DNA of 64,000 nucleotides from Myxococcota bacterium. GTDB taxonomy: Bacteria; Myxococcota_A; Polyangia; HGW-17. Below are positions 1 through 64,000 of this stretch, one piece after another. The notes beneath the pieces were generated by a model. The model made no database searches. It was not told the DNA's origin and saw nothing but the letters and a program-made list of their open reading frames with translations. How positions within the stretch are numbered: the stretch's first letter is position 1; every line of letters begins with the position of its first letter. The translations under genes and the position numbers were made by a program. Where the stretch lies: the NCBI GenBank assembly GCA_018821305.1, contig JAHJMN010000046.1, positions 15,894-79,893 on the forward strand, written 5' to 3'.

Positions 1-266
1 TAATTGTAAAAAAGGGGAAAGGATGCTTACAAAATCATGATGTTAATATCGAGCATATTGAAATTACAGGCAAAAAAAGTACTGTGTTTTTTTCTTTGAA
101 ATTCTGACTGGGGGCTCCTTTGAAGGTCATTGCATAGAATTGATTAAAAATGAAAAAACTGAATTACTAATATTTAATGAGTCTATGCCGATAACAATAC
201 CCGTGGACTTAACCGGTCTTAACAAACCAATGCTAATCAGGCTAGAAGTCTTTTGTGGAGGCTCTA

Positions 267-2423
267 ATGATAAACAATCAGAAATCGGGTTTTCTAAAGC
301 GCGGGATCATGTGGAAAATCATGTTTCCTTCAGTACTTTTAATCACAGTAACAATTGTTATTCTTGCTACTATTTCCGGAAACCGCGCAAGAGATGCGAT
401 AAAGGAAGAAACTCTTGAAAAACTGAAAAACACTTCATCCAGCATCAGAATACAGTTTGAAGACTGGCTGAACTCAAAACGACTGGATGCCCGTGGTTGG
501 GCAGGTCTTGAAACTTCTCAAATGGTTTTAAAAAAACCAGAGGAAACTAAGGCCCGGGCACGACTCTGTAAAACCTTCCGAAATCTCGTTAAACTCTACC
601 CTTATTATCAGAGTGTAAATTTGCTTAACTCTAACGGTGATGTCGTTGCGTCATCGGACAAAAAGAAAGTAGGTAATTTAAACCTGAAAGACCGGGATTA
701 CTTTAAACAGGCATTATCTGGAAAATCAGTCATCAGTGATGTTTTAGTTTCCCGGGCCACGGGTCTTCCGTTTTTTACGGTGGCCGTTCCTGTCAAAACT
801 GATGGTATTATTACCGGGGTTATTTATGCACCGATAGATTTGGAAACATTTATTAAAATCTACATAGATACACAAAAAACAAGTGATGGTGGATACGCAT
901 CGGTTCTGAACTCAAAAGGGGAGTATATTGCTCATCCGGACAGGAAAACGATTTTAAATAAAGAAAAAAGTCCGGGACTTCAGTCCTGGGCAGGGAAAGT
1001 CATAGGGAAAAAGGCGGGAATTACTTCGTTTAAAAGTGAAAGTAAACGATATTATGCAGGATTTGAAACCCTTGATGAAACCGGGTGGGTGATACTTGTT
1101 CAGCGTCCGGAAGGAGTAATAACAGCAAAATCCAATAGTATCAGGAATATAACCTTCCTGCTTGGTGTCATTTCTATTTTGTTTTTGAGTATTTTACTCT
1201 TTTTCTTAATTAAACCCTTTGTGGCAGGCATTAAGCAGGTTACGGATGGTTTGCGAAATATTTCGAGTGGCGATGGAGATCTTACGGCGAAACTGAAGAC
1301 CGAAGATAAGAACGAAATCGGGGAATTAGTGCTTTATTTCAACACATTTCTTGAAAAGCTCCGGGGTAATATAAGCAACGTAGGTGAGGTCGTAGGTCGT
1401 TTAAATGAGCTCAGCGGCAAACTGGATGGGATTTCCGGCAAACTGAATGTGGCAACGGTGGAGATGACGGACAGAAGCCAGACAGTGAAAGTTGAAAGCA
1501 CGCACATGTCTGATGAAGTTCGACTTCTGATGGAAGTCAGTCGTAAAATGTCTTCTCAGATTGAAAACATTGCATCGGCAACGGAGGAAATCAGTCAGAC
1601 TGTTACCAGCATTTCCTCTTCCTCTTCGGAAATGAGTAATACAATAACAGTACTTGCTGCGGCAATGGAGGAAATGACCGCTTCGTTTACAGAAGTCAGC
1701 TCAAACTGTAACAATGCAGCATCCGCGAGCAACGAGTGCAGTATTATGAGCCGGGATGCCATGGACGAAATCAAGCGACTTGGGAAAGTAGCGGACGGTA
1801 TCAGTAAAATTATCAGTCTGATTGGGGATATAGCTGATCAGACGAATTTACTCGCTTTGAACGCTAATATTGAGGCAGCGAGTGCCGGAGATGCAGGCCG
1901 TGGTTTTGCTGTGGTGGCCAATGAAATTAAGGAATTGGCAAAACAAACGGCAAATGCTACGGGGGAAATAACCGATGAAATTGGAGTGATTCAGGATAGA
2001 ACAAAGGAAAGTATTAATAAAATCACAAAGATGGATAAGCTTATTACGGAAATCAACTCCATGTCAAACAGCATTGCCGCTGCAGTAGAAGAACAAACCG
2101 TTACTGCTTCAGAAATAGCTATGTCCATCGCCGGAGGTTCGAGGAATGTAGAAGCTATCTCCCGGCAGATAAGTGAGATATCCGAAGCAATTAATATTAT
2201 AAGTTCGGATATTCAGGGTCTTAACTCATCAAATAATGAAAAACTGGTTAAATATCTTGATAGCGCTCAACGGGCAGTTTCAGCAGTTGGAGAACAGATC
2301 GGGGCTTTATCTGAAAATGTAAGCCGTACAAAAAACCAGACGGAAGAAATGACATCAGAATCCTCAAGGGTAACGTCCATGTCAACAGAACTCAGCTCCG
2401 TCGTTGGATCCTTCAGATACTGA
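267..2423 (+). CDS. methyl-accepting chemotaxis protein (Cache-like periplasmic sensor, HAMP, MA signalling domain)
   Basis: Track ORF is 255..2423. The ATG at 267 is preceded by GGAGG at 257-261. There is an N-terminal TM helix and a second TM near residue 300, followed by a HAMP-like segment. The conserved MCP hairpin motif '[35 protein letters not shown]' is present. Confidence 0.9.
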
Positions 2424-2440
2424 ATGAGTTGAAAAATCTA

Positions 2441-2577
2441 GACCGCTTGCGAGTAAAAGGAGCGTGAAATTGAAGTTGAGTTGAAAACTATGTCTTTTGC
2501 AATTATTATTTGATATTAGATGTTTATGACCTGCTGCTGCTCCTGACCCTGTTTTCCTGAATGCCTGTCTACCTGTA
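2441..2577. repeat. ~140-bp composite repeat (TAGACCGCTTG..GAGTAA start, CTG/CAGG-rich end ..CCTGTCTACCTGT)
   Basis: It aligns by eye over its ends with 59939-60077, which shares the start TAGACCGCTTGaGGAGTAA and the end CCCTGTTTCCTGAcTGCCTGTCTACCTGT. It begins 18 nt after the MCP stop codon. Confidence 0.7.
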
Positions 2578-2597
2578 ATTATTATACGATGTTGAAT

Positions 2598-3065
2598 TTA
2601 TTAATTAGTTACTGTCCTGAAATACAATAAAACAAATTTTTCGCCGATTTTTTGCTCAGGACAGTAACCGCATGGTGTTGAAAATATTACTAGTGGCCGG
2701 ATAGAATTTTTAATAAAATTCTTCGCGAAGCGAATTTCAGGACACGAACTAATTAGTTACTGTCCTGAAATACCGAAAATCAAATTTTTCACCCGATTTT
2801 TGCTCAGGACAGTAACCGCAAGGTGTTGAATTTATTGTAGTGGCCTGTTAGAAATTTTAATAAATTTCTTCGCGAAGCGAATTTCCGGACACGAACTAAT
2901 TAGTTACTGTCCTGTAATTCGACATTTTCAAGTTAATGACGAATTTGTACACAGGACATTAAGAATGAAGACCTTGAAATTATTATAGTGTTCTGAATAG
3001 CATGTTTTCTTAAACATGCTCAATTTTGACAAAAATTGAATTTCAGGACACGAACTAATTATTTC
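2598..3065. repeat. three tandem ~150-bp structured units joined at TAATTAG, built around TGTCCTG/CAGGACA inverted 7-mers
   Basis: Units 2600-2750 and 2751-2895 are near-identical: TTAATTAGTTACTGTCCTGAAATA...TTGCTCAGGACAGTAACCGCA.GGTGTTGAA...CGCGAAGCGAATTTC.GGACACGAAC. The third unit (2896-3055) is a different subtype that recurs at 51699-51850 and 59725-59835. Confidence 0.85.
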
Positions 3066-3137
3066 TTTCCAAAATTCACTATCCGATCAGCATTGGGTCT
3101 ATTATATTCACTGACCGAAAAGCATCAGGACTGGAGG

Positions 3138-3857
3138 TTATTTTTCCATGCGGGGATTGAGGGATAGAATCCAGGCATCCTTACCTGTTGTGTATTCAAT
3201 GGCAACTCGGATTTTATCAAGTTTTTTCGTAATATTTCCAGGAACGGGAAGTGAGAACTTAATTGTATTATCGACAAGAGCCTTGCGATCAAAGTGTTTT
3301 CTTTCAATTCTAACTGCTTTTTGCATGGTATCATCAAAGAAAATAAGCCGGGCAACGGTAGCTTTTCCAGGAAATTTTTTCAGACTGGTGGCAGTGATGG
3401 AAACCGTAATAGTGTATTTAATGCGGCGACCTTTCCCACTGGACGAAATCTCGGAAGAACCCATAATTTCTTCAACTTCTGGAACGGTAGCTTTATCAGA
3501 AAAGGCTTTTAACTCTTTAATTGAGTAGCGTTTTCCTTTTTTCTGAGGTTTTGGTTGATCTGCAACCGTTTCTTTACCGTTTCCACGCTCAATAGTGACA
3601 CCGTCTGGCGTTTTAACGGATTTCGGATCTATTACTTTTTCCGCTGGGGGACTTTCATCAGCCGGCTTTTCAGTTTTCTTTACTACTGGCTTTGATGGAG
3701 TGTAATCTACATCAATAACAGGAGCATTGCTGGATTTTTGCTCCGGTTCTGGGGCTTTCTTCACGGGGGCCTTTTTCTTTGCCATGGTTTCGTGGGGGGA
3801 TTCACAACCAGCAGAAATCAGTAAAACAAATAATATAGAAACCATGGACAATTTCAT
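3138..3857 (-). CDS. hypothetical lipoprotein
   Basis: Track ORF is 3138..3869. The second ATG (3857) has GAGG 6 nt upstream. The signal peptide plus lipobox reads 'MKLSMVSILFVLLISAGC', followed by a Lys/Pro-rich linker and a ~120-aa C-terminal domain with no motif I recognise. Confidence 0.7.
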   Translation of the reverse strand: MKLSMVSILFVLLISAGCESPHETMAKKKAPVKKAPEPEQKSSNAPVIDVDYTPSKPVVKKTEKPADESPPAEKVIDPKSVKTPDGVTIERGNGKETVADQPKPQKKGKRYSIKELKAFSDKATVPEVEEIMGSSEISSSGKGRRIKYTITVSITATSLKKFPGKATVARLIFFDDTMQKAVRIERKHFDRKALVDNTIKFSLPVPGNITKKLDKIRVAIEYTTGKDAWILSLNPRMEK

Positions 3858-4111
3858 TGAATACCTCATTGGTAATCATTTTTATCACTAAACTATTTAT
3901 GGTCAATCAAGAAGATTTATCCAAAGAAATTAAAAAAAACTTTTTTTTGCAACTCCCCGGAGAAAACGCAGAAAACATGTATGTGTCCAGATATGGTCAG
4001 TGACCAAATCCGGACTTAGAGCGCTCACAAAAATATGTGGTTTCCGGAAATAATTCCAGGATCACAAAAACACAAATAAATATCAAACCACTCATTAAGG
4101 AGTAATTAATC

Positions 4112-4831
4112 ATGTCAAAAATAGTATACAGTTATATCAATGCCGAAGAAAAAGCACAGGCTGCCCTTAACGCTGCAAAAAAATGCCTTGAATTATGGAT
4201 CGACGACGCAGTTATTAAAACCCTTTCCGAAGATGTTATTGCAAAAGCAGAAAAAACAATTTCCACTATTGGTCCCAAGAACGAGAAACCACTTACGGAA
4301 GAACTCAACAGAATTGAACGTCTCAGAGATAATGCGTTTCGTAGCGCTGTCAATTACCTTGAATCCATTTCTATCCTACCGGGATATGAGCACATTGATA
4401 TGGCAGAAGAACTGCTTAACATAATGATTCCAGATGGTATTGGATTCCTCTCTGAATCATATATAGCTGAAACAGCAATTCTCAATCAACGGATCGGTAT
4501 CCTTACTTCAGAAGAACTCAAGCAAACCGTTGAAACTCTCAATTTCGCCCCATGGATAAATGCAATTGAGCGGACAAATAACGATTTCCTTCAGAGTCTG
4601 GATAAACGCAATGATGTACGTGTTGCCAGAACCGGAGCCACTTCAAAGTCAGTTACTTCCCTGAATCTTTCAATTAAAGCACTGTGGGCAACAGTCGAAG
4701 CAAAGAAGGGAAATGAAAATGCAGTCGCCGTATTTTCTGATTTCTTTACCGCGATGACATCCGCCCGTTCCAGAAGATCACGCAAAAATAATCCAACATC
4801 ACCGGAGACCCCTGATACTCCAACTGAATAG
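4112..4831 (+). CDS. hypothetical protein (helical, basic Ser/Arg/Pro-rich tail)
   Basis: 239-aa ORF with AAGGAG at 4098-4103 upstream of the ATG. No family motif recognised. Confidence 0.6.
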   Translation: MSKIVYSYINAEEKAQAALNAAKKCLELWIDDAVIKTLSEDVIAKAEKTISTIGPKNEKPLTEELNRIERLRDNAFRSAVNYLESISILPGYEHIDMAEELLNIMIPDGIGFLSESYIAETAILNQRIGILTSEELKQTVETLNFAPWINAIERTNNDFLQSLDKRNDVRVARTGATSKSVTSLNLSIKALWATVEAKKGNENAVAVFSDFFTAMTSARSRRSRKNNPTSPETPDTPTE

Positions 4832-4939
4832 TTCTTGCCCGTAATCATCCAATATCAGTTTAAAAATACAAAATATCTACAGGGAACTATTTACTCCTTC
4901 TATTCAGAAAAAGTAATGTGAGCAGGCCAAGCTTTCATC

Positions 4940-5445
4940 GAGAAAAACATTTTGCAGCGTCTCCGGCGCGAATTTTTGAAGATAAAAACGGATTGCAGTG
5001 TCTCCACCGAGAGTTTTCATCAGTGAAAAAAGTTTTCGACTCCGCCGCCGGGAGTTTTGGAGGATAAAAACGGATTGCAGCGTTTCCACCGAGAGTTTTT
5101 ACCATAGAAAACGGTTTGTGACTTCTCCGGCGCGAATTTTTGAAGATAAAAACGGATTGCAGTGTCTCCACCGAGAGTTTTCATCAGTGAAAAAAGTTTT
5201 CGACTCCGCCGCCGGGAGTTTTAGAGGATAAAAACGGTTTTCGACTCCGCCGCCGGGAGTTTTGGAGGATAAAAACGGTTTTCGACTTCCCTGCCGCGAG
5301 TTTTTACCGTAGAAAACGGTTTGTGACTTCCCCGCCGGGAGTTTTTACCGTAGAAAACGGTTTGTGACTTCTCCGGCGCGAATTTTTGAAGATAAAAACG
5401 GATTGCAGTGTCTCCACCGCGAATTTTTATCGAGAAAAATTTTTG
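4940..5445. repeat. degenerate 41-bp tandem array (12 units) with a 164-bp higher-order repeat
   Basis: The unit ends (..AAAACGG / ..AAAAAAG) fall at about 4991, 5032, 5072, 5114, 5155, 5196, 5237, 5278, 5319, 5360, 5401 and 5441. Each unit is a GC-rich core (e.g. CTCCGCCGCCGGGAG), then a T-tract, then an A-tract. The 123-bp block near 4950-5072 is almost identical to 5114-5237. Weaker copies lie at 5540-5625. Confidence 0.9.
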
Positions 5446-5448
5446 TTA

Positions 5449-5551
5449 AGACCGCTTCCTGAAAAAAGGATCGAAAACAAATTAAGGCACTTGCAAAATT
5501 GAATGATATTTTCCAAATTCAGCACAATCTTATTACTCCGGAAACGGTTTT
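5449..5551. repeat. decayed copy of the ~100-nt long-stem element (opposite orientation to 34641-34741)
   Basis: AGACCGCTTCCTGAAAAAAGGATCGAAAAC...CAGCACAATCTTATTACTCCGGAAACGGTTTT matches the reverse complement of 34641-34741 by eye. Confidence 0.65.
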
Positions 5552-5666
5552 GACGTCGAAATAAGCTTTAAAATTGAAAAACGGTTTGCGACTTCCCCAC
5601 CGAAGTTTTTCGTCCCCATCAATCGTTAAACCACCACCTCAATTTTTCAGAATTTCTCTTGAAAAC

Positions 5667-6392
5667 TCAGGACATGGTGAGCTCAAGTCGGTGTTTTACT
5701 TTTTCCCATTGGGGAATAAGGTAGTCTAAAAGTCTGTAAAAATCCGGGCTGTGATTCGGATGAACCAAATGACAAAGTTCATGAGTTATGACGTAATCAA
5801 TGCATTCGATTGGAGCTTTTATGAGTTCTGGATTCAGGGTAAGTACTCCATTTCGAGACATGCTGCCCCAGCGTTTTTTCATCGCCCTGAGGTGGAGTTC
5901 AGGTAATTCAACTGTTTGCGGAAAATTTTCAATACAACGCTTTAAAATCTTTTGAAAATGAAACTGTGCTTTTTCAAGGTACCAGTCTTCCATGAGTGTT
6001 TTTACATGAGCAGGGGACACATCCTCTTTTGTTTCCACAATAAAAAAACCCCGCATAAGTTTAACTGAGTCAGATTGAAATGGAATAGTTTTAAGTCGAT
6101 AGTGCCTGCCAAGATAAAGGTGGGTTTCTCCACTTAAATAACTGCGAGGAGGAGTAAGTGGATTGAACTGATTGAAATATCTTATCTGCCTGATTATCCA
6201 TCCTGCTCTTTTTCGGAGTTTTGTCTCAATTATTGCTTCCGTTGCATTCAAAGGGGCTTTTACTCTTACGCAAGCATCAGGATGAACTGCTATTTCCATA
6301 GTTTCTCTGTCCACAAGCGTAAGTTCATAGACAAATTGATTTGTCCCCCATCTAAGGGTTTTAATTATAGATTCCGCATTTTCGAGCATCAT
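5667..6392 (-). CDS. M48-family / YgjP-like (DUF45) zinc metallopeptidase
   Basis: Carries the HExxH motif 'ITHELCHLVHPNHSPDFYRLL', typical of YgjP/DUF45 proteins. It overlaps the hsdR stop by 4 nt. Confidence 0.8.
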   Translation of the reverse strand: MMLENAESIIKTLRWGTNQFVYELTLVDRETMEIAVHPDACVRVKAPLNATEAIIETKLRKRAGWIIRQIRYFNQFNPLTPPRSYLSGETHLYLGRHYRLKTIPFQSDSVKLMRGFFIVETKEDVSPAHVKTLMEDWYLEKAQFHFQKILKRCIENFPQTVELPELHLRAMKKRWGSMSRNGVLTLNPELIKAPIECIDYVITHELCHLVHPNHSPDFYRLLDYLIPQWEKVKHRLELTMS

Positions 6393-9300
6393 TGGCTCCT
6401 TGAACGTGCAACCCGCAGGATCTGGGCAATTATTTCATCCATCTCTTTTATAGAAAGCGCAATGCCATGTCGACCCTTGAGTTCATCGAATAGATAATCA
6501 TCTATTTCATTTTTAACACTATTAAGGGCATCTTCATCCTCCCATAAATTTACTTTCCTGTTTTTTTCGAGGATTTTTTGAAGTGACGTTGCGGCATCAA
6601 CTGAGATAGCGTCAGAATCTGAAGTTTTATTGAGGACTTTTCTTACAACTCCGAAATAAGCCAGAGCTTCCGGATTATGGGCGATAACGTCCGGGACACC
6701 TTCGCGTACCCCTGATACCAATCTGTTTCTTATCTCCATAACTGTTTTAAGATATTCAAGATCTGACATGCGTTTTGCCCGGAAATCATCAATAGCTCGC
6801 TGAATCATTTCTGAAAAATCCTGATAAAAAGCCGGATCCTCATCCATCCGCTCGATAATTACTTTTTTAGTTGCATGGGCAATTGTATCAGCTTTGGATG
6901 CATCACTTTTTCTGTAAACCCCCTGCTGCTCCATGACACTTTTAAAAGTGCGTTCATCGAAGATATTCACAGGTTCATTAAGCATTTCAATTTTTTCTGC
7001 TCTGAGGTGTTTGTCCAGTAGTTTTCTTATTTTTGGTTCATAATCCCTGTAATCAATTGCTTCGGCATATCTCATTTTAACGCTGGTTCTGAGAGTGGAA
7101 AATCTTTTCAGGTCGTTTTTATATTTTTGAACCTGTTTTTCATCAGTTCTTTCAAGGAATTTTTCCGAGTTCATTGCGGTATGCAGGCATTTTCCGTATG
7201 CCATAAGGCGATTGTAAAATTCCTCCCGGACGTCATCATCAGCTAAAAGACGTTCATATGCTTCCTCATCATTGGAATTTCTAATACTTTTGAATATATC
7301 CCATAATTCCGAATATCGTTGAGGCAGGTTTGAAACTTCTGAAGAAATTGATGTAAAACTTCCCTCCAAATCCTGTTCATCAAACCCCTCCAGTGCCCCG
7401 TACATGGACAGCGCGCGATCCAGTTCTCCAAGGATACTTGCATAATCCATTATGAAACCGTTTTCTTTTCCTTCACATATCCGGTTTACCCTTGCTACTG
7501 CCTGAAGAAGTGTATGTTCCCGTAGTGTTCTTGTTATGTAAAGTACAGTATTTCGGGGGGCGTCAAAACCTGTCAGCAGTTTATCAACTACAATAAGAAT
7601 CTCAGGGTGCTCACCGTCTTTAAACTGGCTGATGATGCTGTTCAGGTAAGTTTCCTCATTCCCATGGCGTTTCATCATTTTGTTCCAGAAACGAACCACA
7701 TCATCTTTTGACTCATCTTCCGGCTCATCATATCCCTCGCGAAGGTCAGGGGGGGAAATAATAACTTCTGAAGTAATTTCAAATTCAGTTAAAAAATCCT
7801 GATATTTTATGGCACTTGCTTTATTCGGGGCCACCAGTTGGCCTTTAAACGGAGTATTCTGCCAGCATTTGCGGAAATTCTCAGCAATATCGAAGGCACA
7901 TTCATAAATAAAGGGGATGGACTTTTTAAGCATTTCAGTACGGGAGTATTTTCTTTTGAGATCAGCTTTCTGTTCATCGGTCAGTCTGCTTGTATGACGT
8001 TCGAACCATTTATCCAGTTCATCCTCATCTTTCGCCATTTGCACATGGCGGCCTTCATAAAGTAGTGGAACAACGGCTCCATCTAGAACAGCCTGTCTTA
8101 TGGAATAATACGGCTGAATTAACTCTCCAAACCTGAGAAAATTGTTTTTCTCCTCTTTCATTAAAGGAGTTCCAGTAAAGCCTATGTAACAGGCATTAGG
8201 GAACATTTGTCTCATGCGAGCGGAAAAAGAACCGAACTGGGTACGATGGCTTTCATCAACCAGAACAAAAATATCCGGTGATTCATCCTTGAATTTTTTT
8301 ACAGTGAAAGCTTTATCGAACTTATGCACAAGTGTCGTTATTATCCCTGCTTTCATTTCTGAAACCAAATCAATCAAATTTCTTCCGGAACTGGCCCGCC
8401 GGATATCAAGACCGCAGCTTGCGAAAGTATTTCCCAGTTGCCGATCAAGATCCGTACGATCAGTTACTGCAATTATGCGTGGATTTCTTATTTGGGGATC
8501 CAGTGCAAGATTTCTCACCAGCATGACCATTGTAAGGGATTTTCCGGAACCCTGAGTGTGCCAGATAATACCACCGTTACGGATATTATTGCTGTATAAC
8601 TTTACCCTCTCTAAAGCTGACTTGACCACAAAATACTGCTGATAACGTGCAATTTTTCGTAATCCCCCGTCAAAAACAGTGAATTTCCTGGTTATCTCAA
8701 TAAATCTTTCAGGTCGACATATTGAATAGAGCAATCTGTCCTGATAAGTTGCAGAACGGTGATTTGTGAATGTGTCTTTCTTAACATCGAAAACAAGGGA
8801 AATTTTATCATCAATGCCCTGGGAAAGAGGGCTATTTATCAGTTCTTCAAGTATTCTGTACTCCGGCGAGTTTTCATCGATCTCTTTCCATATACTCCAG
8901 AATTTTGATACAGTACCTGTCGCGGCATATTTCCCCGAGTTTTTATTTATTCCAAGAAGGATTTGACTGTAGATAAAGAGTCTGGGTATGTAATCATCCC
9001 CCTGATTTCTGATTTGCTGGGATACAGCTTGTTCAACATCCTCACTTGGTGCTTTACATTCGATGACTCCGGAGGGAATGCCATTTATAAAAAGAACTAT
9101 ATCCGGTCGCGCTGTTTCACGGCTTTTTGTGCGTTCAATACTGTATTCGACGGTTACATGAAATGCATTTTTCTGGATGTTCTGCCAGTCGATGTAATTA
9201 AAAGTAAAACTCTTATTATCACCTTCAATGTTCTGCTCAAGAGCACATCCAAGCGTAAGAAGATCATAAACAGTTTCGCTTGTTTTATTGAGCCCGTCAT

Positions 9301-9556
9301 ATTTAATATTTTTAAGTTTTTGTACTGCTGTCTGGATGTTTTCTTCGCTGAATAAATACTCACCCTTTCTGTATCTGATTCTGTTTATTTCCCGCAATTT
9401 ATTTTGCAGGATATTCTCCAGGATAACCTCAGAAACTCTGCTATTACGTTCGACGAGAGCTGCTGCGGGAGTAATAAACTCCCATCCAAGGGATATAAGA
9501 AGCCTCAAAGCCGGTATCTGGGAGGTCAGTTTTTCAGTTGTAGAAAATTCAGCCAT
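6389..9556 (-). CDS. hsdR: type I restriction endonuclease subunit R
   Basis: 1055 aa. The N-terminal nuclease region is followed by SF2 helicase motifs: Walker A 'TQGSGKSLTM' and DEAH-like 'VLVDESHRTQ'. It lies in a locus with hsdM and hsdS. Confidence 0.95.
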   Translation of the reverse strand: MAEFSTTEKLTSQIPALRLLISLGWEFITPAAALVERNSRVSEVILENILQNKLREINRIRYRKGEYLFSEENIQTAVQKLKNIKYDGLNKTSETVYDLLTLGCALEQNIEGDNKSFTFNYIDWQNIQKNAFHVTVEYSIERTKSRETARPDIVLFINGIPSGVIECKAPSEDVEQAVSQQIRNQGDDYIPRLFIYSQILLGINKNSGKYAATGTVSKFWSIWKEIDENSPEYRILEELINSPLSQGIDDKISLVFDVKKDTFTNHRSATYQDRLLYSICRPERFIEITRKFTVFDGGLRKIARYQQYFVVKSALERVKLYSNNIRNGGIIWHTQGSGKSLTMVMLVRNLALDPQIRNPRIIAVTDRTDLDRQLGNTFASCGLDIRRASSGRNLIDLVSEMKAGIITTLVHKFDKAFTVKKFKDESPDIFVLVDESHRTQFGSFSARMRQMFPNACYIGFTGTPLMKEEKNNFLRFGELIQPYYSIRQAVLDGAVVPLLYEGRHVQMAKDEDELDKWFERHTSRLTDEQKADLKRKYSRTEMLKKSIPFIYECAFDIAENFRKCWQNTPFKGQLVAPNKASAIKYQDFLTEFEITSEVIISPPDLREGYDEPEDESKDDVVRFWNKMMKRHGNEETYLNSIISQFKDGEHPEILIVVDKLLTGFDAPRNTVLYITRTLREHTLLQAVARVNRICEGKENGFIMDYASILGELDRALSMYGALEGFDEQDLEGSFTSISSEVSNLPQRYSELWDIFKSIRNSNDEEAYERLLADDDVREEFYNRLMAYGKCLHTAMNSEKFLERTDEKQVQKYKNDLKRFSTLRTSVKMRYAEAIDYRDYEPKIRKLLDKHLRAEKIEMLNEPVNIFDERTFKSVMEQQGVYRKSDASKADTIAHATKKVIIERMDEDPAFYQDFSEMIQRAIDDFRAKRMSDLEYLKTVMEIRNRLVSGVREGVPDVIAHNPEALAYFGVVRKVLNKTSDSDAISVDAATSLQKILEKNRKVNLWEDEDALNSVKNEIDDYLFDELKGRHGIALSIKEMDEIIAQILRVARSRSQ

Positions 9557-10421
9557 TATATACTCCGGCTTTTCGCGACGTTCTCACTTTGTAAAGTTTT
9601 TCAGTAAAACCACCTTCGTTTTCAAAATCCATGGCAAGTCTTTTTACTTGATTATCCAGAAGTGAACATGCAACTGTAATCAGTAAGAGTGCACTATTAG
9701 CGGATAATTCAGGGTAAATTTTTGAGGACAAGATGGACGAAGTGGACGAAGTGGACGAAGAATTAACAATTGTGTTAAATTGCTTGTGGGCTGAAGTTAT
9801 GATCCACTGGGCTACTTCATCTGCTGTTTTGAATCGCTGATTTATAAGTTCCTGTCGGAGTGGGTTACTGTAGTCCCACTGCTCTAAGCAGCGTTGTCTC
9901 AGGAAATCCTCATAATCGAGTTTCAGTTCTTCAAGACTGGCACGGGCAACCTGCGTTAGCTTCAGTTCGGTCTTTTTAGAAGTAGCTGAGGCCTGAGAAC
10001 CTTCAGCAATGTTCTGAACTCCGCTCCGAGCAGCCTGAATCATCTGGTCTTTTGTCCGGCTATATTTATCAATGTACCGCTCGCAGAACCTGACAGTTAT
10101 ATCGTAAACAAGCTGTGACAACTGAAAACTTTTCAACTTTCGGTACCCTCCATGTCTTGGAATTAAAGTGGACTGAGTGGACTGAGTGGACTGGGTGGAC
10201 TGAGTGGACTGGGTGGACTGGGTGGAGTTTGATGAACTGATCGAGCGTGGTTTTAAAACCTGCCTGCCTTGCCAAACATCCGGTTGCAGTAGCTCATCCT
10301 GTGCCAAGTGCTCATTGCACCCGATTTGGTCAACCTGCCCTGTATGTTCAAGGTGATCCGTTCGTCCACTCTGTCCACCTGGTCCACAATGTCCACGCTG
10401 TCCACTTTTTCTATTAAACAT
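9549..10421 (-). CDS. four-helix-bundle protein (23S rRNA-intervening-sequence/bAvd-like) with suffix domain and low-complexity insertions
   Basis: The core 'YDITVRFCERYIDKYSRTKDQMIQAARSGVQNIAEGSQASATSKKTELKLTQVARASLEELKLDYEDFL' matches the four-helix-bundle family as I recall it. The C-terminal '..DFENEGGFTEKLY' resembles the associated suffix domain. It has 8-nt overlaps with both neighbouring genes. Confidence 0.75.
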   Translation of the reverse strand: MFNRKSGQRGHCGPGGQSGRTDHLEHTGQVDQIGCNEHLAQDELLQPDVWQGRQVLKPRSISSSNSTQSTQSTQSTQSTQSTQSTLIPRHGGYRKLKSFQLSQLVYDITVRFCERYIDKYSRTKDQMIQAARSGVQNIAEGSQASATSKKTELKLTQVARASLEELKLDYEDFLRQRCLEQWDYSNPLRQELINQRFKTADEVAQWIITSAHKQFNTIVNSSSTSSTSSILSSKIYPELSANSALLLITVACSLLDNQVKRLAMDFENEGGFTEKLYKVRTSRKAGVYNG

Positions 10422-12264
10422 CTCTTACCTCCCGATTATTGCTCGCATTTTTACTGGCACTTACTGCTGTGTAAAAATTATTGAAAACGAGTTTGAATAT
10501 GAACCACCAAGCATAGATTGAATAAACATTACTGAAAGAGTTATAACTCATCAGTCCATGAGAAATTTCATTTCTAAGATTAGGTCCTGGAGATGTACAG
10601 AAAAGGTATTTTATCTCAAATTGTAGTTCTTCGCTGAAAACTGTTTTAAATTCAGGTAGTTTGACCAGTGTGCTAAGACCATTCTCATTTTCGATTCCGT
10701 TAGAATCTATCGTACTTGTTTTAGCTCCAGCATTTTTTAAATGGTATCTTACCAGATTTTCAAGTTGGGGAACCAGAATACTCAAAGAAGTTATAAAATC
10801 ATAGTTATATCCAGCATAAATGCCTTTCGAAAAAAAGAATTCTCTTCCCGGTGGTATTATGGGTGACCATTTGGTCACTTCCTGGAAGTCAATTTCCCTT
10901 AAATTATGTTCCCTGTTAAGTATATTAAGTGCTGGCAGTATTAATCCATATATATTTACTGTGATATGAATACCGTAAGTTTGTATTATACTTTCAACAA
11001 TTTTAGGATGTTCTTCTGATTTTTTTTCCGCATTAAGGATTCCTTCGCTTTTTGAAATAACATTACCTTCCGAACTGAAATGAGTTGATGGACAGAGATT
11101 TGAAAGAAGGTTATTATTTAAAAACTCTTCTGAATTTTTACGAATAAAATTAATATTTAAGGGTCCTGCAATATTTACAAACGATAAAAGTGCATCTCCT
11201 GGTTTTTTTCCAGAAATTGTTTTATTTGCCATGGGTAAGATTTCAGAGACATCTAAAGGCGAAAAGACTGGTTTCATCTGATCGAGCATCATTTTAGCTG
11301 CATTGTTCATTCTCTGGTGTGTTTCAGACAGTTTTTGTTCAATATCATACTGATCTCTAAATTCAGCGGGAATTTCACGATAATATTTCATTGCATTTTG
11401 ATAATTTTCATGAGCAAGAAACCATCCTTGCGGAGTTTCGCATTTTTCTCCGAAATCCTTAAAACTATCAGCAATTCTACATGTTATTTCGTGGTATTTA
11501 TCTTTATAGTAATTAGACCACTTGCGGCAGGCTTCGTAAAATAAAATTCCTGTGTGGTAATCTGATTTTTTAATTAATTCCTCTGCAGAATTTTCAAGTT
11601 TTATAGCAATTTCAGAATTTTCATTTTTTCCAAGATTGTACACCAAAAGTAGATCCGCCATCCAGATTAAAAACAGTCCATTTGAATAGTCTGATTGACG
11701 AAAAGCATCGATAATCTCTGTTTCCATTTCATTTAAATATTTTTCAGCAGTGTTTCCCATTATTTTTGCAAGATAAATTGCTCTGTACCAGCAATCTCTT
11801 CCATCTCGAATCCATTCTTCAGTCTCTAGCGGAGTTTTTCTATAGGCATCAATAGCTTGAAGATTTAATTTGTAACTTCTATTTCTATCAGCAGTTTTTA
11901 TCAGGTCAGCCAAGCGGGATTCCAGACATGGCAATTTTAGTTGTGGAAGAATATCTTCAAAAAAATCCAAATCTTCCTTTTTAAAATCCTCAAGCATTGC
12001 TGATCTGGTGTTCTGAAATATTAACATTGGAACAAAAGGATTTTTATTATTATCATTGTTTAAATTTAATGAACAGGCATCTGAAAGCAGCCAGTAAATT
12101 TTTGATTTTTTAAGGTCCCCGTTTTCTTTAAAAACCCGTGCAGCTTTTGCAAATGCTGAATACAGATCTGAGCATCTTTTTAGATTATCAATAAATCCCA
12201 GACATTCCTGCCAGTTGAAATCATTTTTACTTATTACTGTATTTCCAGAATACCTTTTCTCCAT
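10414..12264 (-). CDS. hypothetical 616-aa protein, DUF4209-like C-terminus with R-N-x3-H (HEPN-like) motif
   Basis: The long ORF starts 3 nt after the hsdS stop. The C-terminal 'SPGPNLRNEISHGLMS' places R564 at 10573-10575 and H569 at 10558-10560. The N-terminal ~400 aa is helical and repeat-like. The family assignment is from memory and was not searched. Confidence 0.6.
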   Translation of the reverse strand: MEKRYSGNTVISKNDFNWQECLGFIDNLKRCSDLYSAFAKAARVFKENGDLKKSKIYWLLSDACSLNLNNDNNKNPFVPMLIFQNTRSAMLEDFKKEDLDFFEDILPQLKLPCLESRLADLIKTADRNRSYKLNLQAIDAYRKTPLETEEWIRDGRDCWYRAIYLAKIMGNTAEKYLNEMETEIIDAFRQSDYSNGLFLIWMADLLLVYNLGKNENSEIAIKLENSAEELIKKSDYHTGILFYEACRKWSNYYKDKYHEITCRIADSFKDFGEKCETPQGWFLAHENYQNAMKYYREIPAEFRDQYDIEQKLSETHQRMNNAAKMMLDQMKPVFSPLDVSEILPMANKTISGKKPGDALLSFVNIAGPLNINFIRKNSEEFLNNNLLSNLCPSTHFSSEGNVISKSEGILNAEKKSEEHPKIVESIIQTYGIHITVNIYGLILPALNILNREHNLREIDFQEVTKWSPIIPPGREFFFSKGIYAGYNYDFITSLSILVPQLENLVRYHLKNAGAKTSTIDSNGIENENGLSTLVKLPEFKTVFSEELQFEIKYLFCTSPGPNLRNEISHGLMSYNSFSNVYSIYAWWFIFKLVFNNFYTAVSASKNASNNREVRDV

Positions 12265-12267
12265 AAA

Positions 12268-13398
12268 TTACGCCTCCTCGTACAGTTTGACGATTTCTGG
12301 TTTTATTCGCCACTGTCCAGTTAGCATTTTTTGCATCATGCCTCTTTTCTGGGTTTTATATTTTTCTAAAAGTTGCTTCAGTAAGTCGATTTCCTGCTGT
12401 GTGAAAGAAAGAGTCTCTGAAATCTGTTGTTGTTCCTCAATTGGTGGCCACCAAATTAGCAGACTCTTAATGTCTTTGGAGTACACATGTGGTTGAGCGC
12501 CACCTGATTGAAGAGAGTAGATTTTATGCTGTTCTGCCTTAAGACTGAAATAAAGAAATTTCGTAATTCCTTTAATTGCAAATAGAATATTGCAATCGGA
12601 TGCCCAAATTGGATAATTGTGATACCAAACAAATCCAGCGTATGCTCCTGATGCACTTACAGTGACTGTGGGCATTTCATGTGTATAACAATTTGTGAAA
12701 TAAGCATATGTTTGTCCACCAGCCACTACAGGAATTTCACCATCAATTTTTAGCTCTCTTGATAAAGACTTTCCTTTTTCTATTTTGATTTCTCTTCCTT
12801 CCAAATCTCCCAATTTTATTTTTTTCCGAGCATTTTTGCACAGAGCAGTGTATTGCGGATAATCTATTGAATCTTCGCCTGAAATTGAACCAGGAGACAT
12901 CATATCATTTAACAACCACTTGAATCGCATTTCCTTTGCCTGAATCAGGCGGTCGGTTGTTTCGATGGCTTCATCCCAGGTGGATAACATATCGGCAATG
13001 GCTTTCTGCTCCGGAAGCGGCGGAAAAAGGCACTTTAATTTGTGAATATTATTTCTGTTTAGTGTTGGAACTGAAGATGCTTCATCAAATTTTTCAAGAT
13101 TCAAATTTTCTAAAAATATTTTTACAAATTCAGGAAAATTATTCTTAAAATTCTTTACAAATAAAGTAGTGTCATGGGGCCAATAATTTTCGGTAACAAA
13201 ATATACTTTTCCAATTTTCCCTTTTCTTCCGGTAATTACTCCTGGACTTGAACATTTGTATTCATTATGAAAATATGAGATTCCGCTAGATGTAATTACT
13301 GGAATTTGGCCAAACTCAGTTTTGTCTTCGGTTAGATCAAACCCTCTTTGAAGTTCAAAGAAGTCAATAATATGACCTTTATTCCATTTATTTTTCAT
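12268..13398 (-). CDS. hsdS: type I restriction-modification specificity subunit (two TRDs)
   Basis: The central conserved region 'LPPLPEQKAIADMLSTWDEAIETTDRLIQAKEMRFKWL' and the C-terminal 'PPIEEQQQISETLSFTQQEIDLLKQLLEKYKTQKRGMMQKML' are typical HsdS coiled-coil spacers flanking two variable TRDs. Confidence 0.9.
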   Translation of the reverse strand: MKNKWNKGHIIDFFELQRGFDLTEDKTEFGQIPVITSSGISYFHNEYKCSSPGVITGRKGKIGKVYFVTENYWPHDTTLFVKNFKNNFPEFVKIFLENLNLEKFDEASSVPTLNRNNIHKLKCLFPPLPEQKAIADMLSTWDEAIETTDRLIQAKEMRFKWLLNDMMSPGSISGEDSIDYPQYTALCKNARKKIKLGDLEGREIKIEKGKSLSRELKIDGEIPVVAGGQTYAYFTNCYTHEMPTVTVSASGAYAGFVWYHNYPIWASDCNILFAIKGITKFLYFSLKAEQHKIYSLQSGGAQPHVYSKDIKSLLIWWPPIEEQQQISETLSFTQQEIDLLKQLLEKYKTQKRGMMQKMLTGQWRIKPEIVKLYEEA

Positions 13399-13433
13399 TT
13401 TATACTCCTACAAATAAATATAATTTCCATCAT

Positions 13434-14615
13434 TTAATTTATTATTTCACATATATGGACATTAACCGGAAACCCAGCGATGGAAGAGACCAGTTTGTTT
13501 ATAACTTTATTTTTTCTTTTTAACTGTCTAAAGATAAAATCTGGGTAAAAAACCAGCGTAATATTCAGAACTCCATCAATGTAATCATCTTCAATGAAGT
13601 GCCCTTCTTCCAATTGAAAGCCAAGTGAATTCTGAATTTCTTTAATTTTATTGATTATTTCATTCCATTTTTCATCATTTATTGTTGGTATTTTGGGGGA
13701 TGAATTCTCAGGTAAAACTGATCCTGTATGCAGGTTGTTATTAACCGGGACTATGGAATTTTCAGTTTTCTCGGTTATTTCCAACTTTGTTTTCACTTTT
13801 TTTTCAATTGATTTCAAATCATTTTCAGGGGTAGGTAAGTTCTCAGGCATTGTTCCCCCAAGATCTTTAATAGTCTGCCGTATTTTGCTTCCTACTTCAA
13901 AATGAGTCTTGTTCGCTTTTTCTTTTCCTGTAACGTTTTCACGTCTAAGTTTGTCTTCTGTCTGGGTTGCTCTGAAGAGATTGGCTGCCAATTCAGTACT
14001 GCCCATATTATCAAGAATCTGCTGGCTCTTTTTTAATCCTTTTCGGGCATGAATCCTTTTTGCGTCCAAACCACCATAAAGCCCTTTGTATCCATGGTTT
14101 TGAAAAATTGCAAAATCAAGATTGGATTCAACTCCAGCCTGTTGGGCAGCTTCAACTAGTTTTTTATTGTGTTCCTTCATCTCATTTCTCAGATAAAATC
14201 TCTTTTCGTCTTCTTTAAGTTCCTGGAAAGCCACATCATCAGCAAGTTCCTGTCTTCTTGTCTGAATGGCAAAATAGGTCTGGCCATTTGCAATTACCGA
14301 CTTTGAGGGATCTCCATTTTGAACAATAAGATAGCAGGCATAGCGGGAAAGAGCATAAGACTCCATTTTGCGCTCAGCACCTGAACCAATAGGAACCATC
14401 TCGTGCATCTCCACGAAATGGTTTTCCAGCAGTTGTCCGCTATTGACACATGCTTTTTTTGCTTTTTCGATAACTGGAAGAAAGTTACGATATTCTGCAT
14501 AGTCCAGAGTTTTTCCCAACTGTCTGGCCATCCAGTATTCAAAACCGTCATTACCAAGTTGTTTAATGTTCTCAAATGTCTGATCATGCTGTTTTTCGAT
14601 ATCCTTATTGCTCAT
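13434..14615 (-). CDS. dinD: DNA-damage-inducible protein D (DinD)-like protein with ~120-aa C-terminal extension
   Basis: The N-terminus 'FENIKQLGNDGFEYWMARQLGKTLDYAEYRNFLPVIEKAKKAC...YALSRYACYLIVQNGDP' resembles E. coli DinD as I recall it. Confidence 0.7.
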   Translation of the reverse strand: MSNKDIEKQHDQTFENIKQLGNDGFEYWMARQLGKTLDYAEYRNFLPVIEKAKKACVNSGQLLENHFVEMHEMVPIGSGAERKMESYALSRYACYLIVQNGDPSKSVIANGQTYFAIQTRRQELADDVAFQELKEDEKRFYLRNEMKEHNKKLVEAAQQAGVESNLDFAIFQNHGYKGLYGGLDAKRIHARKGLKKSQQILDNMGSTELAANLFRATQTEDKLRRENVTGKEKANKTHFEVGSKIRQTIKDLGGTMPENLPTPENDLKSIEKKVKTKLEITEKTENSIVPVNNNLHTGSVLPENSSPKIPTINDEKWNEIINKIKEIQNSLGFQLEEGHFIEDDYIDGVLNITLVFYPDFIFRQLKRKNKVINKLVSSIAGFPVNVHICEIIN

Positions 14616-14664
14616 TTAAAATCCTCCTTCACAGACCATTTGCTTATGCCGGAAATCTGGATCA

Positions 14665-16224
14665 TTATTCAACCCCTCTATCTATCTGCTTAAGTTTTTC
14701 AGCTAATTTGATTCGAATAACAGCGAGTTCTTTTTCCAGTTCGTCGATTTCAGTCTGCACAGCATCAATATCGATGGGTTCTTCTTCCTCAAAAGTGTCA
14801 ACATATCTTGGAATATTGAGATTAAAGTCATTTTCCTTTATCTCTGAGAAATCGGCAGTATGAGCGTATTTATCAACATCCTTCCGATTGTGATAAACAT
14901 TCAAAATTGTTTCAAGATGTTCATCGGAAAGGGTGTTCTGATTTTTACCAGATACAAAATCTCGACTGGCATCAATAAAAATAATATCCCGGCAGTTATC
15001 CCGGGTGCCACCTGCTTCACGACGGCGATCAAATACCAGAATTGCGACAGGAATGTTGGTTGTGGTAAACAGGTTACCCGGAAGACCAATTACAGCGTCA
15101 AGGAGGTTTTCCTCGATCAATTTCTGCCGGATACGACCTTCAGCAGCGCCCCTGAACAAAACTCCATGTGGGACCACAACAGCGACTCGTCCCTGTTTTT
15201 CCAGAGCTGTTTCCACCATGTGGGTGATAAAGGCCCAGTCACCCTTGCTTTTAGGGGGGACACCGCGCCAGAAGCGGTTGTACTGATCGCCTTCAGCATT
15301 CTCAGCACCCCATTTATCCAGTGAGAATGGCGGATTGGCTACCACACAATTGAATTTCATGAGCCTGTCGTTTTCTACCAGAAGTGGGCTGTTCAGTGTA
15401 TCACACCACTCTATCCGGGCGGAGTCAAAACTGTGCAGGAACATATTCATACGGCAAAGAGCCCATGTGGAACCGTTGGATTCCTGACCAAAAAGTGCAA
15501 AATCTTTGCTTCCCACTTGTTTTGCAGCCTGAATTAAAAGACCACCTGAACCACAGGCGGGATCGCAGATTCGATCACCGGGTTCGGGCCCAGCTAGTTT
15601 TGCTACAAGTTCAGTGACTTTAAGTGGTGTGAAGAATTCACCGGCTTTCTTTCCTGAATCAGAGGCGAAACGTTCAATAAGATAAATGTATGTGTTGCCT
15701 ATTACATCCTCGGAAACGAGGCTTGGTTTCATACTAAGTTGTGGCTTATTGAAGTCTTCAAGCAACTGCTTAAGGCGGCGGTTTCGGTCTTTTGTTTTAC
15801 CGAGGGCCGACTCGCTGTTGAAGTTAATATTACGAAAAACACCTTCAAGTTTCGAACGGTTGGCCATTTCTATCTGATCGAGGACGATGTTGATGAGTTC
15901 TCCAATGTTAGCCTCATTACGTCGCTCGTAAAGGCTGTAGAATGTTGCAGTAAAAACTTCCTGAGAGGGTTCATTCGGTGCCCCAAGAGTAATTTCAGGA
16001 AGAATAAAGCGTTCGCGTTCAAGTCTGCGACGAATACGAACATGGTCATTACCATATTGTTTCTGATACTCATCCCAGTGATCCTGCCAAACGTCGGAAA
16101 TATATTTTAAAAATAGCATTACAAGGATGTAATCCTTATATTGTGCAGGATCCACTACGCCTCTGAATGTATCACATGCCGCCCATGCAGCGGCGTTGAT
16201 ATCTTTCTGGTCGATTGTTGTCAT
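14665..16224 (-). CDS. hsdM: type I restriction-modification DNA methyltransferase subunit M
   Basis: Contains the N6-adenine MTase motifs 'GEFFTP', 'DPACGSGG' and 'VVANPPFSL'. 519 aa. Confidence 0.95.
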   Translation of the reverse strand: MTTIDQKDINAAAWAACDTFRGVVDPAQYKDYILVMLFLKYISDVWQDHWDEYQKQYGNDHVRIRRRLERERFILPEITLGAPNEPSQEVFTATFYSLYERRNEANIGELINIVLDQIEMANRSKLEGVFRNINFNSESALGKTKDRNRRLKQLLEDFNKPQLSMKPSLVSEDVIGNTYIYLIERFASDSGKKAGEFFTPLKVTELVAKLAGPEPGDRICDPACGSGGLLIQAAKQVGSKDFALFGQESNGSTWALCRMNMFLHSFDSARIEWCDTLNSPLLVENDRLMKFNCVVANPPFSLDKWGAENAEGDQYNRFWRGVPPKSKGDWAFITHMVETALEKQGRVAVVVPHGVLFRGAAEGRIRQKLIEENLLDAVIGLPGNLFTTTNIPVAILVFDRRREAGGTRDNCRDIIFIDASRDFVSGKNQNTLSDEHLETILNVYHNRKDVDKYAHTADFSEIKENDFNLNIPRYVDTFEEEEPIDIDAVQTEIDELEKELAVIRIKLAEKLKQIDRGVE

Positions 16225-16245
16225 TAAATTGTCTCCTTTATTTAG

Positions 16246-16821
16246 TCAGTAACCTTTTTTTATAATTTTACAAAGTTGATTTGTTATAAGTTGATATTTT
16301 TTCTCTGCAATTGCCTTTATGATTTCGTTTTCACGGCGAGCCAGAGCAGCAATGTCGATAAGTCTTGTTTGAATTTGAATAGGGAGTAGAGGAACCTCCA
16401 GATTTTCAAGTGTTTCTTTAGAAATCATTTTCTGGACTGTGAAATTAGCTCGGCTTTCCAGAAAAGCCTGAGCCTGTTTCTGACTCATGTACCAGTTGAG
16501 GAATTCCGGTAATATGAGCTCTGTGTTTTTTATACGGATCCTCAGGAGGGGAGCGGCAATAACTGCATTACCGGGATCAGTAGAAATTATAGCCGAATCT
16601 GAAGTGTTTCCCCGAGTTCGGAATACAAGATCACCTGTTTTTACAAAATGCTTTTCGTTAATATCATTAAAAGAAATGCGAATTACTTCAGAGAAATCGA
16701 CAATTTCGTCACCAAGATCTTTCATCTGAATAATGATGAGATTTCCGCCTGAGGTTGGTTCCAGACGAGATCTGAAAGAATAACCCATTTGGATATCAGC
16801 CACTTCTTTAAGTAAAGTCAT
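16246..16821 (-). CDS. hsdS: half-size (single-TRD) type I specificity subunit
   Basis: Track ORF is 16246..17058. The HsdS-like sequence begins at the internal Met (16821) as 'MTLLKEVADIQMGYSFRS'. It ends with the conserved helix 'LPIQIQTRLIDIAALARRENEIIKAIAEKKYQL'. The product would be about 192 aa. Confidence 0.7.
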   Translation of the reverse strand: MTLLKEVADIQMGYSFRSRLEPTSGGNLIIIQMKDLGDEIVDFSEVIRISFNDINEKHFVKTGDLVFRTRGNTSDSAIISTDPGNAVIAAPLLRIRIKNTELILPEFLNWYMSQKQAQAFLESRANFTVQKMISKETLENLEVPLLPIQIQTRLIDIAALARRENEIIKAIAEKKYQLITNQLCKIIKKGY

Positions 16822-17071
16822 AAAATAACTCCGTCTATTTTTGTAAAAAGTAACTATACTATCTACAGAAACGCTGTTACTGCATTGTATGTTTTTAGTG
16901 CCAAAAGACCATTTGTCAATAGGCAGGAAATGCAGAAATGCTATTTCTGTAGATCTAGCAGGTTTGGTAAAGAATTTTGAATCCATCATACACTTAGGGT
17001 TTCGTTGAGAAACGCGGCTTTTCAAAATTGGAAATTGATGTAAAATTACTCGCTGCAAATGGGAGTTTTAA

Positions 17072-18511
17072 ATGGAAAAGAATTCAAACAGTTTGGACAA
17101 ACTTATTAAGATGGTGGTCACTTTGGGAATCATTGCAGCACTGCTCTGGATTCTCAGTTATCTTGCGGATGTCCTTTTGCCCTTTGTAATTGCATTTTTA
17201 ATTGCCTATCTTATCAACCCTCTTGTGGTTTTTTATCAGAAAAAAATTCCTTCCCGGGGTCTTTCAAGTGCCCTTGCAATAGTGACAGTTTTAGGTTTTA
17301 CAGTGGGAATTTTATGGCTTGTCATGCCGCGAATTGCAACGGAAATCAAAAGCATGGCTATTACGGCGCATAAACTTGCTACCTCCACGGAGGTGGCACA
17401 GAGAGCGAAAGAAAAACTTCCGGAAAATTTATGGAAAGCCATAAAAGACTATACGACACGCCCTGAATTTCAGGAGTTTTTGAAAAATGACGATACGATC
17501 AAAATCGGACAGGCCGTTGTTCCCAAACTTCTCCCGGGGATTAAAGGCCTTATCAGCGGTGCCGCCAGCATAATCGGGTTTTTGCTTGGACTGACTTTGA
17601 TTTTTTTGTATCTGGTCTTTATCCTTATTGATTTTCAAAAGTTCCGCAGTGAATGGAAGCAGATGATTCCACTACCCTGGAGGGAACCTCTCGTTACTTT
17701 CATTCAGGATTTTAATGGAGCTATGAATCAATATTTTCGAGCTCAGGCACTTATTGCCCTTGTAGTTGGTGTTCTGCATGCCATTGGATTTTTAATAATT
17801 GGGCTTCCTCTGGCCATTGTCTTCGGACTTTTTGTGGGACTGCTTAATATGGTTCCTTATCTGCAGCTTGCGGCACTGGTGCCTGCGGCCTTGCTTGCCA
17901 TAATGGGCGCGCTGGAAAGCGGGAGGGATATCTGGTTCCAGTTGATTCTGACAGGAAGTGTTTTTCTTGTAATTCAAGCCCTTCAGGATTTATTTATCGT
18001 ACCGAAAATCATGGGTGGATTTACCGGACTCAGTCCTGCAATCATTCTTCTCTCTCTCAGCATCTGGGGGAAACTGCTGGGATTTTTCGGCCTTGTAATT
18101 GCTATTCCCGCAACCTGTCTTGTGTTGGCCTATTATAAACAATTTTTAAGGTTCGCTGATCAGCAGGGGGCCTTGACTCCGGAAGGTGCAATTATTGAAG
18201 GGCCACTTTTACTTGAGTCCGAAAGTCCCGGAACCGACTCAGTAGTCGAACCTGTGGCAGAAAAGCAGGCTGCAGATTCGGAAGTTATTTCAGATATTGA
18301 ATCCGAACCGGAAGTGAAATGTGGAAATGAAAAATCTGAGGTTGTTGAGAAAATCCCTGATGTTTCAATCACTTTGGCTGAACCCGGTGTTGAGAAAATC
18401 CCTGATGTTTCAGTCACTTTGCCTGAACCCGGTGTTGAGAAAACAGAAGCGAAAGCCGTTATACCCTTAGAGTCTGTGTCTGAGAAAAAGGAAGATACAC
18501 CGAAGGAATAG
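17072..18511 (+). CDS. AI-2E family transporter (PerM/YhhT-like) with acidic repeat tail
   Basis: Multi-TM protein with the typical AI-2E C-terminal core '..GLLNMVPYLQ..' and '..IMGGFTGLSPAIILLSL'. The tail carries the tandem 'VEKIPDVS(I/V)TL(A/P)EPG' repeat. Confidence 0.8.
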   Translation: MEKNSNSLDKLIKMVVTLGIIAALLWILSYLADVLLPFVIAFLIAYLINPLVVFYQKKIPSRGLSSALAIVTVLGFTVGILWLVMPRIATEIKSMAITAHKLATSTEVAQRAKEKLPENLWKAIKDYTTRPEFQEFLKNDDTIKIGQAVVPKLLPGIKGLISGAASIIGFLLGLTLIFLYLVFILIDFQKFRSEWKQMIPLPWREPLVTFIQDFNGAMNQYFRAQALIALVVGVLHAIGFLIIGLPLAIVFGLFVGLLNMVPYLQLAALVPAALLAIMGALESGRDIWFQLILTGSVFLVIQALQDLFIVPKIMGGFTGLSPAIILLSLSIWGKLLGFFGLVIAIPATCLVLAYYKQFLRFADQQGALTPEGAIIEGPLLLESESPGTDSVVEPVAEKQAADSEVISDIESEPEVKCGNEKSEVVEKIPDVSITLAEPGVEKIPDVSVTLPEPGVEKTEAKAVIPLESVSEKKEDTPKE

Positions 18512-18514
18512 ATT

Positions 18515-20035
18515 ATGATCTCAAAAGAAAATCCAGAGCTTAAGTTAATTGATTCAAAAATGCCCTCCGTCCGGCAATCTTCAACGGCGACTTTCAGAAA
18601 TGTATATTATGCCAATCCACTGACCGGGAAGATTGAAGGACCTCTGGATTTTAATTCAGTTGACAATATTATTCAGGTTAAAGGAAAAGCAAAGCGCACT
18701 TCGGGCCTTGATATTGATTGCACAGGACTTTATGTAATTCCTTCAATTTTTAATACTCATTGTCATCTGCAATTGAATATGCCCTCGTTAGTGGCAGACT
18801 TGTCCGATATCCGGGCGATGAAAAAACATCGAAACCGGCAGCAACTTCAGGTCTTGACGGATCTGCGGAATCTGGGAATCTTGAATGTCAGAGATGCCAT
18901 TTGTGAAGATCTGCGTGGAAACAAAGAGCTTGAGCATCGTTTTTCATTACTGCCTTTTGGAAAAGTGAACATTTATCAATCTGTAGTTGTAAGTATGCTC
19001 GGTTCCTGCTGGACACCGGAGCGGTCTCTGAGCGACAGGCTTTTGCATTCTGTGGCAGGGATGGAGTTCGTTCCCTATGATGATTCAAACTCCGGAGCTG
19101 TAGTATTTCCCCCCGATGCTGATGAAATCACGGTGCGAGGGGCAGTCGATAGAGCTGTGGATGAGCGCGGAGCTGATTTTATTAAGGTGTATGAGCAGCG
19201 TCATCATAAAGTCTTTTTTAAACCCGGTGCGCCACTTATGTCTCTAAAGCAACTTGATGCACTGTGTGATCAGACTCGAAAACGGGGTAAAAAGACTGTT
19301 TTTCATATGTTCAGTGTTGAAAGTTTTCGCCGCGCCCTGGCTTCAGGAGCGGATTCCATAAGTCATCTCCCACTTGATGAATTACTGAATGACGAGGATC
19401 TCCAAAAAATACATAAAGATGTCATTTTTGAACCGACAATCTCCCTGGCTCTGGATTTGTCCTGGCCCAGATCCGGAAGTCCAATAAATGACAGCCCAGA
19501 GCTTGCAAAGCTGGATAACTTTCGCCGGGAAATCATGCCGTATTTAATTGAATCCTTCTGGGTCGACGGTTTAAAAAACGCTGTAAGAAAAGGATATGAA
19601 AAAGCTTCCTCGGCAAAGTTCAAACTTTTCGGTCTCAAAAACTTATCAGCACCTTTTGAATATCATGAGAAAATTATAACAACGGGGGTCGCAAATCTTA
19701 AAAAGTTGATTTCTGCCGGAACAACTATAAGCTCTGGAAATGATGGCGGAATACCACCACTTACTCCATCCTCTTTATGGTTTGAACTCAAACTTTTAAG
19801 GATGTATGGAGGCCTTGCTCCAGAAGAATTGGGCCCATTTACTCTTCGATGCGCCACAGTAAACAGTGCAAAAGCTCTGGGACTTTCCGATTCATGGGGT
19901 GTTTTAGAAGAAGGTTTCAAAGCAGGAATGATTTTTTACCGCAAAAACCCTCTGGAAAATCCTGATGTTATTGGGGCAAGTCCATACATGGTGTGGGATG
20001 GACAGACCCTATCACGTAATGAATCCATTGACTGA
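18515..20035 (+). CDS. amidohydrolase-family metal-dependent hydrolase
   Basis: Carries the HxH metal motif 'FNTHCHLQLN', later 'FHMFS', and an Asp-containing 'SGNDGGIP' near the C-terminus. It starts 3 nt after the upstream transporter gene. Confidence 0.65.
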   Translation: MISKENPELKLIDSKMPSVRQSSTATFRNVYYANPLTGKIEGPLDFNSVDNIIQVKGKAKRTSGLDIDCTGLYVIPSIFNTHCHLQLNMPSLVADLSDIRAMKKHRNRQQLQVLTDLRNLGILNVRDAICEDLRGNKELEHRFSLLPFGKVNIYQSVVVSMLGSCWTPERSLSDRLLHSVAGMEFVPYDDSNSGAVVFPPDADEITVRGAVDRAVDERGADFIKVYEQRHHKVFFKPGAPLMSLKQLDALCDQTRKRGKKTVFHMFSVESFRRALASGADSISHLPLDELLNDEDLQKIHKDVIFEPTISLALDLSWPRSGSPINDSPELAKLDNFRREIMPYLIESFWVDGLKNAVRKGYEKASSAKFKLFGLKNLSAPFEYHEKIITTGVANLKKLISAGTTISSGNDGGIPPLTPSSLWFELKLLRMYGGLAPEELGPFTLRCATVNSAKALGLSDSWGVLEEGFKAGMIFYRKNPLENPDVIGASPYMVWDGQTLSRNESID

Positions 20036-20067
20036 GAAACGCTCAAATGTGCTGAGTCACTGTTAAA

Positions 20068-20175
20068 AAAATCAGGGAAACAGGAAATCAGTAGCAGGAA
20101 CAGGAAAACAGGGGGCTCATTCCTGAAGCATTTCTTTAAAACGAGTCACAATCGTATTACTACGAAAGCGGTCTA
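20068..20175. repeat. CAGG-rich tract plus end fragment of the long-stem element
   Basis: ATCAGGGAAACAGGAAATCAGTAGCAGGAACAGGAAAACAGGGGGCTCATTCCTGAAGCATTTC...CACAATCGTATTACTACGAAAGCGGTCT is closely similar to 60086-60160. It lies in a convergent intergenic region. Confidence 0.7.
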
Positions 20176-20191
20176 TATTCGATAATGGTGT

Positions 20192-21523
20192 CTATAGATC
20201 CGTTGTAAGGAAGCCAAAAGTGTCAAAAAGAGCGTTAAATGCAGTGCGCTCAGGAAGATTGCTGTTAACAGAAAGGGAGTTGTCCAGGGTGAGTAGTCCC
20301 GTAGTACTATCCACTTTATATACTACTGCATCATCTCCAACTCCCAGTTGGAGTTCTTCAATAGAGGTTATGTAAAAATCATGGGTGAAAACGGTTCCAT
20401 CCAGGGAACGATAGGACAGGGTAAGGGTATGTTCACCGTTGGGGCCAATTGGAGCAGTTCCGTAATACCGTGCGAATGGATCCGATTCTGTGGGGCCATC
20501 TATACTCGGACTGTAGTCTGCGTAGATAAATGCCAGTAGGGAGCCCGGGTTATTATCATGCTCTCCGCGGGTTGTTACAATTTGAGTTTCCGGCGGAATT
20601 GCCAGTATAAGCCTGTCGGTTCCTTTGTCCGACCACAGTGCGTCACCCCATCCGCCTGCTCCGTAGAAACTGGGCCCCAGCCAGCGGTCATCATCTACCT
20701 CATCAACGTACCAGACCGCAATGTCGTTTCCATTACCGAGGAATACTCTGAAATCGCGCATATTGCCTTCAAGAATAACAATATCATCTCCATCTGCTTC
20801 ATCGAGAATATCAGTTCGCCCCGATAGCCCGTTACCAGCATCTATTGCCGCGGGCCCAAAATTCCGGGCAAAAATAAGATCACTACCTGGACCTGTGTGA
20901 ATTGTTGTGCCGGAAATATCATATTCATTGGTACCCAGAATATTTTCCGTTCCAAGGATAACAAGGTCGTTATCAAATAATGCTCCCCTTGTGTCTGAAC
21001 CGGTGCGCATATCTACTCCATAACCGGTACCGTATCTGAGCATATCAGGTCCTTCTCCAAGATTTATTCCTCCAGTGCTGGAAAGGTCGCCGTTATTGGT
21101 GAAGTCGAAAATATCTACGCCGTTAGAGCCTTCGAAGTTATCCGCTCTGTGATTCAGTGAGATAACTGGATCCCCTGTAGTGCTGATTACTCTCCATCCA
21201 AAATGATGGTTTTCGGAGTCCGAGAGTTGAATAAAATCGAGCCCTTTTTCAACAAACTCATTGTTGTAAATTGCCAGACCTTCGTCAGAGGGGCAGTCAC
21301 AACTATTGTCCCATCCCCATTTTCCCGGAGGAAGGTATGTGTGTGTTTCATCTAAAAGGCCTTCAATAGGAAATTCATCCGATTCAGGATTCCAGCTTCC
21401 ATCCCAGGAATAAGTGTTTGCTAAGTCAGGATCAAATGGCGGAAGGCCCGTATAGTTGTAATCCGGGACCACGTACTTGGGGCCGGAATTTTTGTCCCCG
21501 GAGCACCCAATGGTCAGTAACAA
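20192..21523 (-). CDS. Asp/Gly-rich secreted lipoprotein; N-terminal signal peptide is in another frame (1-nt frameshift at T10 tract)
   Basis: The 443-aa ORF begins at a TTG inside 'LLTIGCSG'. An ATG at 21569 (frame +1, RBS GGAAAGG) encodes MKVHKNLLHFFF and then runs into the T10 tract (A10 on the + strand, 21534-21543). Removing one T gives MKVHKNLLHFFFFSFLLLTIGCSG, a canonical lipoprotein signal. Confidence 0.75.
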   Translation of the reverse strand: MLLTIGCSGDKNSGPKYVVPDYNYTGLPPFDPDLANTYSWDGSWNPESDEFPIEGLLDETHTYLPPGKWGWDNSCDCPSDEGLAIYNNEFVEKGLDFIQLSDSENHHFGWRVISTTGDPVISLNHRADNFEGSNGVDIFDFTNNGDLSSTGGINLGEGPDMLRYGTGYGVDMRTGSDTRGALFDNDLVILGTENILGTNEYDISGTTIHTGPGSDLIFARNFGPAAIDAGNGLSGRTDILDEADGDDIVILEGNMRDFRVFLGNGNDIAVWYVDEVDDDRWLGPSFYGAGGWGDALWSDKGTDRLILAIPPETQIVTTRGEHDNNPGSLLAFIYADYSPSIDGPTESDPFARYYGTAPIGPNGEHTLTLSYRSLDGTVFTHDFYITSIEELQLGVGDDAVVYKVDSTTGLLTLDNSLSVNSNLPERTAFNALFDTFGFLTTDL

Positions 21524-21684
21524 AAAGGAAAAGAAAAAAAAAATGTAACAAATTCTTATGTACTTTCATGTAAATACCTTTCCTGGATGAAAGCCTGTTT
21601 CCACAAGGAAAGAACAGACACTTCTGTAAAAACTTGCATAAAAGCAGCGCTTTTGTGGACTTCACAATGCACAATTACCATATA

Positions 21685-22815
21685 CTATACAGGAGTTTTA
21701 CGATTGAAAAAATCGGAAGTTTTATACATTTCGAATATATGCTTTATTACAACATTGAGGACTCCCGCAAAAGGAACGGCGATAAGGGCGCCCCAGAATC
21801 CCCATATAAGACCAAAACCCATGAGGGCAATGACAACAATAGCTGGGTTCAGCCCCACACTTTTACCAAGTACGTTCGGCGTAATGAAAAAAGCATCCAT
21901 GGTCTGAACTATGCCAAAAACAACACATACCCATAAAACGGTTGATACGCCACCGTCCAGCGCTGCAATAAGCAGAGCAAACAAAAACCCAAGAAAAGCA
22001 CCAACATAGGGTATGAACGCTAAAAAGCCAGTAAGCATTCCAATGAACAAAGACAGGGTAATCCCTACCATGGAATACCCAATGCTGTATAATACGCCAA
22101 GGGTGAACATGACAATCATCTGGCCGCGCAGCCAGCGGGACATTGTTTCATCAAGGTCTTCAGTGAGTTTATGAAAGCTTTGACTGTGCCTTGGCGGGAC
22201 AAGTTTTTCGGGGAGATGACTCACTTTTTCGAAATCCCTGAGGAGGAAAAACGTAAAAAATGGAATTACAAAAAGAGTTGTTACGGCACTAATTATAAAA
22301 TAAGTCCCAGCCATGGCAAAAGTAGCAACTTCCTTCAGTGGAGAATATGCCTGCCCGGCTATAGCCATGAGATCTTTAGAAATTCTGTCAGTGATAAGGT
22401 TTGTAGCCTCGCGTAAATTAGGCAGTTTTGTTTTGAAAGTCGTCTCGATCCATGGAACAGCCCATGTTTTTACTCGATTACTGTACTCGGGAATTTTTGC
22501 AATAAATTCACGTAACTGCTTGGCCAGAAGGGGAACAATAAAAATGACAAATATAGTCACAATCAGAACAAATAAAGCCAGTAGGATAACGATCCCAATG
22601 GTTCGGGGAATGCGATATTTCTCAAGCCAGGAAACAAATGGATTAAGGAAATAAGCAAGAAAAAAAGCAATTACAAGAGGAACAACAAGGGGTTTCAATA
22701 TGGCAAGCAGACTGAATACAAGCCATGAAAAGACCAGAATAATAGCTATTTGAAAATAAAAATGAGAGCGGGATGAGGACCCGAAACCGAATTGCTTACC
22801 CATAAATTTACTCAT
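21685..22815 (-). CDS. AI-2E family transporter
   Basis: Multi-TM protein with the AI-2E core '..FLAFIPYVGAFLG..' and 'NVLGKSVGLNPAIVVIAL'. I prefer the start at 22815 (MSKFMGKQ), which gives an ATGAGTAA overlap with the upstream stop. The track start is 22866. Confidence 0.8.
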   Translation of the reverse strand: MSKFMGKQFGFGSSSRSHFYFQIAIILVFSWLVFSLLAILKPLVVPLVIAFFLAYFLNPFVSWLEKYRIPRTIGIVILLALFVLIVTIFVIFIVPLLAKQLREFIAKIPEYSNRVKTWAVPWIETTFKTKLPNLREATNLITDRISKDLMAIAGQAYSPLKEVATFAMAGTYFIISAVTTLFVIPFFTFFLLRDFEKVSHLPEKLVPPRHSQSFHKLTEDLDETMSRWLRGQMIVMFTLGVLYSIGYSMVGITLSLFIGMLTGFLAFIPYVGAFLGFLFALLIAALDGGVSTVLWVCVVFGIVQTMDAFFITPNVLGKSVGLNPAIVVIALMGFGLIWGFWGALIAVPFAGVLNVVIKHIFEMYKTSDFFNRKTPV

Positions 22816-23116
22816 CAAGTTTTGGATATACTTTGATTTTGCGTTTAAGAAGCACACCCTTTTCAAGTACGAATGAACTACTGTACGGATAATGCCGGTT
22901 ATCCAGAATTAGAATTGTATGCTTTCCCGGCGAAAGCTCTTTGGGTCGAGCATTTACTTCGTTTCCAATGCCAATATACTTTCCGTCAATATAGACCGCT
23001 GCAAGGGGGGGAACACTGTAAAGAGCCAGACCCTGCTTTGACCTCCGAACATACACATCAGTGCAACTGAAGGAGGATAATAAAATGAAAGCAAGGAATA
23101 TTGATTTTAAACTCAT
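22808..23116 (-). CDS. small exported PEGA-like domain protein
   Basis: The signal and lipobox-like N-terminus is 'MSLKSIFLAFILLSSFSC'. The segment 'LYSVPPLAAVYIDGKYIGIGNEV..LSPGKHTILI' resembles a PEGA domain. Confidence 0.5.
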   Translation of the reverse strand: MSLKSIFLAFILLSSFSCTDVYVRRSKQGLALYSVPPLAAVYIDGKYIGIGNEVNARPKELSPGKHTILILDNRHYPYSSSFVLEKGVLLKRKIKVYPKLDE

Positions 23117-24081
23117 TTGGGAACCTCCACTTTTGTGAGGGGTATTTTTATGTTCAACTCAACATCGCCGGCAGCATTGATATTTCTTGTAAAACTGACG
23201 GTTTCACCCAGAAAAATACTTGCGCCGGGATTGTTTGCACTCTGAGGTCTTAACCGGTAAGAAATCTTCATTCCATTGTGCAGGAGCGAAATTGAATCCA
23301 TGAAGATAAAGCCGGGATCCTGTTTTTTCAGGATATAGGCTATTTTAACAAGTTCAACGGGATCAGTTACTCCGGTAATAATGAAATTAGCGGTTTTAAG
23401 GGTTTCCATACGGAAAAGTAATTTAATTTCATCAGGAACTGCAATGAACAATCCATTTTTTTCTTCTGATTTTACAATAATGACTTTTTTCCGGCGCTTT
23501 TTTACATAATAAGTCCATCGAGCAGTTCTGCTATCAGTTTTACCCTTGGTTAGTTCAAGAAATACACAGGCATCCACCCTGCATTTTGTGGGCAGATTTC
23601 CTCTTCTGAAATCAAGTCTATAGACCTGCCATGGAAAATGTTGTTTGAGCGCTTTCTTATCTTCCGCAGAAATGGTCTTTTTCCCGGTGTAAATATAATA
23701 AACTTTAATATGCAACTTCTGCATGACCAGTTTGGCGGCAGAAAGTATTTTCGACATATCAATATGGTACTTCGCCTTCCATTTATAAACCCCATCCGGG
23801 GAGAGTGTTTCTGAAATATCAGTGGTTTGAGTAAGATATACAGATGGATTTTTTAGTACAATCCGCCGAAGTCGACCTTGCTTTTGTGAGTTATTCAAGT
23901 TCAGATGTGTTTTTTCGAGATCATCATAGAGGTTTGTAACTACTGTAACAAGCCCCTCCGTCTTTGATGAATTCCTGGCGGAAACCATATCTCTAACATT
24001 ATTTTTAACGATTTCTGTTTCGATAACACGGATGTCAGTTATTTGATTTAAAAGAAAAGCGAACAAAATATGCGTAAACAT
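23113..24081 (-). CDS. hypothetical protein (N-terminal hydrophobic segment)
   Basis: 322-aa ORF that abuts the TetR stop with a 0-nt gap and overlaps the next gene by 4 nt. No motif recognised. Confidence 0.65.
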   Translation of the reverse strand: MFTHILFAFLLNQITDIRVIETEIVKNNVRDMVSARNSSKTEGLVTVVTNLYDDLEKTHLNLNNSQKQGRLRRIVLKNPSVYLTQTTDISETLSPDGVYKWKAKYHIDMSKILSAAKLVMQKLHIKVYYIYTGKKTISAEDKKALKQHFPWQVYRLDFRRGNLPTKCRVDACVFLELTKGKTDSRTARWTYYVKKRRKKVIIVKSEEKNGLFIAVPDEIKLLFRMETLKTANFIITGVTDPVELVKIAYILKKQDPGFIFMDSISLLHNGMKISYRLRPQSANNPGASIFLGETVSFTRNINAAGDVELNIKIPLTKVEVPK

Positions 24082-24681
24082 TTATATACCCTGCAGCATT
24101 ACACCCCGACTGGCATTTGCTGTTAATTCTTCAATTAATTCATGAAAGTCCATCTCTTCACCAATTACAGCAAAGGACCAGATGATGCCTTTAAGCATTC
24201 CAACGAAGGCAACGGCGGTAATGCGGGAATTAAGTGGGCGGACTATACCAAGTTCCTGACCCTCCTCAAGACTTTCTTCAAGCCAATCAATAATATGCTT
24301 ATAGAAGGCTGTAACTTTCCCGGTCACTTCACTGTCAAGGCTTTCTGCTTGACTTGATATCAATTTAGCCAGGCAAAGATCATTGAAAACCGGTCCCAGC
24401 GCATGGGATAGATTAATGCGAAGTTGACTGAGAACGGAATCCATTCCAATATTTGGCCCGGTTTTTATGGGTCTCAGTCCGCTTGTTATACTCCTGACGA
24501 CTGAATCAAGGATATCCGAAAAAACTGTACGTTTGGAATCAAAATACAGGTAAAAAGTACCGCGAGCAATCCCGGCTTCTTTAATAATGTCGTTAATGGA
24601 TGTGTTGTGATAACCTTTTGATGCGAATAATTCTTTTGCACAGTCCATGATATGGCTGCGTTTGGAATCTTTGTTTACCAT
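24082..24681 (-). CDS. TetR/AcrR family transcriptional regulator
   Basis: The N-terminal HTH 'IMDCAKELFASKGYHNTSINDIIKEAGIARGTFYLYFDSK' is a classic TetR signature. Confidence 0.9.
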   Translation of the reverse strand: MVNKDSKRSHIMDCAKELFASKGYHNTSINDIIKEAGIARGTFYLYFDSKRTVFSDILDSVVRSITSGLRPIKTGPNIGMDSVLSQLRINLSHALGPVFNDLCLAKLISSQAESLDSEVTGKVTAFYKHIIDWLEESLEEGQELGIVRPLNSRITAVAFVGMLKGIIWSFAVIGEEMDFHELIEELTANASRGVMLQGI

Positions 24682-24683
24682 TA

Positions 24684-26267
24684 TCAGATAAGCTCGATGC
24701 GATAGAGTTGGTAGCCCATTAAAATGGGCATACTTGGTTCGACTTCACGGACGTCTCGAATTTTCAGATATGTACCATTTGAGGATTTGAGATCGACTAG
24801 GTATGTCTGGTCGTCAAGACGGTTGATTTCGAGATGTTCACCACTGACATACCCGTCTTCCGGGAAGGTAATGTCGCCATCTTCTCTGCCGATTTTAATG
24901 ACTTCGCCACTCAAAACCCAGGCAGCGCCAACGGCATCAGGACCCGTAATGAGCTCAATTCGTCCCCAGGCATCAACGTTTGGACTTCCAATTACAACTG
25001 TTCCATCAGGTGTCTCAGATGCTCTTGGAAGTTCTTTATATCGCATAACTTCGGTACCAATGCGGAAGATATCTCCAGATTTCAGCAGTTCTTCCTGGGT
25101 TACGCGGATATAGGTTCCGTTAATTGAGCCCAAATCTTCTACAAAAATTGATCCTGAATCAATTGTTATCCGTGCATGGCTTGGGCTCATATAGGCATCC
25201 GTCGCGAATGATGGATGTGTTTCTCTGCCAACAACAACTTCACCTTCCTCCATATCGAGGACCGATTCAAATCGGCCATCGGGTCGCTGTACGATTAGTT
25301 TTGCGACAAAATTGGCTTGAGGCATGGGCTCAGGAACCGGGGTTGGATCCGGTGCTGGTGCTGGAGCAGAGACTTGAGCTATTGCTGGCGCAGCAGTTAT
25401 TTTACAGCCGCAGTTACCGCAAAATTTAAACCCTACGGGAACTTGGTTTCCACATTCAGGGCAAGCAACGGATTGAGGTTCCGATGTTTCTCCAAGTCCG
25501 AGTTGTGCTATATCATCGGCCATAACAGTATCGGCCATTTCAAATTCACCTTCGGCGGGGCCTGTTGGTGAACGCTCTATTTCATTTCGCAGCTCCGGCT
25601 GTTGCTCCCAAGGTGGATTTTCATAAGGGCCTTGCTGTACTGTGGCTTTATCGTCCCATGGTGGGGCAGCCACAGGTGGCGGTGCCATAGGCGGAGCAGC
25701 CATAGGTGGCGCTGAAGGTGGCGGTGCCATAGGCGGAGCGGCCATAGGTGGCGCTGAGGGTGGCGGTGCCATAGGCGGAGCAGCCATAGGTGGCGCTGAA
25801 GGTGGCGGTGCCATAGGCGGAGCGGCCATAGGTGGCGCTGAAGGTGGCGGAGCCATCGGTGGAGCGGCCATCGGCGGAGCAGCCATAGGTGGAGCGGCCA
25901 TCGGTGGAGCAGCCATAGGTGGAGCAGCCATCGGTGGCGGAGCAGCAGCTGGTGGCGTAGCCCCTGGAGATGCAGAATATGCTCCTGCAGGTGCGCCCCC
26001 TTGAGAACTCTGAGGCATTTGTACTCCATGCTTTGCAAGATAGTCAGCTAATTCAGCTCCGGATGCCGCAGCAACGGTAGGTGCATTAGCCATTTTATAT
26101 CTCTGTCCACCAGGAGGCGGATCCGGCGGAGGTACGGCCATTGGAGGCATAGTGGGCTCAGGCTTTACAATAATATTATCTCTATTAAGCTCAGTCCCAC
26201 ATCCCAGGCAGAATTTAAAATGTGAACGATTTTCACGACCGCAAAGTTTACAGATAACCGTTGACAT
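24684..26267 (-). CDS. zinc-ribbon / Pro-Ala-Met repeat / zinc-ribbon / double FHA-domain protein
   Basis: Zinc ribbons 'CKLCGRENRSHFKFCLGCG' and 'CPECGNQVPVGFKFCGNCG'; a (PPMAA)n and (PPMAAPPMAPPPSA)4 repeat block; two FHA cores ('VVGRE..SPSHARI..DLGSINGTYI' and 'KIGRE..SGEHLEI..DLKSSNGTYL'). Confidence 0.85.
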   Translation of the reverse strand: MSTVICKLCGRENRSHFKFCLGCGTELNRDNIIVKPEPTMPPMAVPPPDPPPGGQRYKMANAPTVAAASGAELADYLAKHGVQMPQSSQGGAPAGAYSASPGATPPAAAPPPMAAPPMAAPPMAAPPMAAPPMAAPPMAPPPSAPPMAAPPMAPPPSAPPMAAPPMAPPPSAPPMAAPPMAPPPSAPPMAAPPMAPPPVAAPPWDDKATVQQGPYENPPWEQQPELRNEIERSPTGPAEGEFEMADTVMADDIAQLGLGETSEPQSVACPECGNQVPVGFKFCGNCGCKITAAPAIAQVSAPAPAPDPTPVPEPMPQANFVAKLIVQRPDGRFESVLDMEEGEVVVGRETHPSFATDAYMSPSHARITIDSGSIFVEDLGSINGTYIRVTQEELLKSGDIFRIGTEVMRYKELPRASETPDGTVVIGSPNVDAWGRIELITGPDAVGAAWVLSGEVIKIGREDGDITFPEDGYVSGEHLEINRLDDQTYLVDLKSSNGTYLKIRDVREVEPSMPILMGYQLYRIELI

Positions 26268-26301
26268 TGGTCTCCTTATATAAAGTCCGGATTTCCCCGG
26301 C

Positions 26302-27090
26302 TCAGGTTATTTCCACTCGGAAGAGTTGCTGTCCGATAAAGACAAAATCACCATGAACTAACATGTGATTATCTTTTATCCTGAAAAATGTTCCATTTCT
26401 GGATGATAGATCTGTCAGGGTAAAACCGTCACTTGAGTAATCAATTCTTGCATGATTAGCCGAAATGAAGGGATCAGACGGGAAATCTTTGGTGTTACCG
26501 TCACGACCAATGGAAATGAAATTTTCCTCTGCTCGGTAAACGTCACCGTCTATTCCTCCCTGAAGGATTCTAGTCAGGAGAAATGCCGAAGGAAGATGGG
26601 GTGTGAAATAAAAATAAGTTCCATCCGGCTCCGGGAAGGTTTCATTATAATCACCCGGAAGATCCAGTCTGAAAAGCATTCTTCCTACCATGAAAACATC
26701 ACCGGGATCGAGACTGACGCTGCCCTTGATCCTCACAAAAACACCGTTTGCACTGTCCAAATCTTTTACAAAAAGATTGCCATCCTGATAGTAAAAATTA
26801 GCATGGCGAGGGCTCAGCATGGGATCGGGAAGTTCTGAGCGAATTTGCCCTTCCGTTCTGCCGATAACGTGTTCCTGACCGGTAAGATAATAAGTTGTTC
26901 CGTCCTGGCCACTGCCTTTAATAAGGACCAGACGAGCCCTTCCGGGAACTTGAAAAGCCCCGAAGTACATAGTTTTGGCTTTTTGCTGAGCAGGTTCGGC
27001 ACCACCTATGCCTGCTCCGCAGTTACCACAGAATTTGAACCCCGGTGCCACAGGCGTGCCACATTTGGGGCAAGATTTCTGCTCACTCAT
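26302..27090 (-). CDS. zinc-ribbon / double FHA-domain protein (paralog of 24684-26267)
   Basis: Zinc ribbon 'CPKCGTPVAPGFKFCGNCG' and two FHA cores ('VIGRTEG..SPRHANF..DLDSANGVFV' and 'SIGRDGN..SANHARI..DLSSRNGTFF'). Confidence 0.85.
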   Translation of the reverse strand: MSEQKSCPKCGTPVAPGFKFCGNCGAGIGGAEPAQQKAKTMYFGAFQVPGRARLVLIKGSGQDGTTYYLTGQEHVIGRTEGQIRSELPDPMLSPRHANFYYQDGNLFVKDLDSANGVFVRIKGSVSLDPGDVFMVGRMLFRLDLPGDYNETFPEPDGTYFYFTPHLPSAFLLTRILQGGIDGDVYRAEENFISIGRDGNTKDFPSDPFISANHARIDYSSDGFTLTDLSSRNGTFFRIKDNHMLVHGDFVFIGQQLFRVEIT

Positions 27091-27432
27091 TTACATACCT
27101 CCTGTCAAATCAGGACAGCTGGTCCACAATTCGTTTAAAATCTACAGCCGGATTGAAAACGGCCGTTTACGATTAATTACAAAAACATACAGCCTCTGTT
27201 CCGTAATTCAGCAGCGCTAAAAAATAACTCAAATTTCCGAAAAGAGACCTATAACAACAAAGGTTCAACCCAGCATGGAACTGGAAAAATAAATCTACAT
27301 TGATTCAGGATGGTAATATTATTCCAGTTCATGTCAAGAATTAACGGGAATATTGCATCGGTTTTGTGCCAATATTTTTATAATACCCCATGTTTCGTCA
27401 ATTTGGGGAGTGTACCTTTTAAAAACGAACCT

Positions 27433-29622
27433 TTAGAAAGCAGAAACGGGAGATGGTACAGAGGCATCTCCGGAGGTTCCATTTCCCAGTTTGCCTTCCG
27501 CATCCCATCCCCAGCAGTAGATATTCCCAGACGGTCTTATCAGACAATTGTAATATGACCCGGCGGATATTAAATCGCCGTTTTCGCGATTAATATCTAT
27601 CACTTCCTGAGGGGCTAAAAAACCGAATGAGGCAGAACCATTCCCTAATTGACCATATTCGTTACTTCCCCAGCAGTAGGCAGTGGTTCCCGTTGTTGCA
27701 CAAGTATGATCTTTTCCAGCAGTAACAGAAACAAAGGTTCCCGAAGCAGAAACTGCGAATGCGTTATCTGGATGATTTATATGGGGTATAAGTAGTCCGC
27801 ATTGGGCTGATAGCGATTCTCCCCAACAGTAAACCTTCGAATCACTGGAATTTATTGCGCAAGTATGAAGCTCCCCTGCGGAAATGTCGCTGAAAGTCAT
27901 TGCAGGGTTTGAGTAAACTGCAGCAGGTGAAGGTTGATTTGTATTATTTCCATTGCCTAACTGATAATCCCCGTTATAGCCCCAGCAGTAGGCTTGCCCA
28001 TTTGTTAAAAGAACACAAGTGTGCAGCCAACCGGCAGAAATTTTTTGAATATCCGCCGACGTGAATGGCGAAAGTGTGGTGGGTTCCCATGTCGTTGTTG
28101 TCGTTCCGATTCCCAACTGCCCGTTTGTGTTTTGTCCCCAACAACTCATCATGTTTGGAGATAAAGAGTGTCTTGCACAAGTGTGATTTCCTCCGGCGGA
28201 AACGAGATCAAAATCAAGACCGGAGTTTACTGCAACAGGGCTATTATAGACACCTGAAGCTTCCTGTCCGAGCTGTCCGTCTGCGTTTGAACCCCAGCAT
28301 TTCAATTCACCTGCCGAAGTTATCCCGCAAGTATGCGCATATCCAGCTTCAATCTGAGTGAAAGTATCTGTTCCTGCAACTGGAGCAGGAACGTGGGATG
28401 AATTAAGGTTTCCAGTTCCCAGTTGTCCCACGGAGTTGTTACCCCAGCACATGACCTTACCAGTATTAAGCAGACCACAGGCATGGAGTTCTCCAGTAGT
28501 AACAGATGTAAATATGTTACATTCCGACCAGTTGCAACTATCGCAAACAAGATCAGGTCCATGAATATGTCCAAAGGTCGCACATGTTTCAGTGTGAATA
28601 ATTAAGGGATCACACTCTTCAAGTGATTCTTGCAAAATTCCATCTCCACAGGAGCCAAGACACCCGGAAGTGTCGAAACTACAATTATCCTGACAGGCAA
28701 GGGTTCCACCGTAAGTTTGCCCAAGGGACTCACAGGATTGTTCGTCCAGATTTGTGCCATCGCAGTCTTCGTCTGGAGCGTCGATATTGTTATCGCCACA
28801 TTGACCGTTACAACCGGAAAAGTCGAAAGCGCAGTCTACACATGCTAAAACTCCGGGGTTATATCCCATTGACTCACATGTTTCACCGCCGAAGTTAGTT
28901 CCATCGCAGGTTTCTAAAGTTTCTTGAATTGTGCCGTCACCGCAGAAACCTTCACAAAGACTTGTATCAAAATGACAGTCTTCTTTGCAGCGGAGTGCGC
29001 CCCCCCGGTGACCGAGACTTTCACAAGTTTGTCCGCCAAGATCCAACGCTTCACAATCTTCAAAATACGCTGTCTGAATTTCCAGATCACCGCACTTACC
29101 CCAGGGAATACAATGATCTACATCATATCGGCAATTTGCGCAGACTGTTATTGGACCACCACCATAGTATCCCAGATCTTCGCAATCAAGACCTTCGGGG
29201 ACGGTGCCTTCACAATCCTCGTATTCGTCTAAATTGCCATTGCCACATAAAAAATCCTCACAAAGGGATGTGTCGAATTGACAATCAGAAGTGCATGAAA
29301 GAATTCCTGTAGAATAACCGCGCGTTTCGCAAGTGTTGTCCAGAAGGTTTTCCCCTTCGCATTTTTCTCCGTAGAAGGGTTCAATTTTGTTATCTCCACA
29401 AAAACCTCCGGTGCACTGTGACGTATTCAGGGTGCAATCAGAGTTGCAGGAAATCTCTCCCTCATACTTGCCTGTTATGTCTCGACAGGAAACCGGGATT
29501 GCAGTACCGTCACATTCTTCGCCGGGATCCAGAATATTATCTCCACAATTATTTGTAGTCTGAGAATCATCGCAGGCCGATGTAAGTAAAAATGTAAGTA
29601 CTATTAAAACCTTGAATTTCAT
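27433..29622 (-). CDS. lipoprotein with ~7 Myxococcus-type cysteine-rich repeats and a 7-blade RCC1-like propeller
   Basis: Lipobox 'LLTSAC'. Repeated 'CGD(G/N)..(E)..E.CDG....C..LG...G.L.C...C.FD.S.C' modules are followed by seven 'CWG.N..GQLG' motifs. Confidence 0.85.
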   Translation of the reverse strand: MKFKVLIVLTFLLTSACDDSQTTNNCGDNILDPGEECDGTAIPVSCRDITGKYEGEISCNSDCTLNTSQCTGGFCGDNKIEPFYGEKCEGENLLDNTCETRGYSTGILSCTSDCQFDTSLCEDFLCGNGNLDEYEDCEGTVPEGLDCEDLGYYGGGPITVCANCRYDVDHCIPWGKCGDLEIQTAYFEDCEALDLGGQTCESLGHRGGALRCKEDCHFDTSLCEGFCGDGTIQETLETCDGTNFGGETCESMGYNPGVLACVDCAFDFSGCNGQCGDNNIDAPDEDCDGTNLDEQSCESLGQTYGGTLACQDNCSFDTSGCLGSCGDGILQESLEECDPLIIHTETCATFGHIHGPDLVCDSCNWSECNIFTSVTTGELHACGLLNTGKVMCWGNNSVGQLGTGNLNSSHVPAPVAGTDTFTQIEAGYAHTCGITSAGELKCWGSNADGQLGQEASGVYNSPVAVNSGLDFDLVSAGGNHTCARHSLSPNMMSCWGQNTNGQLGIGTTTTTWEPTTLSPFTSADIQKISAGWLHTCVLLTNGQAYCWGYNGDYQLGNGNNTNQPSPAAVYSNPAMTFSDISAGELHTCAINSSDSKVYCWGESLSAQCGLLIPHINHPDNAFAVSASGTFVSVTAGKDHTCATTGTTAYCWGSNEYGQLGNGSASFGFLAPQEVIDINRENGDLISAGSYYNCLIRPSGNIYCWGWDAEGKLGNGTSGDASVPSPVSAF

Positions 29623-29877
29623 GAGACATCCTCCTGATGTGCTTATTATACGAAAAAAGAATCATAGTTGACTTTCAGGGTCAAGTTTGTGGTTCTCAGA
29701 GTAATAAATTCAAAATAGTAATACCGGATTTTAATTTGAAATCCGAGAGATATATTCAAATTATAGTTATTTCTTTCACAGAGGTAAAAGTTTTTTTTGT
29801 TTTTTTTACACAGGATAAAAATAGAAGATGCTATCGACGGGGTAAGTTATTGCAAATATAAACTTTATCAGAAAAGA

Positions 29878-32133
29878 TCATTCAACAAGAAGTTTCAATC
29901 CTTCAAGGAGTACTTTTGAACTGCTCACAGAAGGACTCTGCCCACCAAGATATTTGGAGAACCATTCAAGATGAGCAAGGTAATAAAGAGGCATGGAGCG
30001 AACATGTGATGGCCAGTGTCCATCATTCGGGAAAACGATAAGTCGTGCAGGAATATTTTGACGACGAAGGGCCGTAAATAGTTGAAGTGACTGCGTATAA
30101 GGTACACGATAATCCCTTTCTCCTGTAATAACAAGAGTTGGTGTTGAGAATTTAGCCGCATGGATGGACGGACTCATTTTTAACCATTTTTCGTGGTTTT
30201 TCCATGGCAGGCCACCAATATCCCACTCGGGAAACCACAGTTCTTCCGTGGCTCCGTGAAAAGAAGGCAAATCGTAAACACCCATCATAGAAGCAAACGC
30301 TGCAAAAACTTTAGTATGACCAAGGAGCCAATTCATCATATATCCACCCCAGGACCAACCCATGGCACCCATTTTTGTGCTGTCCACAAAGGGCATTTTT
30401 GAGAGAGCATCAGTTACTGCCATAATATCTTTATGGACTTTACCATTCCAATCCTTGCTTATTGCTGATGTGTAGGTTTGTCCATATCCCGTTGAGCCAT
30501 GAGGATTTGGAAAAGCAACAATATAGCCTGCTGCGGGATAAATTTGCCAGTCTCCGCGGAATGAATCGGACCACTGCATCTGAGGTCCCCCATGAACATT
30601 CAGGATGAGGGGGTATTTTTTTCCTGGTTTAAACCCGTGAGGCTTTACTATAAAAGTATGGACAGGCTTTCCGTCGGCACCGGGAATGAACATTTCTTCA
30701 ACAGGACGTATATCATATTTTTTTACAATACTGTCATTGAAGGTCGTAAGTTTGTTAAATCCTTTATCCGAAAAAAGATAGAGTTCCAGCGGTTTACCTG
30801 TAAGGGACATAGTGAAAAGAATTTTACCACGGGTTGCAGTGAATTCTCTGCAATGAGAGACCCCCTCGTGAGGTGTGAGAGTATTTTTATCTGCGTCATA
30901 AATATAAAGGGGATAGCGTCCTTTTTCCGGTGCCTGAAACGCGAGTTTTCCATTGTCAAACCATTGAAAGTCATAAATCCAGTTATCAAAATTTTCAGTT
31001 ACAATTGACTTTTTTCCGGTTTTTCGGTCCATTATTATAAGATTAAACTTGTCGCTTTCAAAACCATCAATTTTCTGGGTTTTCCATGCCAGATACTTAC
31101 CATCGGGACTGTACGCAGGTGCAGAGTCTGAACCCTTGTTTTCGCTCGTTACCTGGGAAGTCTTGCCGCCAGAGATGGAAACGGTGAAAATATCTTTATT
31201 GGTAGACCATGCTTCGGCAATAGGTTCTCCTCCGTATGCTGTAAATGCAACTTCTTTTGAGTCAGGACTTATGCTGAAGCCCCGTTCTCCAAGGCTGAAA
31301 GCAGGTGCATCCGAGTTTCCTGGAGTGATGTCTGTCAGTGTTCCATTTTCAAGATTGTGAGAGATTATGTGGGTCCGTTTCGTCGTTCGCCACTCAGTCC
31401 AGTGTCGGTAAAGAAGGTCATCACTCATCCATGCTTTAAGGGGGCTGGCAGCTTTTTTTGCATCAAGCTCACGATGCTTTGCAAAATCCGTTGTAACAGA
31501 AGGATAGACAGATGTGGAATAAACAAGCCACTGGTTATCTTCGCTCAGAGCGTACTCAAAGACTCCGTCTGGAACATCGGTGAGTTTTTCAGGCTCACCT
31601 CCTTTTAGTGAAATTCTGTAAACCTGTGCTGGGCCTTTTCTTGTGGACAGAAAATAAAGATATTCAGCGTTTTTAGAGAAATGGGGGCTGTAGTCCGGGC
31701 CGGAAAATGTGGTCAATTTATGAAGGCCCAAATCCTTTAAATCAGCATAATAAATATCAGGGTTGGTTTTCCCGGATGCGAGGGAATAGGTTGTTGTTAC
31801 AAAAGCTATTTTAGTCCCATCAGGGCTAATGACAGGGGAACTGATATTTTTTATTCGATATAACGCACCGATTGTAAACGGTTTCTTCGCGGCATCTCCA
31901 GCATCATCTGGTTTTCGAGAGTCTTTGAAGATATCCTGACTTTTCAATGATTTGGCTATTAATTTTGCAGGTTGAGATACCGCTGATGCCTTATGGAGTG
32001 CATGAGCCTTTTCAACAGGTTTACTCGCGGTCTTTTGTGGCGAGTTTTTTTTATCTCCACAGGGGTTTTTCTTTTCAGGGCAGTTGCAGGAAACAAATGC
32101 AAATATTGAAATAATTGCAATTTTAATAATCAT
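29878..32133 (-). CDS. S9 family serine peptidase (prolyl oligopeptidase/DPP-like) lipoprotein
   Basis: An N-terminal beta-propeller-like region is followed by the catalytic 'GAMGWSWGGYMMNW' (GxSxGG). Downstream 'TGERDYRVP' and 'DGHWP' fit the Asp/His of the catalytic triad. Confidence 0.85.
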   Translation of the reverse strand: MIIKIAIISIFAFVSCNCPEKKNPCGDKKNSPQKTASKPVEKAHALHKASAVSQPAKLIAKSLKSQDIFKDSRKPDDAGDAAKKPFTIGALYRIKNISSPVISPDGTKIAFVTTTYSLASGKTNPDIYYADLKDLGLHKLTTFSGPDYSPHFSKNAEYLYFLSTRKGPAQVYRISLKGGEPEKLTDVPDGVFEYALSEDNQWLVYSTSVYPSVTTDFAKHRELDAKKAASPLKAWMSDDLLYRHWTEWRTTKRTHIISHNLENGTLTDITPGNSDAPAFSLGERGFSISPDSKEVAFTAYGGEPIAEAWSTNKDIFTVSISGGKTSQVTSENKGSDSAPAYSPDGKYLAWKTQKIDGFESDKFNLIIMDRKTGKKSIVTENFDNWIYDFQWFDNGKLAFQAPEKGRYPLYIYDADKNTLTPHEGVSHCREFTATRGKILFTMSLTGKPLELYLFSDKGFNKLTTFNDSIVKKYDIRPVEEMFIPGADGKPVHTFIVKPHGFKPGKKYPLILNVHGGPQMQWSDSFRGDWQIYPAAGYIVAFPNPHGSTGYGQTYTSAISKDWNGKVHKDIMAVTDALSKMPFVDSTKMGAMGWSWGGYMMNWLLGHTKVFAAFASMMGVYDLPSFHGATEELWFPEWDIGGLPWKNHEKWLKMSPSIHAAKFSTPTLVITGERDYRVPYTQSLQLFTALRRQNIPARLIVFPNDGHWPSHVRSMPLYYLAHLEWFSKYLGGQSPSVSSSKVLLEGLKLLVE

Positions 32134-32216
32134 TCTAATGCTCCAAATGGTTCATGTGTCGCAGGAAATAACGTCTCGAAATATATGTTCAACTTTGAAA
32201 ATTGATAAAAAATGAG

Positions 32217-33626
32217 CTATTCTGAATCCTCAAGTCTGGAAGGTTCAGTCTCAGAAATTTTCGTTATTGTTATGCCTGTAAATCCATAAAAAATGGATAT
32301 TATCGGGTTCAGTAAATTTAAAAATGCAAAAGGAAGGTAGTACAGGGGAAAAACACCCAGCGTTGACCACATGAATGCACCACAAGTGTTCCATGGTACC
32401 AGTGGCGAAGTAAGGGTAGCGCTGTCTTCCAGTGCTCTGCTGAGATTTCTGGGATCAAGCCCAAGTTTAGCATAGGATGCCTTGTACATGCGACCGGGCA
32501 ATACTATGGCGATATATTGATCCCCTGCAAGCACATTTACTCCGATTGCTGTGAGGATGGTCGCAAGAATCAAGGAGCCGGCTCCACGTACGAGAGACAA
32601 AATGGCCGATGTAATTCTCGCCAGAAACCCGCCGGCTTCCATAATTCCCCCGAAACTGACAGCGCAGAGAATCAGGGAAACAGTATCCATCATGGAATTC
32701 AGGCCACCTCTTGAAAGCAGACTATCAACAGCTTTAACTCCAGTTTGTGAGACATATCCATTTTTGATCACTGAAAGAGTCTTAAAAAAACCAGCCTTTT
32801 GAATGAGCAGAGCTGCAAGAATTCCCAGAGCCACACCCGCCATGAGACTGGGAAGAGCAGGCTTTTTCCATGCAACAAGCCCAATTACTACAAGGGGTGG
32901 AAGCAAAAGGATCGGGCTCATCGTGAACTGAGCCTTTAAAGGAATTGTGAATGTATCAGCGTTAAACGCGCCCCCGGAAGGAAGCATGAAACCGAGAATC
33001 AGGTACCCGATTAGTGCAATAATCATAGAAGGCACTGTTGTGTAAAACATATGGCGGATATGGGTGATTAAATCAGTTCCAGCGATGGCCGGAGCGAGGT
33101 TTGTTGTGTCTGAAAGGGGAGACATTTTGTCCCCGAAGTAAGCCCCGCTGACAATGGCTCCGGCGGTCATGGCGGGATTAATTCCCATGGCAGTTCCAAG
33201 TCCCATGAGAGCAAGACCAATTGTGCCTGCTGTTGACCATGAAGACCCTGTGGCAAGGCTTACCAGAGCGCTGATGAGCGCACTTGTAAACAAAAAGAAA
33301 CGAGGATTTACAATATCAAAACCATAATAAATAAGAGCAGGAACGATACCACCTTGAATCCATGATGCTATGAGTAGACCCACGGTCATCAGGATAAGAA
33401 CTGCTCCAAGAGTTGAAGTGATGTTTTTTATAATGGATTCAATGATTTCCTGCCATTTAATGCCATAAAGTCGAGCCAGAATTGAAGCAAGTGCCGCACT
33501 GAAAATGAGAGGTACATGGGGCTGTTGTTTATTCTTGATTACACTGAAATAAAGAAAAACAATAAGAAATACAACTGGAAATAGCGAAACTAAAAGACCC
33601 GGACGTTTTGAATTTTCCGATGTCAT
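32217..33626 (-). CDS. nhaC: Na+/H+ antiporter NhaC family
   Basis: 'GSSWSTAGTIGLALMGLG' and 'SGAYFGDKMSPLSDTTNLAP' are hallmark NhaC motifs. It has an ATGA overlap with the cdaR stop. Confidence 0.85.
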   Translation of the reverse strand: MTSENSKRPGLLVSLFPVVFLIVFLYFSVIKNKQQPHVPLIFSAALASILARLYGIKWQEIIESIIKNITSTLGAVLILMTVGLLIASWIQGGIVPALIYYGFDIVNPRFFLFTSALISALVSLATGSSWSTAGTIGLALMGLGTAMGINPAMTAGAIVSGAYFGDKMSPLSDTTNLAPAIAGTDLITHIRHMFYTTVPSMIIALIGYLILGFMLPSGGAFNADTFTIPLKAQFTMSPILLLPPLVVIGLVAWKKPALPSLMAGVALGILAALLIQKAGFFKTLSVIKNGYVSQTGVKAVDSLLSRGGLNSMMDTVSLILCAVSFGGIMEAGGFLARITSAILSLVRGAGSLILATILTAIGVNVLAGDQYIAIVLPGRMYKASYAKLGLDPRNLSRALEDSATLTSPLVPWNTCGAFMWSTLGVFPLYYLPFAFLNLLNPIISIFYGFTGITITKISETEPSRLEDSE

Positions 33627-34639
33627 TTCTGACCACCGGCTTTGGGCTGAACTGGCTGAAGTGCTTTTTTACGATTCGTTTCCGGCTTCGCTGTTGTTAC
33701 AGGTGTCTTTTTCGTTGAAACCTGAACTCTGGCGGGCTGAACCCGATAACTGAAAGAACTGGGGAGGCCTTTAACTGATACATTAAGCCAGATTAGTTCA
33801 TCTCCGGGAAGCCGGTTTAAATAGACAATCGGTCGTAGTTTTGAAGGAGCCATTGAATATAAAGTCTTTTTATCACCTTCAACATAAATATCTACCACAG
33901 AAGGAGTGATTTGAAGTTCCTGATTTTCGGCCTGGCTACCCTCAATATTTACACTGACACCACTGAATTTGCGGCTTGAAACAGCACGATCAACGAAAAT
34001 TTTGACCTGAACTTTTGTAAGATTCGGCTCAATTGTAATGTTAGGTCCAAGTTCAGGCAGAGGGATTTCCTTTTCTGTAACGCCTTCGGTCTTTACGTGG
34101 AGAGGAGGGAGGGGAATATCAACAATCGATACGACTGCGGATTTGGGCCCACTAATTTTAAACTTGTTGGGCGTGATTTTAACTTCACTCACGTGAAAGA
34201 ATCTGTCGGTGCTGACCTTCAGATTCATTGGTATAATACGTTTAAGAATGGGCTCCATTTTTACAGGGAGATATTGGGGGGAAATGGAACTGACTTTGAT
34301 ATTCCGTGGTAAATCAAACATCGTTGTGTCAAGTTCGTATCGGTCGCCGCCAACACGCCCGAGGTCCACAGTCAAACGTTTGGTGTAGGTTGTTTTATTA
34401 ATTTTTTTGATTAATGCCCATGGTCCGTTTACAACAATCCTTACATTATAGTTAAGATCGTTTAATATCATATGATTTGCAGGTTTGTTTATGTAGTCAA
34501 CATTTATATAGATAACACCCTCTGCGTCTTTGTCCGAACGAACCATAAAGAAAAGGGCAACGGCAATAACGAAGGACATCACCTTAAGTTGCCAGTCATC
34601 AATTACTGCTTTAGCGAGGAAGGAGAAGAATCGTCTCAT
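33623..34639 (-). CDS. cdaR: YbbR-domain protein, CdaA regulator CdaR
   Basis: N-terminal TM segment, repeated YbbR-like beta modules, and a position directly downstream of cdaA. Confidence 0.75.
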   Translation of the reverse strand: MRRFFSFLAKAVIDDWQLKVMSFVIAVALFFMVRSDKDAEGVIYINVDYINKPANHMILNDLNYNVRIVVNGPWALIKKINKTTYTKRLTVDLGRVGGDRYELDTTMFDLPRNIKVSSISPQYLPVKMEPILKRIIPMNLKVSTDRFFHVSEVKITPNKFKISGPKSAVVSIVDIPLPPLHVKTEGVTEKEIPLPELGPNITIEPNLTKVQVKIFVDRAVSSRKFSGVSVNIEGSQAENQELQITPSVVDIYVEGDKKTLYSMAPSKLRPIVYLNRLPGDELIWLNVSVKGLPSSFSYRVQPARVQVSTKKTPVTTAKPETNRKKALQPVQPKAGGQK

Positions 34640-34640
34640 C

Positions 34641-34741
34641 TAGACCGCTTCCTGAGTAATACGATTGTGCTGAATTTGGGAAATATCATATAATTTCATA
34701 ATTGCCTTAATTTCGATCCTTTTACTCAGGAAGCGGTTTAG
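34641..34741. repeat. ~100-nt element with 17-20 bp terminal inverted arms (long-stem element)
   Basis: The left arm TAGACCGCTTCCTGAGTAA (34641-34659) pairs with the right arm TTACTCAGGAAGCGGTTTAG (34722-34741). The element fills the whole cdaA-cdaR spacer and includes the cdaA stop codon. Confidence 0.85.
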
Positions 34742-35574
34742 TTTTCCTCTCCATCTTCTTTCCACCATCCACCCGGGGTAAGAGCCTGCTTTTTAAACAA
34801 TCGGGTTACTTCGTTGCGGAGTCGGGAGAGATTTTCCATTTCAACAAGTTTTCCATGTTCGCATATGGAAATTGTTCCTCGTTCTTCAGAAACGACAACA
34901 GCAATTGCATCGGTGTTTTCGGTAATTCCCACGGCGGCACGATGACGAGTTCCGTATTTCTGCCCCATATCTGGATTGTCACTAAGGGGAAGAAGTGCTC
35001 CGGCTTTGAAAAGTCGGTTTTTTCGGACCAGAACTGCTCCATCATGGAGCGGGTTTTCACTTGAAACGTTGAAAATAGCCCAGAGAATCTCTTTACTTAC
35101 TTTACCGTCGATTATTTCGCCACCCGTGTGGATTGGTTCTTCCAGCTCAGCTTCCCGCTCAATGACGATAATTGCGCCCTGACGGATTTGAGACATGCGA
35201 TCCACAGCTTCAATTATTTCTTCAAGAGCTTCTCTCTGTTTGGATGCGGGATTGAGAAAAGGAGATATTCCGGTTCCAATTCGAGTGAGAGCACGCCGTA
35301 TTTCGTTCTGAAAGATAACAATAATAAATAAAATAAAGTATTTAGAGAAGTTGGCTAGCATCCATTGGAGGGTGAAAACATCAATATAACGAGAAACTAT
35401 GCTTGCAACGGCAACAAGTAAAAGAAGACCAATGAGCATCATAAAGGCCCTGGTTCCTCTTACCAATTGCAAAAACTTATACAGGATAAATGTGACAAGG
35501 AGTAGATCCAGAAGTGTAGTTATTACACCAATGTAAATGTTTTTGTCACTGTAGAAAATATCTATTCCAAACAT
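34738..35574 (-). CDS. cdaA: diadenylate cyclase CdaA
   Basis: Three N-terminal TM helices and a DisA_N/DAC domain with 'GAIIVIE', 'HDGAVLV', 'GTRHRAAVGITENTDAIAVVVSEERGTISI'. Confidence 0.9.
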   Translation of the reverse strand: MFGIDIFYSDKNIYIGVITTLLDLLLVTFILYKFLQLVRGTRAFMMLIGLLLLVAVASIVSRYIDVFTLQWMLANFSKYFILFIIVIFQNEIRRALTRIGTGISPFLNPASKQREALEEIIEAVDRMSQIRQGAIIVIEREAELEEPIHTGGEIIDGKVSKEILWAIFNVSSENPLHDGAVLVRKNRLFKAGALLPLSDNPDMGQKYGTRHRAAVGITENTDAIAVVVSEERGTISICEHGKLVEMENLSRLRNEVTRLFKKQALTPGGWWKEDGEEN

Positions 35575-36413
35575 AATTTATAGGCCGGATATATTTCTTC
35601 CGCAATATCAAATGCCTGTTTTACCGCAGTTACATCATGAACACGAAAAATCTTTGCTCCGGAAATCCAGCCCATTATGCAGGAAGAAATTGTTCCTGGC
35701 AACCGGTCAGTTACTTCTGCACCGGATATTTTTCCAATAAAACTTTTATTTGATGGCCCAATTAAAACATGACAACCGCATCTTTCGGAAATGATGCGCC
35801 CGGAACCTGTTAAAAGAGCACTCTGAAGCGCCGTTTTACCAAATCCTATGCCCGGATCTACAAAAATTCTGGAAGTAGGGATTCCTGCAACTTTGCATTT
35901 TTGTACAGTTAGAGCAAGTTCTTCAGCTACTTCTGTAATGACATCCTTGAAATTGATGGTGCTTTGCATATTTTCGGGTAAGCCCCGCATATGTCCAACT
36001 ACAAATCCCGCGCCAAAATCATCGGCCACACTGATAATTTCCGGATCAAAATTTCCACCGGAAACATCATTTACCATAAATGCTCCGGCTTCAAGGGCTA
36101 TGCGGGCAACGGTGGATTTCATAGTATCAATACTCACAGGGAAACCTGCATCCGAAAGGGCGTGGATAACGGGAATAACCCTGCGAAGTTCTTCCTCAGT
36201 GTCCACACTTGTTGATCCCGGGCGAGTACTTTCACCGCCAATATCAAGAATATGAGCCCCCAGATTCATCATTTCAAAACCTGCGTCTATGGCTCGGGAC
36301 GCATCAAAATATGCACCACCGTCAAAGAATGAGTCAGGTGTCACATTGATAACACCCATTATTACTGGTTTGAGGAAGTTAAGAGTATGCCCGTGGATGG
36401 CCACTGTGTCCAT
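35562..36413 (-). CDS. folP: dihydropteroate synthase
   Basis: 'GAHILDIGGESTRPGS', 'SIDT', 'MVNDVSGG' and 'DPGIGFGKT' are canonical FolP motifs. Confidence 0.92.
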   Translation of the reverse strand: MDTVAIHGHTLNFLKPVIMGVINVTPDSFFDGGAYFDASRAIDAGFEMMNLGAHILDIGGESTRPGSTSVDTEEELRRVIPVIHALSDAGFPVSIDTMKSTVARIALEAGAFMVNDVSGGNFDPEIISVADDFGAGFVVGHMRGLPENMQSTINFKDVITEVAEELALTVQKCKVAGIPTSRIFVDPGIGFGKTALQSALLTGSGRIISERCGCHVLIGPSNKSFIGKISGAEVTDRLPGTISSCIMGWISGAKIFRVHDVTAVKQAFDIAEEIYPAYKLCLE

Positions 36414-36430
36414 TTTTTACTCCAGGGAAA

Positions 36431-38293
36431 TCAGAAAGAAGGGGAGGGTTCCAATCCGTTTTCGCCGCCGCTGTAATCAGAATAATCCGCCGGGGTTTTT
36501 CCTTTAAGCAGTAACTCAAGGTCAGTTCGATCAAGGGTTTCTTTCTCGAGAAGGTTGCTCACAAGCCTCTCAACAAAATCACGATTTGTTTCAAGTATTG
36601 TTCTTGCGATTTTGTATGCCTTGGTAATCAGAGAAAAAACTTCTTCATCAATGAGTCTTGCTGTGTGTTCACTTATATCTTTGTGTACGGTAACTTCTCG
36701 ACCAAGGAAAATTTCCTCTTCCTTTGCTCCGTAAACCATGGGGCCGAGTTTCTCACTCATTCCCCATTCACAAACCATTTTCCGGGCGAGTTTTGTGCAC
36801 TTTTCAAAATCACTGGAAGCACCCGTTGTCATAGTATTGAGAAATACTTCTTCACTTATCCTGCCCGCAAGTAAAATGGACATCGTGTTGAAAATATATT
36901 CTTTGCTGTGGGACAGACGGTCAGAATCAGGAAGCTGCATTACAAGACCCAATGCTTTTCCTCTAGGAACAATGGTTGCCTTGTGGATTGGATCTTTTTC
37001 TCCGTCAATGAGCATGGCAACAGTAGCGTGTCCTGCTTCATGGTAGGCTGTATTACGGCGCTCTTTGTCACTGATTACCATTGATTTTCGTTCATTTCCC
37101 ATCATGATTTTATCTTTTGCGTATTCAAAATCAGAGTGGGAAACATCGTTTTTATCAAGTCGAGCAGCGTTCAGCGCCGCTTCGTTTACAAGGTTTGCGA
37201 GATCTGCACCGGAAAACCCCGGTGTTCCCTTGGCGATAATATTGGCATCCAAGTCTTCGGATACTGGAACCTCACGATTTTTAATATGAACTTTCAGTAT
37301 TTCTTCGCGGCCCCTGACATCAGGCATATTAACGACAACCTGACGGTCGAAACGGCCTGGTCTAAGGAGTGCAGGGTCTAAAACATCGGGACGATTTGTG
37401 GCAGCAATCATAATGATGCCCGATTTGCCCTCAAATCCGTCCATTTCAACTAAAAGTTGATTCAGTGTCTGCTCGCGCTCATCGTGGCCGCCACCGAGCC
37501 CGGCGCCGCGCTGCCTTCCCACGGCATCAATTTCATCCATAAAAATTATGCACGGGGCATTCTTTTTACCCTGTTCGAAAAGATCTCTCACACGCGAAGC
37601 ACCGACGCCGACGAACATTTCAACAAAATCCGAACCGGAAATGGAGAAAAACGGAACCCCAGCCTCACCGGCAATTGCTTTTGCCAGCAGAGTCTTACCA
37701 GTTCCCGGATGACCCACAAGCAGGACACCCTTGGGAATTTCGCCGCCAAGTCTCGTGTATTTTTTAGGATCTTTTAAAAAATCAACAAGTTCCTTAACGT
37801 CATCTTTTGCTTCTTCAACGCCGGCAACATCTGCAAAGGTGATTTTCTTCTCATTTTCATTCAGCATTCGCACCTTGGCTTTGCCGAAACTCATGGCTTT
37901 GCCGGCACCACCCTGGAGCTGCCTGAGGAAAAAGAAAAACAGCAGAAATAACAGGAGCATCGGTAACCAGGAAATAAGAAGAGTCGGCCAGTAACTTTCC
38001 TCTTCTTTTTCAATTTTGTAATCAACCTGTTCCTGATCCAGTTTCTCAAGAAGTTGAGGGCTTATAAGGCCGTATGTTTTGAATTTCCGCTCTTCTGTGA
38101 CATATTTACCCGTAATCCGGTTTCCCGTTATTGTAACGGTCTTAAATTTGACGCCGTTTTCCACATCACGGATAAAAGTGGAAAACTTCACTTCCTGAAC
38201 TTTTTCTCCGCTTTTATTGTACAACTTGAAGAGCATTACAAATAAAGCGATTAAAATGACCCATACCAGTATTGTCTTATATTGTTGTCTCAC
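36431..38293 (-). CDS. ftsH: ATP-dependent zinc metalloprotease FtsH
   Basis: AAA+ Walker A '[13 protein letters not shown]', Walker B 'IIFMDEIDA', SRH '[20 protein letters not shown]', and Zn site 'HEAGH'. Confidence 0.97.
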
Positions 38294-38774
38294 AAAAACC
38301 CCGTACTGGTCTGCACGCTGTTGAATTATAAAGATAATTCATGAACCTGAAAATCAGGATAACCGGCAGACATACTAATAAATTAAAATTAGCTGCATCC
38401 TGAAAATAAAAAATGCGGAATGCAGACTACCACATAATACAATAAACCTGTAATCTTTTATGGTTTAAAGTCAACTCAAAATACGCACTACAAGAGGAAG
38501 TAAAGGATTTAAATCCAGTCAATGTTCTGACATGACACTTTATCGAAAGGGGGGATAACTGACGCTATTTTGCCATCTAACGTAACTGGAAACGTGTCTC
38601 ATATAAATTCTAAAATGTTGAAATAACAGGTTAATAGTGATCGGAGACATTTTTTTGGGAAAGAAAAACAGACAATGGCCTGTTTTGTGCTTTTCAACAA
38701 ATCCGCCTTCATTTTTCATGGATCGAATATCTTATCTCTGACGATAAAATATAGTGAGTACTTGAAAAGAAGGT

Positions 38775-38856
38775 GTTCACGATAGTTCGTGTCCTGTGTT
38801 GGATTTCGTCGTTAACTTGAAAATTTTTCGCCAATTTTTGGCTCAGGACAGTAACA
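38775..38856. repeat. mosaic of TGTCCTG/CAGGACA-family modules
   Basis: GTTCGTGTCCTGTGTTGGATTTCGTCGTTAACTTGAAAAT joins the subtype-3 module (compare the reverse complement of 2896-2950) to TTTTCGCCAATTTTTGGCTCAGGACAGTAAC (compare 2636-2668). Confidence 0.75.
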
Positions 38857-38961
38857 AGACCGCTTTCGGAGTAATGCGATTGTGTTGAATTTCAGAAATA
38901 TCATTCAATTTGAAACTCACCATAATTTGGTTTCGATTCTTTTATTCCGAAAGCGGTTTAG
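38857..38961. repeat. second full copy of the ~100-nt long-stem element
   Basis: The arms AGACCGCTTTCGGAGTAA and TTATTCCGAAAGCGGTTTAG pair with each other. The interior is about 75% identical by eye to 34660-34721. Confidence 0.85.
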
Positions 38962-38991
38962 ATAACCCAAGTTTAGGCTCTGGAGGATTAC

Positions 38992-39930
38992 ATGGAACAT
39001 ATTTTAACCCCAATGGAAGTTGAAGCAATTGTCAATCTTTATAAAGGTGGATTTGGCATTGAAGGTGGTCCAATTGCTGTTGACTGTGATCTCGTTGGAG
39101 GAGATCACCTGCTTCGACGCGTTTCTCCTGTTTTAGATATTGTGCGTCCCAATCTTTCCGTATCTCTTGCAAAAAACCTGACTTTTCATCTGGGAATACA
39201 TACTACTGTTGATGTGTTTCCTACGGATATTGTTCCGTTTGCCGCACTTGCAGCGGGTCTTCCCCGTCCATCCTGCGTAGGAATTTTAGAACTTGGCACA
39301 GGAGGTAAGGTTCTTTTAGATGTATCACCGGATCTTTTCTATCTGGCCATTGACAGGACTCTCGGTGGACAGTCTTTTGACGGTAATCCTCGCCGGGGCC
39401 CTACAATTATTGAACAAAGCATCGGTATGCGCCTTATTGATAGAATGGTAAGGGGACTGAATGGTGCATGGGAAAAAATCCTGAATGATACTCTGAAGAT
39501 AACCAGAGTTGAGTACTGGCCTGAAAAAATAGACGTTATTGAACCGGAAGATTTTGTTCTTCGGCAGGAGATCGAGCTTAAAATTGGAGAATTAAAGTCT
39601 TCAATAGCTGTTATTCTTCCAGCAACAACCCTTGAACCTCTGCGCAAAGCTCTGGATAAAACTGTGAGTAGTTTTACTCCCCTTAATGTGCGCGAAAATC
39701 CAGAACTCGCACGTAGACTCTATGGTGCAACTGTTGATGTAACCGTGGAACTCGGCAAAGCCCATATGAATCTCGGAGTAATTAGAAACCTGAAACCCGG
39801 TGACATAATCCGCCTTGATTCCTCCACTGGTGATGCTCTTCCAGTAAAAATTTCCGGAAAAACAAAGTTTTTCGGTCATCCCCTTGTGGCTCGAGGAAAT
39901 ATGGCTGTAGAACTAACGGAAAACAACTGA
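38992..39930 (+). CDS. fliM: FliM-like flagellar switch protein (FliM core plus SpoA/FliN C-terminal domain)
   Basis: The N-terminal 'LTPMEVEAIVN' resembles the CheY-P binding peptide LSQ.EIDALL. The C-terminal 'LKPGDIIRLDSSTGDALPVKISGKTKFFGHPLVARGNMAVEL' is a SpoA-type surface presentation domain. Confidence 0.6.
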   Translation: MEHILTPMEVEAIVNLYKGGFGIEGGPIAVDCDLVGGDHLLRRVSPVLDIVRPNLSVSLAKNLTFHLGIHTTVDVFPTDIVPFAALAAGLPRPSCVGILELGTGGKVLLDVSPDLFYLAIDRTLGGQSFDGNPRRGPTIIEQSIGMRLIDRMVRGLNGAWEKILNDTLKITRVEYWPEKIDVIEPEDFVLRQEIELKIGELKSSIAVILPATTLEPLRKALDKTVSSFTPLNVRENPELARRLYGATVDVTVELGKAHMNLGVIRNLKPGDIIRLDSSTGDALPVKISGKTKFFGHPLVARGNMAVELTENN

Positions 39931-39956
39931 TTCACGAACTAACAAAATCAAGCGAA

Positions 39957-42251
39957 TTATATTAACCAGCCCATGGCTCGGTTTTCATCCCCATCCATGA
40001 TTACCGTTATTTTTTCATTTGTATTTGAAGAGGACACAACTCGGATCACATCAGAATAGCGAGTGTATTCAGGAACAATTTCTCCAAGAAGGTTTGGACT
40101 GGAATTAATGTAATCCATATTCAGATAACCATCACTCTCATTCAGGTAAATTGGAAGGTAGCGAATAGAACTTTCTACAAGGTCCTGGAAAAAGTGAGTT
40201 CCGAAACTGAGTTCCGGCATATAATCACCATCGCGGCGGGCAAGTTCGATAAGCATGGCAGTATTATTAATATCGGAATATGTTACCTGAACTCCGAGTT
40301 TTATATCACCACGACTGCCCCAGCGACCCGGACCGATAAGTATGAAATCCTTCGGCTGGAGCCGGAAATTCAGGATGTGAACAATTTGAGCAATTTCCTT
40401 CATTTCCTTTTCAGTGGAGAGATTGGAATAACCTTCAGGGTCAACATAAACAATAAAAGAAAACGCATCAATGGACCCGTCGGTTACGTATTGATCCGCA
40501 CGGAAAATAATTTTTTCCTCCTCAATGTTTTCAGGAATTTTGAGTTTTACCGTTGAACTCCACTGGCCTTGAGGTCTGCATTGAAGCAGGTATATTTGTT
40601 TGCCATCGCAGGCAAACTCCAGATCAACGGGATTGTTATAAGCCTGGGCCAGCGTTTTTAATACTTCATTAAGTTCGCTTAAAAACGGCTTTTTCTCCAG
40701 TAGTCCGATAAAAGCCGGAACATTTTCAGTGTCTGCCGAATTCCACAGAGCCGCAACCACGGGTTTCAATTCTCCATCCTGATCGATGGAAATAATATCT
40801 TCGATACCACGGATGGAGTCTCCGTAATTTTTAACGATTTCGCCGAGGGATATACTTTCAAAGCGCCCTGTTTCAAGGTTTATTACATCCATGGTTTTCT
40901 GTGAATAACGCAGTATATCATTTCTGGTAATGTTAACCCGCAGTCCCGGCTTTCCAGGGCTTGCTAAAATAGGGTAATCATCGGTCAGTCGGTCCACAGC
41001 GCGGGTTCCAAGTCCCATCACCATGCGGACCATACCGTCCTCGCGGTTTATACGGGGACTCCATCGGAATTCATTGTAACTGAACGCAACTCCAGCAAAA
41101 AGAGGGAACCAGAAGTTCCCAACTCGAGTTCCAACAACTTCCTGAATGAGCAACCCCATCTGTTCCGTAAAATCAAGGAGATTCATTTTTTTACGGTATT
41201 CAATGGCATCCGGGGAAAAAACACTGGCCATGATTTCTGCCATGGCATCCAAAAGTGCCCCCAGCCTGTCTTCTTTTGAGCCTGTGTTTGCCAGGAAAAG
41301 ACTTTTATACTTTCCGCTGAAACTGGCTTGAAAACTGTCTTCAAGGAGACTTGATGATCGAACAATAATAGGTTTTTCCCCAATCTCATCAATCATATCT
41401 GAAAGTTGATCGGTTATCTCCTGAGGGAAAAATGAATTTTTAAACAACTGCTTGAGCATGATATAACTGGCACAAATCTGCTCAGTTTCCGCATATTTGA
41501 GACTGACCATTTCTTCCAGTGCATTATAATGAAGGAAATTTATAGTAATATCTGATGTCACAAACCAGCTTTTCGGGATTGTGACATTGGCTAAAAGAGG
41601 GTTTTCTTCCTTTTTTTTCTCGATAATTTTCCACGCTAATAAAAGCCCGGCACTTTTTCCTCCGAGGCGCCCTGTCCCACGGTTCGGCCCAATAATTGAT
41701 GGACATAATTTGTGAAAATCCTTAACGAGAATAAAGTTTTTAGCAATATTTACATACTTGAGGTGATCTGTTAGAAAACGCTTTACCAGTGACACCCGGA
41801 TGTTAATGAAATCATTGGAAGACATGTGAAGTTCTTCCCGTGGAATATTAAAGAACCGATCCAGAACTTTACGTAATTCTTCAAGAAAAAGATTTTCATT
41901 TTCACAAGCAATAGAAAGAAAGCGGGATCTCTCCTGAGCAAGCCAAACACTTACGAGGGAATTAATTTCATTCTCAGGGAGAACATGCGCCGCAATAGCG
42001 AAAACCTCTTTCATAATACGAATCAGAGTGGCTCGTTCAATTTTTGGCAGGGGCATATTGGAATAAAGCCGTGTTGTATTGGCATCATCGTAGGGTTCAA
42101 GCTCTTTCATAAGGTCAAGGATATCATGGACATCATGTCGATAAAGATGAATGAACATTCGCCTCATAATTCTGTTCAGCAGAACAAGGTCGAATTTTTC
42201 CAGCATGTCAATAATGATTTTCCATTCGGGTTTTGAATTGACCATATTCAC
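39957..42251 (-). CDS. PEP/pyruvate-binding (PPDK_N, ATP-grasp) domain protein of unknown function
   Basis: 'TGRLGGKSAGLLLA' and 'VRSSSLLEDSFQASFSGKYKS' match the PPDK_N nucleotide-binding region. I found no TSH phospho-histidine swivel motif. Confidence 0.65.
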   Translation of the reverse strand: MNMVNSKPEWKIIIDMLEKFDLVLLNRIMRRMFIHLYRHDVHDILDLMKELEPYDDANTTRLYSNMPLPKIERATLIRIMKEVFAIAAHVLPENEINSLVSVWLAQERSRFLSIACENENLFLEELRKVLDRFFNIPREELHMSSNDFINIRVSLVKRFLTDHLKYVNIAKNFILVKDFHKLCPSIIGPNRGTGRLGGKSAGLLLAWKIIEKKKEENPLLANVTIPKSWFVTSDITINFLHYNALEEMVSLKYAETEQICASYIMLKQLFKNSFFPQEITDQLSDMIDEIGEKPIIVRSSSLLEDSFQASFSGKYKSLFLANTGSKEDRLGALLDAMAEIMASVFSPDAIEYRKKMNLLDFTEQMGLLIQEVVGTRVGNFWFPLFAGVAFSYNEFRWSPRINREDGMVRMVMGLGTRAVDRLTDDYPILASPGKPGLRVNITRNDILRYSQKTMDVINLETGRFESISLGEIVKNYGDSIRGIEDIISIDQDGELKPVVAALWNSADTENVPAFIGLLEKKPFLSELNEVLKTLAQAYNNPVDLEFACDGKQIYLLQCRPQGQWSSTVKLKIPENIEEEKIIFRADQYVTDGSIDAFSFIVYVDPEGYSNLSTEKEMKEIAQIVHILNFRLQPKDFILIGPGRWGSRGDIKLGVQVTYSDINNTAMLIELARRDGDYMPELSFGTHFFQDLVESSIRYLPIYLNESDGYLNMDYINSSPNLLGEIVPEYTRYSDVIRVVSSSNTNEKITVIMDGDENRAMGWLI

Positions 42252-42487
42252 GAAAATGTCCTTTCCGAGGGAGTCCGTATTGCAAAAAACCTGTTTCCGG
42301 AATTCCGGATAGAAAAAGCTTTACCCAGCAAAAATGTATCTCTGTTATACATTTTCACAATTTATAACTCTATGAGAGGTTGTAAATCAATAAGGTAAAT
42401 TACAAAAAAGTGCTTTAAGTGAAAATTTCTTTGATAAAAAGGCTGTTTGTTGTGTCATTATCAATAGTGTACCGGAGGAACCCCACC

Positions 42488-43576
42488 ATGAAAAAGTTAG
42501 TAACGCTTTTAGTCCTTTGTTTTTTATTTGCGGGGTGTGAGCCGCCTGAAAAAGACGCAAATAACATAAATTCATCAAATAATACAACGATAAATAACAC
42601 AAATAACAATACGAGTAACAATACGAATAATGATGCTGGAGTGGACACGGGATCGGATTCAGGCGCAGATTCCGGAACGGACACGGGAATAGACACCGGA
42701 ACTGATTCAGGAGTTAATCCATCTGTTGAAATTATTTCTCCTTCCGACGGAGCGACGGTAACCAATCCCGTGACATTTACCATCGGAGCAGAAAATGTTT
42801 CCACCGTCAGGATTTTTGCCGATGACTGGCCCCTGTCTGATGCCTGGGACCCAACTCAGACGACGTCCCTCACTTACACCTTCAATGGAACCGGATATGC
42901 ACGTTCAATAGTTTGTCGAGGGTATGACAGCCAGGGGCAGGAAGTTGCGTCAACTGGCATATCAATTACGGTAGAGGATGATTCACCGGGTACATTGCTG
43001 GGGAACATGTATAATACATATTATTATCTCGCACGGGAGGCGGATTATCCGCCAGGTACCAATGCGACACTATATGACGTCAACTGCAATCCTATTGCCC
43101 AAGTCAACAGTGAGTTTTCTGATGATGTGTGTATAGAAGGCAGCGGCATTCTGGAAGATGGCACAGTTATAAACTACGCCTCCACCTGCAGCTGTGGTCG
43201 TACTTGTCCTACGGGGGGGATTATTTGTTACCAGACTCTAAATCCAGCGCAGTATCCATGGGGAATGGGCAGCACGTCAAATCCTCTTGAACCTTTGAGA
43301 AGTTGGGCCGTTGACAATGATCTCATTTCCGCTGGTACAATCTTATACGCACCGGAGTGGGACGGAGTTAATATTCCCCTGATTGACGGAATTGGCGGTT
43401 TTATTCATGACGGCTGTTTCCGTGCCGATGATGTTGGTGGCTGGATAAACGGCATGCACTATGATTTCTTCGCAGGAACCCATGATATGTGGCAATTTCT
43501 TGAAACCGTAATGGGAACAAATCACTATTCTCCCGTTTATACACAAACTCCCGCCTGTCAGTACCTCGGCAATTGA
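42488..43576 (+). CDS. lipoprotein with MltA-like/3D domain (putative cell-wall glycosidase-like)
   Basis: I chose the start at 42488, giving 'MKKLVTLLVLCFLFAGC'. It has an Asn-rich and D(T/S)G-rich linker. The C-terminal 'DVCIEGSGILEDGTVINY ... AVDNDLISAGTILY ... FRADDVGGWINGMHYDFFAG' fits the MltA/3D signature. Confidence 0.6.
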   Translation: MKKLVTLLVLCFLFAGCEPPEKDANNINSSNNTTINNTNNNTSNNTNNDAGVDTGSDSGADSGTDTGIDTGTDSGVNPSVEIISPSDGATVTNPVTFTIGAENVSTVRIFADDWPLSDAWDPTQTTSLTYTFNGTGYARSIVCRGYDSQGQEVASTGISITVEDDSPGTLLGNMYNTYYYLAREADYPPGTNATLYDVNCNPIAQVNSEFSDDVCIEGSGILEDGTVINYASTCSCGRTCPTGGIICYQTLNPAQYPWGMGSTSNPLEPLRSWAVDNDLISAGTILYAPEWDGVNIPLIDGIGGFIHDGCFRADDVGGWINGMHYDFFAGTHDMWQFLETVMGTNHYSPVYTQTPACQYLGN

Positions 43577-43807
43577 GGGATTACGAGTTATTCTGCACGG
43601 TGATTTCATAAGCTCACGTAAATAATAAGAATTTGAGGAGGGTTTGATCCTTCTGTTATTTTATGCTAAGGATATGAAATCATGATTTTAAAAATATCCC
43701 ATATCTTCTGGTTTCAATAGTACTACGAATCTACCAACATAAACCACAGGGTGAATTCAAGTGTCTCACTCAAGCCCTTATCAGACTTGAACAGGAGTAA
43801 TAAAAAA

Positions 43808-44251
43808 ATGAAATGTGATTTGACTGTTGTCAGACAAGTAGAAGAATTTACAGACGATTTGAACAAAATTATTCTCAGTGATTTTCTCCACAGGGTGATG
43901 CATCCTTACGAAGACAAACGTGAGGATATCCTGCGGGGCATTGACTACGCCCTTGGTTTGAACCCCGGGGGATTTATTGTTCTTGCCCATATTGAAGGCA
44001 GACTGGCGGGAGCATCCGTGGTGCTCTGCACTGGTATGTCGGGATATATACCGCCAAATCTGCTACTTTTTATAGGGGTAGAGCCGGAAATTCGGGGCCA
44101 TGGCATCGGCCGCAAAATTATTGAAACCATAACGGAAAATACAAAAGGAGATATAAAACTCCACGTGGAAGAAGCAAATCCAGCGAGACATCTGTATGAA
44201 CGGTGCGGATTTCAGAAAAAATATTTCGAAATGAGGCTTAAAAATGAATAA
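43808..44251 (+). CDS. GNAT family N-acetyltransferase
   Basis: The ATG at 43808 has AGGAG upstream. The acetyl-CoA site 'VEPEIRGHGIGRKIIE' and 'NPARHLYERCGF' are present. Confidence 0.8.
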   Translation: MKCDLTVVRQVEEFTDDLNKIILSDFLHRVMHPYEDKREDILRGIDYALGLNPGGFIVLAHIEGRLAGASVVLCTGMSGYIPPNLLLFIGVEPEIRGHGIGRKIIETITENTKGDIKLHVEEANPARHLYERCGFQKKYFEMRLKNE

Positions 44252-45392
44252 AGTAGTTATAAATCTTGATGCGCTTCGCCATAATCTCGCGAGAATAGAT
44301 CGCATAATTACACTTCAGGGGGCTTCGTGGACTGTTGTAACTAAAGCTCTCTGTGGACACACTGATACAATCAAGGCCCTTGAGATGATGGGGGTAAAGA
44401 GCATAGCTGATTCCAGGCTTGATAATCTCAGGGCAATATCGAGAGAAACACCGGAGCTTGAAAAGTGGTATCTTCGTTTGCCACACCTGAGTGCCGTGAA
44501 GGAAATTGTCGAACTTGCGGATCTCAGTTTAAACAGTGAGATCCGTGTAATACGTGCCCTTGGAAAAGAAGCATTAAGACAGGGGAAGATACACAACATT
44601 ATAATTATGGTGGAACTCGGAGATTTGCGCGAAGGAATCACACCTGGTTCACTTACAGAATTTTATCGCGAAGTTTTTGAAACACCGGGCATTAAAGTTA
44701 TGGGCCTTGGGGCTCAGATAGGCTGTCTCGGTGGCGCTTCTCCCAATGAGGATCAGGTTGCCCAGCTTGGTCTTTACCGGGAACTTCTGGAGCTTAAATA
44801 TCAGGAAGAACTCAAGTTCATAAGTGCGGGTTCTACCATTTTCCTTCCTCATCTGTTTGAAGGCGGTCATTACCGGTCGATAAATCACTACAGAATCGGG
44901 GAAGCACTGTTTTTGGGAACAAATCTGATAACAGGTGGGAAAATTCCAGGTCTTCGGGATGATGTTATTACCCTCGAAGCGGAGATAGCTGAAATAAAAA
45001 AGAAAAGTCTAACCGCAAATTCCGGGACTAATTCCGCTCCGTTTGATATGCCTAATCTCAATTATGAACCGGGTCAGCGAGGTTTTCGAGCGTTAGTTAC
45101 TGTGGGGAACCTTGACACTGACGTAAACGGTTTGAAACCGGTTGTAGATGAATACGTGGTTGCCGGCGGATCAAGCGATATTACCGTTGTAAATATGGGG
45201 TCCAATCCCAATAATCTGACTGTAGGCGATACCATAACTTTTAAGACTAATTACAGTGCTTTCCTCGGGCTGATGAACGATCCGTATATTCCAAAGGAGA
45301 TATATCCTCCCCTCCAAGAATTCAAAGAACGCTATCACCTTCACTCATCCATTGAAATTCCGCGTATTCTAGATGATGATTCAGGAATTTGA
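44244..45392 (+). CDS. alanine/ornithine racemase-family PLP enzyme (YhfX-like)
   Basis: 'VVTKALCGH' carries the PLP-lysine context, within an alanine-racemase N-terminal-like barrel. It has an 8-nt overlap with the GNAT gene. Confidence 0.6.
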   Translation: MNKVVINLDALRHNLARIDRIITLQGASWTVVTKALCGHTDTIKALEMMGVKSIADSRLDNLRAISRETPELEKWYLRLPHLSAVKEIVELADLSLNSEIRVIRALGKEALRQGKIHNIIIMVELGDLREGITPGSLTEFYREVFETPGIKVMGLGAQIGCLGGASPNEDQVAQLGLYRELLELKYQEELKFISAGSTIFLPHLFEGGHYRSINHYRIGEALFLGTNLITGGKIPGLRDDVITLEAEIAEIKKKSLTANSGTNSAPFDMPNLNYEPGQRGFRALVTVGNLDTDVNGLKPVVDEYVVAGGSSDITVVNMGSNPNNLTVGDTITFKTNYSAFLGLMNDPYIPKEIYPPLQEFKERYHLHSSIEIPRILDDDSGI

Positions 45393-45419
45393 GTTTTTTC
45401 AGCTTTGCTGTCAGACAAT

Positions 45420-46616
45420 TCATTTTGAAAGAATTCGGGGCAGGCGGATGATTGTTTCGATTCGGTTTGCGAGTTGATTAAGTGGAACCTGCTCCGACGA
45501 GAGGCCTGCATTATCCACGGCGGCGGGCATCCCATAAACAGTGCATGTTTCTGCCGATTGGGTAATGACCCAGCAACTTCCAGTATTGCGGATAAAAGCG
45601 ACGCCATCTCGACCGTCTGCTCCCATTCCCGTCATTACTACAGAAAGAATGTTATTCCGATAACTTGTTGCAGCGGAACGGAAAAGTACATCAACGCTGG
45701 GGCGACAGCTGTTTTCTGGCGGATCCATGTTCATTCTCAAAAATCTCCGTCCATCGCCATCAGGCACGGAGACTGTCATGTGTTTTCCCCCCGGAGCAAT
45801 ATATATAAACCCAGGTTTAACTTCAGTGCCTTCAATACCTTCAACCACAGTGAGCGAAGATTTTTTATTAAGTGAATCCGCCAGTGAAGCAGTAAAAAGC
45901 GGAGGCATATGCTGGACGAGAAGAATTGGCACCGGCAGATCACCGGAGAATCTGGGGACTACTTCCGCCAATGCATTGGGCCCTCCGGTGGAAACGCCAA
46001 TGACAACAACATCTATTTTTATTGGGTTGTTTTTAACAACGGGCCTGGGAATTTCTCTTGACATCGGAGTTGAAATCACTCCCGTGGGATTTCTAAGGGC
46101 AGTTCTGATGGGCGTTCTTGAAACCGGAGCACTTTCACGGGGTGCAGTTCTCGCAGTGCCACCAACAGTTGACGGCGGTGTGCTTTTTGCCGGCCGTGTT
46201 GATTTTACCTGTCTTGACGTGAAAACGCTGATAACTCGAGTTATCTGTTCTTTTAGATAATCTTTATTTTCCTGAACATTATCACTGTCAGGTTTTACTA
46301 TGAAATCCAAAGCCCCTAACTCAAGGGCTTCCAGTACTATTCCGGCGTTGTGTTTTTGAGGTGAGGAAACCATCACGACGCCTTTATCAGGATAGCTGTC
46401 CTGAATCGCCTTCAGGGTTTCGATTCCACCCATTACGGGCATTTCCACGTCGCATAAAACCATATCCACATTGGCTACCGCAAGGCGTTTAAGAGCCAGA
46501 TCACCGTTTGATACTGTTGCCACAACACTGGTATTATCAACGGTATCAACAACTTCCTTAAGGATTTTCCGGTATACAACTGAATCATCGACGATCAGTA
46601 TATTTATAGGTGCCAT
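45420..46616 (-). CDS. cheB: chemotaxis response regulator protein-glutamate methylesterase
   Basis: Receiver domain 'ILIVDDS..DMVLCDVEMPVMGG', a long Pro/Thr/Arg-rich linker, and the CheB esterase 'VIGVSTGGPNAL' and 'MTGMGADG'. Confidence 0.88.
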   Translation of the reverse strand: MAPINILIVDDSVVYRKILKEVVDTVDNTSVVATVSNGDLALKRLAVANVDMVLCDVEMPVMGGIETLKAIQDSYPDKGVVMVSSPQKHNAGIVLEALELGALDFIVKPDSDNVQENKDYLKEQITRVISVFTSRQVKSTRPAKSTPPSTVGGTARTAPRESAPVSRTPIRTALRNPTGVISTPMSREIPRPVVKNNPIKIDVVVIGVSTGGPNALAEVVPRFSGDLPVPILLVQHMPPLFTASLADSLNKKSSLTVVEGIEGTEVKPGFIYIAPGGKHMTVSVPDGDGRRFLRMNMDPPENSCRPSVDVLFRSAATSYRNNILSVVMTGMGADGRDGVAFIRNTGSCWVITQSAETCTVYGMPAAVDNAGLSSEQVPLNQLANRIETIIRLPRILSK

Positions 46617-46643
46617 TACAGAAAATATCTCCCAGCAGATCCT

Positions 46644-46682
46644 ATATCGAAGAAAAATAGCAACAGTTTAGGAATTTTTGTT
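46644..46682. promoter_or_regulatory. 39-bp conserved upstream box, copy 1 (ATATCGAAGAAAAA.AGCAACAGTTTAGGAATTTTTGTT)
   Basis: It is near-identical to 47600-47638. Both copies lie upstream of lipoprotein genes on the + strand. Confidence 0.5.
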
Positions 46683-46770
46683 CCTTTTAACAATTTCTGT
46701 AATGTCCTATCCATTTTTTAAGGTAAAATATCATTGATTATTTTTACCTTAACTAAACGAGGTCTGATTT

Positions 46771-47565
46771 ATGAAAACAATATTCTTAATGATTTTAAGC
46801 TCTTTGACTTTAGCGTCATGCTACGCATTTATGGAAGATGGATGCTGCTGGTGCGGGGATAACAGTATTGATGGAGAAGAAGAATGTGAAGAGTATATTA
46901 TAACAAAGACCTGCCAGTCATTTGGATTTTTTGGGGGGCAATTGAAATGCAGTGATGAGTGTAAATTTGACACCTCGGATTGTTATTATGAGGAAGATGT
47001 TGTCTGTGGCGATGGTCAGATAATGGTTGGCGAAATTTGTGATTCGGATAATCTTGACGGTAACAGTTGTCATTCGCTGAATCTTGAGTTTGAAGGGGGA
47101 GTGCTTGCATGCAATGAAACATGCGATGGATGGGATTTTTCAGGTTGTTATGATTTTCACTGTTATCTAAATGAAGAAATTGAAGAATTCGTTCATGGTG
47201 ACTTTTGTGACGATATGACTACTCAAAAATACAACCCAGTAGATTGTTTTCCCGATGGAGCAGCCGGTGAAGAAAGGATTTTTCCTATCAGTATTGAACC
47301 TGGATTTGAAATCATTATTGAGGCCAGAGCGGCATATGATTTCGTACTGTATTTAATTGAGAACTGTGAAAACACTTCAGGAACCAATTGTCTTGCAGCT
47401 ACTGATTTGAATACCGAGTATCCGTTCACTGAAAGTATGATATTTTCGAATACTGGTGAGGAAACAATTCAATACATTCTGGTAATTGATATCAAGAATA
47501 AGAAAAGATGTGATTTTGACGGATTTTATTATCGTATCGATGTAAATAAACAACCAATTCAATAA
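46771..47565 (+). CDS. lipoprotein with two Myxococcus-type Cys-rich repeats and a PPC-like C-terminal domain
   Basis: Lipobox 'LTLASC', then 'CGDNSIDGEEECEE..C..FGFFGGQLKCSDECKFDTSDC' and 'CGDGQIMVGEICDSDNLDGNSC'. The C-terminal beta-rich domain resembles a pre-peptidase C-terminal domain. Confidence 0.7.
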   Translation: MKTIFLMILSSLTLASCYAFMEDGCCWCGDNSIDGEEECEEYIITKTCQSFGFFGGQLKCSDECKFDTSDCYYEEDVVCGDGQIMVGEICDSDNLDGNSCHSLNLEFEGGVLACNETCDGWDFSGCYDFHCYLNEEIEEFVHGDFCDDMTTQKYNPVDCFPDGAAGEERIFPISIEPGFEIIIEARAAYDFVLYLIENCENTSGTNCLAATDLNTEYPFTESMIFSNTGEETIQYILVIDIKNKKRCDFDGFYYRIDVNKQPIQ

Positions 47566-47599
47566 AATAAATATTTTTAAAGAGGGATTTATATCGTTC

Positions 47600-47638
47600 A
47601 TATCGAAGAAAAAAAGCAACAGTTTAGGAATTTTTGTT
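47600..47638. promoter_or_regulatory. 39-bp conserved upstream box, copy 2
   Basis: See 46644-46682. This copy lies 59 nt upstream of the 47697 start codon. Confidence 0.5.
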
Positions 47639-47696
47639 TTTTTCCTTTCGTATATTGTACTAACTTTATTCAGGGGCTTTCCCCGGAGGTTTTTAA

Positions 47697-48998
47697 ATGT
47701 TTTTCAAGAATCATTTGAGTCTGTTGATTTTATTATCTTTTATATCATTGTCCTGCAAACCTGCGGAACCCTCACCGACGGTTAAAAAAGATAATAACTG
47801 GCCGGGAAATTCGCTGGTTTCCGGTGAAGCGATGCCTGATAATCCAGTAAATACACTTAATTCGACAGAAAAAGACACGGAAGACCGCTATTATCAGGAT
47901 CCCACAGATCCCAACGATCCCAACGTCAAGCTCGTGCCGAAAATAAAAAAACTCTGGACTTCAAAAAAATCATTTCCCCAGTACTCCACTGGATTGTCCC
48001 GCATTGCTTTGCAACTGAAAAAATTCAAAGGTAAACCTGTGGAAGCCGGTTCCTTGAGCTCTTTAGCGGCAAAATTCGGAATTGTCAGTCCCTGGATGGC
48101 CCAGAGCAACGTTGTGGCATCGGGATACGAGGAAGAAGATTTCGTAAAGAAAATCGCCGAGGTCTTAACGGCGTTTGCGGATAAGAATGCGGTTACTCAC
48201 TACGGTTTTGCCATCATGGATATTGATGATAAAGGGAAAAAAGTTTTAGCTGTGCTCATTCAGACCCGGAAAATTACTCATGAAAAGTTCTATAAATGGG
48301 TCAATCTCGGGGAAAAGATCTATATGAAGGGAACAATGGATCCCGATGTTTCAAAACTGGAAGTTCTTATTACTCTTCCGGACGGCCGAATCACCAGAAC
48401 TCCAGTAAAAACGGAGAAAGGCACGTTTAAATTCGCACTTAATATGTGCCGCGCCAATTCCTGGAAGGGCAAATACAGTATCGAACTCATGGGGCGCGAC
48501 AGTGGTGGGCCTGTTGTTCTGGCAATTTTCCCTGTGGCCTGCCTCAAGGAATCCTGGACTTTTGAAAACCGTGTCGTTCAGATGGTTATCGATGATAAAA
48601 TGACACCGGCAGAGTTTTCAAAGAAGGTTTTTGAATCTGTCAATGAATACCGTAAGAAAAATAAACTCAAACCCCTTGTTTGGGACAAAACCCTCGCATC
48701 AATAAGTGAAGCTCACTCCATTGAAATGTGTAAAAAAGGCGACATCTATCATGTAAGTCCTGTGACGGGCAACCCCGCAAACCGTGCAAAGAAAGCAGGG
48801 CTCAAGTCCACTCTCGTGGCGGAAAACGTGGCCATGGGGCCAACAACTACTTCCGTTATGAACGGCTGGATACGTTCCGAAGGTCATCGCCTCAATCTGC
48901 TTTTAAAAGATGCCAGATACGGTGGAATCGGGGCCTGTATGACTAAGGCCGATGGTAGCGTGACCTGGTATGCAACATACATGGCCGGCACCTGGTAG
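47697..48998 (+). CDS. CAP/SCP (YkwD-like) domain lipoprotein
   Basis: Lipobox 'ISLSC'. The C-terminal 'NEYRKKNKLKPLVWDKTLASISEAHSIEMCK ... VAENVAMG ... GWIRSEGHRLNLL' fits the CAP domain. Confidence 0.7.
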   Translation: MFFKNHLSLLILLSFISLSCKPAEPSPTVKKDNNWPGNSLVSGEAMPDNPVNTLNSTEKDTEDRYYQDPTDPNDPNVKLVPKIKKLWTSKKSFPQYSTGLSRIALQLKKFKGKPVEAGSLSSLAAKFGIVSPWMAQSNVVASGYEEEDFVKKIAEVLTAFADKNAVTHYGFAIMDIDDKGKKVLAVLIQTRKITHEKFYKWVNLGEKIYMKGTMDPDVSKLEVLITLPDGRITRTPVKTEKGTFKFALNMCRANSWKGKYSIELMGRDSGGPVVLAIFPVACLKESWTFENRVVQMVIDDKMTPAEFSKKVFESVNEYRKKNKLKPLVWDKTLASISEAHSIEMCKKGDIYHVSPVTGNPANRAKKAGLKSTLVAENVAMGPTTTSVMNGWIRSEGHRLNLLLKDARYGGIGACMTKADGSVTWYATYMAGTW

Positions 48999-49096
48999 AA
49001 ACGCTGTTTACCGTCCTTGACTTGTCATTTGCCGAAAATTCATCGTTTGATTATCAATTGAGTATAAAAAGTAAATCAGAAGGGAGTAATCAACTC

Positions 49097-49888
49097 ATGA
49101 ATACTTTTATTTACGAAAAACTCATTCCTACGGTTATGGATCACATCGAAAAATTCAATGAGGTAAAATCTCACCAATGCATGAAACAGAAACTTCATTC
49201 AGTTTTCGAAACGGTAAGACTGATGGTTCCGCATTGGCACCGCGAAATTGAGACTGTCACTGGTATTACGGGAGAAGATATGGTATCAAAGTTTGATGTT
49301 TTCCAGCGGACAATGCGTGATCGCGGATGGATTGAAACGGACGAAATCATTAAATCCGGGATCAGCGTCGGTAATGCACTGGAACTGGGTCACGGACCCG
49401 GTTACGTTGGTCTTGAGTGGCTTCGTAAAACGGATGGTACTCATCTCACAGGGCTTGATATCAGTGCTGTCATGACTGCTATGGCTCGGCTCAATGCTGA
49501 GCAGTACGGTCTTTCCGGAAGAACTGAATATGTCACTGGAGACGGTATAAGCTTTCCTTTTGAGGACAATACTTTCGACGCGGTTTTTTCCACAGGCTCT
49601 TTGCATGAGTGGGAACATCCGGAAATTATTTTCAATGAAATTCACCGGGTATTGAAAACCGGGGGCCGCTGGTTTATCGGTGATCTGCAGAGGTTCATTC
49701 CACCCTGTGTGAAAGCATTGATTTATATGAAAACCGAGCAGCCGGAGATCAAAAAAGGTTTTCTTACAAGTGTAAATGCTGCCTATACAAGTCGTGAGCT
49801 CAAAAATCTCCTTTCTTCTTCTCGTCTGGCACCCGGGAAAGTTAAATGTGGGCTGATTGGACTGAGCGCCCGGGGTATTAAATCTTGA
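49097..49888 (+). CDS. class I SAM-dependent methyltransferase
   Basis: The ATG at 49097 has AGGGAG 10 nt upstream. Motif I 'ALELGHGPGYVG' and motif post-II 'FDAVFSTGSLHEW' are present. Confidence 0.8.
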   Translation: MNTFIYEKLIPTVMDHIEKFNEVKSHQCMKQKLHSVFETVRLMVPHWHREIETVTGITGEDMVSKFDVFQRTMRDRGWIETDEIIKSGISVGNALELGHGPGYVGLEWLRKTDGTHLTGLDISAVMTAMARLNAEQYGLSGRTEYVTGDGISFPFEDNTFDAVFSTGSLHEWEHPEIIFNEIHRVLKTGGRWFIGDLQRFIPPCVKALIYMKTEQPEIKKGFLTSVNAAYTSRELKNLLSSSRLAPGKVKCGLIGLSARGIKS

Positions 49889-50014
49889 AGTTCTGAAACT
49901 CTTCTCTTTTCTTCATTTACAACGTTCATTACTTTTATTACCATCCGCTGATTTTGTATTTTTGCGATTTTTAATTGTTGTGCCTTCGTTTCGAAAGGCA
50001 GACAGGAGAGATAT

Positions 50015-51697
50015 ATGGCAACGGATCAGGAAAAAATCATTTATTCGATGAAGGGCGTAACCAAGACTCACGGTCAGAAAACCGTGCTCAAAGATATATG
50101 GCTTTCGTATTTTTACGGAGCAAAAATCGGAGTCCTGGGTTTAAACGGCAGCGGCAAAAGCTCGCTCCTTCGTATCTTAGCTGGTGTTGACAAAGATTTC
50201 ATTGGGGACACCGCCATCGCCGAAGGTTTTAAAGTCGGATACCTCGAACAAGAGCCACTGGTAGATGAAGAACGCACAGTTATTGAAGTCGTAAAAGAAG
50301 GGGTAGCTGAGGCCACGGCGCTTTTAGCTGAATTTGACGAAATCAATATGAAATTCGGCGAACCCATGGACGATGATGAAATGAATGCCCTCATTGAACG
50401 GCAGGGTGAAGTTCAGGAAGAACTGGATCGAATCGGGGCGTGGGATCTGGATTCGAAACTCGAAATGGCTATGGACGCATTACGCTGTGCCGCCGCAGAA
50501 ACCCCGGTGAGCATACTTTCCGGTGGTGAGCGTCGCCGCGTTGCTCTTTGCCGCCTGCTCCTGCAAAAGCCCGACATACTGCTTTTAGACGAACCTACAA
50601 ACCATCTGGATGCGGAAACCGTGGCATGGCTGGAGTCTCATCTTCAGAAGTATGAAGGTACAGTCATTGCTGTAACCCACGACCGTTTCTTCCTCGATAA
50701 TGTTGCGGGCTGGATTCTCGAACTTCACAAAGGCGAAGGCATCCCCTGGAAGGGAAATTATTCATCCTGGCTTGAGCAAAAGCAGGAAAAACTCAAACAC
50801 GGCAAGTCACAGGACAATGTATTCGTTCAGACCCTCGAACGGGAACTTGAGTGGCACCGCATGAGCGCCGCTTCTCAGCATGAAGCCTCCAAATCTCGTA
50901 TCTCAAACTACGACGTTCTTCTTCGGCAGGACAGTGCTCAGAAAATGAATGAAATGGAAATTTTCATTCCACCGGGACCCCGGCTGGGCAAATCCGTAAT
51001 TGAAGCTACGGGCATCAAAAAAGGGTATGGCGATAAGGTTTTGTTTGAAAACCTGAGTTTCTCCCTGCCTCCCGGCGGCATCGTGGGCGTCATCGGCCCC
51101 AACGGAGCCGGTAAAACTACTCTTTTCAAGTTGATAACCGGTCAGGAAGAATCGGACGAAGGCAGTTTTAAAATGGGCGAGACGGTTAAACTCGCATATG
51201 TGGATCAGTCCCGGAGCAGCCTCGACCCCGAAGCAACAATTTTTGAAGCTATTTCAAATGGATCCGATACGGTAACGCTCGGAAACCGTGAAGTAAACGC
51301 CCGGGCTTACTGCTCCCGTTTCAATTTTGCCGGACAGGATCAGCAAAAACTTGTGCGTCTGTGTTCCGGTGGAGAGCGCAACCGCATTCATCTCGCAAAT
51401 ATGTTGAAAGAAGGTTCCAACGTCATTTTATTGGACGAACCCACTAACGACCTTGATATCAACACCCTGCGGGCTTTAGAAGAGGCACTTCAGAAGTTTG
51501 CGGGTTGCGTTGTGGTCATCAGCCACGACCGCTGGTTTTTAGACCGCGTGGCCACTCATATTCTGGCCTTCGAAGGGGAATCTCGAGTCACCTGGTTTGA
51601 CGGCAACTACACAGAATACGAAGCTGACCGCAAAAAACGCCTTGGATCCGCCGCCCTCATTCCCAAACGAATAAAATACCGCCAACTAACAAGATAG
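50015..51697 (+). CDS. ettA: energy-dependent translational throttle ABC-F protein EttA
   Basis: The N-terminus 'IIYSMKGVTKTHGQKTVLKDIWLSYFYGAKIGVLGLNGSGKSSLLRI' closely resembles EttA. There are two ABC cassettes with signatures 'LSGGERRR' and 'CSGGERNR'. 560 aa. Confidence 0.93.
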   Translation: MATDQEKIIYSMKGVTKTHGQKTVLKDIWLSYFYGAKIGVLGLNGSGKSSLLRILAGVDKDFIGDTAIAEGFKVGYLEQEPLVDEERTVIEVVKEGVAEATALLAEFDEINMKFGEPMDDDEMNALIERQGEVQEELDRIGAWDLDSKLEMAMDALRCAAAETPVSILSGGERRRVALCRLLLQKPDILLLDEPTNHLDAETVAWLESHLQKYEGTVIAVTHDRFFLDNVAGWILELHKGEGIPWKGNYSSWLEQKQEKLKHGKSQDNVFVQTLERELEWHRMSAASQHEASKSRISNYDVLLRQDSAQKMNEMEIFIPPGPRLGKSVIEATGIKKGYGDKVLFENLSFSLPPGGIVGVIGPNGAGKTTLFKLITGQEESDEGSFKMGETVKLAYVDQSRSSLDPEATIFEAISNGSDTVTLGNREVNARAYCSRFNFAGQDQQKLVRLCSGGERNRIHLANMLKEGSNVILLDEPTNDLDINTLRALEEALQKFAGCVVVISHDRWFLDRVATHILAFEGESRVTWFDGNYTEYEADRKKRLGSAALIPKRIKYRQLTR

Positions 51698-51698
51698 T

Positions 51699-51850
51699 CC
51701 TTCGTGCTGAAATTCAATTTTTGTCAAAATTGAGCATGTTTACGAAAACATGCTATTCAGAACACTTTAATAATTTCAAGGCCTTCATTCTTAATGTCCT
51801 GTGTCCAAATTTGATGTAAACTTGAAAAGATCGTATTACATGACATTAAC
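51699..51850. repeat. ~150-bp TGTCCTG/CAGGACA-family element (subtype 3) flanked by a 12-bp direct repeat
   Basis: It is about 90% identical by eye to the reverse complement of 2896-3055. TAACAAGATAGT occurs at 51687-51698 and again at 51847-51858. Confidence 0.85.
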
Positions 51851-51924
51851 AAGATAGTTCTGCGTCCTTCCAACTTTTCAGTGGATTAAATTCGACCCAT
51901 TCATTATTATCAGTAGAAGTCTTT

Positions 51925-52962
51925 ATGTCCAAGTCTTTTAAAGGAGTTGAAATGAACGCACTATTCTCTAAAGGCATACTTTTAATTCGAAAAGGTCACC
52001 TGGTAACGAAGACATTGGTTCGGTTATTGATCGTCATCGTAGCCGCCGGTGGCATGGTAGCCTGCTCTAGTGATGACGGGGCGAATAACAACAACGGTGG
52101 CAACACCGCCCGCGATCCCGAGCAGTACACTCCCGATCAGGCGAACTGGGACACGTTTGCCACCAAACCGGTTGAAGGCGGCAACACTGGCCACGATCCC
52201 GATGGTGTCAGTTGGATCAGCGCAGATGACTGGGCCGCTTCCGAGTGGGACGGGACGATCTACAACCCGTCGAAGATGTCCCCTGAAGAGTTCGTCAACG
52301 CACTCTGCCCGAGCGTGGATCGCTTAAGGGGGATCCGTGAGGTCTTCTACCTACACAACCCCTTCGCGGATGTCAACAACCCAACCAAGGCCGAGGTCGA
52401 CGAGTGGCACCGCATTGCCATCAACCACCTGCGTGCGCTCATCGGCTACACAAGCGATGACCGCCAGGTGAAGAAGGATCATTGCATGTTCGCCCGGGCC
52501 CTCTGGGGCGACGAGAGGAAGTTCACAGACATGTGGGATGCCGAGTATCCTGGGGAGCTCGGCTCTGCCGCCGGCCCCTGCCTCGGTTCCAGTAACGCGC
52601 ACTGTGGCTCGACTTTCATCCCGAGCCAGGATGACCAGGCTGACTACCTCCCAGATGGGCATCCGGGTTGCAGCATCGAAGCAGGTGCCGAGGGTGTCTT
52701 CAGCGGACCGAAGTCTAATATCCCATGGTCGCTCAAGTGGTCACGTGGCTTTTGCAACACGCTCATCGCCGAGGGGTTCTGGGGCGGACACGTCGGGCCC
52801 TGGTTCCACCGCGAGAAGTTCGGCTTCAGTTTCTGGGATAACGACCCAGAAAACAACAACAACAATGCCGTGCTCCGCGCCAAGTGGTCCGGAGAGTTGA
52901 TGCCCAGCCTGTACTGCAACCCGGCAGAGCCCGACTGCGACCCGGACGCGACGGGTCCGTAA
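51925..52962 (+). CDS. hypothetical lipoprotein, markedly GC-rich gene
   Basis: It has a lipobox-like 'AAGGMVAC' and an Asn-rich linker. The start codon is uncertain (51925 or 51952). The composition is clearly higher in GC than the neighbours, and several long shadow ORFs overlap it on both strands. Confidence 0.7.
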   Translation: MSKSFKGVEMNALFSKGILLIRKGHLVTKTLVRLLIVIVAAGGMVACSSDDGANNNNGGNTARDPEQYTPDQANWDTFATKPVEGGNTGHDPDGVSWISADDWAASEWDGTIYNPSKMSPEEFVNALCPSVDRLRGIREVFYLHNPFADVNNPTKAEVDEWHRIAINHLRALIGYTSDDRQVKKDHCMFARALWGDERKFTDMWDAEYPGELGSAAGPCLGSSNAHCGSTFIPSQDDQADYLPDGHPGCSIEAGAEGVFSGPKSNIPWSLKWSRGFCNTLIAEGFWGGHVGPWFHREKFGFSFWDNDPENNNNNAVLRAKWSGELMPSLYCNPAEPDCDPDATGP

Positions 52963-53025
52963 ACTTGGGTCTGCACCGATGACGGACGCGTTCTTTATGC
53001 CTTCCCTCAAAGCTTTCCCGTAAAA

Positions 53026-53090
53026 AAACAGGGAAACAGGGAGACAGGGAAACAGGGAGACAGGGAGGCAGGGAGGCAGGGAAACAGGGG
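53026..53090. repeat. 8-bp tandem repeat (RRRCAGGG) x8
   Basis: CAGGG recurs at 53029, 53037, 53045, 53053, 53061, 53069, 53077 and 53085. It lies in a convergent intergenic region. Confidence 0.9.
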
Positions 53091-53170
53091 AATCACGCAG
53101 GCGTAAATGATCACCCCGGTGAATCCGAACGCGATGCTTGATCCGCGGATCAATGATCAAATCTTCTTTT

Positions 53171-54619
53171 TTACAGGGGGTCGGTGCATTCGGGGTCGCT
53201 ACTTTCGCAGGGGCTGATTACTATGGTGAAAGGCCCTGGTTTGGGGCCGCTTGAACTCACGAAGGTGTCGGCGATGATCCACCATCTACCGGCGCTGAGG
53301 GTTCCGGTGATCGAACGGTCGTTTCTCGCGCGGCACATGGGAGAATCAATGTCTGGTGCAGTGATGTGGATATCAATATCCCCGGCAGCGTCATCAAAAA
53401 CAAAAATGCGCAGAGGCGTATCCTGAGTCAGAACCAATTCGTAAAAGTATTCCGGTCCGCTTTCGTCCTGACCGGAGTCACACTCAGGATAGGAATCGAT
53501 ATAACTGCCCGTAAGTTGAGATGTATCTCCATGATGGGAAAAGGGAAGAGCATCGACGATGATGGGATCTGCAGGCGTGACTCCTGTCTGCTGGAACCAG
53601 TCGTTTGTGAGGTCTCCGGATTCTTCGTTTAAAATCGTGTAGCGGCGGATGTAATCCAGAGCGATCATGGTTTGCAGATTTCGGTTATTATAATTGTATT
53701 CAAGGCCACCGGCGGTAAAAACGCAGGGTTGAGCCGTTGTTTCCCGGTAAACGTTTCCGTGGATTCCATCGGAAAGGAGTCCGTGGTCTGCCAGAGGATC
53801 CGAGAGAAAAATCATATCGATATAGGGAACCTGATACTTTTCCGCCAGAGCTCTTGTGACATCATTGTAGACTTTAGCCCAGCGCGCCGCACTTACGCTG
53901 TCTGAGCGAGGATTAAGACCCGTGATAACTGGAACTATTCCCAGGGAAATAGCGTGTTCGATTAAGGTGGTCATATTTGAAACAAAAGGGAAAAGTGCCG
54001 TAAGGTAGGTGGTTCCCATCCCCATATCGTTGGTACCGTAATTGATAATTGCGTATCGGGGATTAAGAGCAGCTACTTCCTGATCAAAGGGACTTGGATC
54101 TCCGGACATAACCCAGGATGCCGTACGTCCCACCATGGCCGCATACGTAACTCGATCAAATGGCGTAGTATCAACCGCCGAGATGCCGCGGTAATATAGA
54201 ATGGAATCCATGAGATCCGTGTGAGTGTCGAGATCTAATGTCCAACTGCCACCGGAAAAGCAGTGCAGAAGGTTGGTACTTACCGTTCCCGACGCTCCAG
54301 CTTTCATGAAAACGCCTTCCGTCGTCTGGGAGTTTGAAGCGATGATGTCTTTCATAGTCTGCACGGTAAATGGGGTGACGGGAGACAGGGCCCGACCGCT
54401 GCGATATCTCACGGGCTCCAATTCATAAGATCCATCAGAAGCATCGGAAGCGTCCGAAGCGTCAGAAACACCACAGTCAAAAGTATCTGTGATATCCACG
54501 GCATCGACAATATCGGTTATATCAGAGCCACTATCTGCGTCTGTTCCGGCATCCTTTGTGATTTTCGTCGTGTCCTCGCATGCAAAGACAAATAAAAAAA
54601 GAATAAAAAATATTTTCAT
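53171..54619 (-). CDS. SGNH/GDSL-like hydrolase lipoprotein with PPC-like C-terminal domain
   Basis: Lipobox 'FVFAC'. 'AIINYGTNDMG' is the GDSL block III-like GxND, and 'LSDGIHGN' the block V DxxH. The C-terminal beta domain resembles a pre-peptidase C-terminal domain. Confidence 0.55.
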   Translation of the reverse strand: MKIFFILFLFVFACEDTTKITKDAGTDADSGSDITDIVDAVDITDTFDCGVSDASDASDASDGSYELEPVRYRSGRALSPVTPFTVQTMKDIIASNSQTTEGVFMKAGASGTVSTNLLHCFSGGSWTLDLDTHTDLMDSILYYRGISAVDTTPFDRVTYAAMVGRTASWVMSGDPSPFDQEVAALNPRYAIINYGTNDMGMGTTYLTALFPFVSNMTTLIEHAISLGIVPVITGLNPRSDSVSAARWAKVYNDVTRALAEKYQVPYIDMIFLSDPLADHGLLSDGIHGNVYRETTAQPCVFTAGGLEYNYNNRNLQTMIALDYIRRYTILNEESGDLTNDWFQQTGVTPADPIIVDALPFSHHGDTSQLTGSYIDSYPECDSGQDESGPEYFYELVLTQDTPLRIFVFDDAAGDIDIHITAPDIDSPMCRARNDRSITGTLSAGRWWIIADTFVSSSGPKPGPFTIVISPCESSDPECTDPL

Positions 54620-54634
54620 AAAGCGCCTATTTTG

Positions 54635-55744
54635 TTATGGGCCCGAGCGACCAATGGGTATATCAAAGCCGGCTTTGCCACCGCTTACGCCGATTTCAAA
54701 GAAGTAACCCCACCAGTACAGCATGGATGCAACGACTTCGTCAACATGGTAGTAGCGGTCAAGGCCCATGGGCATTGTCTGATTTGCATCGTAATAATCG
54801 CCTGACCAGTTGTTCGGATCGTGGACAATGAGCCATTGTCCGTCATCAATGTAGCCTTTTACAATTAGAAAGTGACCGGAATCATATGAGTAAAAACGGT
54901 TGTAATGTGTTTCCGCCGGTACCATGGCCTGAGTGATGTAGCCCATATTGATACAGATAAGCAGAACGCTACCGTTATCAAGAGTATCAAGAATATTTTG
55001 TTTTGATGCTTCAAGGATACGCCATGGTGTTCCGAGGTTTGTGAGAGCCTGCTCAATATGGTTTGTATACCACCAACCTGTGTCACCGGGAGTTATTGTT
55101 GAGCGGATTGTTTCTACAGATGTGTTAAATGCTTCATCCCACCAGTGAGAGGCCATGGCAACGGAAGTGGGGCCGCAATTGGAACCTTCTGCGGGGCCCG
55201 TTCCCATTTGTGTCCGATACCACTCATAATTGCGGTTTGAGTCCGCAAAGCCTTCATTTATACATCCGTACTCCGGATAGTAGGTATAGCCTGATGCGCA
55301 ACTGCATCCTTCAATATCAACTCCCGGATCGCATATACATTCGGAAATACCTCCGATTGTTACGCAGGATGCTCCATCTTCGGGGCAATTATCGCAAACA
55401 GCTTCATCTAAAATGCAAAGTCCGCTGCCGGGAGCACAAACATAGCCATTTTCGCAGGGATTAGACCCGGGGCGGTAGCAGTCGTTTTCGCAGGTTTCTT
55501 CTTCTCCGCAGACCTGTCCCGCATCGCAGCCTTGAGAAGTTGTTTCGTCATTAATGCACTCGACGCAGCGGTAGAGCTCTTGCTCTGTATTATCTTCGAT
55601 GCAAATCTGGCTACCGCATGGATTAGTTGCGCAGGGGCCGGTCACATTATTTGTATTGTTATTATTGTTATTATTCGATTTGGAATCGTCACAGGCTGAT
55701 AGCAACCCGATAAATAAACTAAGAGTAAGAATGAAGTTTTTCAT
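54635..55744 (-). CDS. lipoprotein with Cys-rich EGF-like N-terminal region and C39-like papain-fold peptidase domain
   Basis: Lipobox 'GLLSAC' and a poly-Asn linker. 'GSNCGPTSVAMASHWW' resembles the catalytic Cys motif of Peptidase_C39-like domains, and the later 'SGHFLIVKGY' fits the catalytic His. Confidence 0.5.
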   Translation of the reverse strand: MKNFILTLSLFIGLLSACDDSKSNNNNNNNTNNVTGPCATNPCGSQICIEDNTEQELYRCVECINDETTSQGCDAGQVCGEEETCENDCYRPGSNPCENGYVCAPGSGLCILDEAVCDNCPEDGASCVTIGGISECICDPGVDIEGCSCASGYTYYPEYGCINEGFADSNRNYEWYRTQMGTGPAEGSNCGPTSVAMASHWWDEAFNTSVETIRSTITPGDTGWWYTNHIEQALTNLGTPWRILEASKQNILDTLDNGSVLLICINMGYITQAMVPAETHYNRFYSYDSGHFLIVKGYIDDGQWLIVHDPNNWSGDYYDANQTMPMGLDRYYHVDEVVASMLYWWGYFFEIGVSGGKAGFDIPIGRSGP

Positions 55745-55821
55745 AAAAATTCTCCTTACTTTATATACATTGAGAAATTGGCCTTTTCAAGGTCGAACAA
55801 CACTTTGTTACTTTACAGCAA

Positions 55822-56340
55822 CGCTCACTACTGAAATTTATGCAGGCGTCGAAAACACTCCGCTCACTACGTTTCGCTCTGTTGGGTAAATTTGTCGCTC
55901 ACTACGTTTCGCTGAAATTTACGTTGAGTTTGTCGCTCACTTCGTTTCGCTGGGGACTTTTTCAATTATTCAGCGGCCCAGATAACGCTCACTACGTTTC
56001 GCTCATTTCTGTTTGTGTTTTATTTGAAATGCCATTTTTAATAATGAAATTAATCTTCTCATATTAAATCAAGGAGAGCGCAGCTCTCCTTAAACCTCTC
56101 AGTTGGGGGGATTTCGATTTTCCCCCAATCCCCCTTGAATCGACGCAGAGGGGGCGCGGCCCCCTCTGGACTCCCCACGCCTGCGGCGTCGAAAACATTC
56201 CGCTCACTTTGTTTCGCTCTGTTGGGTAAATTTGCCGCTCACTTCGTTTCGCTGAAATTTACTCAGGCGTCGAAAACATTCCGCTCACTACGTTTCGCTC
56301 TGTTGGGTAAATTTGCCGCTCATTTTGTTTCACTTTTGGT
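55822..56340. repeat. cluster of 8 copies of the 18-mer CGCTCACTWCGTTTCGCT in ~88-bp units, interrupted by three GC-rich hairpins
   Basis: The 18-mers start at 55861, 55896, 55934, 55986, 56201, 56236, 56282 and 56317 (degenerate). The hairpins are at 56071-56091, 56103-56128 and 56146-56168. Confidence 0.9.
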
Positions 56341-56401
56341 AGTCGAAGGGGAGGGCAGGCCCCTGTTAAGACAGAGGCCTGTATTGAAATTTTCAGTGTG
56401 T

Positions 56402-58666
56402 TTATTTCTTATTGCCGTTGGGTTTTCGGTTTCCTGAGTTATTTCCTGGACGATTTCTGTTTGGACGGTTGTTGTTACCACTGCCCTGAGGTCTTGAGCC
56501 TGAGTTTCCAGTGGGTGTTTTTTGTCCATTATTTTCCGTTTCATTTCTAAGATTTACGGGAATATTAGTGATGGGACCGCGGCGCTTTGATTTTGAACGA
56601 TTTCTGGAATTACGATTATCTCCACCGGATTTCCCACCGGCGCTGGATTTGTCATTATTAATTACGGGTTTCTTTGGAAAATTCGAACCGGACTTATCAG
56701 TTCGGACATTTTCTACGGGAGCTTTTTCACTTGCAGGCTGTGTTTGTTTGACATCCTCAGATTTTGGCTTTTCCACTTCAACCGACTTTTCAGTTTTAGC
56801 AGCTTCAGGTTTCTTCTCTGAAACTTCAGGTTGTTTCTGAGCAACTTCAGTTTTCTTCTCTGAAACTAAAGGTTTAGATTCCATTGCAGGGGTATCATTT
56901 TGCTTTGCAGGGGATTTCTTCCGGCGAACACTGACACCCACGGGAGCGGGGTCCGCAACGGGAGCGGGGTCTGCAACGGGAGCGGGGTCCGCAACGGGAG
57001 CTGGTTCTGCAACAACAGCGACTTCCATAGTGCCTTTTGCTTCAGTTATCTGAGGTTGCTTTTTTCTTTTTGAAAGCCCGGAATTGATTACTTCAAGGAA
57101 CTTCAGAAGATTATCAGGATTTGAATCAGACTGTGAATCTTCAGTTTCGGATTGTTGCGCTGTTTTTTCTGCGGGCTGTTTGGGGGTCAGGGCAGGAGCA
57201 ACAACTGGAGCAACTACGGGTTTTTCAACTCGTTCACCTTTTCTTCTTCTTGATGAAGGCTTTGTTGTTTTTACACCTGAATCGGATTTGGGAGTTGCGT
57301 CCGAAACGGGAGCATGTTCTGATTTTGTTGGTTTATTCTCGGGAATTACTTCCTGAGGATTTGCATTTGTTTCAGATTTTGCAGCCTTTTGATTACTTTT
57401 AGATGTTTTAGCCGGTTTGGCTGCTTTTTCTTTCATTTTGATTTCATTCTCTGATTTATGATTCTTTGATTGTTCTGATATTTCATCAGCAATAGCATCT
57501 GCACCGGAAAGGATGTAGTTAGCATCAGAATAATCAATAGCAGTGAGGCCAATTTTCTTTATATCTTCTGAAACATCCTTTTCTTCTATTTCAATGGATT
57601 CGAGTTTCGGAATACGGGTATCGTTTGTAAGATCAATACGGTTTCCGTATTTAGTAAGCTCAATGGAGCTGGAAGGTTCAGGGGTCCGGTTTGTTCTTTT
57701 GCTCTTTTTTGCCCAGTTATCTGTATCAACATCTTCATCATCAATAATAACCGGCTTATTGTTCTCGCGGATGATGGCTTCCGCAACGGTTTTTCCCACA
57801 ACGGGCTGATCACCGATGCGGATCATGGGAACACCTTTTTTAATGGCTTCCATTTCTAAAAGCGCAAGGCGTTTTTCGGTTTTGTTCAATTCTTTCTGGA
57901 GGGTCTCGATCTCCCGGGTTGCCGCAGCCTGGCCTTCCCGGGCTTCACTGAGAGCGTTATCTCTCTCTTCAACAAGAAACTCCAGTTTGGATTTTTCCTG
58001 ATCATGATTTGTTCGTTCGGATTCGAGTTGTTTTGTGAATCCTCTTCGCGCTTCATCAAGGTTGTGAAGTATTTTTTCAGGTTCTCCTGAGGTGTTTCCT
58101 TCTTTGGCTTTAAGCTCTTCAATCTTTTTTTCAAGTTCAGTAATTTTTGTTTCTTTTCGTTCATTATCTCTCCGGAAATCCCTTGCTTCTTCTTCTATTT
58201 TGCGAAGGTCAGCTTTTACTTTGCCGACGGAAAAGCGGGATTCAAAAATTTCTTTTTCTGAAGCTTTGAGCTTCTGGGTCAGTTTAACTACTTCTTCCCT
58301 GAGTTCGGCATTTCGTTCTTCAAGGCGCTTTACTTCATTAACACGCTGCTGATCGGCACCGGCAAGTCGACATCTGACAAAGTCCAGTTCCTCATTGAGT
58401 TTTTTAAGTTCCTCATCGGAAAGATTGATTGCCACTGAGGTTTCGGATGCCGTTTCAGAGGACACGGATGTCGTTTCAGAAGTCACGGTTGAAGCATCCG
58501 GGGCAACTTGAGAATTATCAATTTTTACTTTCTTTACGAAATAACTGACAACTCCTGCGAGGACGTCTTCATCAGTCAGCAGTTCGTCTAAACTCAGATT
58601 GCGGTTTAGAAGCCATTGCAGGACTTTAACGGACCACTGGGCCTCAGATGGAAGATTCTTAATCAT
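56402..58666 (-). CDS. hypothetical coiled-coil protein with low-complexity Lys/Pro/Glu region and Arg/Asn-rich basic tail
   Basis: 754-aa ORF. It has a long heptad-like 'EELKKLNEELDF...LEKKIEELKAKE' segment, a (PAPVAD)4 tandem repeat, and the C-terminal tail 'NSRNRSKSKRRG...NRPNRNRPGNNSGNRKPNGNKK'. Confidence 0.65.
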   Translation of the reverse strand: MIKNLPSEAQWSVKVLQWLLNRNLSLDELLTDEDVLAGVVSYFVKKVKIDNSQVAPDASTVTSETTSVSSETASETSVAINLSDEELKKLNEELDFVRCRLAGADQQRVNEVKRLEERNAELREEVVKLTQKLKASEKEIFESRFSVGKVKADLRKIEEEARDFRRDNERKETKITELEKKIEELKAKEGNTSGEPEKILHNLDEARRGFTKQLESERTNHDQEKSKLEFLVEERDNALSEAREGQAAATREIETLQKELNKTEKRLALLEMEAIKKGVPMIRIGDQPVVGKTVAEAIIRENNKPVIIDDEDVDTDNWAKKSKRTNRTPEPSSSIELTKYGNRIDLTNDTRIPKLESIEIEEKDVSEDIKKIGLTAIDYSDANYILSGADAIADEISEQSKNHKSENEIKMKEKAAKPAKTSKSNQKAAKSETNANPQEVIPENKPTKSEHAPVSDATPKSDSGVKTTKPSSRRRKGERVEKPVVAPVVAPALTPKQPAEKTAQQSETEDSQSDSNPDNLLKFLEVINSGLSKRKKQPQITEAKGTMEVAVVAEPAPVADPAPVADPAPVADPAPVGVSVRRKKSPAKQNDTPAMESKPLVSEKKTEVAQKQPEVSEKKPEAAKTEKSVEVEKPKSEDVKQTQPASEKAPVENVRTDKSGSNFPKKPVINNDKSSAGGKSGGDNRNSRNRSKSKRRGPITNIPVNLRNETENNGQKTPTGNSGSRPQGSGNNNRPNRNRPGNNSGNRKPNGNKK

Positions 58667-58831
58667 TTCAATACCTCACGTTGTTTGTAGTTTTTATTTT
58701 CAGGATTATTTTGTTTCACTTTATGCACTTGTAAATCTGAAAGCCGGACTGCCGACTGCAGGACACGAACTAAATTCACCATGAAGTTTAATTGTTTTTG
58801 ATTTAAAAACAAGGCCTTAAAGTAAAAAAAA

Positions 58832-59683
58832 TCAAGAAACCGTGAATGTCACATTGTCAATAAGTCTTGTTCGCTGGAAAAATACGGCACATGCCAGAAC
58901 AAGATTTTTTGTTTCCGGGGTCGGAATAGTCAGTTTATCAGCATCAAGGCACTGAACATAATCAATTCTGCTCTGAGGGGCGTTGGCTTTTATGAAATCC
59001 GCTGCGAATAACTCAATTTCATCAATTCTAATGTCTCCTGCATGGTACTTATCCCGCGCAAGAAAAAGCCCGCGACTGAGACATACGGAGCTTTTCCTGT
59101 CGGCAGGTGAAAGATATGAGTTGCGACTGCTCATGGCAAGTCCATCGTTTTCCCGCACCGTTTCACCGGGGATTATTTCCACGGGATAATTCAGGTCTTT
59201 TACCATCTGCTTGATTACTGCAAGTTGCTGAAAATCCTTTTTGCCGAAAAAAGCCTTATCCGGCTGTACCATATTAAACAGTTTTGCCACTACTGTGGAA
59301 ACTCCGCGAAAATGTGATGTGCCGCGGGTTGCTCCGCAAAGGGGTTTTGTCAACTCCTGCACTTCAACATAAGTCTGGAATCCCCCGGGGTACATGGTTG
59401 CTTTGTCCGGAAAAAAGACTAAATCAGTTCCCGCATTTTCCAGTTTCTCAAGATCCCCTTTTTCATCCCTTGGATATCTATTCAGATCTTCTGTCGGGGC
59501 AAACTGGGTGGGATTAACAAAAATAGAAACAACGGTGAATTCGGTTGATTCCTTGCACATTTTTACCAGAGAAATGTGCCCTTCATGCAGAAAACCCATG
59601 GTAGGAACAAATCCGATGGTCTTTGTTTTCCTCACATCTGAAAGCAAGGATCTCAGTTTGGAAATATCCTTGAGAACTATCAT
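58832..59683 (-). CDS. panC: pantoate--beta-alanine ligase
   Basis: 'IGFVPTMGFLHEGHISLV' and 'VSIFVNPTQF' are canonical PanC motifs. Confidence 0.95.
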   Translation of the reverse strand: MIVLKDISKLRSLLSDVRKTKTIGFVPTMGFLHEGHISLVKMCKESTEFTVVSIFVNPTQFAPTEDLNRYPRDEKGDLEKLENAGTDLVFFPDKATMYPGGFQTYVEVQELTKPLCGATRGTSHFRGVSTVVAKLFNMVQPDKAFFGKKDFQQLAVIKQMVKDLNYPVEIIPGETVRENDGLAMSSRNSYLSPADRKSSVCLSRGLFLARDKYHAGDIRIDEIELFAADFIKANAPQSRIDYVQCLDADKLTIPTPETKNLVLACAVFFQRTRLIDNVTFTVS

Positions 59684-59724
59684 GTAAATACTCTCTTTTT
59701 GATTACGCCACTAACCCATTCAGT

Positions 59725-59835
59725 TGAACTGAATTTCAGGACACTATAATAATTTCAAGGCTTTCATTCTTAATGTCCTGTGTCGAATTTTGGTGAAAAC
59801 TTGAAAAGATCGTATTACAGGACATTAACTAAATA
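59725..59835. repeat. internally deleted copy of the subtype-3 TGTCCTG/CAGGACA element
   Basis: GAATTTCAGGACACTATAATAATTTCAAGGCTTTCATTCTTAATGTCCTGTGTCG...CTTGAAAAGATCGTATTACAGGACATTAAC matches 51760-51850. Confidence 0.8.
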
Positions 59836-59938
59836 CTACTTCTTTCAGGTAATGTCTATTATGTATTTCCACAGGAAATCCACAATGACGTAGCTTTCAA
59901 AGCAAGACAAGTATGTGGTGATATACAGCGGTGCACAT

Positions 59939-60285
59939 GTTAGACCGCTTGAGGAGTAATAAGGATCGAAATCTAAAAAGTGAATATTTTATTCCACTTT
60001 TGTAATTTTACTTTGATGTTAAATGGTTACGACCTGATCCTGATCTTGCCCCTGTTTCCTGACTGCCTGTCTACCTGTTTAAAACCTCAGGTCACCAGGA
60101 AATCAGTAGCAGCAAAAGGGAAATCAGGGGCTCTTTCCTGAAGCATTTCATTAAATTCGTATTACCTCAAAAGCGAAACAAAGTGAGCGATATCTGGGCC
60201 GCTCTAAACTTGAAAATGACCCCAGCGAAACGAAGTGAGCGGCAAAATCAACGTAAATTTCAGCGAAACGAAGTGAGCGACAAAT
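59939..60285. repeat. composite: ~140-bp element (cf. 2441-2577), CAGG-rich tract (cf. 20068-20175), then three inverted 18-mer copies (AGCGAAACRAAGTGAGCG)
   Basis: The 18-mers are at 60172-60189, 60225-60242 and 60262-60279. The segment 60181-60285 aligns with the reverse complement of about 55890-56005. The block ends exactly at the panB stop codon. Confidence 0.85.
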
Positions 60286-61068
60286 TTAAGGAAACTGATG
60301 GTTTTTGACATCGCTGTTATAGTCTGTCAATGCCTTCCGAATAACGGAACTCAAATCCGCATACTTCCGAACAAACGACGGAGTGAACCGCTCATCCATA
60401 CCGAGGAGGTCGTTAATTACCAGCACTTGCCCGTCACAGCGAGGGCCAGCTCCTATCCCGATGGTAGGGACAGCGACACTTTTTGTGATTCTATCTCCAA
60501 GATCATCCGGGACAGATTCAATCACAATGGAAAAGACTCCCGCTCTTTCCAGTTCCCGGGCCTGAGAAACGATTAAATCCGCCGTCTGAGCTGTCGTTCC
60601 CTGTTTGCGAAAACCTCCGAATGCATGAAATGATTGAGGTGTCAGCCCCACATGTCCCATTACGGGTATCCCGAGGGATGTAAGTTGACTTATAGCTTCG
60701 GTAACGATGCCGCCAGCGCCTTCAATTTTAACAGCGGCACATTTTCCCTGTTCCATAAGAGCAACAGCGTTCTCACATATTTTTTCCTTACTGACTTTTG
60801 ATGAACTGAATGGAATGTCAGATACGATCAGCGCTTTTTGTGCTGCTTTTGAAACTATTGATGTATGATAAATCATTTGTACCATATTAACAGAAAGGGT
60901 ATCCGGATTTCCCTGAAACACCATACCGAGACTGTCACCCACTAAAATGATATCAATTCCGCACTCGTCAGCTATCCGGGCTTGAGTAAAATCATATGCT
61001 GTAACAACACTCACTGGTGTTATTCCCTTCATTTTTACAATGTCAGGAACGGTAATTCTCTTTATCAT
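60286..61068 (-). CDS. panB: 3-methyl-2-oxobutanoate hydroxymethyltransferase
   Basis: 'VVTAYDFTQARIADECGIDIILVGDSLGMV' and 'VKIEGA' are canonical PanB motifs. Confidence 0.95.
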   Translation of the reverse strand: MIKRITVPDIVKMKGITPVSVVTAYDFTQARIADECGIDIILVGDSLGMVFQGNPDTLSVNMVQMIYHTSIVSKAAQKALIVSDIPFSSSKVSKEKICENAVALMEQGKCAAVKIEGAGGIVTEAISQLTSLGIPVMGHVGLTPQSFHAFGGFRKQGTTAQTADLIVSQARELERAGVFSIVIESVPDDLGDRITKSVAVPTIGIGAGPRCDGQVLVINDLLGMDERFTPSFVRKYADLSSVIRKALTDYNSDVKNHQFP

Positions 61069-61122
61069 CTTGAAACCTGTTTTCCAATAAGTTCGTGTTC
61101 TGTAATTCGCTTTACGATGGGG

Positions 61123-62727
61123 TCAGTCCTGAAAAGCTGCTGCGCCAAAACGGAACGGAGGCAGCATGTTCTTACTTTCCATGGTGCCTCCCTTGCGGAA
61201 CTCATTCTTATTACCTGCAAGGTCAATGATTTCATATCCACAAGGGATTGTTACTTTAAAATCATCGCCAGTAATGGATGGCAGGCATTTTACTGTAAGG
61301 GCTTTGCTTCCCCAGGGGGCCACTTTCATGGTTCCATAGATACCCTTTGCAGGGATAAACTGTTTTGGATTATTTTTTTCATCAAGTCGCTGGGCAAGGG
61401 TGGTTTCATTGACGGATTTGAAAATCTCACGGGCTTTTTGCGCTCCCGACGGTGTCGACATGGGCAATTTTCCCAGGGGAAGAAGTTCCGAATGAGCCAT
61501 GAGAATATAATAATATCTTTTCCACTTACTGTGAGCCACTTCCTCCGCCTGATTAATACCGTGAAAAACAAGATTTACGGAAACAGGAGTGAATTTCTCC
61601 ATCATTGTAGGTGTTTTGTTCACGGTTTTTACAATAATATCTTTAGTGTTATCCATAGGAGACACAACTTCGGCCATGAGCATGAAGGATGGATGATATC
61701 CCACAACCAATGACGCGGTAGTATCTCCGGAAAGTGCGATCAGGTACTGTGCTGAACCGTCCCATATTAAATCAACATACTTGAGTAATCGGGCCTTTTC
61801 GTCCGGAAGAAGATTCAAAGAAACCCCCTTTTTCATGACGTCGGGAACCTGAATATCGAAAAAATGAACCTGATTGTCAGTAGTTGTGTTTACTGCTACC
61901 AGTTTTCCGTCTCTGGAAACTCCAGCGGATAAAATTGTAGAAGCTTTTAGCTCTGCGGGCCAGCGATGCACGCGGTGAGCCACGGGGGTCAGGGGATAGG
62001 CTGCATTGAAAACTCTGAGTCCGTGGTTTGAGACGGCAGTAACGGTTTTAGCGACGGGGCTGTATGATAAAGCCAGTAGGTTCCCTCCGGGAATTTTTTC
62101 TTCGCTTACCACTGATGGCCCGCCCTTTGTGGTGAGATCGACGGTTAAAAGTATAGAAGGGCATTTATTGCCGGAACAATTGCCTTTAACTGCCGCGTAA
62201 AGTACCGGCGTATCTGAATTGAAGGCAAGGAACTGAGTTTCGCCTTTTTTGATTACAGCAAGTTCTTTCCACGTTAATGTGTCAAGAATCGCAAAGGAAC
62301 CTGACCCCGGTACGGCAACTGCTGCATAGCGCGATACATTAATAATAAGGGGAGCGGATGTTCCACCGGTATTGGATACAGTGACGGGACACTGACCTGC
62401 GGGAATTCCAAGGGGAACTCTGGAAATGATGCCGCCGTCTTCAGTTCTCGCGATAATTACAGTGGGTTTGTCACAGATACTGACTGTGGGTAGTCTGCCA
62501 AAGTTTCTGCCACGGATTACTACTGTTTCAGCTGTTGTGAAAACACCATCCGGAGCGAAATCCTTTAAAATCCCTTCCGTTGATGCAGGTTTTGTATTTC
62601 CGTCAATAACTCGAGTCACAACTGGTTTTTTAGATGATTCATCGAGATCCATAGTGGCGACTATTTTCCACGGATTCGGTTTTGAACACCCTAAAACAAG
62701 AATCAGAAGGGGGAAGTATTTTTTCAT
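61123..62727 (-). CDS. hypothetical lipoprotein (IPT/TIG-like N-terminal domain plus beta-propeller-like region)
   Basis: Lipobox 'LVLGC'. 'VVIRGRNFGRLPTVSICDKPTVII...CPVTVSNTGGTS' resembles an IPT/TIG domain. Confidence 0.7.
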   Translation of the reverse strand: MKKYFPLLILVLGCSKPNPWKIVATMDLDESSKKPVVTRVIDGNTKPASTEGILKDFAPDGVFTTAETVVIRGRNFGRLPTVSICDKPTVIIARTEDGGIISRVPLGIPAGQCPVTVSNTGGTSAPLIINVSRYAAVAVPGSGSFAILDTLTWKELAVIKKGETQFLAFNSDTPVLYAAVKGNCSGNKCPSILLTVDLTTKGGPSVVSEEKIPGGNLLALSYSPVAKTVTAVSNHGLRVFNAAYPLTPVAHRVHRWPAELKASTILSAGVSRDGKLVAVNTTTDNQVHFFDIQVPDVMKKGVSLNLLPDEKARLLKYVDLIWDGSAQYLIALSGDTTASLVVGYHPSFMLMAEVVSPMDNTKDIIVKTVNKTPTMMEKFTPVSVNLVFHGINQAEEVAHSKWKRYYYILMAHSELLPLGKLPMSTPSGAQKAREIFKSVNETTLAQRLDEKNNPKQFIPAKGIYGTMKVAPWGSKALTVKCLPSITGDDFKVTIPCGYEIIDLAGNKNEFRKGGTMESKNMLPPFRFGAAAFQD

Positions 62728-62735
62728 GTCTGTTA

Positions 62736-62975
62736 TCAGCCTTTCTGACTGTTTACAAAGCCGGCGATGGAGTTAATAGAGGCAAAATGACCGTCGAAAA
62801 CATGCTGGGCCGTAACCTCAATGTCATATTCTTCCTCGATTATGGAGATAATTTCAAGAAGCATCACGCTTTTGATTATTCGTTTGGCAACCAGATCCCA
62901 ACTGTAGTCCAGATCACCACTATAACCGGAAACATCAAGTACCGTATTTTCAATGTTTTTGAGGAGTTCTTCCAT
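62736..62975 (-). CDS. small acyl-carrier-protein-like protein (atypical)
   Basis: 79 aa. 'DLVAKRIIKSVMLLEIISIIEEEYDIEV' resembles the ACP helix II region, but with KS in place of the usual DS. Its stop lies 8 nt before the start of the downstream lipoprotein gene. Confidence 0.4.
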   Translation of the reverse strand: MEELLKNIENTVLDVSGYSGDLDYSWDLVAKRIIKSVMLLEIISIIEEEYDIEVTAQHVFDGHFASINSIAGFVNSQKG

Positions 62976-63212
62976 TTGTCGTCCTTTTCACAAATAATTG
63001 TTTACATCATGCCTGATGTCTGTTTAAAATCACTGGAAGTTTACGGAAACTAAAAACGGCAATGCTTTGTTAAAACCAAAGTCATCGCCGCGATTAGCAA
63101 ATAGATTCCAGTGAACACCAGTAATAATTTGCTACCAATACGGGCGTTATTCTGATAATGTCCCGAAAAACCCCGTTGACCGGATTATTAAAGTATTACG
63201 GGAGATCTTGCA

Positions 63213-64000
63213 AGGTGAAATAATGTTCGGTTCCGGCAGAAGATCCATGTGGGTCGTTTCCATGATTGCTCTGGGAGTAATTCCCGTTGTTCTGTTTCTT
63301 GTATTTTTTGTCCTTGATTATTTCTTTTTCGGTACAAAGGGGCAGATCGGTTTTCTTGAGATCTTTTACCGAATGAGTGTGGAAGATTCACGGCAGATAC
63401 TGGGGGGAATGGGCGAAGTAATTGCCGCGATACTTGGAATCGTTATCACAGTTGCTTCAATTATCGTTCAGTTGGCCGCGACCCGATATACTCCTAGAAT
63501 CTCCGAAATGTTTTTCAAAGACAGGACAAACCTCTCTGTCCTTGCATTCTTCGTTGTTTCCGCTGTTTACTGCATTTTAGTGAATTTTGTTATTCGAGGT
63601 GACGGCGCAAAAATGACATTTATTCCTGTGGCCGGGAGTATTCTAAATGTTCTGCTTTTAACTATCAGTTTGCTCCTCATTGCTCCTTATTTTCTCTACA
63701 TCTTCCACTTTCTCGAACCAGGAAACATCGTTAAAGGTATTGAAAGACAAGCATTTACAAAAATTTCCAATCTGAACGATACTTCCGATATCGACTCAAT
63801 TCAGATGCAGGTAACGGGGGCCGTTGAGCAACTTGCAGATATTGCAATGAATGCCATCGAACAGAAAGATAAGGGTTTGTCCACGGGTTCCATTGATGCA
63901 ATGCGCGATCTTCTAAAAGATTACATTGAGCTCAAAAACAAAATGGATCCCAAATGGTTTGTTCTCGGCTCTTCCCTGCATTCCAATCCGGATTTCGTAT
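63213..64000 (+). CDS. DUF2254-like membrane protein (3' end outside window)
   Basis: This ORF is absent from the track because it runs off the window end. My own translation from the ATG at 63213 gives MFGSGRRSMWVVSMIALGVIPVVLFL...IVQLAATRYTPRISEMFFKDRTN.... It has several TM helices and the '(Q)LA(S/T)..Y(S/T)PR' motif I associate with DUF2254. Confidence 0.6.

Follow-up and report, generated by a model that had tools for sequence, protein, structure and literature searches.

In the EcoprrI locus, which has the gene order hsdM-hsdS-prrC-hsdR, PrrC is an anticodon nuclease. HEPN RNases such as PrrC/RloC, Abi2, Cas13 and Csm6 share the catalytic signature R-x4-6-H, in which a polar residue follows the Arg. 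In the canonical HEPN domain, an insert separates helices 2 and 3, the motif lies between helices 3 and 4, and helix 2 carries an acidic residue (PMC3710099). HEPN domains are common among the toxins of toxin-antitoxin systems, and the superfamily also includes families of inactive binders (PMC3710099). Anantharaman et al. 2013 (Table 1; PMC3710099) placed DUF4209 (the C6orf70 family) in HEPN, with a conserved Rx4-6H motif, fusion to TPR and occurrence in R-M operons. According to the same paper, Abi_2 proteins are also embedded in R-M operons, and the eukaryotic C6orf70 proteins have a predicted transmembrane segment and a predicted action at the ER membrane (PMC3710099). The PADLOC models of phage defence candidates (PDC) were derived from genes lying inside BREX, DISARM and type I R-M systems, and such embedded genes were listed as defence candidates (Payne et al. 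2024, bioRxiv 10.1101/2024.01.29.577857). In that work, PrrC was almost exclusively embedded in type I R-M, and HEC-08, a DUF3644 HEPN protein embedded in Hma systems, lost its defence function upon mutation of the motif His.

The window analysed here, a stretch of 64,000 nucleotides from a Myxococcota bacterium (contig JAHJMN010000046.1), contains a type I R-M operon of eight genes, given below in operon order.

16246..16821, minus strand: half-size HsdS-like gene (Methylase_S), first gene of the operon, upstream of hsdM
14665..16224, minus strand: hsdM (N6_Mtase, E 4e-102, and HsdM_N)
13434..14615, minus strand: DinD-like / Bro-N gene between hsdM and hsdS (NF008573, E 1e-140; PADLOC PDC-S13, E 2.4e-119)
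12268..13398, minus strand: hsdS (Methylase_S, E 4.9e-33)
10414..12264, minus strand: DUF7380 + DUF4209 ORF of 616 aa, PADLOC PDC-S39 (ORF list, Pfam and PADLOC)
9549..10421, minus strand: ORF of 290 aa with a four-helix bundle (23S_rRNA_IVP) and a suffix domain (TIGR04258, E 1.4e-16; TIGR02436)
6389..9556, minus strand: hsdR (HSDR_N, SWI2_SNF2 and T1R_D3-like)
5667..6392, minus strand: YgjP-like metallopeptidase gene (PF01863, E 6.5e-56), last gene of the operon, overlapping the hsdR stop

The ORF and Pfam layout confirmed that the 616-aa gene lies within the hsdS-hsdR interval, and public gene callers predicted the same 616-aa product for 10414-12264. As the original prediction had stated, the ORF starts 3 nt past the hsdS stop (TAA, then TTT, then ATG). 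Its stop was also said to overlap the start of the next gene; the overlap itself is real, in that ATGTTTAA contains both the ORF stop and the first ATG of the neighbour, but the statement fails if that neighbour is taken as hsdR. The overlapping gene is the 290-aa four-helix-bundle ORF, which overlaps both of its neighbours (the 616-aa ORF and hsdR) by 8 nt, and hsdR lies beyond it. Considered as a conserved partner or antitoxin, this ORF was rejected; because none of the 80 related loci contains a homolog of it, it was regarded as a separate embedded gene. Homologs of it recur upstream of hsdR in other loci. The half-size HsdS-like gene was kept in five related loci, and the YgjP-like gene stays downstream of hsdR in related loci. 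A promoter scan of the operon gave background level only. The segment formed by hsdS and the 616-aa ORF has a G+C content of 34-36%, below the window average.

Both PDC-S39 models matched the ORF over its full length (E 3e-183 and 3.9e-109), the better of them, PDLC05012, aligning residues 14-607 with profile positions 11-610 of 615. In Pfam, DUF7380 (PF24098) matched residues 9-174 with 119.7 bits against a gathering cut-off of 27 (E 1.6e-34). DUF4209 (PF13910, named EMARD_N in a newer Pfam release) scored 64.4 bits over residues 501-592 (cut-off 22.3; E 1e-17), with all 89 profile positions covered, which bears out the earlier impression that the C-terminus resembles this family; all 18 aligned relatives (18/18) matched DUF4209 as well. 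The ORF clearly belongs to the DUF7380 + DUF4209 family, PADLOC candidate PDC-S39, and is intact. The family comprises 7240 cluster representatives at E <= 1e-3, and the nearest relatives of the 616-aa protein share only about 43% identity with it.

Combining the Pfam matches, the AlphaFold2 models and the alignment of homologs, we divided the protein as follows.

11743..12240, minus strand: DUF7380 N-terminal domain, residues 9-174 (PF24098, E 1.6e-34), with conserved R117, D120, Y141 and R161
11023..11742, minus strand: middle, all-helical TPR/solenoid-like region, residues 175-414 (AlphaFold2, Foldseek)
10423..10842, minus strand: predicted HEPN-like helical core, residues 475-614 (AlphaFold2), including the DUF4209 match at residues 501-592 (PF13910; 10489-10764)
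10747..10770, minus strand: P499-Q500-x-E502-x3-R506 in the helix before the insert, each residue kept in 261/261 homologs
10558..10575, minus strand: R564-N565-E-I-S-H569, the Rx4H motif (sequence and conservation)

The N-terminal 400 or so residues had been described as helical and repeat-like, which agrees with a model that is all-alpha to about residue 415; residues 175-414 were modelled as helices with pLDDT mostly above 85. Foldseek with the full-length model gave weak TPR/solenoid matches alone (E 8e-4 to 1e-2, TM 0.1-0.2). The reported absence of a Walker motif also held, with neither a Walker A pattern nor a P-loop Pfam family found in the 616-aa protein, and the PADLOC models for PrrC/RloC gave no match to it.

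Near the C-terminus, PGPNLRNEISHGL carries the R-N-x3-H motif where it had been placed, with R564 at 10573-10575 and H569 at 10558-10560. Among shuffled versions of the 616-aa protein, 71% contained Rx4-6H and 38% contained Rx4-6H with a polar residue after the Arg, so the mere occurrence of the bare motif is not above chance; its conservation is. Across 261 non-identical homologs, R564 was kept in 258/261, N565 in 257/261 and H569 in 259/261, which makes the R..H pair near-invariant. In DUF7380, R117 and D120 (253/261 each) and Y141 and R161 (258/261 each) were similarly conserved. At position 495, the window's protein has Ser, versus His in 246/261 homologs.

The AlphaFold2 model of the C-terminal region (pLDDT 89, pTM 0.84) has helices at residues 475-486, 490-511 and 537-556, followed by the motif and a helix at 580-614. 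This predicted order (helix, helix with E502, insert with a hairpin, helix, motif, long helix) agrees with the canonical HEPN layout (PMC3710099). The invariant E502 (261/261) lies in the helix preceding the insert and is a candidate for the acidic residue of HEPN helix 2. Foldseek with the confident C-terminal model found nothing significant (best E 1.5 in PDB and 0.56 in BFVD), PDB sequence searches with the whole protein and with the C-terminal profile found no match, and an hmmscan run on 18 C-terminal domains (E <= 10) returned DUF4209 alone and no other HEPN family. Profile comparison by hhalign used one family, Abi_2, as HEPN reference, with genes collected from viral contigs by motif pattern and verified as Abi_2; against this alignment the probability was 1.8-3.7% (P 0.011-0.028), with little aligned beyond the motif. 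The R-[ND]-x3-H ORFs sought in related loci as a possible HEPN reference matched no Pfam family. DUF4209 owes its HEPN assignment to Anantharaman et al. 2013, and the HEPN fold of the 616-aa protein is a prediction.

The lack of a significant HEPN match in structure and profile searches would suit a protein in which R/N/H and P-Q-x-E-x3-R bind a ligand (RNA, nucleotide or modified DNA), and which acts as a non-catalytic regulator or accessory of methylation-based systems or has a function outside defence. Inactive binders are known among HEPN families (PMC3710099), and for eukaryotic C6orf70/ERMARD the RNA role is predicted only, with no supporting experiments found in the literature. We nevertheless consider such a protein improbable, as its catalytic-type residues are near-invariant over the 261 homologs, which is typical of active enzymes.

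Genomic contexts were counted for the 80 nearest relatives and for the 44 of them whose flanks extend 5 kb or more in each direction. The gene follows hsdS in type I loci in 20/80 relatives and lies between drmMI and drmA in class 1 DISARM in 10/80. All of these 30/80 embedded copies (22/44 with long flanks) are downstream of a methylase or specificity gene, and in 20/28 embedded loci the gene starts -11 to +4 nt from the hsdS or drmMI stop. The remaining 50/80 (22/44 with long flanks) have no conserved neighbour. Enrichment of homologs next to hsdS/hsdR, which the original prediction had proposed to look for, was thus partly found: the association with methylation-based defence is strong, but 50 of the 80 lie outside R-M and DISARM.

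Solo copies were flanked by heterogeneous genes, including integrases, AAA_21, PIN, Fic, TIR and housekeeping genes, and some copies adjoin transposases and recombinases. Family members were also found on conjugative plasmids and in PHROGs 31613 and 5183, and one PDC-S39 gene lies between gpA and gpQ of a P2-like phage, a hotspot without R-M. In the 50 loci outside R-M and DISARM, clustering of ORFs of 100 aa or more identified no conserved partner, and no Pfam family occurred in more than 3 of 146 neighbours. Clustering of ORFs of 40-130 aa revealed no small conserved adjacent ORF; the sole cluster was an out-of-frame artefact inside the 3' end of the gene. In the tree, embedded copies are interspersed with solo ones, and the two kinds have the same N-terminal conserved residues and architecture. 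Type I, DISARM and P2-hotspot locations with TIR, PIN, Fic and AAA_21 neighbours are the contexts of defence cargo, which speaks further against a ligand-binding protein without nuclease activity.

These counts bear directly on the proposal that the protein works as PrrC does, docking on HsdM2S (or on DrmMI in DISARM), where it would be held inactive until a phage anti-restriction factor frees the RNase. The gene does occupy the prrC interval of hsdM-hsdS-prrC-hsdR, the embedded relatives (30/80) all follow a methylase or specificity gene, and the narrow junction in two system types is consistent with translational coupling and co-assembly. Set against this, 50/80 relatives (22/44 with long flanks) have no R-M or DISARM nearby and yet are unchanged in length, domains and N-terminal residues, the phage copy resides in a hotspot without R-M, and the two kinds of copy are intermingled in the tree. 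Moreover, the NTPase domain of PrrC is absent from the 616-aa protein, and PrrC hardly occurs outside type I R-M (Payne et al. 2024), unlike the DUF7380 + DUF4209 family. These contexts argue against a PrrC-like guard as a family-wide rule, and we regard it as rather unlikely. The original prediction had the effector kept silent by the type I enzyme; since half or more of the relatives are outside R-M loci, with copies in DISARM and one in a P2-like phage besides, control by HsdMSR is not a general property of the family. The tight hsdS/drmMI junction (20/28) could still reflect co-assembly with the methylase module and not mere co-expression. A portable form of this logic, in which a copy placed directly behind the adenine-methylase or specificity gene of otherwise unrelated systems (hsdS in type I, drmMI in class 1 DISARM) assembles with the module and fires its HEPN RNase when an anti-restriction factor disables the module, seems to us quite unlikely. 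If true, it would mean a PrrC-like logic without an NTPase, common to two system types.

The mobile contexts might instead point to a toxin-like element whose main effect is to stabilise the mobile R-M or DISARM cassette, or its carrier phage or plasmid, and not to defend against phages. Toxin-antitoxin systems often use HEPN domains as toxins (PMC3710099), family members were found on conjugative plasmids, by transposases or recombinases and in prophage-type phage, and the G+C content of the hsdS-ORF segment is under the window average. Yet no conserved antitoxin-like ORF of any size adjoins the gene, and a large single protein with its own regulatory region of about 415 residues would be an unusual toxin-antitoxin layout. 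This role is very unlikely in our judgement.

We somewhat favour the reading that the 616-aa protein is cargo of the operon and acts as a self-contained, single-polypeptide abortive-infection effector of HEPN type that does not depend on ATP. Its autonomy is supported by the 50/80 relatives without a conserved neighbour, their heterogeneous flanks, the lack of a small conserved adjacent ORF and the shared architecture of embedded and solo copies. The C-terminal 140 or so residues would form a metal-independent HEPN-type RNase, with a putative active site built from R564, N565 and H569, to which E502, Q500 and R506 of the preceding helix would contribute. As other HEPN RNases do, the protein probably needs to form a homodimer for this site to be complete. 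The helical N-terminal part of about 415 residues (DUF7380 and the TPR-like region) may act as sensor and autoinhibitor, so that an infection cue would release the RNase and lead to growth arrest or abortive infection. The gene would share a transcript with hsdS, probably with translational coupling between the two, providing a second line of defence behind restriction, and regulation of the protein would not need the R-M enzyme.

The locus had been put forward as an undescribed variant of R-M-linked abortive infection. This does not hold, as the HEPN class of DUF4209, its TPR fusion and its occurrence in R-M operons were described by Anantharaman et al. 2013 (PMC3710099), and PDC-S39 matches the protein over its full length. 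The family, the HEPN prediction, the R-M linkage and the status of defence candidate are already on record, and no new kind of system is revealed. As a member of a catalogued candidate family with a predicted HEPN-type motif, the 616-aa gene is a reasonable experimental target rather than a new kind of system. If the prediction is true, bacteria, archaea, plasmids and P2-like phages would share a simple ATP-independent single-protein RNase effector, either as a solo gene or as an insert in operons of type I R-M and DISARM.

Compared with described systems, the 616-aa protein is structurally no different from PDC-S39 (Payne et al. 2024), and the source contexts of PDC-S39 (DISARM and type I R-M) are those seen among the relatives. 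The supplements of Payne et al. 2024 name neither PDC-S39 nor DUF4209, and we found no experiments on the DUF7380 + DUF4209 family, including anti-phage tests of PDC-S39, in the searchable literature. With C6orf70/ERMARD the protein shares Pfam DUF4209, from a family described with Rx4-6H, TPR-like fusion and R-M operons (PMC3710099), while the DUF7380 N-terminal domain is a feature of the bacterial protein. Because the family is large (7240 representatives), DUF4209 is shared with human ERMARD/C6orf70 and no published experiment was found, a first functional test would be useful.

Among other HEPN proteins, Abi2/AbiD/AbiF (Pfam Abi_2) have a motif of similar wording (l-R-N-x-C-A-H-H versus N-L-R-N-x-x-A-H-G) but differ in size and in the N-terminal region, with no significant profile-profile similarity past the motif. 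HEC-08, too, is one HEPN-type protein that sits inside a defence system with helicase and methylase; it differs in belonging to another HEPN family, in its N-terminal HEPN domain and zinc-finger-like C-terminal domains, and in its host system. PrrC of EcoprrI has the same hsdS-hsdR interval and a C-terminal Rx4-6H-type motif in common with the 616-aa protein. However, PrrC/RloC have an ABC-ATPase with Walker motifs, of which the 616-aa protein has neither, and the DUF7380 + DUF4209 family, unlike PrrC, also has members in DISARM loci, phage and plasmids as well as solo copies, with just 20/80 relatives in type I loci.

The 616-aa ORF is the fifth of eight tightly packed minus-strand genes that form one operon.

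Genes of the operon in the window
16246-16821, minus strand: half-size hsdS-like gene upstream of hsdM (191 aa by public gene calls)
14665-16224, minus strand: hsdM
13434-14615, minus strand: DinD/Bro-N-like gene, embedded between hsdM and hsdS
12268-13398, minus strand: hsdS
10414-12264, minus strand: 616-aa ORF
9549-10421, minus strand: 290-aa four-helix-bundle plus suffix-domain (4HB) ORF
6389-9556, minus strand: hsdR
5667-6392, minus strand: YgjP-like metallopeptidase gene

The original prediction had accurately located this ORF, which starts 3 nt after the hsdS stop and contains PGPNLRNEISHGL, with R564 at 10573-10575 and H569 at 10558-10560. Its placement between hsdS and hsdR also holds as an interval, but the overlapping next gene is the 4HB ORF and not hsdR. 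ATGTTTAA contains the stop of the 616-aa ORF and the first ATG of the 4HB ORF, whose end overlaps the hsdR start by 8 nt. At least 8000 homologs of the 4HB ORF (~70-75% identity) were found across phyla, usually 204-222 aa long and matching only its last ~70%. Because its first ~85 codons hold 9-nt tandem repeats (10167-10226 and 10364-10406), translation may really begin 3' of the overlap at ATGTTTAA. In 6 of the 7 places listed, the gene immediately 3' of the 4HB homolog was hsdR or an AlbA_2-HATPase_c_4 gene of a type I operon; PADLOC has no model for the 4HB ORF.

A half-size HsdS-like gene just 5' of hsdM is common to the closest related cassettes (genome loci L001, L002, L004, L056 and L076). 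Two models matched the DinD-like gene, NCBIfam 'DNA damage-inducible protein D' at E 1e-140 and PADLOC candidate PDC-S13 at E 2.4e-119, and its product runs ~100 residues past the C-terminal end of both. The YgjP-like gene has a 4-nt overlap with the hsdR stop, and at least 11 related type I loci also have such a gene after hsdR. Just 3' of the operon, a tandem array (5000-5439; unit ~41 nt, ~10.7 copies, 69% matches) additionally scored at periods of 82, 123 and 164, and a short inverted repeat within each copy was read from the consensus unit. The G+C content falls to 34-36% over the 616-aa ORF, hsdS and the dinD-like gene (10000-14000), compared with ~40-47% in most of the window, which suggests a separate acquisition of this variable central part of the operon.

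The 616-aa protein matched Pfam DUF7380 (residues 9-174, E 1.6e-34) and DUF4209 (PF13910; residues 501-592, E 1e-17), the second of which had been guessed correctly. PADLOC candidate PDC-S39 matched across the full length (E 3e-183), and PHROGs gave full-length matches to two families of unknown function, while NCBIfam had no model for the protein. The family is large: a cut-off of E ≤ 1e-3 admits 7240 representatives of 50%-identity clusters, and one of E ≤ 1e-30 admits 2664. The closest relatives are just ~43% identical. The protein adds a new and fairly divergent member to a catalogued candidate family.

The Rx4-6H motif by itself is not beyond chance, because 71% of shuffles of the protein carry one and 38% carry one in which a polar residue follows the Arg. 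The weight comes from conservation and not from the bare motif. Among 261 non-identical homologs (40 nearest relatives, 150 cluster representatives and the copies from 80 genome loci), R564 was kept in 258, N565 in 257, H569 in 259 and G570 in 260; the R..H pair is near-invariant. G485, P499, Q500, E502 and R506 were kept in all 261, and P499-Q500-x-E502-x3-R506 lies one helix before the R564..H569 motif. A second conserved cluster lies in the N-terminal domain (R117 and D120, 253/261 each; Y141 and R161, 258/261 each). The window's protein retains every one of these residues; its sole notable departure is S495 (10780-10782), four residues ahead of the invariant P-Q-x-E, where 246 of the 261 homologs have His. 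A non-catalytic role for a protein with these residues is quite unlikely.

The full-length AlphaFold2 model (mean pLDDT 85.6, pTM 0.53) was nearly all helical and gave only weak TPR/solenoid matches in the PDB by Foldseek (E 8e-4 and worse, TM 0.1-0.2), in line with the predicted helical repeat-like N-terminal part. The model of residues 415-616 alone was confident (pLDDT 89, pTM 0.84). It runs from helix 475-486 through helix 490-511, which bears P-Q-x-E-x3-R, into an insert (beta-hairpin 517-527 plus a short helix); helix 537-556, the turn with R564..H569 and a long helix 580-614 follow. According to PMC3710099, helices 2 and 3 of HEPN domains are separated by an insert, helix 2 bears a conserved acidic residue, and Rx4-6H falls between helices 3 and 4; the modelled helix order fits this description. 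However, Foldseek gave this model no significant match in the PDB or BFVD (best E 1.5 and 0.56, respectively), the PDB yielded no match to the protein by sequence or profile, and DUF4209 was the only family that hmmscan returned at E ≤ 10. Against Abi_2 genes fetched from viral contigs (verified, E 1e-49 to 1e-56), hhalign aligned only N-L-R-N-x-x-A-H-G with l-R-N-x-C-A-H-H (probability 1.8-3.7%, P 0.011-0.028). The C-terminal domain is thus a predicted HEPN domain, based on conserved residues, matching topology and published profile analysis rather than an independent fold match; our own fold tests gave no confirmation.

Among the pattern matches listed, 520 of 600 examined encoded a relative. 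The loci of the 80 nearest relatives among them, on one-genome-per-species contigs, were searched using two query sets, the R-M proteins of the window and cluster representatives whose identities came from Pfam and PADLOC; the following fractions therefore cover only this part of the family. The gene was located in type I R-M, after hsdS and before hsdR where the contig extends that far, in 20 loci (14 of the 44 with at least 5 kb on both sides), in class 1 DISARM (DrmD, DrmMI, the gene, DrmA, DrmB, DrmC) in 10 (8/44), and beside no conserved neighbour in 50 (22/44). The three contexts interleave in a neighbour-joining tree, where, for example, a DISARM copy and a type I copy are sisters; the gene has therefore changed context repeatedly.

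Flanks of the loci with no conserved neighbour were heterogeneous: integrase, AAA_21/AAA_15, PIN and Fic were commonest (each 3/146 neighbours), with TIR in 2/146 and housekeeping genes alongside. An addiction or toxin role is very unlikely; clustering of neighbouring ORFs found no conserved partner gene of any size near family copies. Pfam-annotated public contigs agreed with this picture, with the gene embedded in a type I locus (P0016, P0031), solo beside an AlbA_2-HATPase_c_4 gene (P0019) or among transposases (P0037). Family copies also occur on conjugative plasmids and in the P2-like Escherichia phage vB_EcoM-569R9 (locus L081, 3689-5620), flanked by replication gene A and portal gene Q (PDC-S39, E 8.5e-85; 22% identical to the window's protein). 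A related fragment was found in a 2.2-kb record from P2-EC46 (ECOR46). In at least nine relatives (L022, L041, L044, L047, L048, L050, L065, L085 and the non-R-M locus L086), the gene directly 3' of the DUF4209 gene is a DUF4062 or AlbA_2 + HATPase_c_4 gene, whose start often overlaps the stop before it; it may be a frequent second embedded module or occasional partner. In L030 (Crenobacter intestini, 9752-11857), the DUF4209 gene is broken into ORFs 9752-11362 and 11366-11857, one after the other, and is therefore probably a pseudogene.

That the predicted RNase is kept silent by the type I enzyme, as with PrrC, would agree with the very tight junction to the methylase or specificity gene in embedded copies (predicted start −11 to +4 nt from the hsdS or drmMI stop in 20 of 28 loci). 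This idea is weakened, and now unlikely, because at least half of the relatives have no R-M system around them, conservation of the N-terminal residues is equal across all contexts, the family is present in DISARM and phage, and, as first noted, the protein has no Walker A motif, no P-loop family (Pfam) and no PrrC or RloC match (PADLOC). With moderate confidence, we instead regard the protein as a self-contained, ATP-independent, HEPN-type RNase effector, whose large helical N-terminal region would act as sensor and autoinhibitor of its own RNase and whose gene would be carried as cargo within the type I operon.

The gene is not an undescribed variant, as had been proposed. Anantharaman et al. 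2013 (PMC3710099) classed the C6orf70 family, which overlaps DUF4209, as a HEPN family that conserves Rx4-6H, is 'fused to TPR' and occurs 'in R-M related operons', with a bacterial source for the eukaryotic copies. The 145 phage defence candidates (PDCs) of Payne et al. 2024, released as PADLOC models, come from genes that reside inside BREX, DISARM and type I R-M loci; PDC-S39 otherwise appears only in defence-system censuses, e.g., of P. aeruginosa PAO1 and an E. coli O157:H7 strain. The searchable literature yielded no mention of 'DUF7380' and no link of DUF4209, ERMARD or C6orf70 to an RNase or defence experiment. Overall, the original observation is confirmed and its interpretation partly supported; the gene is well suited to an initial functional study but offers no surprise to a defence-system specialist. 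Payne et al. 2024 assayed only Hma-embedded candidates, among them HEC-08, a DUF3644 HEPN protein whose motif His is needed for defence. The 616-aa protein differs from PrrC in lacking its NTPase, and whereas PrrC is embedded almost exclusively in type I R-M (Payne et al. 2024), the family described here also occurs in DISARM, phage and solo loci.
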